A stretch of DNA of 42,014 nucleotides. Origin: Octopus bimaculoides. Taxonomy: Eukaryota. Below, in pieces: positions 1-42,014 of the stretch; position 1 is the stretch's first letter; every line of letters starts with the position of its first letter. Both the position numbers and the translations under genes were made by a program. The stretch is taken from assembly GCF_001194135.2 (NCBI RefSeq), contig NC_068986.1, forward strand, positions 95,568,695 to 95,610,708, read 5' to 3'. The notes under the pieces are model-generated. The model was not told the origin of the DNA. It saw nothing but the letters and a program-made list of their open reading frames with translations, and did not search any database.

Positions 1-72
<72 letters not shown>
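1..72 (+). repeat. (TG)n microsatellite
   Basis: Pure TG run at the start of the window. Confidence 0.99.
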
Positions 73-75
<3 letters not shown>

Positions 76-392
76 CTTTGGGAATGGTGGATTTGGAAGC
101 AGATAAAGCTTTTGTGTAGAAAACGCCGACGGCTGCTGGTGGGACTCGAAACCATATCTCCTATAAACATAACAAGTGTTCTACTTTTGGACCAAAGCAA
201 TCCTTCTAATTTCTCTACCCATTATAGGGACTTTATTGTTATAAGCTTCATGTTATATTTTTGTAGCTTTATCTGTTTTGAGATCCACTGCTCTAAAATA
301 GTATTACTTCACGTTCTCTCGAATTCTTATGACGTCATTCAATCAATCAATCAATACATACATACATACATACATACATGCATACATATATA

Positions 393-557
393 NNNNNNNN
401 NNNNNNNNNNNNNNNNNNNNNNNNNNNNNNNNNNNNNNNNNNNNNNNNNNNNNNNNNNNNNNNNNNNNNNNNNNNNNNNNNNNNNNNNNNNNNNNNNNNN
501 NNNNNNNNNNNNNNNNNNNNNNNNNNNNNNNNNNNNNNNNNNNNNNNNNNNNNNNNN
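393..557. other. Assembly gap (others at 2405-3371, 9126-9222, 15632-16104, 17185-17741, 20758-21220)
   Basis: Runs of N, mostly flanked by microsatellites or interspersed repeats. Confidence 0.99.
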
Positions 558-1169
558 GGGACCATCGCAGGTGATGGTTTCCCCATAGCTAGAACATATT
601 CATTGAGCCACACTCATTTTGTCTCCCGCCTTTCATTAAATCTACTGGAAGACAACAATTTTATCTCCTTCCTCAAACTGTCTTAAAACCTCTCAACCGT
701 ATCCATCACACAACTATCTTTACCATGGATACCAGCAGTGGCAGACTAGGTCTAAAAATATTGGTTGCCAGGAGACTTAGGGGGCCCACCCGCAACTACA
801 ATGTTATCATTTAATTTGTTTTGTTTTTTTTTGTTTTTTGTTAAAAGTATTCTTTTCAACTGTCTACAAACACAGCCAGGCTGAAATAATTAATGCATTC
901 TTCCAGGATTGAATAAAGAAATTCTCAAACTTGAGGGGATGGACCTCTTAGATACTAACATGGGCCCCCGGGGCTTCCTTGAAAAATGTTTTGTTTTCTT
1001 TTGAAAAAAAATTTTCGGATTCCTACGTTTAAGATGTCGGAGATTACGAGTATGCAAAAAAGAAATTCAACAATGATTAGACAAGTTGTATCAAATTAAT
1101 GGTATAACATGAAGATACAATTTCCCAAAAACCGTGAATAAAAATACGAAAAAACTTTTGACTCAACCT

Positions 1170-1470
1170 GATAGAAGGCTTTTGACAATATTCACTGCAC
1201 TCGAATCATGAAAACATTAAATGTGAGTACAGTAACACTAGTAAATGAGTAAATGGTTAACAGTTTTACGGATACAGACAAAAGAAGGAATTACACAAAC
1301 TAAGCTTATCTCTATTAAAAAGAGAAATATTTCAAGAACTTTTTCTTTCTGCTTGGTGTCAATACCTTTAATGACATACTAAATTAGACTGGAATCGGAT
1401 ACAAATGCTTCCAGAAGGCAATCAACTATCTTTTGTATATGGATGACGTCAGGTTATAAACCGCAGACGA
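1170..1470 (+). mobile_element. Degenerate non-LTR retrotransposon RT fragment (R4/Dong-like)
   Basis: Frameshifted motifs occur in RT order: KAFDNIH (aag gct ttt gac at 1175-1186), REIFQ (about 1321), FCLVSIPL, then INYLLYMDDVRL (YMDD at 1436-1447). The clade assignment is from remembered consensus motifs. Confidence 0.6.
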
Positions 1471-2020
1471 TAACTAGTGCAATGATTTTTCTCTACCACT
1501 TTGTCTAGTTTTGCTCAGCTATTTGGCCATGGCTGGGTCTTTGTTGCCATAGTTTTAGCGTGGTATTCTATATCTCCAATTTCAGCTTAAATTAAAGCTT
1601 TCCGACATTTTTGTTTGTATGTTTTTCTTTTTTGTCATTTTTTTTTATTTTGTTTGTTTATTTTTATTTTATTTTTTTTGTTCTTTCTCCTTACCAATGT
1701 CAATGTCTTTTGTCTCTGCTTTGTACTTGTTGGCTTCCTTGAAGACACCATGTGTAGGTGTACATTGGATAAACACAATGTGTAAATGATAGATGGATAA
1801 ACACAGTGTGTAAATAATAGATAAACACAATGCGTAGATGTTAACTGGATTCACTTAATGTGAAGATATCTGTTCCTACTTCACAAAAATATCGGCAGGT
1901 GTTTATGAAATATTCTACATATCATTCGTTCTCTTGACAGAAAACTGATTTCAAGAGAAATACAATCGCATAGAGTCTGACAATGTAAATAAATAAAGTT
2001 GTATTAATATCTCCTGCACT

Positions 2021-2395
2021 GTAGTGGTGGTTAGGGCAGCGGACTCACGGTCATAGGATCGCGGTTTCGATTCCCATACCGGGCGTTGTGAGTGTTTATT
2101 GAGCGAAAACACCTAAAGCTCCATGAAACTCCGGCAGGGATGGTGGCGAACCCTGCTGTACTCTTTCACCACAACTTTCTCTCACTCTTACTTCCTGTTT
2201 CTGTTGTGTTTGTAATTCAAAGGGTCTGCCTTGTCACACTGTGTCACGCTGAATATCCCCGAGAACCACGTTAAGGGTACACGTGTCTGTGGAGTGCTCA
2301 GCCACTTGCACGTTAATTCCACGAGCAGGCCGTTCCGTTGGTCGGATCAACTGGAACCCTCGACATCGTAAGCGACGGAGTGCCAACAACAGCAC
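2021..2395 (+). mobile_element. tRNA-headed SINE, family 'C'
   Basis: A/B-box-like head (gtggttagggcagc...ggtttcgattcc); nearly identical to 14594-14970. Confidence 0.85.
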
Positions 2396-3371
2396 TGTGA
2401 TATANNNNNNNNNNNNNNNNNNNNNNNNNNNNNNNNNNNNNNNNNNNNNNNNNNNNNNNNNNNNNNNNNNNNNNNNNNNNNNNNNNNNNNNNNNNNNNNN
2501 NNNNNNNNNNNNNNNNNNNNNNNNNNNNNNNNNNNNNNNNNNNNNNNNNNNNNNNNNNNNNNNNNNNNNNNNNNNNNNNNNNNNNNNNNNNNNNNNNNNN
2601 NNNNNNNNNNNNNNNNNNNNNNNNNNNNNNNNNNNNNNNNNNNNNNNNNNNNNNNNNNNNNNNNNNNNNNNNNNNNNNNNNNNNNNNNNNNNNNNNNNNN
2701 NNNNNNNNNNNNNNNNNNNNNNNNNNNNNNNNNNNNNNNNNNNNNNNNNNNNNNNNNNNNNNNNNNNNNNNNNNNNNNNNNNNNNNNNNNNNNNNNNNNN
2801 NNNNNNNNNNNNNNNNNNNNNNNNNNNNNNNNNNNNNNNNNNNNNNNNNNNNNNNNNNNNNNNNNNNNNNNNNNNNNNNNNNNNNNNNNNNNNNNNNNNN
2901 NNNNNNNNNNNNNNNNNNNNNNNNNNNNNNNNNNNNNNNNNNNNNNNNNNNNNNNNNNNNNNNNNNNNNNNNNNNNNNNNNNNNNNNNNNNNNNNNNNNN
3001 NNNNNNNNNNNNNNNNNNNNNNNNNNNNNNNNNNNNNNNNNNNNNNNNNNNNNNNNNNNNNNNNNNNNNNNNNNNNNNNNNNNNNNNNNNNNNNNNNNNN
3101 NNNNNNNNNNNNNNNNNNNNNNNNNNNNNNNNNNNNNNNNNNNNNNNNNNNNNNNNNNNNNNNNNNNNNNNNNNNNNNNNNNNNNNNNNNNNNNNNNNNN
3201 NNNNNNNNNNNNNNNNNNNNNNNNNNNNNNNNNNNNNNNNNNNNNNNNNNNNNNNNNNNNNNNNNNNNNNNNNNNNNNNNNNNNNNNNNNNNNNNNNNNN
3301 NNNNNNNNNNNNNNNNNNNNNNNNNNNNNNNNNNNNNNNNNNNNNNNNNNNNNNNNNNNNNNNNNNNNNNN

Positions 3372-3411
<40 letters not shown>

Positions 3412-4614
3412 ACGCACTTGTGTATTTGACTTGTCATTTCGTATTGAGATCCATATCAGATGTCTTAAACACTGTATAACACTTATCCAAATATGCTTCA
3501 CAGCCATATCACGGTATGCATGTATGCATTATTCTGTATGTCTGTATGTATATATGTACCTATGTACGTTTATGTATTCAAGATTATATATTAATAACAA
3601 ACTGATACTGAAAGCTTGAATTATTTAGTCTCAAGTATGCCTTCACGTTTCGAGTTCAAATTCAGTAGAGATCAAACTTGCCTTTTTTTTATCCTAATGA
3701 GAGTTGATAAAATAATACGGGTTGATAATCTAAAGTAAAAATCTCCGTTAAAAACCTTACACCTTTCGGTATCAACGCGCTTGAAACCGCCTATTGTTCT
3801 AAGAAGGAAACTTATTTTAAAGTGATCTACGTACATTAAGTCTCAATCAAAATTTCCCACTAATTTATGTTCCAAACACCATTTTAATAATCCTAAATTA
3901 TCCTTAATAATTCTACTATAGGCACAAAACCTAAAATGTTGCAGAAGAGGATTAGTCGATTACACCATTCCCGGTGTTTCACTGGTATTTATTGTATCCA
4001 CCCTGAAAGAATGAAAGACAAAGTCGACCTCGACGAAATTTGAGTAACACTATCTTAATAATAACAAAGTTATTTTACGAAATTCTTCGTTATTTTCAAA
4101 GTTAATTGAAGCAAAGGCAGTGTGTGCTAACAGAAAAATGGTAACGAAAAGGCTAAAGACAATCCAGTCTAATGACTAGATTTATTATATTCCTACAATA
4201 AGCATTGCTACTACGTCTTCATCTTGAGTTCAAAACACACTCTCTTCCTTCAAGGGATCGATAAAATTAGATAACAATGACATTTCGAGATTGATTCAAT
4301 CGACAATATTCTTTTCTAAACGCAGTGTTGTTTCCTGTCCGGGTCAAAAGAAAACTATAGATTTAGGTCACTGAATATACAATATCATTAATGAAACATC
4401 TAAAACAACTTAACATGAAACCAGACAAACCTGTTATAGAGAAATATAAAAAAAAGGAAAAACATTGATGACACGACGATGACATTGTCAATAAAGACAA
4501 ATAGAAAAAACGGGTCTACTACCCCGTGCAACACGTTGGGATTGTCAATGATAGCGAGAATGATGCGGTGGGATCTTAGTGCAGAGATTTTATTGAGCCG
4601 TTAGGTGAATGATT

Positions 4615-4980
4615 TGGCGCAGGTGTTGCTGTGTAACCACCTGGATCCGGGTTCTTTTTCAGCGCCTGGAACTTTGGGGCTGGTGACCAAAGCCTTGTGA
4701 GTGGGTTTGATAGATGGAAACTGAAAGAAGCCCGTCGTATATATGTATGTGTGTGTGTGTCTGTATATATCTATGTCTGTGTCTTTGTGTAAGTGTTTGT
4801 CCCCCACCACCACTTGACAACCGGTGTTGTTGTGTTTACGTCCACGTAACTTAGTGGCACGGCGGAAAAAACCGATAGAAAAAGTACTGGGGTCGATTTA
4901 TTGCACTAAACCTTTCGAGGTGGTGCCCCCACCCCCAGTGTGGCTGCAGTCTAATGACTGAAACAATTAGAAGGTAAAAG
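4615..4980 (+). mobile_element. SINE family 'B' (tRNA-like head, central microsatellite)
   Basis: Shares gccttgtgagtgg...aactgaaagaagcccgtcg and the cttgacaacc...aatgactgaaac tail with the 15268 and 18058 copies. Confidence 0.8.
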
Positions 4981-5075
4981 ATACATACATACATACATAC
5001 ATACATACATACATACATACATACATACGTATTACGTACGTACGTATGCGTGCGTGCGTGCGTGCGTGCGTGTGT
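4981..5075 (+). repeat. Compound (ATAC)n/(ACGT)n/(GCGT)n microsatellite; (GGAT)n follows at 5161-5208
   Basis: Read directly. Confidence 0.95.
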
Positions 5076-6224
5076 TTAGTTCAAAATTGTACAAAAAACA
5101 AAAACAGAAGATAGGAACAGGTGAGGGAACAACAAAGTGTATTAGTTTCATGGTCAGTTTATGGATGGGTGGATGGATGGATGGATGGATGGATGGATGG
5201 ATGGGTGGATATGAAAAGATTAGATCTAAGGATCAAGGTGTACGAAGCTAGTGAGCTTCAAGCAATCCGTAGAAGATATAAAATAAAACAACTTTCAGGA
5301 ACATTTGTAGTTTATCGACGCAGAAAGTTAATTTTATAGTTCACGGTTAGCAACTGGGGTTGTTATGCGAATAAACATTCAAAAATTAGGGAATGGAGTA
5401 GGTAAAATCCAGGTTAATTCCCAATGAGTTAACACGAAATCTCCCAGCGACAGTATAAACTTCTTATAATCAAAGTATCCTTGGCCCGAAAAGCAGCTTT
5501 CGTTCTACCCATCGTTTCGATAATTGACCACCTCAGAGCTTCTGCTAACTATGAAACACATGTAGCCTGGATTTTATCTATAATACTCTTAGCTTAGTTT
5601 TTCCTTGGGGCTGGCCAGATTGGAGCAATCTCGAGTATAATCAGCTGAGATTGCGACGATAATCTGGAACTCGACTGATGAAAGAAAACTCCGAATGACC
5701 CGTCCTTGTTTTCTTTGTATCGTCTGTATAGATGTTTTGTTGTCCTTCTTTGTATCACCTAACTGTCCGGATGTTTTGCGTTCTTGTCCCATTTTGTATT
5801 TTATATGTATATATATAAACTACGTGCAAGCTAGTATAGCTTAGTGATATACATCATTCTTTCTCTAATTCTTAAACGGAGTCTATATAGTTGTGAGTGG
5901 ACTTAGAGTCGCTCTCGACCTTCCCATTCTTGACCCAGCGGAACGACCACGATGTCACAGCGGGAAAGAGAAGGGGCTACATTAACATCCGACTGGTACT
6001 CATATCAGCTGAGTAAACTGCAGCAAAGTGAAATGAAGGGCCTTGCTCTATGACACAACGTGCCTCCCGGGCCAAAAAGCGAACACATCATTTTATCGTG
6101 AGCCTTACACCCTATCCACTTAGCTACGAACCTACATATGTGTGTATGCACCTGTGTGTGTGTGTGTACGAGTGTAGGTATAAGTGTGTGCGTGTGTCAT
6201 TTTACCTGGTTCAACTATTAGACT

Positions 6225-7365
6225 ACGGCCATGCTGGGGTACCACCTTGAATTTTATAGTCGAATGAATCGACCCAGTACTTATTTTTTAAGCTTGGTAC
6301 TTATTCTATCGTTCTCTTTTGCCGTGCCACTAAGTTACGGGGACGTAAACACACCAACATCGATTGTCAAGTGGTGATGGGGAGACAAACACAGACACTC
6401 ACACATAGATATATCAGTGGCGACTCCGGCACTTGGGTTGTTCGAGCTTAGCCCGAATATAAATTTAGTAAAGTGAAACGCGTATTTACAAGCTGATTTA
6501 ATTTCTGCCAACACTAACTTCAAGTATGTAATTGTAGCCAGTAACTTGGGCTCTTTTTATTGAGCCTGGTCGCAGTTTATTTATTTTCGTTCAGCGTCTG
6601 GTGGTCGTCTTAGAGGTGCCCTGTGTCAAAAAATATCATTCGTAGCAGACCTTCTCTCGACATCGTTCACATGCACCTGACTCGGACTCAGAAGTTACAG
6701 CCCGAGTTGTTATCTATAATCGTAAAAATTAAAAGTAATTCAAATTCAATGTTTCCTTGAAACAATAAATTTCTATAGAGATTAGGATCTGTATTCCAAT
6801 CTATGAAAAGTTTCTGTTTTACAGCATTCTTAAAGGAACGAAAAATTATTCAACAACGAACGAGCCTGGGAGGTGTAAAATACTAACTGGCATCTCTTGT
6901 CAAGAGTAAGGCGACAGATCGCTAATGTTTGTTGTGCACTCTGCTGTCGTTATTTGATTGTTGTTATTCTGTGCGTCTATATGTAAAGAGCAGTTGTGTT
7001 TTGCAGAGTTGCTTTATTTTTGCCCTTAACTTAGAAATAGAGAAAGACATAGTGCCAGATATAAAAAAAATAATAAGCCATTTGGGGCTAGAAATAAGAC
7101 GAAAAAATGTGAAATTCTTCGAGCGGGCATATGCCTTATGCGAAATCTGTTATGAGCCCGAATGACGTTGATCACCTGGAGTCGCCTCTGATATATATAT
7201 ATACATATATAATCAACGGGCTTCCTTTCGCTTCCGTCTACTAAATCCACTCACAAGGCTTTGGTAGACCCGAGGATATAATAGAAGACACTTGCCCAAG
7301 GTGCCATGCTGTGGGAGTGAACCCGTAACCACGTGGTTGGAGAAACAAGCTTCTTACCACACAGC
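6225..7365 (-). mobile_element. SINE family 'B' split in two by a DNA transposon
   Basis: The 3' half lies at about 6225-6414 and the 5' half at about 7191-7365, both on minus, joining at the central TA microsatellite. Confidence 0.75.
6415..7190. mobile_element. Non-autonomous hAT-like DNA transposon (776 bp)
   Basis: TIRs cagtggcgactccgg (6415) and cctggagtcgcctctg (ending 7190). Flanks agatatat/atatatat match 7 of 8, a candidate 8-bp TSD. Subterminal agcccgaat occurs near both ends. Confidence 0.7.
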
Positions 7366-7371
7366 ATATAT

Positions 7372-8090
7372 ATGTGGTCATCAAGTATGAAAATTGTAGA
7401 AAAGAAAAAAAAATTTTGTTAAGTTTTATAAATACAAGAAATAGTTTTATTCATCAAAGTATGCAACCATATTATCAATACACTTTTGCCATTTCAGCGG
7501 TAGCTTGTCCAACCCGGAACTGTAAAAGCCTGGCAATCTAGAGTCAATAAAATCTTGGAAGGCCTGTTTTACAGCATCGTCGGAATTAAATTTTTTTCCT
7601 ATCAAAAAATTATCCAAATTCTGGAAGAAGTGGTAGTCAGTGAGGGCAAGATCAGGTGAGTAAGGTGAATGATGGAGAACTCCTGTAGTTTCGCCAATGT
7701 CATTTTTGCGATGTGTGGTCTGGCGTTGTCTTGCAATAAAATAGGAGTGGATCTGTTGACTAATCTAGGCTGGGGGTTTTTTGGGGTTTTTTTGTAAGTT
7801 TCTGCATGATTTGGTCCAGTTGGCTGCAGTATACTTAGGCCGTGATTGATGAGCCAGGTTTAATGAAATCATAATGGATCACACCTGCGCCAGACCGCCA
7901 AACACACACCATCAGCTTCTTTTGATGAATTTTGCTTTTTGGTCTGTGTTTTGGTGGCTCGTCTTTGTCCAACCATTGTGCTGAACCTTTACAGTTGTTG
8001 TAGTGGATCCATTTCTCATCACATGTTACAATTCGACTCAAAAATTATTCATTTTTGTGACGAGAAAGTAGCATAATGCAGGCACTGCTT
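7372..8090 (-). mobile_element. Mariner (DD34D) transposase relic, 3' half
   Basis: Minus-strand translation gives ...FLSRIVTCDEKWIHYNN...KKLMVCVW..., then YSPDLALTDYHFFQNLDNFL...KWQKCIDNMVAYFDE* (stop at 7447-7449). It carries an internal stop and a deletion. Confidence 0.9.
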
Positions 8091-8092
8091 GT

Positions 8093-8142
8093 GTATGTAT
8101 GTATGTATGTATGTATGTATGTATGTATGTATGTATGTATGC
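8093..8142 (+). repeat. (GTAT)n microsatellite
   Basis: Read directly. Confidence 0.95.
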
Positions 8143-8457
8143 ATACGTGGATGGATAGATGCTTTATGTTTTTTTTGTTTTTGTTTTTACGTATTCCTTA
8201 TTTAGTTAAGACAATCGGGTGAGATTTCAGGAATATTTAGCTGCTAATTCTAGCAGATCGAGCAACCACTAAGCTCCCTCATTTTGTTGATTGTAGTATG
8301 AAAGTAACTTCTGAATAGTTACATTAGAGTGAAGGGAGATAATAGAATAGGCATTTAGAGTTATTTCCCTTGTCTTGCATCATGCCTTTGGTGTCATGTC
8401 TTGTGTATGTGTAAGAACGATATAAACAAAACTGACCAAACGAAGCCAACTACCAAG

Positions 8458-9037
8458 ATGACGACACCAGAATGGTCGCATTGTCCACAATGTCTGCAAT
8501 GTCCACTTCGACAAGCTTCAGAGTCTACATCAGCCAAGTCTGAGTCCGGTTTCGTTGCCGCTATTCTTGTCTGGCTCAACAAACCCCACGTTGTCAACCG
8601 ACGCTTGATCGGTTCACGGTTGATCGCCACATTTTCTTACCCTCGTATTAAGACGAGGGAAGAAACCCGAAAATTCCTGGATACTGTAAAGAACAGATTC
8701 GTCCATTCAACACGCTGGACTGGCGAATCCTCTGTTCAAAGAGGCATTGAAAAACGGCAAGACAATGTTGATTTTACGAACGAAGAGGCTGTGGGAATTG
8801 AACATCATACGAACGAAAACAATGTTACATGGGAGAAAAGTAAACACTTTACAGAAAAAGATGTTACACGTGGATTAAATGGGCACCATTCAAATGACGA
8901 TAATGTTGAAGATCATTTCACCGATGTGCAGATCGAAGACCTTATCACGTCCCCGGAAGATCTGGTTGTTTTCGTTCGGGACTTGCTACCGAGAAATCTG
9001 GATTTACATCAAATCCTACGGGAAGTGATTACCTACG
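8458..9037 (+). CDS. TRMT44: tRNA (uracil-O(2)-)-methyltransferase, exon 1 of 11 (alternative in-frame ATG at 8407)
   Basis: ATG in ccaagATG context, open frame, donor g|gtaagt at 9038 (phase 1). N-terminal motif WLNKPHVVNRRL; splices in frame to the diagnostic downstream exons. Confidence 0.85.
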
Positions 9038-9078
9038 GTAAGTGAACAATTAACTGTAAAGCAACCCTTACTTCGAAT

Positions 9079-9082
<4 letters not shown>

Positions 9083-9125
<43 letters not shown>

Positions 9126-9222
9126 NNNNNNNNNNNNNNNNNNNNNNNNNNNNNNNNNNNNNNNNNNNNNNNNNNNNNNNNNNNNNNNNNNNNNNNNNNN
9201 NNNNNNNNNNNNNNNNNNNNNN

Positions 9223-9266
<44 letters not shown>
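9083..9266 (+). repeat. (CT)n microsatellite spanning a gap in TRMT44 intron 1
   Basis: Read directly. Confidence 0.95.
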
Positions 9267-9271
<5 letters not shown>

Positions 9272-9322
9272 AGCATTACGAGTTACCTCTTATGTAAGAA
9301 TGTTTTTCTCATCTGTTTTCAG

Positions 9323-9446
9323 ATCAACAACATCAAGAATTCCATTTTTATCCAATTGCCCGGTTTGATAAAGAAGGTGCTTGCCTCTCTGTTGACAATG
9401 ATATGCCATACAGTTTCATGTTTTTGGCATCAGACTCAGGCAACAG
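9323..9446 (+). CDS. TRMT44: TRMT44 exon 2
   Basis: Acceptor ttttcag| at 9322; DQQHQEFHFYPIARFDKEG...SDSGN; donor ag|gtaaca (phase 1 to 2), matching both neighbours. Confidence 0.85.
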
Positions 9447-10207
9447 GTAACAAAGTATATGTTGTTATTGTTGTTGTTGTACCAGATAAAGTCTTCTTCA
9501 TCTAGCCCAAGCCATCCAAGAAGCTAACTGAATTCCATGGAGAACCACAGATCCCACATGTTGGATAGTAGAGTAAAAGAAACCTGGTTTGTCAGCTTGA
9601 TATATAGTCTATTATTCTACAATCTAACCAGTCTTTTTTGTGGGACAAGTTCACCTTGGGTGTGTTTGAAGCACACTTCATTAGCAAATGTTATTGTGCC
9701 TTTGTTGGAATAATAAACATAACCACAGTAAACAAATGAGCAAAATTCTGTGTTGTCAACAAAATCATGATCTAGTTGTACACTTTTAATGATCAGTAGA
9801 ATAAGAAAACTCCCTTCAAAAACAGGTATGGGTTAATGACAGAAAAGGCATCCATCTGTTAAACAATTACTCAGTAATATGTATTCATCCAGCCCTTGCA
9901 GGCATGAAAAAAAATAGATGTAAAGTAGATGAATAAACAAGGTCATAGGCAGAGCTTATCCCAGTCTTTTGGAGCATTTAAGCAACTTGGTGAGCATGAC
10001 TACCCCTTGAACAGGACGACAAGTCATTGCAAGTTTCACACCTCCAGCAGTCACTGGTACTCATTTTTCAGCTGAGTGAACTGGAGCAATGTGAAATGAA
10101 GTGCCACCGAGTTCGGGAATTGAACCCACTATCTTATATTCACAAGTTCAACATCCTAACAACTACACTAAGCACCTTCACATACATTCACACTCATGCC
10201 CACATTA

Positions 10208-10490
10208 TTTAGCCCTTTTGCTACCATATTTCTGTGGAAATATGGTAGCAAACCTAGTCATTGAAATACAATGACTAGATTTCAATTAATTTTGAAGATA
10301 ATGAAAAATTTAGTAAAATAACGTTATCATTATTAAGTTGGTGCTTGGAACATAAACTAACATAAAATTGTAATGAGAAATTTTAATTTCACTTTAAAAC
10401 ATGAAGTTGATATCCTTAGAACCAGGTGCTGTCCTCAGTGAGTTGATATCAGAAGAGCTAAATATCAATAATTCTGCAACAACAACCATA
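10208..10490 (+). repeat. Interspersed repeat family 'E' (second copy at about 13210-13365)
   Basis: Shared tttagtaaaataac..tcattattaag.tggtg..tggaaca block in both copies. Confidence 0.65.
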
Positions 10491-10581
10491 TAGTATAATC
10501 GCCTGCATGTAATAATGTTGGTCAAACATTAGGAATCTTTTGAGCTCATTCAAGCTTTCGATTTTGTCATTTTCTTCCCAT

Positions 10582-10728
10582 TTGGCGTTAGGAAGGGCAT
10601 CCAGCTGTAGAAACTCTGCCAGATCAGATTGGAACCTGGTGCAGCCTTCTGGCTTGCCAGTCCTCAGTCAAATCGTCCAACCCATGCTAGCATGGAAAGC
10701 GGACGTTAAACGATGATGATGATGATGA
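10582..10728 (+). mobile_element. RTE-type retroposon 3' tail (family 'A') ending in (GAT)n
   Basis: ttggcgttaggaagggcatccagctgtagaaac...gcggacgttaaacgatgatgatg. Confidence 0.85.
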
Positions 10729-10932
10729 AGATCATAATATATGGAGTGTCAAGTATTATTACTACAGAAAGCAGTTTTATATACCAATCTATCTTTTGTT
10801 GCGGAAAGACATATTTGAAACTATTTACTGAAGCAATGTAACTTTCAGAAAATGCCAATTTGATTTTTTTGGTAGATATTTAACATCATTACTGAAATAA
10901 CCATGCAATTTAATTTCACTGTTTAAGGGTGT

Positions 10933-11290
10933 TCATCATCATCATCATCATCATCGTTTAACATCCGCTTTCCATGCTAGCATGGGTTGGACGATTTGAC
11001 TGAGGACTGGTGAACCAGATGGCTGCAACAGGCTCCAATCTGATTTGGCAGAGTTTCTACAGCTGGATGCCCTTCCTAACGCCAACCACTCCGAGAGTGT
11101 AGTGGGTGCTTTTACGTGCCACCAGCACAAAGGCCAATCAGGCGGTACTAGCAACAGCCATGCTTGAAATGGTGTATCTTACATGCCACCTGCACAGGAG
11201 CCAGTCCAGCGGCACTGACAACGATCTCGCTCAAATGTCTTACACGTGCCATCGTCACAAGTGCCAGGAAGGCGATGCTAGGCACCGGTG
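10933..11290 (-). mobile_element. Family 'A' RTE-type tail, inverted relative to 10582-10728
   Basis: Reverse complement has about 8 mismatches in about 145 bp against the 10582 copy. Confidence 0.85.
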
Positions 11291-11396
11291 TTATAGAATA
11301 AAATGTAGAAATTTTAATGTTATTGATGATATTATTGACAATTTATTTATTAATTTCTTTTTGGTTCTTTCCCTTTGTTTTTCTTCTACGATCCAG

Positions 11397-11613
11397 GATT
11401 GAACTTAAAATCTGCAAAGCTATAAAAGATGATCCTTCACTGGCTTCAATGACTTATTTCTGGTTAGAGAAGCGTCTCTTATGTAAAGTAGCTCGCTGGT
11501 CTGGAGCAGAAACCTTGCGTACTGATACATTGTCACTCAGAACTGTATCAGTTGAAGCCTACAACCAGCTCTACAACCAACTAAAAGCTAAATATGGTCC
11601 TAAGCTGATTGAG
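11397..11613 (+). CDS. TRMT44: TRMT44 exon 3
   Basis: Long pyrimidine tract plus ccag|; RIELKICK...YNQLYNQLKAKYGPKLIE; donor gag|gtaaga (phase 2 to 0). Confidence 0.92.
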
Positions 11614-13369
11614 GTAAGATCCTTGAACTGAAGTGAAATAATGTATGAACTAATTCACTGCTGTTGTTGTTGGCAACGGTGTCGTCATCATCATCATCAT
11701 CTAACTACCAGTCAATCGCAAATCTAGCATACATATGATCAAAGGCAATCCAGTCAAAAACATCCTACCTTTTGTTTTTAGTAATAGGTCTTCAGTTATA
11801 TGTCCTTCCACTTTTTAAGACAATAAAGTGTGATTTCAGGGAGATTTGGTGGCTATTTCTAACTTGTCAGTCAAACATACAGTGGCTTTCTTGTTGACTA
11901 ATGGATTAATATATTATTGTTAACCTCAGGCTAACACTGATCTAGGTGTTCCAGCCATAGCCATCTAGTCTATCTAGAAATTTATTTAATATGCCCTTCA
12001 CTTTTTAGCATGTTAGAATGTGATCTGAGGGATACATAGCTACATTAAACTGACTCTGTACTGCTAAGTGATCCCTCACAGTTGAGTGACCTCTCATAAA
12101 GTATCAAGTGTTCTCTATACTAGTAACTGCTCCATCAACTTGAATGATTCACCAACTACATGTGCATAGATACCTTGTCAAAATGACCATAATTTGGTGA
12201 ACTGATACAGGTCTATACCTAACATACCCTTAAGACCCGCTGGTGTGTGTGTGTGTGAGTTTGTTTATGCAAAAGTCCAAGGACTGTATTTATGCATCCC
12301 TACAACACAAGTGAACCTCTCTAATGGGCTTCAAATATCTATGTTGATGAAGTGAGTATTGGCTGCTATTTCGGTTAGATTGAGTGAATATGTAGAGGCT
12401 CTCTTGTTGGCTCAAAGTCTTGAAGATCCTTTGTGTGGATAGCTGAAAAATTAGGAACAAGTTTAGAGATCCAGAGAGATGGAGTAATTAAATAAAAACC
12501 ATAGAAATAGCAACCAAGTTGAGATAATTTGGTCATAGCTAAACTATGGAAAAAAGTGGTGATGATAGCTGCTCTATCTTGATTATAAATGTTTTGATCA
12601 ATATTTACATAAAATTAAACAACAACAATAAATTAATCAACAATTTATTTGATCAAATACTCTTAGATATAAATTGTCAATTGAATGACATGAAGGTCAT
12701 GGCTGGAATGGCTTTCATCATATATTTGCTCGAGCAGAATTAACTTGGGTTTAAACAGCAACATCCACATTTTGTAATACATACACTTGTCAATATGTAC
12801 CTTCTCTATCCACTTCTCCTTTTACCCTGACCTCTCACTAACCTACACACCCCATTCTAAACCCTTTATCCAATCATTGTATCCCTTTGGGTCTTCTATA
12901 TTGCTCCTACCTCCTATTTTCCTACCATCTATTCAACTGGCCTTCAAGATTAATTTTGTTACTTAAGGCTGCTGGGGATCTACAAAAATAGTACTGAAGC
13001 TCTGTGAACCAAGTTCAGAATTCCAAGATGTAAAAGTGTAAAATATATATTTACTCATGATAAGGTTGGCAGAGATAGATTTATAAAATTTCTAAGTGAT
13101 TTTCAAATCTACAAGTACAGTCTAAACTTTTAGATGCTTTTTCGATAAATAATTTACTCTTAAAAGCATCTATTGGAACATAGTATTAACAAAGCAGCAT
13201 TAATTATCTCATTAACTATTGTTACCATATTTCTGCTGAAATACACTAATTTTGTGACAATTTTTTTAAAATAATGAATTTAGTAAAATAACTTTGTCAT
13301 TATTAAGCTGGTGTTTGGAACAAATTAATGTGAAATTTTGATGGAAGATTTCGATTTAAATCAATTTAA

Positions 13370-13844
13370 TCCTTTAGCATTTAAACTCGCCATGTCCAGA
13401 GCAAATACTTTACCTGTTTAATGCCCAAGCTGGCCAAATCCAGCCTCTCACATTTATCCTAAAATATCACTCTGCCCCTGGACTGGCTCTTGTGCTGGTG
13501 GCACATAAAATACACCATTTTGAGCATGGCCGTTGCCAGTATCGCCTGACTGGCCTTCGTGCCGATGACACGTAAAAGCACCTACTACACTCTCGGAGTG
13601 GTTGGCGTTAGGAAGGGCATCCAGCTGTAGAAACTCTTCCAAATCAGATTGGAGCCTGGTGTAGCCTTCGGGTTCCACCAGTCCTCAGTTAAATCGTCCA
13701 ACCCATGCTAGCATGGAAAGCGGACGTTAAACGATGATGATGACATCATCAAAATCTTGAAACTACAAGAAAATGTATGATTAATTCAAAACAATATGAA
13801 TAAATAAGCATTAGATTTGAGAGAGTAATCTGAATGCTAAAGGG
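13370..13844. mobile_element. piggyBac-like MITE (TTAA target) containing a nested family 'A' element
   Basis: ttaa|tcctttagcatt ... aatgctaaaggg|ttaa; the 12-bp TIRs have 1 mismatch; TTAA at 13366-13369 and 13845-13848. Confidence 0.7.
13465..13745 (+). mobile_element. Family 'A' RTE-type tail
   Basis: Same ggaagggcatccagctgtagaaac core and (GAT)n tail. Confidence 0.85.
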
Positions 13845-14178
13845 TTAAAGCAGAACCAGAGTCACAGCAAATGTTTTTGGTTGATAACTGCTTTTTATTT
13901 AGTTATGTTTTCAGTTACATATATCTTTTAATTTGAGAGATGAAACTGTCAAAACAAGTTTGTAGTTACTAGAATCATCTTATTGAGTGGACTCACTTCT
14001 CAAAAGCCCGGGTTTGTTGAAAAGATGAGATGGTTAAGACTAGAATACCACTGATCATAGCTCTGTGCAGTCAAGTTTGACTGGGGCTAAACAACAAATA
14101 CCTTCAGAACTTCAATTTCAGTATTGTTGTTGTTATTATTGACGGTTTCACTTTGTAATTTTGACCTCTTTGTTTCAG

Positions 14179-14247
14179 GAATGGCCAGAAAGAACTGACC
14201 CCAAGAAGTTCGTCTATGAAGATATTGCCATTGCTACATTTCTTTTG
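14179..14247 (+). CDS. TRMT44: TRMT44 exon 4
   Basis: tttcag|EWPERTDPKKFVYEDIAIATFLL|gtaagc; matches the TRM44 WPE.TDP.KFVYED.AIA motif; phase 0-0. Confidence 0.96.
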
Positions 14248-14593
14248 GTAAGCTATATTGTAGACATATAATTCTTAAGGGTTTACAAATATGTATGCAT
14301 ATATATTAGAGAGAGAGAGAGCTAATAGTGAGGGATTACCAATCAGAGCAAAATACTTCATAAGCTCTCTGTTGGCACACCTGGCTAACAATATTAATTA
14401 AATTAGTGAAGAACTCCAGGTAATCTTGTGGCAAGATCCAAGATTATGGTTTATCACAATTATATATTGTAAATCTGTAGATGGGCTCCAGACAAACTGG
14501 TTTTTACACAGAGTGATATATAAGAAATAAGTTTAAAATAATCGTCATTACATGTATATTTTTCCTTTTTTGACTATATATATATATCTATGT

Positions 14594-14970
14594 GGAGGCG
14601 CAATGGCCCAGTGGTTAGGGCAGCGAACACGCGGTCATAGGATCGCGGTTTCAATTCCCAGACTGGGTGTTGTGAGTGTTTATTGAGCGAAAACACCTAA
14701 AGCTCCACGAGGCTCCGGCAGGGAATGGTGGCGAACCCTGCTGTACTCTTCCACCACAACTTTCTCTCACTCTTACTTCCTGTTTCTGTTGTGCCTGTAA
14801 TTCAAAGGGTCAGCCTTGTCACACTGTGTCACGCTGAATCTCCCCGAGAACTACATTAAGGGTGCACGTGTCTGTGGAGTGCTCAGCCACTTGCACGTTA
14901 ATTTCACGAGCAGGCTGTTCCGTTAATCGGATCAACTGGAACCCTCGACGTCGTAAGCGACGGAGTGCCA
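14594..14970 (+). mobile_element. SINE family 'C', full length
   Basis: A box tggcccagtgg, B box ggtttcaattcc, body shared with the 2021 copy. Confidence 0.88.
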
Positions 14971-15267
14971 CTTCATATATATCTATACCCATGCCAGCAT
15001 GGAAGGCAAACAAACAATGATGATGATGATGATATATATAGTGATTTGAAAGTATCCCAAGTAGAGGTAGTGTAATTATTCAGCTTTAAATGGGTGGATA
15101 GAAGGTGAGAGATAGAGCTGTGTAGTTGGGAAGTTCACCAGTCAACTATTTGGTTCCACATTTAGTCTCACTACATGGCACTTTAGGCAAGTGTCTTCTA
15201 CTTTAGCCTCAGCTTTGTGAGTGAATTTGCTTGACAGAAACTAAAAGCCCATCATATATACATATAT

Positions 15268-15451
15268 AGGCGCAGGAGTGGCTGTGTAGTAGGTAGCTTG
15301 CTTACCAACCACATGGTTCTGGGTTCATTCCCACTGCGTGGCACTTTGGGCAATTGTCTCCTACTATAGCCTCGGGCCAACCAAAGCCTTGTGAGTGGAT
15401 TTGGTAGACGGAAACTGAAAGAAGCTTGTCGTATATATGTATATATATCTT

Positions 15452-15482
<31 letters not shown>

Positions 15483-15631
15483 GTTTGTGTGTCTGTGTTT
15501 GTCCCCCCAGCATCACTTGACAACCAATGGTGGTGTATTTACGTCCCCGTAACTTAGCGGTTCGGCAAAAAAAAACCAATAGAATAAGTACTAGGCTTCC
15601 AAAGAATAAGTCCTGGGGTCGATTTGTTCAA
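15268..15631 (+). mobile_element. SINE family 'B', near full length (a partial 5' copy lies at about 15085-15260)
   Basis: ggcgcaggagtggctgtg...gggttcattcc...ttgggcaa.tgtc...; runs into the gap. Confidence 0.88.
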
Positions 15632-16104
15632 NNNNNNNNNNNNNNNNNNNNNNNNNNNNNNNNNNNNNNNNNNNNNNNNNNNNNNNNNNNNNNNNNNNNN
15701 NNNNNNNNNNNNNNNNNNNNNNNNNNNNNNNNNNNNNNNNNNNNNNNNNNNNNNNNNNNNNNNNNNNNNNNNNNNNNNNNNNNNNNNNNNNNNNNNNNNN
15801 NNNNNNNNNNNNNNNNNNNNNNNNNNNNNNNNNNNNNNNNNNNNNNNNNNNNNNNNNNNNNNNNNNNNNNNNNNNNNNNNNNNNNNNNNNNNNNNNNNNN
15901 NNNNNNNNNNNNNNNNNNNNNNNNNNNNNNNNNNNNNNNNNNNNNNNNNNNNNNNNNNNNNNNNNNNNNNNNNNNNNNNNNNNNNNNNNNNNNNNNNNNN
16001 NNNNNNNNNNNNNNNNNNNNNNNNNNNNNNNNNNNNNNNNNNNNNNNNNNNNNNNNNNNNNNNNNNNNNNNNNNNNNNNNNNNNNNNNNNNNNNNNNNNN
16101 NNNN

Positions 16105-16311
16105 CGCTCGAAAATCCTACGGGAGCCAGTCAGGCGGTACTGGCAACGGCCACGCTCAAAATGGTGCATCTCATGTGCCACCCGCACAAGAACCAGTCCA
16201 GGGGCACTGGCAACGATCTTACTTGGCTTGCCGGGTCTTCTCACGCACAGCACATTTCCAAAGGTCTCGGTCAGTAGTCATCGCCTCGGTGAGGCCCAAT
16301 GTACGAAGGTC
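16105..16311 (-). mobile_element. RTE LINE 3' fragment: ORF C-terminus plus start of the family 'A' 3' UTR
   Basis: Minus frame DLRTLGLTEAMTTDRDLWKCAVREKTRQAK* is followed directly by family A sequence. Confidence 0.75.
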
Positions 16312-16954
16312 TTGCCTCGGTTGGGGTTTATGTTTCCTTGTGATGATGTGCGATGGCTGCAAATGAGCATTGCCATCATACAAACTGCCATTTCTAATTT
16401 CATGTGGAAACATGTCTCACCACGGGGAACTATCACGTTAATAATGTAAACAGCCAATAAGAACTGAGGTGGAAAATCTACCTCAGTTGTAGCCGACCCA
16501 TGTGAGCTCGGAAGAAGTAAACGATGACAATGATGATGATGATGATATGTCTGTTGTGGTGGGGATGGAGATAAGAAAATGTCACCATTATTCAAGCAGT
16601 GTCATTCATTTCCAATATTGCTTTTCTTGTAAACAGGTCATGGTTGGCAACAGGAAGTGAGCCGTTCATTTGTGACAGAGGGTGGAATGTTCGTATACAC
16701 AAATACCACTTTTAGAATGAAATTTAAGTAGGGAGTATAGCCTGGACAGCAGAGATGGGTTATAGATAGGGATTAAGAAATTTGTATCATGGTGAAGAGT
16801 TGTATATGTGGTTTCATGCTGACGTTGTTGTTGTAGTTGTTCGTTATGTATTGTTGGTATTGCCACTATTGTTGCTCAGGTATTGACACTGAAGCAGAAG
16901 GAATATTAAATGGGATGTTTGTTTGGTTTTTATATACATATATATATATATATA

Positions 16955-17184
16955 TCATCATCATCGTCATTTAACGTCCGCTTTCCATGCTAGCATGGGT
17001 TGTATGATTTGACTGAGGACTGGTGAAACCAGAAGGCGACACCAGGCTCCAATCTGATTTGGCAGAGTTTCTACAGCTGGATGCCCTTCCTAACGCCAAC
17101 CACTCCGAGAGTGTAGTGGGTGCTTTTACGTGACACTGGCACGAAGGCCAGTCAGGCAGTACTGGCAGTCAGGCAGTACTGGCA
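16955..17184 (-). mobile_element. Family 'A' RTE-type tail
   Basis: catcatcatcgtcatttaacgtccgctttccatgctagc...ggatgcccttcctaacgccaac. Confidence 0.85.
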
Positions 17185-18057
17185 NNNNNNNNNNNNNNNN
17201 NNNNNNNNNNNNNNNNNNNNNNNNNNNNNNNNNNNNNNNNNNNNNNNNNNNNNNNNNNNNNNNNNNNNNNNNNNNNNNNNNNNNNNNNNNNNNNNNNNNN
17301 NNNNNNNNNNNNNNNNNNNNNNNNNNNNNNNNNNNNNNNNNNNNNNNNNNNNNNNNNNNNNNNNNNNNNNNNNNNNNNNNNNNNNNNNNNNNNNNNNNNN
17401 NNNNNNNNNNNNNNNNNNNNNNNNNNNNNNNNNNNNNNNNNNNNNNNNNNNNNNNNNNNNNNNNNNNNNNNNNNNNNNNNNNNNNNNNNNNNNNNNNNNN
17501 NNNNNNNNNNNNNNNNNNNNNNNNNNNNNNNNNNNNNNNNNNNNNNNNNNNNNNNNNNNNNNNNNNNNNNNNNNNNNNNNNNNNNNNNNNNNNNNNNNNN
17601 NNNNNNNNNNNNNNNNNNNNNNNNNNNNNNNNNNNNNNNNNNNNNNNNNNNNNNNNNNNNNNNNNNNNNNNNNNNNNNNNNNNNNNNNNNNNNNNNNNNN
17701 NNNNNNNNNNNNNNNNNNNNNNNNNNNNNNNNNNNNNNNNNTATAGTAATGTTTGTTGCCACTTTTGTGTGGCTGTTCCATGCAGAACAATGTTACTACA
17801 TTTTAACTCCAGGAAAATAATTTTTTCCAGTTGGTAAACAACACACAACCTGTGCCTGATATATTGCAATATATCAGACATAAATTGTCGTTAACCAGCT
17901 AGAACAGATGTTTTCTTGGGGTTAAAATGTAGTAGAATTGTTCTGCATGGAACAGCCACACAAAAGTGGCAACAAACATTACTGTTTAGTATCATTATTG
18001 CTTGTGTCTCTTTCAGAGATTTTAAAACCAGCTACTTTAGCTTGTTTTATATATAAG

Positions 18058-18405
18058 TGCAGGAGTGGCTGTGTGGTAAGTAGCTTGCTTACCAACCACA
18101 TGGCTCCAAGTTCAGTCCCACTGCATGACAACTTGGGCAAGTGTCTTCTACTATAGCCTTGTAAGTGGATTTGGTAGACGGAAACTGAAAGAAGCTTGTC
18201 ATGCGTGTGTGTGTGTGTGTGTTTGTGTGTCTGTAATTTTTCCCCCCCAACATCGCTTGACAACCAATGCTGGTGTGTTTTACATCCCCATATCTTGGCA
18301 GTTTGGCAAAAGAAACTGATAGAATAAGTCCTGGGGTCGATTTGCTTGACTAAAGGTGGTGCTCCAGCATGGCCGCAGTCAAATGACTGTAACAAATAAA
18401 AGAAT
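18058..18405 (+). mobile_element. SINE family 'B' ending about 30 nt before the TRMT44 exon 5 acceptor
   Basis: Full head-to-tail match to the 15268 copy. Confidence 0.88.
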
Positions 18406-18434
18406 ATATAAAATATCCAATTACTTCTCTTCAG

Positions 18435-18539
18435 CTTCTCTGGGAAAAAGAACGTCAAGAGACAAAGTGTGAGAAGCAGACTTTTGTTGATCTTGGTTGT
18501 GGTAATGGACTTCTTGTTCATCTGCTCACTTCAGAAGGG
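18435..18539 (+). CDS. TRMT44: TRMT44 exon 5 (SAM-binding motif I)
   Basis: cttcag|LLWEKERQETKCEKQTFVDLGCGNGLLVHLLTSEG|gtaagt; phase 0-0. Confidence 0.97.
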
Positions 18540-19009
18540 GTAAGTATCAACGGTTCACTTTTTCAGGAGACAATTTAGCAATTCTGTCAATTGTATCCTT
18601 GGTCTATATATTTGTAACCTTGCACAAAAACTTGAATTCTTTCACTGCCAAACATTTCAAACATGGCAACTAAGACATTGAAGGCTCCCCAAATTTTAGC
18701 CAACAATAAAAAGACAAGTTAACACAGATATTTATATTTTAAAGAATTCCCAAGAAGAAACAATCTGCAAAATAAATATATCTCACTCTATGACATACAT
18801 AAATAGTATAAACAAAAATTCTGAGAAAATCATAACAAAATCTCCCTCTTTTGTTTGTATTACCAGCAATAAGGAAATTTTATACGTGTATCAATTATAA
18901 GAAAAAGGACAACCTGGCACAAATACGTGACCAAAACAAATGCTTCCTTACCTGAAACTCTTATCTAGGAGTAGGAGATAATGAAAGTAGTTTACCTCTG
19001 CTTTGCAAG

Positions 19010-19420
19010 TAAATGAGGTGGTAGAATCATTAGCATGCCAGACAAAATACTTAGCAACATTTCTTCTGGCTCTTTACATTCTGAATTCAGATACCGCTGA
19101 GGTTGACTTTGCCAGTCATTCTTCCATGGTCAGGAAAATAAGTCAGTTAAACACTGGCGACTGTGGTAATCAACTTCCCCCTCCCCTTAAAATTGTTAGC
19201 CTTGTGCCACAAATAGAAAAAATTATTATTATTAGGGTGGCAAGCTGGCAGAACTGTTAGCACACTGGGCAAAATGTTCTGAGTTCAAATTCCACTAAGT
19301 TCAACTTTACCTTTTGTCTTTTCAGGGTTAATAAAATAAGTACCAGTTGAACACTGAGGTTGATTTAATCAACTTAGCCCCTCCCCCAAACCTGCTGGCT
19401 TTGTGCCAAAATTTGAAACC
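19010..19420 (+). mobile_element. Two tandem SINE family 'D' copies followed by (ATT)n at 19421-19495
   Basis: ttctga.ttca.at.cc.ctgaggtt.actt...aaaataagt.ccagtt core present twice. Confidence 0.75.
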
Positions 19421-19827
19421 ATCATTATTATTATTATTATTATTACTATTACTATTATTATCATTATTATTATTATTATTGCTATTATCATTATAGCAAC
19501 CAAATCTCCCAAATCAGACCCCATCTATCTTAAAAACATGTTTGATAACATGATCCTGAATTCTCTGCACATAGGAAAAAGATAGGATGGTCATGGGTGG
19601 AATGCCTTTGATCACAGATCTGCTCATTCAGGTTCACTTGTTGTTAAACAATAATAAAAACATTTGTCCTTCCTTCTTATAGACAGTAGAATATTATTTA
19701 CTGGAGATTTTAGTGTTATTTCTAGCAGGATGAGTGACCCTGTAGTGGACCCTCTCATTTGTTTTCTAACACACATATACACGACTCATACACAAAGAGT
19801 TTAAATCAACATTGTCTTTCTTTTCAG

Positions 19828-19899
19828 CATTCAGGTCTCGGCATTGATATCCAAAAACGGAAGATTTGGGACATGTATGGTGATGCAACCAGACTTGAG
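19828..19899 (+). CDS. TRMT44: TRMT44 exon 6
   Basis: ttttcag|HSGLGIDIQKRKIWDMYGDATRLE|gtaagg; conserved GID...RKIWDMY. Confidence 0.97.
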
Positions 19900-19944
19900 G
19901 TAAGGACCAAACAGATTCAACACACACACACTCATATATATCCT

Positions 19945-20335
19945 CGTCGTCATCCACTTCCCATGCTGGCATGAGTTGGACGGTTTGACTGAGGACTGGC
20001 TAGCCAGGAAGCTGTACCAGGCTCCATTCTGATTTGGCAAGGTTTCTACAGCTGGATGCCCTTCCTAATGTCAATCACTCCGAGAGTGTAGTGGCTGCTT
20101 TTTACATGCCACTGACATGGGGGCCAGTCAGGCAGCACTGGCATAGACCATGCTTGAATGGTGCTTTTTATGTGCCACCAGCATAGGAGCCAGTCCGATG
20201 GCTCTGGCATCGACCACGCTCAAATGGTGCCTTTTACGTGCCACCAGCATGAGCACCAGTCAGGTGATACTGGCATTGGCCACGACAGTGATTTTACTTG
20301 ACTCAGTAGGTCTTCTCAAGCACAGCACATTGCTC
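19945..20335 (-). mobile_element. Family 'A' RTE-type element
   Basis: Starts about 45 nt after the exon 6 donor and includes a degraded ORF end. Confidence 0.8.
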
Positions 20336-20379
20336 AACAAGTATATATATATATATGTGCATATATATATATAATCATC

Positions 20380-20520
20380 ATCTAGGAAGCTTGCTTCCCA
20401 GCTACATGGTTTCGGGTTCAGTCCCACCGCGTGGCACCTTGGGCAAGTGTCTTCTGCTATAGTTCCGAGCAGACCGAAGCTTTGTGATTGAATTTGGTAG
20501 GCGGAATTTACTGCCGTGTT
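20380..20520 (+). mobile_element. SINE family 'B', 5' portion
   Basis: gggttcagtcccaccgcgtggcaccttgggcaagtgtcttct. Confidence 0.8.
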
Positions 20521-20595
20521 TGTATATGTCTGTGTATGTGCTTGTGCCTCTCTCCCAGAGAGTGAGAGAAGGATCATCATCATGATATATATATA

Positions 20596-20757
20596 TTGAG
20601 TTGTCCGGAAAGTTTGTGCCGATTTTTAAAGGAAAGAAAAAGATCAATAAATACTTGCCATTACATTTTTAATCAACCAAATATGAACCATTTTGTTGCA
20701 CAATGCGTCTCCATCTTTCCTTTAACTTGAAAATACCCTCTTCCCAGAACTGAGGTG
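20596..20757 (-). mobile_element. Mariner 3' end with TIR, runs into gap
   Basis: TA|ttgagttgtccggaaagtttgtgccgattt TIR. Minus frame PQFWEEGIFKLKERWRRIVQQNGSYLVD* is a mariner transposase C-terminus. Confidence 0.8.
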
Positions 20758-21289
20758 NNNNNNNNNNNNNNNNNNNNNNNNNNNNNNNNNNNNNNNNNNN
20801 NNNNNNNNNNNNNNNNNNNNNNNNNNNNNNNNNNNNNNNNNNNNNNNNNNNNNNNNNNNNNNNNNNNNNNNNNNNNNNNNNNNNNNNNNNNNNNNNNNNN
20901 NNNNNNNNNNNNNNNNNNNNNNNNNNNNNNNNNNNNNNNNNNNNNNNNNNNNNNNNNNNNNNNNNNNNNNNNNNNNNNNNNNNNNNNNNNNNNNNNNNNN
21001 NNNNNNNNNNNNNNNNNNNNNNNNNNNNNNNNNNNNNNNNNNNNNNNNNNNNNNNNNNNNNNNNNNNNNNNNNNNNNNNNNNNNNNNNNNNNNNNNNNNN
21101 NNNNNNNNNNNNNNNNNNNNNNNNNNNNNNNNNNNNNNNNNNNNNNNNNNNNNNNNNNNNNNNNNNNNNNNNNNNNNNNNNNNNNNNNNNNNNNNNNNNN
21201 NNNNNNNNNNNNNNNNNNNNTATATATATATATATGTGTGTGTGTGTATGTACGTATGTGTGTATATATGTATCTTCTTTCTTTTAGCT

Positions 21290-21670
21290 TCTTGATTTAT
21301 TTCTTAGACCATGGCCATGCTGGTGCACTGGCTTGTAGGGTTTAGCTGAACAAATCGATCCCAGTACTTATTTTTTCAAGTCTGGCACTTATTTTCTGTT
21401 TCTTTTATCAGACTGCTAAGTTAGAGGGACATAAAAAAAACCAATACTATTTACCAAGTGGTAGCAGAGACAAACATAAAAACATACACACATATTCATG
21501 CATATACACACACACACATACACTACAACAGGCTTCCATACAGTTTCTATCTACCAAATTCACTCATGCATATTGGTGGGCCTGTGGCTATAGTTGAAGA
21601 CACTTACCCAAGGTGCTGCACAGTAGGACTGAACCTGAAACTATGTGGTTGCAAAAGCTAATTTTTTATA
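21290..21670 (-). mobile_element. SINE family 'B' (diverged); another minus copy lies at about 22950-23230
   Basis: Reverse complement of the B head and tail motifs. Confidence 0.7.
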
Positions 21671-22820
21671 CCACACAGACACATATGTACATATATCAAG
21701 GTCCAGCCTCTAGCTTATTGTATTTCATGATGCAGAATCTTGCCACATCACCAAGTTTGCTCTGTTCCTTATGGTGGCCTCTGCCAAAGCAGGAAGCAGA
21801 TTAGAGTAGATTCTCCACATCACATGAAGTGATAGGGCATTTGTTATTTAGCCCCTGGTCTATCCTACCTGAACAAACCTATGACAAAAGTTATTCCAAC
21901 TAGTAACCATTCCATCTTTTCTAGAGGTATCTATCTAACTCTATGTTGTCTATCATGTCTTTTCCTTATTTAAAACAGCAGGGTGTGATTTGAGGGAGAC
22001 ATGGCTGTTGTTTGTGGAGGCCCTTTTGTTAGCAACTTGTATGGCTCAGTTGGGTAACATACTTTAAAAGATGTTGGGGAACTGAGGTAAATTTATTAGT
22101 AATGTAATGTCTTGTTTGAGAGGTTAACATACAAAGATTACTGCAGGAAGAGGTGATGCCTAGAATACAGCTAGAAAGACTACGGTAAATAGAATAGTTT
22201 GACTAAGGTGACACAACTCAGTAGTTGTAACAGGAAGTGTTGGTGCCTATTATACAGCTAAGTAGGCTGTGCCTAGTTGCTAAATATAAATGTCTTTGAT
22301 AAGGACTATACCCTCTCTCCTCTCACCAGCATTATATGTGCATATTAACCATTATGATGTTGTCAAATCATAAACCATGAAAGTGGGTTGTCCTTTAGGA
22401 TATGGTAATATTTGAACTGTTTAAATATGTAACAGTATTTTGAGAACTCACTACAATAAACTCCTTATATATATTGTTATTATTTATGTAATATTATAGT
22501 TTCATGATAGACAAAATGGTTCCATGCTACTGTGATTTATAAAACCAGGACAAAATTCATGGATGAAAGCACACAGATCAAACCCAGAAGGAAAAGAACA
22601 AAGCTCAATTAGTTCATTGGTGTTATATCCCTTTCATTGGTCCCTTTTAGCCAGTACAGAAGAAGTGGGCATGAGGAAGGGCATCCAGCCATAGTAACTA
22701 ACCATGTCGAACAGATATTGGAGTTCAACATTCTGAGTTCAACTGAACATAAAAGCCAACATTAATATATATATTCACACATCCTCACATACCCATATAT
22801 ACTTTTTTATTTATTTTCAG

Positions 22821-22927
22821 TTAAGGGCTTTGACACCATCAGCTGACTCCTTATTTCCAGAATATGATTGGATAATTGGTAACCATAGTGATGAGTTGAC
22901 TCCATGGATACCAGTTATAGCAGCCAG
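22821..22927 (+). CDS. TRMT44: TRMT44 exon 7
   Basis: ttttcag|LRALTPSADSLFPEYDWIIGNHSDELTPWIPVIAA(R)|gtaaac; diagnostic GNHSDELTPW. Confidence 0.98.
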
Positions 22928-23451
22928 GTAAACTAGATCCTTTTTGCAAAATCTGCTGCTTTATTTTGGTTTCTTTTGCTGAACTGCTAAGTTACACAGA
23001 CATAAACATACCAACACCAGTTGTCAAGTGAGGGTGAAACAAACACAGATAAACACACACACACACACACATGATGGACTTCCACACAGTTTCCATCTAC
23101 CAAATTTACTCACAAGGCAGTGGTTGCCCCAAAGCTTCAGTACAAGATGCTTGCCTAAAATTTCACATTTTGGGACTGAACCCAAAAGCACATAGTTGCA
23201 AAGCAAGCTTCTTAACCACACAGCCAAGCCTGAGAAGAGAATTTCTCCATTTGATAATGTGATGATTTATCGCTCAAATAATTGAATGAAACAAATGGTT
23301 CCTTGATGATAACAGTGTTCAATGATACATGAGAACCTCACTAGATACTTTGCATTACTAGTTTTGTCCTTCTAGATTTTGATTTTAAATCTCATTATGA
23401 TTGTTGTTAATTTTAATATAATATTATTATTATTATTACTATTATTATTAT

Positions 23452-24057
23452 TAAGATGGCAAGCTGGCAGAATGATTAGCATGCCAAGCAAAATGCAAAG
23501 CAGCATTTCGTCCTTTACATTCTGAGTTCAAATTCCATCGAGGTTAACTGTGCCTTTTGTCATTTTGGGATCAATAAAATAAGTACCAGTTGAATGCTGG
23601 GGTCGATGAAATCAACTTTACCCCTCCCAAAAAAAATTGCTGGCCTTGCGCTAAAATTAGTATACCAGGGACAATGCCTAGTAGCATATTCACCTGTCTT
23701 TACATTCTGGGTTCAAATTCCACCAGGGTTGGCTTCACTTTTCATCCTTTCAGGGTTGATAAAATAAGTACCAGTTGAGCACTAGGATGGATGTAATCAA
23801 CTTACCCCTCTACTAAATTGCTGGCCTTGTACCAAAATTTGAAACCAATATTATTAAGACAGCGAGATGGCAGAATACTTAGAGAAAATGCTTTGTCGTA
23901 TTTGCTCCCATTCTTTACATTCTGTGTTCAAATTCTGTTGAGGTCACCTTTATCTTTCAGGGTTGATAAAATCAAGTCCAGTCATGTACTGGAGTTGATG
24001 GTATTCACTAAACCACTTTCTTCAAAATTGCTGGCCTTAGAAGCCATTTTTATTATT
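23452..24057 (+). mobile_element. Three head-to-tail SINE family 'D' units
   Basis: Units at about 23452, 23661 and 23859, each ending aaattgctggcctt. Confidence 0.75.
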
Positions 24058-24059
24058 GA

Positions 24060-24490
24060 GTGAGAGAGCAGTGCATGCCATCAAAGTGACACTGGGGTAA
24101 AATATACGAAGCCCATTATACCCATCATGACTACCCGTCTGATAAAGGTACATTAAGCACATGCATCACAACCATATGTGCGTAACATGGTAATCCCATA
24201 TCAAGATAAGCAGTGCATGACCTTGCAGGTCGGGCCCAGATAGAATTTTTGTCAGGTCAAGTAGCCCGTCCCGCTTAAAAGGTCCCTGAATAAGGGTTGT
24301 TTAAGGATGTTGAACGAAACACCCATGTTTCCAAAGGTGAATTATCCAAACCCCAAAGAATTCCTTTCAACACATGGCTATCATGCTCCCCCACTACTCT
24401 GCTCGTGATCAGAGATGCACATATCGTCAGCCAATAAGGGATGTGCTTTTCTGTTTCAGGTAATACCCAACATGGCCTAGAGTGGAGAGC
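24060..24490. repeat. Probable interspersed repeat of unknown class
   Basis: GC-richer block in an intron with no exon signal. It resembles a recurrent cephalopod repeat from memory; there is no second copy in the window. Confidence 0.35.
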
Positions 24491-24879
24491 ATCGTTTTTT
24501 TCTTGTATCTTCATGTGTTCTTTTTTTATTAACCTTTGAAATCAGGGCAACCTTTCTGCCGCACTCTGTATTTTGAATTATTTTGCAACATCCCTTTTAT
24601 ATTTCATATTCTAATCCCACCAAGAACAACTGTGCATTTTTTTTTTCTGTGGGTTTAATAAAATAAAATTTACTAGGAACCAACAGAACCAAGAAAACAC
24701 AATATGGTATGAAATATATTTAGCTGCCTTATGATGTTACTTTGAAACAAAACTGTAAAAAAAGTAATTCTGAACCTTCAAATAGGTTTGTCTGGTACCT
24801 ATATAAACACAATCATTATTCTTTCCGCATGCACTGTTTAATATATGATTAATGTGACCAAGTTCTTGCTATTTCACAG

Positions 24880-25063
24880 GTCTAAATACAATTGCCGGTT
24901 TTTTGTACTGCCATGCTGTCTGTACAATTTTGATAGCAAATACAATGAGAAGACTACAGGCTTGACCAGTTATCGAACATACTTGAATTATGTCAAAAAA
25001 ATTATTACAGTGTGTGGCTTTCAAGTTGAAGAAGATGTACTCCGAATACCATCAACCAAGCAA
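24880..25063 (+). CDS. TRMT44: TRMT44 exon 8
   Basis: tttcacag|(R)SKYNCRFFVLPCC...GFQVEEDVLRIPSTKQ|gtatgc; diagnostic LPCC and LRIPSTK. Confidence 0.98.
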
Positions 25064-25257
25064 GTATGCCATGTTACAAATTTTTAAATAATACTTCTCC
25101 TTATTAGTGTCTTATATATTGATAATTTTGGGATTTGACATATATATATATATACAAAGTAAGAGAATGGAGATGTAGCATTTAATAAAAATTTATTATC
25201 TGCAAAAATCAAACATAGTCTCTTACAGCTGTTTCAATTAAGCCTAAAAAGATTACA

Positions 25258-25421
25258 TAGCAATTATTAAAATCATTATATTAGGCAAAATCTCTTCAGA
25301 GGGGTAGGAAAAAGATATACTATTAAGTTTTTTTTAAATACAACACATAAAAACCTAACAGTATATCTTTTTCCAACCCCTCTGAAGAGATTTTGCCTCA
25401 TAATGATTTTAATAATTACTA
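25258..25421. repeat. Fold-back inverted repeat (about 70-bp arms), MITE-like
   Basis: aattattaaaatcattat..aggcaaaatctcttcagagggg... pairs with ...cccctctgaagagattttgcct..ataatgattttaataatt. Confidence 0.9.
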
Positions 25422-25522
25422 AACAAAGAGTGTGTGCATAGAAATATGTGTATGTGAATGCAAGAGATACAGAGCATAGAAAACATTCTATAATAAGGAC
25501 GTTAAAAGTCCAGACACAAGGA

Positions 25523-26147
25523 TGTGAAATACCAGTTCGTAGCTAAGGTACACAGTAGGTTGAAGAGCTGTACAAGAAGCCGTGGCTGAATAGCAGAGCC
25601 TGGAGAAAAGATACTGTTGCCCGAGAAGTAAAGGCTACGATGCTGTGACCAGTTACTTGGTACAGAGGGTCTTGCTGTTATTCGTGGTGAAACAATTCAC
25701 ACAAACAGTGTTGAGAGAAAGTTATGTTAGCGTTACTGGTTTGGTGTGTACGTTGAGACGTCAGTGTAGACGCTGGCGACGAAGAAGCTTGTAGTAAACA
25801 GTTAGTTGAACGGTGGTGTTGGTTCTCCAGTGAAGCGAAGACATGTCATCGCTGGAACTGGCTGGTGCTCTGTGATCAGCAACTAGACCTCAGAAGGTCT
25901 AAAGCTGAAGACAAACTTAGCGCAGACGAAGCTACCTATTTAAGAGAAAAAAATCGGCTCAAGCAGGGGTTCAGAAAACCATTCCACATGACCTTATCAG
26001 AAGGCTACGATTGGTTGGTATGCACCCTGGCGCGAAATAGAACTAGAGACAAAAGTGCGCCAATACCAACCAATCAGAGTGGTGGACACAACAGGGTCCA
26101 AAGATGCAGCCGAAAGCTAGATGTTATCTGCTACGTCCGCATTCACA
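25523..26147 (-). mobile_element. Possible solo LTR
   Basis: 625 bp with TGTGAA...TTCACA ends, raised GC, paired CCAAT motifs and a TATA-like ttaaata on minus. No TSD found. Confidence 0.35.
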
Positions 26148-26472
26148 TATATATAACTGAGAGAGAAGCTTCGCTACATATATAAAAATACATTCACCTA
26201 CATAACAAATATTATAACACGCAGTGCTATATCTGTCATATATTGTTAGTTGTAACAGGTTGTATAAAGTAAGCTATCTTTCTGCTTTTATACTTTTTAA
26301 AGTTTTTGATTAATTTTAGACCAAATATTTGTTCTTGTTTCAGAGTTACATTTGTTTTCAAATTTTATTGCAATCATACTATGGCTGTAGAGTATTTTTC
26401 AAAGATTTTACTTGTTTCTTGTTTTGTTTCAGGCTTGTCGTTTTTAATCCCTCTGTCCCTTTTCATTAATAG

Positions 26473-26815
26473 ATTTGCTTGTATGGGAAAACACGAACAT
26501 ATTCTCAATCAGAAGAATCAGAAGTTGATAAAAGAATAACAGAATTTATAGAAAATCAATGTTCAAAGAACAAATTATTACATAACAAAAGTGAAGATTC
26601 CAATCCAATGCCTGCAGATTTGATGAATATGAAAGATGCTAATACTTGGTCTGACAACTTTAAGCCTAGACTGACTCAAAAAACATCTGGGATGTGCAAG
26701 TCAGTTCCCTGGAACATTAAAATTGATGTTGTTAATGTGGTTGTAGAAAAGATTTTAGCAGCTGATGACAGCAAGTTTATCAATCTTCCAGATGGAAGAG
26801 TGTGGCACAAGGGAG
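26473..26815 (+). CDS. TRMT44: TRMT44 exon 9
   Basis: taatag|ICLYGKTRTY...WSDNFKPR...DGRVWHKG(G)|gtaatg (phase 0 to 1). Confidence 0.93.
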
Positions 26816-28048
26816 GTAATGTTTTGTTTGTTGTTTGTTTTTGTTGTTTTTTTCTTACTGATCAGTTGATTAGTAACTAACAGATTCACTCATCAAGACA
26901 CCACAGCAAATGTCTCACAAAAGAAAATCATTATGTATTCTTCTTCCACTATTCCAATAGCTTCTGCTTCTCTGAACAAGTAAACAATATACAACCACTA
27001 CCCAGGCCAGTTTAATGTGCGGCCCTTTCACTTCTCACCATCCCTTCTGTATCGCACTTTGAAATGCTGTACTAAACACTTTACTCAATCATTATTCCTT
27101 TTCAACTGATACTCTCTCAAACGTCTTCTCTCCCATGTTTTCTTACAGACACCAACCTGTCCCTCCTTCTCTGATTAACTTTTTGAAGGGAGTTCACAAG
27201 CAACTGCCAGATGACAATAAGAATAAGGTAGTGAGGGTGATAGAAGTCAAACTTGGCCTTGTATATATGTGCAGATGCATAATCAAGGCTTTTTGGGGAC
27301 AGACAGTTGCCCATGCATGCCTCTCTGCATCATTGATGTTTATCCAAAGGAAAGGCTGCCAACTTGAGTTGATAGTATGTTAGTCAAATATTAAGGGGAG
27401 ATCCACATTCATTACAAGCTCCAACCAACAGAAGTTTAAGCTGGACATTAGCTGCATAACCAAGGTTGGCCTAGGTTAAACAATAACAATCATGAGCCAA
27501 TCTTATTCTTCTTTTGTCCAATTTATTTCTCAACACGTTTGTATTTTGTCCTTCATATATACTGACGTTGGATATCATATCTTTTCACAAGTTCTCTGTT
27601 TTCACATCCCATGTCTCACTACCATGTAACATTTTAGTTTATGTACAAGCATCATACAATCTTCCTTTGACTCTGAAAGAGAGAGACACCTTTTGTTACC
27701 AACACAGGTAATAGCCCTGTGAACTTTCTCCAATTTGTCTTACTCTAGCAGCTATACTTTCAGATCATCTTCTTTCACTCTTTATTAGGTCACCTAGATA
27801 GCTGAAATTGTCTACTACCTTTAGGGATGTTCATGGGCATTTGAGAAAATCTGTTTCCTGTGTGCTCTTAATGTTTATTATTCCTGCATATCTGCCACAT
27901 ACAAAGTCTACTTTAACCTGCCTATGATACCACAGTCTTGTGTGTTCAAAGTCTGTGTTCTCAACTTTTGACACCTATTTTTAAATGCACCACCCCTAGA
28001 TATATATTTCATAATCAATTACTAACCTTATACCATTTTTACCATCAG

Positions 28049-28165
28049 GGGAAATACCACTTCCAAAGATTGCTCAACTTCTAAATCAAGACACTCTGAA
28101 CTATCTGAAGACAGAAAATGGCGGTCTGCAGACACTTCTGCGCAACTTCAGCCATATTTTCTATG
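28049..28165 (+). CDS. TRMT44: TRMT44 exon 10
   Basis: catcag|GEIPLPKIAQLLNQDTLNYLKTENGGLQTLLRNFSHIFY|gtaagt; conserved GGLQTLLRN. Confidence 0.96.
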
Positions 28166-28199
28166 GTAAGTAGGTTAAAAATTTCCATTAATCTCTCAG

Positions 28200-28375
28200 T
28201 GCCACATAAAAACACCCAGTATTCTCTGTAAAGTGTTTGGAATTAGGAAGAGCATCCAGCCATAGAAGCCATGCCAAAACAGGCATGAGCCTGGACAGTT
28301 CTCCAGCTGACCAGCTCGTCAAACCATCCAACCCATAGCAGCATGGAAAACAGGCATTAAATGGTGATGATGATT
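28200..28375 (+). mobile_element. Family 'A' tail, diverged (similar copy at about 31850-32045)
   Basis: ttaggaagagcatccagc...ccatccaacccatagcagcatggaaa...gatgatga. Confidence 0.65.
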
Positions 28376-28439
28376 AACCCTTTCATGGCAATATCTTGTA
28401 ATTGAATGCACTAAGAGATATTTTAAATTTAGTAAAATA

Positions 28440-28990
28440 TAGGTTCAGGTATGGTTGTGTGAACAAGATGCTCACTTTGCCAACATGTAGCTTTTGGTTT
28501 AGTTCCACTACATGGCACCACAATCAACTTCTACTGTAGTCCCAAGCCAACCAATGCCTTGTGGGTGGATTTGGTTGACAGAAACTGTGATGAAGCCCAT
28601 GTGTGTTGTGCTTGTTCTCAACCACCATTTGACAACTAGTGTTGGTTTTTTTTAATCTTCTCTCCAAAACTTAGCCGTTCACCAAATGAGACCAATAGAA
28701 GAAATACTAGACTTTAAAAAAAATATATACTAAGATCAATTTGTTGGACTAAACCCTTCAAGGCAATGCCCCTGCATGGCCACAGTCTAATGACTGAAAC
28801 AAAAGATAACCAACAGGCATGGCTGTGTGGTTAAGAAGTCGGATTCACTAAACCATGGTTCTGGGTTCTATCTTACTGCATAGCACCTTAAGCAAGTATT
28901 TTCTACAATGGCCTCAGGCTAATGAATGCCTTGAGCAAAATTTGGTACACAGAAACTGTATGAAAATCCATCAGATATGTTTGCATATGT
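28440..28990 (+). mobile_element. SINE family 'B' copy plus adjacent 5' partial copy
   Basis: B head and tail motifs at about 28440-28810 and 28815-28990. Confidence 0.7.
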
Positions 28991-29880
28991 GTGTGCATCT
29001 TGTCCCATTTCATTATGTGAGTAGAAACAATGACAGTATTTACGTCTCTCATACACAACATGTCCCAATGGCTCAGTAGTTCCATCATGCACAAAGACCA
29101 GTTGGATAATAAATACTGTACTTGAAAGACAAGAGTTGGCAGCAGGAAGGTGATCCAGCTGTAGAATATTGCATCAATAATTCTTGTCCAGCTCTCTGCC
29201 TGCATAAGGATGGCAGACATAAAAATGAGGTTGGTTACAATGTCATTACACAAGTAACTTAACAAAAATTCGTTAAACTTCTGACAAATTTTTATTTGAC
29301 TATGAACAGTTTCAAAAATGGACATTTTTCTTATTAAAGAATCAAACAATTTGGAATCAAAGGTAAACTTCAATTTTTAACATTTATTGATCTTTTAACC
29401 CTTAATGACAGTTATTTAACTAAATTTTTCATAATTTTTAAAATGGATTAATACAAAAGGTGAGTTTTTCAATATAAAGATGGTAACAAAATTGGCTAAT
29501 ATGCTAGATACATTACTCAATGCTAATTACTCAAGGTGATATAGAGTTTAGTTTAAACATCCAAACATTAAACTCTCAAATAACAAGCAGTGGTAGCGCT
29601 GTTGAATTGGTGAGTGTTCTAGTAGCTTGAGTCCTGGAGTTTCAGTTCTCTTGTTGGAGAATAGCATCCACCAAACACAACCTACCCACCTCATATATAT
29701 CTGATGAGCTTCCTACAGGTTTCTTTCTACTGTTTCTAGTCATAAGACATACACAGCTCAAGGTTGTAACAGTAGTTACATGCACAGGAAACAAACCTGA
29801 AATCATGGATTTTATTTTATTTTGATATACACAGAAAAATATTTATATTTTAATATTGTACTGTTTTCCTCTTTGTCCAG

Positions 29881-30083
29881 TGGTTTCTAGTACAGTACGG
29901 CTGAGGGATTACACACAACCATGGCAACAGAGGAGGAAAGTGAAGCAGAAAAACACTGCCAGATCTTACAAGACTTCACTCTGCTGGTTTCATCAAAACC
30001 ATCCAGATGGTTGCCCTGTCAGCAGAGAAGAGTGTAACTTTGCACATGGAGAAGAAGAACTGAGAGAAAAGACACATCACTGA
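29881..30083 (+). CDS. TRMT44: TRMT44 exon 11 (terminal, CCCH zinc finger)
   Basis: tgtccag|...KTSLCWFHQNHPDGCPVSREECNFAHG...* giving C-x9-C-x6-C-x3-H at 29982-30047; stop TGA at 30081-30083. Confidence 0.96.
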
Positions 30084-30197
30084 GATATTGAGAAGAGGAA
30101 ATTCAGAGAAAGAACATTTTCCCATCTTACTGTGTGTGAGTGTGTGTGAGTGTGTGTGAGTGTGTGTGAGAGAGAGTGAGTGTTTTAAATTAATTTA

Positions 30198-30203
30198 AAT
30201 AAA
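30198..30203 (+). terminator. Candidate TRMT44 polyadenylation signal AATAAA
   Basis: First AATAAA I found after the stop (about 115 nt), followed by T-rich sequence. Confidence 0.5.
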
Positions 30204-30354
30204 TTTTTGATTTTTCTACATTTTCTTTCATTCATTCTTATAAATAATCAGATCTTGCTGATAGGGAGTCAAATTATCAACTGAAATATTAAGGATTCAT
30301 ATTGTCAATGTATGAGCAAGGCATAATTGATGGGGGCTATATCTAGAAGGATAC

Positions 30355-30640
30355 TTAATCGTCGTTTAACGTCTGCTTTCCATACTAGCATGGGTTGAAC
30401 GATTTGACTGAGGACTGGTGAACTAGATGGCTACACCTGGCTCCAATCTGATTTAGCAGAGTTTCTACACCTGAATGCCCTTCCTAACACCAACCACTCC
30501 GAGAGTGTAGTGGGTGCTTTTACATGCCACCAGCACGAAGACCAGTCAGGCGGTACTGGCAACGGCCACGCTCGAAATGGTGTATTTTACGTGCTTCCTG
30601 CACAGGAGCCAGTCCATTGGCACTGGCAACGATCAGGCAC
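30355..30640 (-). mobile_element. Family 'A' RTE-type tail
   Basis: cgtttaacgtctgctttccatactagcatggg... Confidence 0.8.
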
Positions 30641-32049
30641 TAGAGGTGTAGCCAGGCTCAAGAAAAATGCACTGTGACACATACCAAACAATTTTTAACT
30701 CATTTCTCTTATATTATGCAAAAATTTCATTAATTATAATATACATAATTGTATTCTACATTCATTAATATCTTGTCTTAGCAATGATGTCATTATGTAT
30801 GCAAATTATAGCTACTGATATAGGTAACTAAAGAGTTTTAAAAAATTGTTGAAAAGGCACCAATTTTGAAAAATATGCTTGTAGAGAGTGATCACTCCCC
30901 TTGCTCCCCCTATTAGCTACATCACTGATAAAAACTGGCTCAGGCTGTGACAACTTGATAAATCCTTCGCAGCATGGAAAGCAGTCGTTAAAATGATAAA
31001 TTTTTTGAAGCAAATTCCATCTGACCAATGTAAACATAGAAAAGTAGATGTTAAATGGTGATGAGGAGGAGGACCCCCCCCCCCACAAAAAAAAAAATCA
31101 AATAAAATAATTACCAAACTATTTCATATCTGAGACAAAACCAAACATTTTCAGAGACAGTAGAGGAAGCAAATATAGTTGATTGAATCTCTTTATCCCA
31201 ACTTTTGAATGCCAACTTTGGCTGGATTTGAGATCAGTATTTGACGTAACCACCATTTTCCATCACTCATCTGTCACTAAATTATCTAACCAACAAGAGC
31301 AAACCTCTATTTGGACTTTCATCCTGTTAGAAATAGCAGTCAAACTTCCCTTGAATCACACCCTACTGTTGGTAAAGAGGTCCTGCACATAAGATAAAAA
31401 AAGCAGGATGGCCGCAGTTGGAATGACTGATCTGGGATTCAAAATAATCAGAATATATATTTATGACATAAGCACAAGTCAACACATTTTGAAAACTGGC
31501 ATAGTTGATCAAATTTACTCAAGTCCATTACTGGCATTTAGTTTACCAACCCCGTCCCCTCAAGAAAGAAAAATGTTGAGTCAAATTCAGTGGAATTTAA
31601 ACTCAAAAATGATGGGGATGCAACTAAATAACCCAAGGTGCTTATGTAATGCTCTTCAAATTCTACTACATAGTGCCTCTTGCCATCATCCAAATATTGA
31701 TTTCTTACATAGATGCTTATACTTTGATCACTTTCTCTCCCCCTTTTCCTGATTGGGAATCTATTGTATTCACTTCAACAAGACACCGGCTTCTTTCCTT
31801 CTCATATTTTCCCATCCCTCAATACTATACCCCACTCAGTTGAAGGGTCTTGTCAGTACTTGGTGACTCACCAGTGCTGGTGCTACAAAAGAAAAGGTAC
31901 CTAGTATACTCTGTAAAGTGCTTGGTGTTAGGAAGAGCACCCAGTTGTAGAAATCATGCCAAAGCACACATTGGAGCTCCGTGCAGCCCTCTGGCTCATC
32001 AAATCATCCAATCCATGCCAGCATGGTAAAACAGACATTGAATGATAAG

Positions 32050-32240
32050 GATGTAAGGCCTCAAATTTTGAGGACAATATAGTCAAGTTTAGCAACCCCT
32101 GTATTTCAATAGTACTTCATTTTATCAACTCCAGGAGGATGAAAGGCAAAGTTGACTTCAGCAGGATTTGAACTCAGAACATGTATTACTGTAACTAAAT
32201 AAAAGGAATTTTGTCCCGTGTTCTAACAGTTCTGCCAACC
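32050..32240 (-). mobile_element. SINE family 'D' (another minus copy at about 32590-32800)
   Basis: Reverse complement of the D core: gatgaaaggcaaagttgac...ggatttgaactcagaac. Confidence 0.7.
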
Positions 32241-33275
32241 TACTATCCAGCTAGCATATCAAAATATAAAAAATATCTACATTTGTTTTAAACATTATAA
32301 AGAGAGGGGGGAAAAAAGTTATACACAAAATGAGGCTATGCACAAAATGAAAATTCTTTTCAAAATTTATTAAAATGGTGTAAGAATGAAGTAGTTGGCC
32401 AGTGGTTAAAAATGGAACCAAGTTTGGTAAATCATATTGACTCCAGTACATAGTTGGTATGTATTTATTAACTTTCAAAAGAACCAAATGAAATGACAAC
32501 TAAGGCAAAACTACTCTTTGAAATGCTAGTAGCCTTGGCATATATGCATGTAGGTAGGCATGTAGATAGATATAATCGTTTCTGATTTAGGAACAAGGCC
32601 AGTAGTTATGAGGGGAGAGAGTGAGTGAATACATCATCAATACCAGCACTTGACTGGTGGTCAATCTTATTGACCCTAAAGGGATGAAAGTCAAAGTTGA
32701 CCTCTATGGGATTTCACTTTAGAAGTCAGAAGATGATAAGTCAGAAGAAATACAGAAAGTTATTTTTTCTAATACTCTAACAATTCTATCAACTCACTGC
32801 CCTGTAGTATTATATATGATAAACTGTAATATAGGGCACCAAATATGTAGAGGCTTCCTTAAATCCCGACTGCTAAATGATGGCTATTACAAGGAATGGA
32901 GGGGAGAAAACCACCAGAAATGCTGTCGTCCACTCAACACTCATCTAAAACGTTAATGAAGCTGTACATTAAATGTATATATTAAATCTCTTTAAACCAC
33001 AATCTGTGTGTTTAAATATAAAAACAAAAAAAAATCATTTAACATTTTTACAAACATTAAAAATTGAAACTTGGTATTGTCCAAGGCATTCAAATTGCCT
33101 GAATCTTCAAATCATAGATGTTCGTTCCACTGAGGCAGTTCTGTAAGAAAAAATTTTTAAATATGGAATTATAAATAATGTCATATTATACCATCACTTC
33201 ATCAACATCTGTAATAATAGAAAAATGAGCCAATGCTTAGTTGGAGGGTCGAGGGGAGGCAAGACAGCATAGTTG

Positions 33276-33502
33276 GGTAATCTTCAAGTTTAGGGGGGTA
33301 AAAAAAGTAAATAAAAATATTCAAGGGAAATAACTGAACGACTTACCAGTATTATCCGTTTTCTTCTAGCTATTTATAAATAAATCACACCCTAACCCTA
33401 ACGTCAATCAAATCACGTGTGTGATTTATTTATAAACAGTTCAGTTACTTCCCTTGAATATTTTTATATATTTTTTTTATCCCCCTAAACTTGAAGATTA
33501 CC
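33276..33502. mobile_element. Mutator-like MITE (227 bp) with 9-bp TSD
   Basis: TIRs of about 63 bp (ggtaatcttcaagtttaggggg...) with 4 mismatches; perfect 9-bp TSD gcatagttg at 33267-33275 and 33503-33511. Confidence 0.92.
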
Positions 33503-33787
33503 GCATAGTTGATATAGGGGTGTGCAAAGTGACACAGCTAATATTGATGAAGGTGTGTAGTAGCAATAGGAATAAAATGTAAAATTGAAAAGGGTGTCAA
33601 GCTGTCTGTGGAAGAAAGAAAACAGGAAAAGAAAAGAGAGTGTAAAAAACGAAAGATGCGCCTAAGCAGAAGATATACAAGACACAAAAAGTCGTCTAGC
33701 CTTATAGAGGTACTCAGAATAATGAACTAGTTAATGCATTCATTGGACACAAAATAAAGGATCAGTATTAACAATTCTTAAAATACA

Positions 33788-33824
<37 letters not shown>

Positions 33825-33838
33825 CTCATTGTTGGTCC

Positions 33839-34226
33839 ATGAATGTTTGGAAGGTTATACTTCCCAAAATGTAAGACCTTCCACGGTGATGTTTCTTACT
33901 CCATCCTTAGTTTTTATATAAATTTCTTTATACATCTACCCACATTTTGTAATACTAGTTGAATCAAAGTTCAACTAGGATTACACAACAGAAGTTTACC
34001 TGCCTCTCGTGCCAACGAAGGAGCCTTTACACGGTTGCTCAACCTATAGGAAATAACAGCCAGATCACATCAAATTATCTTAAAACAGGACATATTAGGT
34101 AATTAAAGTAGTCCAAGATACAGTCTCTGAAAAAAATTAAAATACAAGATGGCTACGATAGAAACACTTTTGACCAGAATGTTAATCATAGATGAGACAA
34201 GATTAACAAGCATTATCTACGTTTAG
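33839..34226 (+). repeat. Local duplication, copy 1 (Kir-A 3' flank)
   Basis: Direct repeat of 40618-41000; about 19 substitutions and 2 indels by eye. Confidence 0.95.
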
Positions 34227-34300
34227 TTTAAGTTAGTCACCGCCTTCGAGTAAAAAGGAAACTTGTTTACTCACTTGGTTATTACAAATCAACGAGATCC

Positions 34301-35455
34301 TCAGTGTATATCAGCTACCGTCTGCACCACTTCTGCTTCTTCTTTCGTCTCTGAGGATACACCAATCATCGTCATATCACCATCGGAGAAATTACTAGAA
34401 CGAGACATCGGACAGGGAACCAATTCTCCGAAACGTTTGAAATCTACATTCCAGTGACCGTTTTTCTTATCAAACTGGTTGGCATGAGCAAATCTGTATC
34501 CCCAAACAATCTCTTCAGCAATGTAGGACGTCTTCACTTGACACATCTCTCCAGTTGACTCGATCACTCCGTTAATCCACACAAGAAGCTCGATTTTCTT
34601 GACGAGCAGATCTTCCCGGTTAAGACAGAAGAAAGGGCTGGCATCCGTTATATAGTGCGTCAAAATAACCGGCCACATTAAAAACACGTTACTGCCAACG
34701 TTGTTTATTTCAAAGTCCACTTTGACTTGATAGAGAGGATGGACGAAACCCTCAAGCGTCACGTACTCGGCGACCAGCATGCCACCAACTTTAGCATTGA
34801 TGAGGTGGGTATGTCGAAGATCGGCCACCTGAATCTGTAACACTGGATGCCCGTTCTCGCAACACATACACGCTTTGCAGCTGAACATCACTGTATTTGA
34901 ACGGTTCTTTGGACGAACCAGCTTGGCGAATACAAACCCCAATGAGATCGCTTCGAGAATAAAACCAATGAGGACTTGAAAGAAGAGCGTTGGAATCGTA
35001 CCAGCACAATCAGTGCTGGGGTACATGAACCCGTAACCAATTGTTGTTTGAGTTTCAACAGAAAACAAGAAAAAATCTGCAAACGTTTCCAGGTCTGGGA
35101 GGCAAGGTTTCGAATTAGAATCGTTCGAGTTGAAGTCGCCGTGTATGTAGGAGTTCAGCCACCAAATCACAGCAAATGCAATAAAAGTGATAGCATGAGA
35201 GGAGAGGAAGACTAGAATAGCCCAATGCCATCGCATTTCAAGAATGGTGTTGTAATAATCCTTGATAAAACTGAAACGATGCTTTTCGAGGCCTTTCCGG
35301 TCGATAAGAGAATTGCCTGCTTTGGTGAGAAGAAAATGACCTGGATCTTCGCCTGTCTTTTCATTGATACAGTTTAAGTATTTACAAAAATAATTCCATA
35401 TTCCACCCAAAAAGTAATTTCTGTTCGTCGGTTTATCTGTGTTTTGGTTAACCAT
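34301..35455 (-). CDS. Inward-rectifier potassium channel 'Kir-A', 384 aa, single coding exon
   Basis: Intact ORF with RWHW before M1, paired extracellular Cys, ETQTTIGYG filter, M2, KLVRPKNR, DLRHTHL, SPF and TSY...EI.WGYRF cytoplasmic motifs. Good Kozak context (aataATGg). Confidence 0.97.
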   Translation of the reverse strand: MVNQNTDKPTNRNYFLGGIWNYFCKYLNCINEKTGEDPGHFLLTKAGNSLIDRKGLEKHRFSFIKDYYNTILEMRWHWAILVFLSSHAITFIAFAVIWWLNSYIHGDFNSNDSNSKPCLPDLETFADFFLFSVETQTTIGYGFMYPSTDCAGTIPTLFFQVLIGFILEAISLGFVFAKLVRPKNRSNTVMFSCKACMCCENGHPVLQIQVADLRHTHLINAKVGGMLVAEYVTLEGFVHPLYQVKVDFEINNVGSNVFLMWPVILTHYITDASPFFCLNREDLLVKKIELLVWINGVIESTGEMCQVKTSYIAEEIVWGYRFAHANQFDKKNGHWNVDFKRFGELVPCPMSRSSNFSDGDMTMIGVSSETKEEAEVVQTVADIH

Positions 35456-35510
35456 TATTGAGACTTGAATTTGATGTCTATCAATTCTTTATCTTGGGGG
35501 TTTAGAGTTA

Positions 35511-35540
35511 CTTTTAAAAAATGAAAGGAAAAAAAAATCA
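35511..35540 (-). promoter_or_regulatory. Candidate 3' splice acceptor of a Kir-A 5'-UTR intron
   Basis: On minus, a T-rich tract then AG lies 55 nt upstream of the ATG, with an in-frame stop between them. Confidence 0.55.
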
Positions 35541-36839
35541 GCAGACACTTAATTTAGTGCAAGCACCATTTTAAATTCTTAATCGGAATGCGTGATTTAT
35601 AATTTCTACTGATGAATGGATTAAACGTAATCTAAAGATTAATAAAGAACCAAGAAAAAATAACGTTTGTTGAAGTTTTTTTAAAACCTCAAATAATCAT
35701 GTTCAATTCCGATTAAACAAATAAATCTACTCTCTCTCCTCTAAAGATTTAATCAATACGTACTAATAAAGCGTTCTATCTGGCCAAGATACTCACATAG
35801 CTGTCGACAGTCGAATTTAGTTGTAATTATAATATCACAAAGAGGTAGAGTCCATTGGATCGCCAACTTACAAATATCGCCTCCATTTCCCATTTCCACC
35901 CACTCCCAAAACTATTACTGAAATTTTTCTTTCTTTGCCATGATGTTGGACAAGTTTAAAAAGTTTTAAACCATCTTAAACTTATTAAGCAAAGCAATTT
36001 GTCTTCCCCTTTTTCAATCTTCACAGCTCCATCTTCACCTTTATGAGAAATTTTGGTATAGTCCACCTGGGAAGTAGCAGTATCAATACGAAGAAATGTA
36101 AGGTTAAGAAGATCATGTGCAATCACGTGATTCCGGATTCGATCCTATCGGACGACAGCACCTTGGGCAAATGTCTTCTAGGCATGACCTCGAGAATCAA
36201 GGTTTGTCAGTGCAGTTGGGTAGCTGAAAACTGGATGCACTGCACTTATTGGCTCATCGCCCAAAGCATTCACACCAAGTCTACGATATGAGAATGACTC
36301 GATATTTTAATACATTGTTGTTTATGGCAACAATCTATGAGAAGTTGAGAAGTCAGGTGAGATATTTGAACACTATAGACAGATACAGGTATACCAAATA
36401 TCATAGAAAATAAAATCGTGATTTATAAAAATTATCACCGCCTCTAGAGGATGTGTCATGAATTACCAAACGGCAATTAAAGACCATCCATCAAAAACAG
36501 TCTCTTAATTACAAATTCAGGATCCAGATGGAAGGGAACATTGTCAGAAGCCGATCAAAGTAGATTTTCTCTTTCCCATAATTGTTTATCAGATCCAAAG
36601 AATAATTTTGAACTCGGGAATATGTAATAACGAAGGTTAACATAAACTTCTTTTTCCATATCACAAATGGTCGATGGAGCAGATATTTACTTCTGGTCTC
36701 CACGCCAGATAACTCTCTTCCAGAATGAGTCTTGGTATTTTGCCATAGGAAAAATTGAACTCAATACTCCAAATTTATACATCATTTGCCAGTTGTACAA
36801 CAGTTCCAAGGTACCCACTTTAGGTATACAAATATGAGT

Positions 36840-37290
36840 AATCACCTACAACAGAAGTAGCAGCTAAATTTACTTAAATTACACCCTACCGTCTTTAGAA
36901 AAGGACACACTGGATAAGGTAGTTCTAGATATACTAAAAAAAATGATCGACAAGGCTGAAATGTCTTTAACCATAGGTTTGCTTGATCAGGCCTAACCTG
37001 GGACTAAATAGCAACACACATAGATGACAAAAAAGTAACAGAAATACACTAGAGTTCACGTAGACATCACACCGAACTAACAGGGGAGCCTCTACGTATG
37101 CGTTTGATCTGACAAAAATAACAACTCTCTCTCTCTCTCTCTCTCAAATCACATCTTATCTTAAATCGGAAAGGACACATTGGATAATGTAGTTCTTAAT
37201 ACAAAATCTCTGAAGTAGAAGGCAGGAATGCATTTCGTCATAGCTCTGTTTTATCAGGACTGATTTGGAGCTAAACAACAACAGGTACAA
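36840..37290 (-). repeat. Two copies of repeat family 'F' (others at about 11700-12060, 19490-19660, 21845-22030 and inside the duplication)
   Basis: Shared aaggacaca.tggataa.gtagttct ... atcagg.ct.a..tgg..ctaaa motifs. Confidence 0.6.
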
Positions 37291-37330
37291 CATTTAGTCA
37301 ATACAGAAACAACAGCATTAATGCAGACCA

Positions 37331-37645
37331 GCACTCCGTCGGTTACGACGACGAGGGTTCCAGTCGATCTGATCAACGGAACAGCCTGCTCGTGAAATTA
37401 ACGTGCAAGTGACTGAGCAATCCACAGATACGTGTACCCCTAACGTAGTTCTCAGGGAGATTCAGCGTAACACAGTGTGACAAGGCCGGCCCTTTGAAAT
37501 ACAGGTACTACTCATTTTTACCAGCTGAGTGGACTGGAGCAACGTGAAATAAAATGTCTTGCTCAAGGACACAACGCATCGCTGAGAATTGAACTCACGA
37601 CCTTACGATCGTGAGCCGAATGTCCTAACCACTAAGCCACGCGCC
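37331..37645 (-). mobile_element. tRNA-headed SINE sharing the family 'C' 3' tail but with a different body
   Basis: On minus: gcgcgtggcttagtggttagg...gagttcaattc...ttgtgtccttgagcaagac, then the C-type tail gcacgttaatttcacgagcagg...gacggagtgc. Confidence 0.8.
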
Positions 37646-38173
37646 TTTACCAATTCAGACCAATATATTAGATAAATCACAGAATTAAGCCTGATCTACC
37701 TGGCTGTACCAATAATAAACTGTGATGAACACAGAGCAATATATTGTCTATCATCAGTGGAGGCTGTAAAACAAATCATGAACATAGAGAAATAAAAATA
37801 CTTAAAATGAATGACCACTTACCTAGACATGCTGAGAGCAAAGTCTGTTGTATCAAGCTCCAAGACACCTCATGTTTAGTAACTCCATGTATACGCTGAT
37901 ATGTCTACAATCCCATCAGAACTCAATCCCTCCTATGCGATCCTAACCTTCTTAACCTCAAGCACTGTACTGCAACGTACAACAGCCCAGAGAAACAGGA
38001 CATTCTTTCTTTTATGCTCTCACAAAGCTTGACTTCTTTCTGTCGACTAACAAAACCCACTGGCTGAAAGATCGAGTAGCGAAGAAGTTTATATGCAGTC
38101 TCTCGGCTAGAAAAAGCACTCACAACAGCCTTCAAATCACACCCTGTCATCTTGAATAAAGAATACATTAGAC

Positions 38174-38448
38174 CAGGGGGTTTTCAAACTGTGGTCCGCG
38201 GACCACAGGGGGTCCGTGGACAGCAAATACTTTTTATGGGCAATTTGATTTTATATATGTTTTTTAATCGAAATCTTTTAATTGACAATGAACCTATTTG
38301 TTAAATACTGTTAAATAAATAAATGTAAAAATATGTTATTTTAAGCAAATATTTATGTATAAATTTCATAAGCGTTTATAAGAGGGTCCCTAAAGTAAAG
38401 CCTGAAATACAAAGGGGGTCCGCAAGTCGAAAAGTTTGAAAACCCCTG
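38174..38448. mobile_element. hAT (Charlie-like) MITE, 275 bp, with 8-bp TSD
   Basis: TIR cagggggttttcaaact / agtttgaaaacccctg; perfect TSD cattagac at 38166-38173 and 38449-38456. Confidence 0.93.
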
Positions 38449-39353
38449 CATTAGACAATGTAGTCTCTGGTATTCGTATAGAAAGACGCGGTAGTCAATC
38501 TGGAACGTCTTTGATTTTATATCTGCTTGGTGGCTAACTTGGGGCTAAAAACAGCAGAACAAATGTAATATATCCATACAGTACTTCTTTTCGGTAATCC
38601 ATATCATGTAGAAGTGCACAGTATGGTCCTTAGGTGGATGGAGGTAGAGTATATTGGAAAAGCATGATCTGTGGATCGTACTCTACTGTTCGAGGAACGA
38701 TCTATATGTCATGGGTCTTTTCGGTGAGGGACCTGGAGGAATTAAACAACTTTAACCTCGGTGAAATGATCCGTAAAGAGTTGGAGTTTTATACCTGAAC
38801 ATTGCGTAGTGCCGCTGATAGGTTACGAACCGATAACCTTTCGTTTCGATCCAAGAAATCAATAAATATAAGAGTATCTATAAAAATGGTCACTCAAGTT
38901 TAATTGAAAATGAAGGTCAAGAAGAAACTTCCTTCAACCAGTTTCCATCCCACACTATCACCATTTTAAAAACAATATAATTGTAAGATAACATACGAGG
39001 GAACAAGTGCACAGCTATCAAAGGACGAGATCTTGAAATCTTTACGATCAAATAAAAGACACGGAAATAGTCGTAAAGCGCCTTCAGATAATATCCACAC
39101 GGGAAGTGGGAGTGTACTTTCGAACATTGAAACGTGCGGGTGTGCTCAAAAAATGGTTATGCCTCACATAAAACAGAATAAAACCAAATTAGATTAAAAT
39201 ATAACGATTCACACATACAAAACTCAACATGTTTCTGGAGAAAGAAAAAAAACACAGCTGGTAAAATAAGGGAAATATTTTAATTGTTTTCTTCTACCAC
39301 TAAGCCTTAAAATACACAACGTAGACAATCGATTCGAAGACTGAGGAACAATT

Positions 39354-40019
39354 ATGGAAAATATATCTATGAGGAAGAATTCAAAACGTCACATTTACTG
39401 TGAATCTGAATCTGTGACTGAAACGGCAACAACGGATAGAAAAATGAGACATTTATGTCACTATTTTTTCACACAATGTTTGAAATATTTTCGCAGAAAT
39501 CCCCTTCAACAAAAACGCAAAGCTCTAGTAAACAAATCTGGTCAGTACAGTATAAACTACAGAGGACGGAAACCCATCTTCTTTATCAAGGATTTCTATC
39601 TGACTTTGCTTGATCTCCAGTGGCGATGGGCAATTCTTGCATTTTTCATTATGTACTTTACGATATTTATTTTTTTCACTCTCGCTTGGTTCGCCGTTTG
39701 CTGGATCAATGGCGATTTTATTCACTTGGGAGATCCGAGTTATGAACCGTGTGTCAAAGGGGTGACCAGCTTCATAGGTTTACTTCTTTTCTCTATTGAG
39801 ACACAGACTTCAATCGGGTACGGTTTCGTTTATCCAAACACGTCCTGCGTCGGTTCCTTGGTCATTCTGTTTTTCCAAATAACAGTTGGACTCATCGCGG
39901 AAACTTTTCTACTCACCTACATTGTATCCAAGTTTTTTCGACCTTCCAAACGAGCTAAAACAATTCGCTTCAGCGAAAATGCGGTGATTTGTCAAGAGGA
40001 TGGCATACTTTGTCTCCAG
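39354..40019 (+). CDS. Inward-rectifier potassium channel 'Kir-B', first coding exon (222 codons); remainder not in window
   Basis: ALVNKSG...KDFYLTLLDLQWRW-M1-INGD-C-ETQTSIGYG-C-M2-KFFRPSKRAKTIRFSENAVI..DGILCLQ. Homology stops exactly at CAG|GTAAGT (40020). The ORF-track tail to 40097 is intronic read-through. Confidence 0.9.
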
Positions 40020-40617
40020 GTAAGTGTTTCAATCCTATTTTATGAAATTCCACAACTTTTAGCCTTCAAACCATTTATTTTCCGCTTTTTAATTTAAAGA
40101 GAATTTATTACTTTTACTTTTTCTTAACCTTAAAATAAGTTGTATAACACTTTTAAAATCTGTGATATTGTTTGAAGACGGAAAAATGTGTAAAATATTG
40201 TGTAATCTTATAAAGATTCATATGAAACAACTTAATAGAAAGCAATCAAATGTCCCTCCCAATTCTACGTGTGTAGTAGTTGGGGTTTCTGCCCGATGCT
40301 TTTTGATCATCTCCACATTGGAGCATTCGAGAAATCCAGTTGCTACCTGTCAAACAGCTGGTCTAAGAAGGTCGACTTATCTCGAGATACAGGTCTTTCT
40401 GAAATATCCCCACTCCATTCACTGTCATTTCAGGTCGGCTAAATATGGCTTTTCACCTGTAGGAAGTCACCATCCACTTTATTGGGAGGTATTGGATAAG
40501 AGCGGCACGTCAAAGATGTGACAGCTAGACGGAGAGCGAAAGAGCTGCACCAACGGATGCCATTTTGTTCAATAGTTGAAATTCTGTCGGACACTTCTAA
40601 ACGGTTTGACGTTATCT

Positions 40618-41000
40618 ATGAATGTTTGGAAGGTTATACTTCCAAAAATATAAGACCCTCCACGGTGATGTTTCTTACTCCATCCTTAGTTTTTATATAA
40701 ATTTCTTTATACATCTACCCACATTTTGTAACACTAGTTAAATCAAAGTTCAACTAGGATTACACAACAGAAGTTTACCTGCCTCTCGTGCCAACGAAGG
40801 AACCTTTACGTGGTTGCTCAACCTATGGGAAATAATAGCCAGATCACATCCAATTATCTTAAAACAGGACACATTGGGTAATTAAAGTAGTCCAAGATGC
40901 AGTCTGTGAAAAAAATGAAAATACAAAGATGGCTACGATAAAAACACTTTTGACCAGAATCATAGACGAGACAAGCTTAACAAGCATTATCTACGTTTAG
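40618..41000 (+). repeat. Local duplication, copy 2 (inside the Kir-B intron)
   Basis: See copy 1 at 33839-34226. Confidence 0.95.
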
Positions 41001-41850
41001 ACCAGTTTAAGGCATTCGATAGGGTTGACCATCGGTATCTGGCGGCGGTCGGACTGGGCCCGACTTTTCGTGGATGGATTAATGCTATATCGACTCAGTC
41101 GTCCGGGTGAACGGCTTCTTCTCGAAGCCGTTCGCGATCGAGCGTTCATTTCGCCAGGGCTGCCCCGTCCCGCTTCTGTATGTATTGGCTCTTGAGCCAC
41201 TGCTGCGAAGGTTGGAGGCCACGGAGGAAGACCTGCGTGATCTATGTTATAGTAGAGGAGCGACAGCATATGCGGATGATGTCACCATCGTCGTGTCTGA
41301 TGAAGGGCAGCTACCTCGTGTAGAAGACTCCATCAAAAGATACGAAGCGGTGGCAGGAGCAAAAGTTGACCGGAAAAAATCAGTCGGCTTTCAACTCAGC
41401 ACCTGGAGGGGCAAGTCGACGCCTCCCAACAGCGTCGTGGGGCGTTGGACGGAGGGCCCGGTTAGACTGCTCGGAGTCTGGTTATCGACTATCATCAAGA
41501 TTGTACCGCCTCCCTTCTTTAACAAAGAAAAGGAGAAAAACTGAAGCGAGGTCACAAGCAAGGTGACGGCCATAACCCAGACCTGGTGTGGAAGGACGCT
41601 ATCCTTGCTAGGAAGGGCCGAGGTTGCACAGGTGTTTATAGCATCTGTGATAACCTACCGCCTAACCGTCGTACCTTGCCCCGGTGTGTGGCTTACCAAG
41701 CTGGAATGGATCCTTTTCCGCTTTTTGTAGAATGGGAAACCACCACTTGTGAGGCGCTCCATCTGCTGCCAGAAACCGTTAAAGGGTGGGTTACGGATGA
41801 CTTGGTTGATGATGTGCAAGTATGCGCTGAGGCTGAGACATCTCTGGCAT
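40997..41850 (+). mobile_element. 5'-truncated, decayed Tx1/L1-clade LINE ORF2 (RT and downstream)
   Basis: LDQFKAFDRVDHRYL...RQGCPVPLLYVLALEPLL...YADDVTIVV...YEAVAGAKVDRKKS...LLGVW...GRAEV...YRL...SICCQKPLKGGL, with frameshifts and stops. Confidence 0.9.
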
Positions 41851-42014
41851 GAACCACAGGGAAATGTGTTCTGTGTATCACATAATTCACAGGACATGCA
41901 TGAATACAGCAAGGTACAAAAATTTGAATAGGAAAACTAAAGAATGAATGATTATAACTAGACGTTTTATCATACGGCTTTGGATCAGGGTTGACGCGGA
42001 ACTAAGCATCATAA

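What the first reader, a model, noticed from the sequence alone, without database searches (positions are those of the whole stretch)
35006..35056. Kir-A has a Kir7.1-type pore: Met in place of the conserved Arg after GYG
The sequence reads ETQTTIGYGFMYPSTDC (M144, codon 35024-35026). In almost all Kir channels this position is Arg (Kir2.1 R148, salt bridge with E138). The known vertebrate exception is Kir7.1 (M125; TIGYGTMFPSGDC from memory), where Met underlies tiny conductance, low Ba2+/Cs+ sensitivity, shallow external-K+ dependence and large Rb+ currents. Kir-A also matches Kir7.1 in M2 and the linker (LEA...AK..RPKNR). It is either an invertebrate Kir7-like ortholog, making that class much older than vertebrates, or a convergent pore.
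Basis: partly seen in the sequence, partly recalled or inferred. Interest (0 to 1): 0.75.

Follow-up and report, generated by a model that had tools for sequence, protein, structure and literature searches.

The report
Arginine-less pore in molluscan Kir channels
An octopus inward-rectifier potassium channel gene lacks the pore arginine that nearly all such channels carry, as do its relatives across molluscs; this pore resembles that of vertebrate Kir7.1 but evolved independently, so the two lineages are natural replicates of one unusual pore design.

Summary
On the minus strand, 35006-35056 encodes ETQTTIGYGFMYPSTDC inside an intact 384-aa Kir gene (34301-35455) of Octopus bimaculoides. M144 aligns without gaps to Kir2.1 R148 and Kir7.1 M125.

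Met is not the conserved feature. The O. sinensis orthologue has Val (GTG versus ATG). A molluscan clade of gastropods, bivalves and cephalopods, including the neighbouring Kir-B, carries A, V, I, L, F, S or M here, always followed by Tyr-Pro.

Orthology with Kir7.1 is rejected:
- NJ bootstrap for Kir7.1 plus the molluscan clade is 0/100.
- ML ΔlnL is −34 to −61 (KH p 0.024-0.001).
- Kir7.1 nests with Arg-bearing Kir4.x and Kir1.1.
- The molluscan clade places best beside Arg-bearing molluscan Kirs (chiton, limpet).

Reconstruction gives Arg at both parental nodes, so there were two independent losses. Both lineages also gained Pro at +4 and neutralised one tether Lys. The M2 Glu arose on the molluscan stem and, separately, in the Kir4/7 ancestor.

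The motif is the Kv/KirBac-type outer pore. The literature calls it unique to Kir7.1 among Kir channels. Kir7.1-like permeation is predicted but untested.

The parts
34301..35455 (-). Kir-A: complete single-exon coding sequence (384 aa plus stop) of an inward-rectifier K+ channel of Octopus bimaculoides
   Evidence: ORF. Pfam IRK and IRK_C. PDB Kir matches at E 6e-63. AlphaFold model with mean pLDDT 80.8 whose best structural matches are Kir6.2, Kir4.1, Kir2.2 and Kir3.2. Exact protein on GCA_001194135.2 chromosome CM046606.1. dN/dS 0.35 against O. sinensis.
35006..35056 (-). Pore helix end, selectivity filter and outer pore loop: E134-TQTTIGYGFMYPSTD-C150
   Evidence: Codon-by-codon read-out. 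E134, Y145, P146 and C150 are invariant in the molluscan clade.
35024..35026 (-). Codon ATG = M144, homologous to Kir2.1 R148 and Kir7.1 M125 (filter position +2)
   Evidence: GTG (Val) in the O. sinensis orthologue. Cephalopod ancestor reconstructed as Val with posterior 0.96.
35018..35020 (-). Codon CCC = P146 (filter position +4), the Kv/KirBac/Kir7.1-type proline
   Evidence: Invariant in the clade. Pro127 of Kir7.1 and the Kv-type pattern are described in the Kir7.1 structure preprint. KirBac1.1 GYGDMHP and KirBac3.1 GYGKLIP verified.
34952..34954 (-). Codon GAA = E168 in M2, at the Kir2.1 D172 / Kir4.1 E158 / Kir7.1 E149 rectification site
   Evidence: Glu in 14/14 clade members and 10/10 Kir7.1 sequences, but in only 17/180 other Kirs.
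34904..34906 (-). Codon AAC = N184, replacing the second Lys of the tether-helix PKKR PIP2 site (Kir2.1 K188; Kir7.1 N165)
   Evidence: Non-basic in 14/14 clade members and 9/10 Kir7.1 sequences. The single-Lys coordination in Kir7.1 is described.
39354..40019 (+). Kir-B exon 1 (residues 1-222 of XP_052824456.1): a paralogue of the same non-Arg clade, head-to-head with Kir-A. Pore IGYGFVYPNTSC with V159 at 39828-39830. Ends at splice donor CAG|GTAAGT.
   Evidence: Pfam IRK 8.9e-34.
35456..39353 (.). 3.9-kb spacer between the divergently transcribed Kir-A and Kir-B start codons (possible shared regulatory region; not analysed)
   Evidence: Coordinates. The same head-to-head arrangement occurs in O. 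sinensis and in Patella caerulea.

Best explanation
Kir-A is a functional member of a mollusc-specific paralogue clade of inward-rectifier K+ channels. This clade secondarily lost the pore arginine at filter position +2 and returned to the outer-pore pattern of Kv, KcsA and KirBac channels: GYG, any residue, a hydrophobic or small residue, Tyr, Pro. The loss happened within the molluscan lineage, starting from an Arg-bearing Kir, and was independent of the change that produced vertebrate Kir7.1 from an Arg-bearing Kir1/Kir4-type ancestor. Both lineages made the same set of substitutions: a non-basic residue at +2, Pro at +4, and neutralisation of one of the two adjacent tether lysines that contact PIP2. 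Both also carry Glu at the M2 rectification site, which arose on the molluscan stem and, for Kir7.1, already in the Kir4/7 ancestor. This is parallel evolution of a module, not shared ancestry. The Met in this octopus is a recent Val-to-Met change within that permissive position.

Mechanistically (inferred), the channel is a K+-selective tetramer. It has an intact TIGYG filter, the pore-helix Glu E134 and the extracellular Cys pair C118/C150. It should be gated by PIP2 through K178, R181, K183 and R185, with weakened coordination at N184 and H77. It should rectify weakly to moderately, because it has E168 in M2 but lacks the cytoplasmic acidic residues of strong rectifiers (N220 and N295 in place of Kir2.1 E224 and E299). 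It lacks the Arg that in other Kirs ties the pore helix to the turret and shapes the external cation site. It is therefore expected to resemble Kir7.1: small unitary conductance, weak dependence on external K+, and low sensitivity to external Ba2+ and Cs+.
For: SHOWN. (1) Anatomy: an intact Kir gene with M144 at the Arg position and a Kir fold.
(2) Clade: every member found lacks a basic residue at +2 and has Tyr-Pro. Members come from Pomacea, Patella, Lottia, Batillaria, Arion, Bradybaena, Candidula, Solemya, Sinanodonta, O. sinensis, Argonauta, an unnamed Logan sequence most similar to the cephalopod members, and Kir-B. The residue itself varies among A, V, I, L, F, S and M.
(3) In this sample the clade is restricted to molluscs. 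In an exhaustive HMMER search (3809 hits, top 150 inspected) and in a clade-profile search, the next-best proteins all carry Arg or Lys.
(4) It is not a Kir7.1 orthologue. NJ bootstrap gives 0/100 for Kir7.1 plus the molluscan clade, against 84-86/100 for Kir7.1+Kir4+Kir1.1, with or without the shared-motif columns. ML gives ΔlnL −34 to −55 (KH p 0.024-0.002), and −41 to −59 without the motif columns. In a scan of all 79 attachment points, sister-to-Kir7.1 ranks 60th (ΔlnL −61, RELL 0.0002).
(5) The best placement is beside the Arg-bearing group P0047, P0093, P0141 and P0151 (summed RELL about 0.76). Three of these are molluscan: two genes 20 kb apart in the chiton Liolophura, and one in Patella caerulea, which also carries non-Arg members.
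(6) Marginal reconstruction gives Arg with posterior 1.0 at three nodes: the Kir1/4/7 ancestor, the Kir4/7 ancestor, and the ancestor of the clade plus its Arg-type sister. It gives Ala (0.87) for the clade ancestor, Val (0.96) for the cephalopod ancestor, and Met (1.0) for the Kir7.1 ancestor.
(7) Purifying selection: dN/dS is 0.35 against O. sinensis, and the gene pair is conserved from gastropod to cephalopod.
(8) [Y/F]-P follows the non-basic residue in 24/24 Kir7.1 and clade sequences and in a thrips Kir, but follows Arg or Lys in only 12/177 other Kirs.

FROM THE LITERATURE. Met125 and Pro127 are the Kv-type +2 and +4 residues, also present in KirBac1.1 and said to be unique to Kir7.1 among Kirs. 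M125R restores dependence on external K+ and sensitivity to divalent block. Kir7.1 uses one tether Lys where Kir2.2 and Kir3.2 use two (10.1101/2024.06.07.597981). M125R raises unitary conductance about 20-fold (PMC3254186, citing Krapivinsky 1998).
Against: The phylogenetics has limits. The ML code is my own, with a BLOSUM62-derived rate matrix and four gamma categories. The backbone tree came from NJ. There are only 50 taxa and 303 columns. The KH test is anti-conservative when the reference tree is chosen afterwards.

Placing the molluscan clade as sister to the whole vertebrate Kir1/4/7 group is not rejected (ΔlnL −12 to −16, p 0.08-0.13). The topology (Moll,(K7,(K1,K4))) is marginal (ΔlnL −22, p 0.06). 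Rooting with KirBac sequences is unresolved, and the root can fall on the molluscan stem at ΔlnL −2.9.

Many comparison sequences are unnamed, so annelid, brachiopod and other spiralian sampling is uncertain. No functional or expression data exist for any clade member. In Kir2.1-type channels loss of this Arg is generally deleterious (my background knowledge), so conduction by homotetramers is not guaranteed. Met versus Val in O. bimaculoides rests on one assembly.
Confidence: 0.72

Rival explanations
1. Kir-A and its clade are the protostome orthologues of vertebrate Kir7.1 (KCNJ13). A Kir7-type class with a non-Arg pore already existed in the bilaterian ancestor.
For: The shared-motif resemblance is striking. 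Lamprey and shark Kir7.1 read GYGTMYP[N/D]GDC, against molluscan GYG-x-x-YPN-x-x-C. The two groups also share the M2 Glu and RPK-x-R.
Against: NJ bootstrap is 0/100. ML gives ΔlnL −34 to −61 in every configuration tested, and the rejection strengthens when the shared-motif columns are removed. Kir7.1 is closest to Kir4.1, Kir4.2 and Kir1.1 (distances 0.95-1.15) and farthest from the molluscan clade (1.43). Kir-A scores 216 bits against Kir4.1 but 185 against Kir7.1. The ancestral clade residue is Ala, not Met. No such genes were seen in other phyla.
Confidence: 0.04
2. There was a single ancient loss of Arg. The molluscan clade is the protostome counterpart of the whole vertebrate K+-transport group (Kir1.1, Kir4.x, Kir7.1). 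That group's ancestor already had a non-Arg pore, and Kir1.1 and Kir4.x later regained Arg.
For: Molluscan clade as sister to (Kir1,Kir4,Kir7) is not rejected (ΔlnL −12 to −16, p 0.08-0.13). (Moll,(K7,(K1,K4))) is marginal (p 0.06). The preliminary NJ tree joined the two groups at one deep node. The M2 Glu is shared with Kir4.x.
Against: This is not the ML-best placement, which is beside molluscan Arg-type Kirs. NJ support for Kir1/4/7 plus the molluscan clade is 5-10/100. It needs an exact regain of Arg and of its Glu partner interaction. It also needs loss of the class from all other protostomes and from invertebrate deuterostomes sampled. On the best tree the Kir1/4/7 ancestor is Arg with posterior 1.0.
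Confidence: 0.07
3. Retention rather than reversion: the molluscan clade is an early-branching animal Kir lineage that kept the ancestral Kv/KirBac-type outer pore (hydrophobic at +2, Pro at +4). All other animal Kirs descend from a lineage that acquired Arg.
For: KirBac1.1 (GYGDMHP) and KirBac3.1 (GYGKLIP) have the same pattern. With KirBac outgroups the root is unresolved and can lie on the molluscan stem at only ΔlnL −2.9. The clade sits on a long branch near the midpoint root.
Against: It requires loss of this lineage in every non-molluscan phylum. The ML-best position is sister to Arg-bearing chiton and limpet Kirs. Long-branch attraction to the outgroup is expected for such a divergent clade. 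The nearest sequences by distance are spiralian Kirs with Arg, including Macrostomum GYGFRYPSDRC, which looks like an Arg-plus-YP intermediate.
Confidence: 0.05
4. Functional rival, compatible with the evolutionary account: clade members are not autonomous channels. They are modulatory or obligate heteromeric subunits, in the way Kir5.1 pairs with Kir4.1. The conserved head-to-head partners (Kir-A with Kir-B) would co-assemble.
For: The head-to-head pair of non-Arg Kirs is conserved in Octopus (the window) and in Patella, which suggests co-regulation. Position 144 tolerates many residues. The insect review reports that Kir3 subunits of Drosophila and Aedes give no current when expressed alone.
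Against: Kir7.1 with the same pore pattern conducts as a homotetramer. The filter, pore-helix Glu, disulfide cysteines and most PIP2 contacts are intact. No interaction data exist.
Confidence: 0.2
5. The Met codon is an assembly error or a rare allele; the real O. bimaculoides residue is Val, as in other cephalopods.
For: Only one assembly lineage carries the exact protein. The window comes from a gap-rich draft (six N runs). ATG and GTG differ by one transition.
Against: Nothing indicates an error. The two species differ at 27 other residues with dS 0.09, so one more substitution is unremarkable. Either way the residue is non-basic, so the finding stands.
Confidence: 0.1

Closest known systems
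Vertebrate Kir7.1 (KCNJ13)
   Same: A non-basic residue at filter +2 (Met in Kir-A itself), Tyr/Phe at +3, Pro at +4, Asp-Cys at +7 and +8, Glu at the M2 rectification site, only one tether Lys (RPKNR), and no acidic residues at the Kir2.1 E224 and E299 positions.
   Different: Not an orthologue. Kir7.1 is invariant for Met and has Thr at +1, whereas the molluscan clade varies (A, V, I, L, F, S, M) and mostly has Phe or Tyr at +1. Overall identity is about 30%, lower than to Kir4.1. Kir-A is intronless in its coding sequence. Kir7.1's function is measured; Kir-A's is not.
Vertebrate Kir4.1 (KCNJ10), the best-scoring solved structure
   Same: Highest sequence score (216 bits) and structural match (TM 0.80-0.82). 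M2 Glu. RefSeq names the cephalopod orthologues 'channel 10-like'.
   Different: Kir4.1 keeps the pore Arg (GYGFRY), Ile at +4 and PKKR. Kir-A does not group with it specifically.
Arg-bearing molluscan Kirs: chiton Liolophura P0093 and P0550, limpet Patella P0151
   Same: The ML-best sister group of the clade, from the same phylum, and one from a species that also has non-Arg members.
   Different: They keep Arg at +2, Val at +4, Gln in M2, and (in the chiton P0093) PKKR.
Prokaryotic KirBac1.1 and KirBac3.1, and the Kv/KcsA outer pore
   Same: Hydrophobic residue at +2 and Pro at +4 after GYG: GYGDMHP and GYGKLIP. The Kir7.1 structure preprint describes this as the voltage-gated-channel pattern.
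   Different: Kir-A lacks the Asp at +1. It has the eukaryotic Kir turret with its disulfide cysteines and the eukaryotic cytoplasmic domain. Its similarity to KirBac is much lower (about 87 bits).
Macrostomum lignano Kir (P0040, P0044)
   Same: Among the closest non-molluscan sequences by distance. Pore GYGFRYPSDRC shares Phe at +1, Tyr-Pro-Ser and the Cys with Kir-A.
   Different: It retains Arg at +2, Gln in M2 and Lys at position 184. It is not the ML-best sister (ΔlnL about −19 to −21 for that group).

Membership tests
Inward-rectifier K+ channel (Kir; Pfam IRK + IRK_C) | Two-transmembrane pore domain matching PF01007 | tested here: met
   IRK 2.7e-40, residues 44-182. Model helices at 76-105, 125-137 and 153-180.
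Inward-rectifier K+ channel (Kir; Pfam IRK + IRK_C) | Immunoglobulin-like cytoplasmic domain matching PF17655 | tested here: met
   IRK_C 5.4e-45, residues 189-354. Beta-rich C-terminal domain with pLDDT about 90.
Inward-rectifier K+ channel (Kir; Pfam IRK + IRK_C) | K+ selectivity signature T-x-G-Y-G | tested here: met
   T138-I-G-Y-G142.
Inward-rectifier K+ channel (Kir; Pfam IRK + IRK_C) | Overall fold like solved Kir structures | tested here: met
   Foldseek top hits are Kir6.2, Kir4.1, Kir2.2 and Kir3.2, E about 1e-33, target TM 0.7-0.82.
Inward-rectifier K+ channel (Kir; Pfam IRK + IRK_C) | Conserved extracellular cysteine pair (Kir2.1 C122/C154) | tested here: met
   C118 and C150, invariant in all aligned sequences.
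Inward-rectifier K+ channel (Kir; Pfam IRK + IRK_C) | Pore-helix Glu paired with Arg at filter +2 (Kir2.1 E138-R148), usually cited as universal in eukaryotic Kirs except Kir7.1 | tested here: not met
   E134 is present but position 144 is Met. No clade member has Arg or Lys there. This is a near-universal property rather than a defining one, since Kir7.1 is an accepted member without it.
Inward-rectifier K+ channel (Kir; Pfam IRK + IRK_C) | Basic PIP2-contact residues ((K/R)WR at the base of M1; K, R, K, K, R in the tether) | tested here: inconclusive
   R75, W76, K178, R181, K183 and R185 are present. H77 replaces Kir2.1 R82 and N184 replaces K188. Binding itself cannot be tested here.
Inward-rectifier K+ channel (Kir; Pfam IRK + IRK_C) | Inward rectification and K+ conduction | not testable with these tools
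   Needs electrophysiology.
Kir7.1 / KCNJ13 subfamily (orthology) | Groups with KCNJ13 in phylogeny to the exclusion of other Kir subfamilies | tested here: not met
   NJ 0/100. ML ΔlnL −34 to −61, p 0.024-0.001.
Kir7.1 / KCNJ13 subfamily (orthology) | Kir7.1 is the most similar characterised paralogue | tested here: not met
   Kir4.1 216 bits, Kir3.2 213, Kir6.2 212, Kir2.2 207, Kir7.1 185. No Kir7.1 in the top 120 of the clade-profile search.
Kir7.1 / KCNJ13 subfamily (orthology) | Invariant Met at +2 with Pro at +4 | tested here: inconclusive
   Kir-A itself has Met and Pro. But Met is not conserved in its clade (Val in O. sinensis, Ala ancestrally), while Pro is invariant.
Kir7.1 / KCNJ13 subfamily (orthology) | Very low unitary conductance, low Ba2+/Cs+ sensitivity, weak external-K+ dependence, large Rb+ current | not testable with these tools
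   Predicted by analogy with the M125R experiments.
Kv/KcsA/KirBac-type outer pore motif (works like; not a family assignment) | Hydrophobic residue at +2 and Pro at +4 after GYG | tested here: met
   Kir-A GYG-F-M-Y-P, against KirBac1.1 GYG-D-M-H-P and KirBac3.1 GYG-K-L-I-P. Preprint statement.
Kv/KcsA/KirBac-type outer pore motif (works like; not a family assignment) | Acidic residue at +1 (GYGD) | tested here: not met
   F143 in Kir-A. The clade has F, Y, T, S, M or V at +1.

The most novel reading that the evidence does not exclude
Molluscs carry an ancient, conserved head-to-head pair of Kir genes whose pore independently recapitulates a co-ordinated set of Kir7.1-defining substitutions: loss of the +2 Arg, gain of Pro at +4, and loss of one PIP2-contacting tether Lys, together with the M2 Glu that Kir7.1 shares with Kir4.x. 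If these changes are functionally coupled, they form an epistatic module that turns a classical Kir into a low-conductance channel insensitive to external K+ and suited to epithelial K+ transport. In that case nature has run the Kir7.1 experiment twice, and the molluscan clade, with its many tolerated +2 residues, is a ready-made mutational series for working out how Kir pores function without the Glu-Arg bridge.
Probability: 0.4. Interest if true: 0.65.

Novelty: new variant of a known kind. Interest (0 to 1): 0.5.

Why it matters
Structure and pharmacology papers on Kir channels state that Arg at filter +2 is present in all Kir channels other than Kir7.1, and that Met125 and Pro127 are unique to Kir7.1 among Kirs. 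A whole molluscan clade, with two or more genes per species in several species, contradicts this. It also shows that the Arg-less, Pro-containing pore arose at least twice in animals, and a third time in a thrips Kir, each time in a Tyr-Pro context.

This yields three things:
- Independent replicates to test which substitutions must accompany loss of the Glu-Arg bridge.
- A natural series of +2 residues (A, V, I, L, F, S, M) for structure-function work relevant to KCNJ13 retinal disease and to the Kir7.1 drug-screening mutant M125R.
- Candidate epithelial K+-transport channels in molluscs, for example in renal organs, gill, mantle or retina.

It does not push the origin of Kir7 back before vertebrates.

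Tried and rejected
(1) Plus-strand reading of the coordinates is meaningless; the gene is on the minus strand.

(2) Kir7.1 orthology was tested by NJ bootstrap and ML and rejected.

(3) I rooted the animal Kir tree with KirBac1.1 and KirBac3.1 to separate retention from reversion. The result is inconclusive: 16 root positions lie within 5 lnL units.

(4) Numerical-gradient ML was too slow, so I replaced it with analytic gradients.

(5) I looked for a second Kir-B exon and for other Kir fragments in the window. There are none; the rest of Kir-B lies beyond 42014.

(6) I looked for independent confirmation of the Met codon. The exact protein is found only in one assembly lineage, with no Logan contigs.

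(7) Literature searches for a described molluscan or lophotrochozoan Kir lacking the pore Arg, or for an invertebrate Kir7 class, found nothing relevant. The library holds open-access papers only.

(8) Structure prediction and fold search confirm a Kir fold but cannot discriminate between subfamilies. Kir7.1 is not among the top 50 hits.

(9) My recalled human Kir6.1 sequence was not an exact database match and was not used.

(10) Pfam scans of the other long ORFs in the window found only a reverse-transcriptase fragment.
Full report
WHAT IS THERE

The coordinates given make sense only on the minus strand. The plus-strand translation is meaningless. The reverse complement reads E134-TQTTIGYGF-M144-YPSTD-C150, with ATG for M144 at 35024-35026.

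The motif sits in an uninterrupted 384-aa ORF at 34301-35455, minus strand. This ORF matches Pfam IRK (2.7e-40) and IRK_C (5.4e-45) and solved Kir structures at E 6e-63. An AlphaFold model (mean pLDDT 80.8) has the Kir fold. Its best PDB matches are Kir6.2, Kir4.1, Kir2.2 and Kir3.2, with target TM 0.7-0.82.

The exact protein is encoded on chromosome CM046606.1 of Octopus bimaculoides assembly GCA_001194135.2. The pore aligns to Kir4.1 without gaps, GYGFRY against GYGFMY. In a 205-sequence alignment M144 falls in the column of Kir2.1 R148 and Kir7.1 M125.

The reference sequences are verified. Human Kir7.1 was checked residue for residue against PDB 9pr5_A. Nine other human Kirs were verified by exact database look-up.

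THE MET IS NOT THE CONSERVED FEATURE

The 93%-identical O. sinensis orthologue has Val at this position. Its codon is GTG where this window has ATG, a single transition. Argonauta and an unnamed Logan sequence that groups with the cephalopod members also have Val.

A second Kir gene lies in the window: Kir-B, exon 1 at 39354-40019 on the plus strand, ending at a CAG|GTAAGT donor. It is identical to residues 1-222 of XP_052824456.1 and reads GYGFVYPNTSC.

I searched with an exhaustive HMMER scan (3809 hits, top 150 read) and with a clade profile. The result is a coherent group of proteins in which position +2 is never basic and is always followed by Tyr-Pro:
- Gastropods: Pomacea, Patella, Lottia, Batillaria, Arion, Bradybaena, Candidula.
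- Bivalves: Solemya, Sinanodonta.
- Cephalopods: O. sinensis, Argonauta, Kir-A and Kir-B.

The residue at +2 is A, V, I, L, F, S or M. E134, Y145, P146 and C150 are invariant. Every next-best protein carries Arg or Lys.

Among 180 other Kirs in the alignment only three lack a basic residue: a thrips Kir (GYGTSYPSQEC), an unnamed metagenomic sequence, and a His variant.

IS IT A KIR7 ORTHOLOGUE?

Kir7.1 orthologues from lamprey to human are invariant for Met. The early-branching ones read GYGTMYP[N/D]GDC, very close to the molluscan consensus. So the hypothesis deserved a real test.

Similarity argues against it:
- Kir-A scores 216 bits against Kir4.1 but 185 against Kir7.1.
- Kir7.1's nearest solved paralogue is Kir4.1 at 266 bits.
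- The clade profile reaches arthropod Kirs and vertebrate Kir2 before any Kir7.1.
- The mean corrected distance from the molluscan clade to Kir7.1 (1.43) exceeds its distance to every human Kir except Kir5.1, while Kir7.1 lies 0.95-1.15 from Kir4.1, Kir4.2 and Kir1.1.

Neighbour joining on 204 sequences and 303 columns gives 0/100 bootstrap for Kir7.1 plus the molluscan clade. It gives 84-86/100 for Kir7.1+Kir4+Kir1.1. Deleting the ten shared-motif columns changes nothing.

No tree program was available, so I wrote a likelihood implementation. It uses a BLOSUM62-derived reversible rate matrix, four gamma categories and analytic branch gradients, which I checked numerically. On 50 taxa:
- Forcing Kir7.1 and the molluscan clade together costs 34-55 lnL units (KH p 0.024-0.002).
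- Without the motif columns the cost is 41-59 units (p 0.006-0.001).
- In a scan of all 79 attachment points for the molluscan clade, the Kir7.1 stem ranks 60th (ΔlnL −61, RELL 0.0002, KH p 0.001).

WHERE DOES THE CLADE BELONG?

The ML-best attachment is beside four Arg-bearing sequences, P0047, P0093, P0141 and P0151. The summed RELL support for that neighbourhood is about 0.76.

Two of them lie 20 kb apart on one chromosome of assembly GCA_032854445.2. That assembly is the chiton Liolophura, according to papers that cite the accession. P0151 is from Patella caerulea, GCA_036850965.1. The same limpet carries non-Arg members on another chromosome. So molluscs hold both the Arg-type and the Arg-less paralogues.

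Marginal reconstruction on the best tree gives the following:
- Arg (posterior 1.0), Val at +4, Gln in M2 and Lys at the tether site for the common ancestor of the two molluscan groups.
- Ala (0.87), Pro, Glu and His/Asn for the Arg-less ancestor.
- Val (0.96) for the cephalopod ancestor.
- Arg (1.0) for the Kir1/4/7 and Kir4/7 ancestors.
- Met (1.0) and Pro (1.0) for the Kir7.1 ancestor.

The best-supported history is therefore two independent losses of Arg. Each was accompanied by gain of Pro at +4 and neutralisation of one tether Lys. Glu in M2 arose on the molluscan stem and, separately, already in the Kir4/7 ancestor.

WHAT REMAINS OPEN

Placing the clade as sister to the entire vertebrate Kir1/4/7 group is not rejected (ΔlnL −12 to −16, p 0.08-0.13). 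The one topology that would make a single ancient loss parsimonious is marginal (ΔlnL −22, p 0.06).

Rooting with KirBac1.1 and KirBac3.1, both verified against the PDB, is unresolved. The root can fall on the molluscan stem at ΔlnL −2.9. Likelihood alone therefore cannot exclude retention of an ancestral Kv/KirBac-type pore. That reading would need loss of the lineage from every other phylum, and it is the expected artefact for a long branch.

My likelihood code, the NJ-derived backbone, the modest sampling with many unnamed sequences, and the KH test's known bias are real limits.

WHAT THE MOTIF IS, AND HOW THE CHANNEL PROBABLY WORKS

The Kir7.1 structure preprint (10.1101/2024.06.07.597981) makes several relevant points:
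- Met125 and Pro127 are the +2 and +4 residues typical of voltage-gated K+ channels. They also occur in KirBac1.1 and are 'unique to Kir7.1' among Kir channels, with Arg in all the others.
- The Arg stabilises contacts between pore helix and turret and helps shape an external ion site.
- M125R restores dependence on external K+ and sensitivity to divalent block.
- Kir7.1 coordinates the PIP2 5'-phosphate with one tether Lys, where Kir2.2 and Kir3.2 use two.

M125R raises unitary conductance about 20-fold (PMC3254186, citing Krapivinsky 1998).

Kir-A shares all of these sequence determinants. It keeps the TIGYG filter, E134, the C118/C150 pair and most PIP2 contacts (K178, R181, K183, R185). 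It has H77 and N184 at two others. It has E168 in M2 but Asn at both cytoplasmic acidic sites of strong rectifiers.

I therefore infer a K+-selective, PIP2-dependent channel that rectifies weakly to moderately and has Kir7.1-like permeation: small conductance, weak external-K+ dependence and low Ba2+/Cs+ sensitivity. The sequence features are shown. The biophysics is inference, at roughly even odds.

The gene is under purifying selection (dN/dS 0.35 against O. sinensis). The unnamed Logan homologue recurs in 76 short-contig blocks of sequencing-run assemblies. That is consistent with transcription, though I could not check the library types.

AN ASSOCIATION WORTH NOTING

[Tyr/Phe]-Pro follows the non-basic residue in all 24 Kir7.1 and clade sequences and in the thrips case. 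It follows Arg or Lys in only 12 of 177 other Kirs. Among those twelve is Macrostomum GYGFRYPSDRC, one of the nearest non-molluscan relatives by distance. This suggests, as inference, that a Tyr-Pro context is permissive or required for losing the Arg.

GENE ARRANGEMENT

Kir-A and Kir-B are transcribed divergently, with 3.9 kb between their start codons. The same head-to-head pairing of two Arg-less Kirs occurs in two other species:
- In O. sinensis.
- In Patella caerulea, where the partner reads TVGYGTLYPQPTC with an M2 Glu and RPKYR.

The pairing therefore appears to predate the split between gastropods and cephalopods. It raises the possibility of co-regulation or heteromeric assembly, which is speculation.

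COMPARISON WITH WHAT IS KNOWN, AND VERDICT

Kir-A is a genuine Kir family member. It works, as far as sequence can tell, like Kir7.1. It is not a member of the Kir7.1 subfamily.

I found no paper describing an Arg-less molluscan Kir or an invertebrate Kir7-like class. Database names are automatic ('channel 10-like', 'GIRK2-like', 'hypothetical').

I rate it a new variant of a known kind: a second, independent, phylum-wide occurrence of the pore that was thought unique to Kir7.1. Interest is moderate. It corrects a commonly repeated generalisation and offers a natural replicate for structure-function work, but it is not a new type of channel and nothing functional is yet known.

Noticed in passing
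window 39354-40019 (+), with 34301-35455 (-): Kir-A and Kir-B form a head-to-head (divergent) gene pair 3.9 kb apart. The same arrangement of two Arg-less Kirs is found in O. sinensis (L002) and in the limpet Patella caerulea (L007 3674-5481 minus and 10001-11263 plus). The pairing therefore looks older than the gastropod-cephalopod split and may mean co-regulation or heteromeric assembly.
   Followed up: partly
window 39354-40019; protein P0181 (XP_052824456.1): The RefSeq model of O. bimaculoides Kir-B (375 aa) lacks about 64 residues of the cytoplasmic domain that all relatives have (gap after ...LCLQ in alignment A1). The O. sinensis counterpart is called at 439 aa. An exon is probably missing from the model, possibly because of an assembly gap. 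The remaining exons lie beyond the end of the window.
   Followed up: partly
window 41107-41544 (+): This ORF contains a reverse-transcriptase fragment (Pfam RVT_1, 1.2e-07, with a YADD motif). It is a retroelement remnant, apparently inside the first intron of Kir-B.
   Followed up: partly
window 1-72, 3372-3409, and N runs at 393-557, 2405-3371, 9126-9222, 15632-16104, 17185-17741, 20758-21220: There are six assembly gaps (2722 N in total). Two long (TG)n/(GT)n microsatellites lie near the first two gaps: 1-72 is about 320 bases before the 393-557 gap, and 3372-3409 directly abuts the end of the 2405-3371 gap. The long 'ORFs' listed across these regions are artefacts of translating N runs.
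   Followed up: no
protein P0077 (Thrips palmi XP_034255564.1); protein P0130 (unnamed JGI contig): These are two further Kirs without a basic residue at +2. The thrips Kir reads GYGTSYPSQEC, again with Tyr-Pro; it groups with an Arg-bearing GYGLRYPNE sequence in the NJ tree. P0130 reads GYGFSYINDHC, without Pro. They look like additional independent losses of the pore Arg.
   Followed up: partly
L003 and L004 (Liolophura chiton, GCA_032854445.2 chr CM072720.1, about 20.73-20.76 Mb): Two Arg-bearing Kir genes sit about 20 kb apart in the chiton genome and fall in the best-supported sister group of the Arg-less clade. Whether chitons also have Arg-less members could not be determined.
   Followed up: partly
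Kir-A residue 77 (window 35225-35227) and cephalopod orthologues: Cephalopod members replace the second Arg of the conserved (K/R)WR PIP2-contact motif with His (RWH). Gastropod and bivalve members keep Arg. This may further weaken PIP2 binding or make it pH-dependent.
   Followed up: no
alignment column of Kir-A E168 (Kir2.1 D172): Most invertebrate Kirs in the sample have Gln at the M2 rectification site (111 of 180). Asp (27), Glu (17) and Asn (16) are minorities there. All Arg-less molluscan Kirs and all Kir7.1 sequences have Glu.
   Followed up: no
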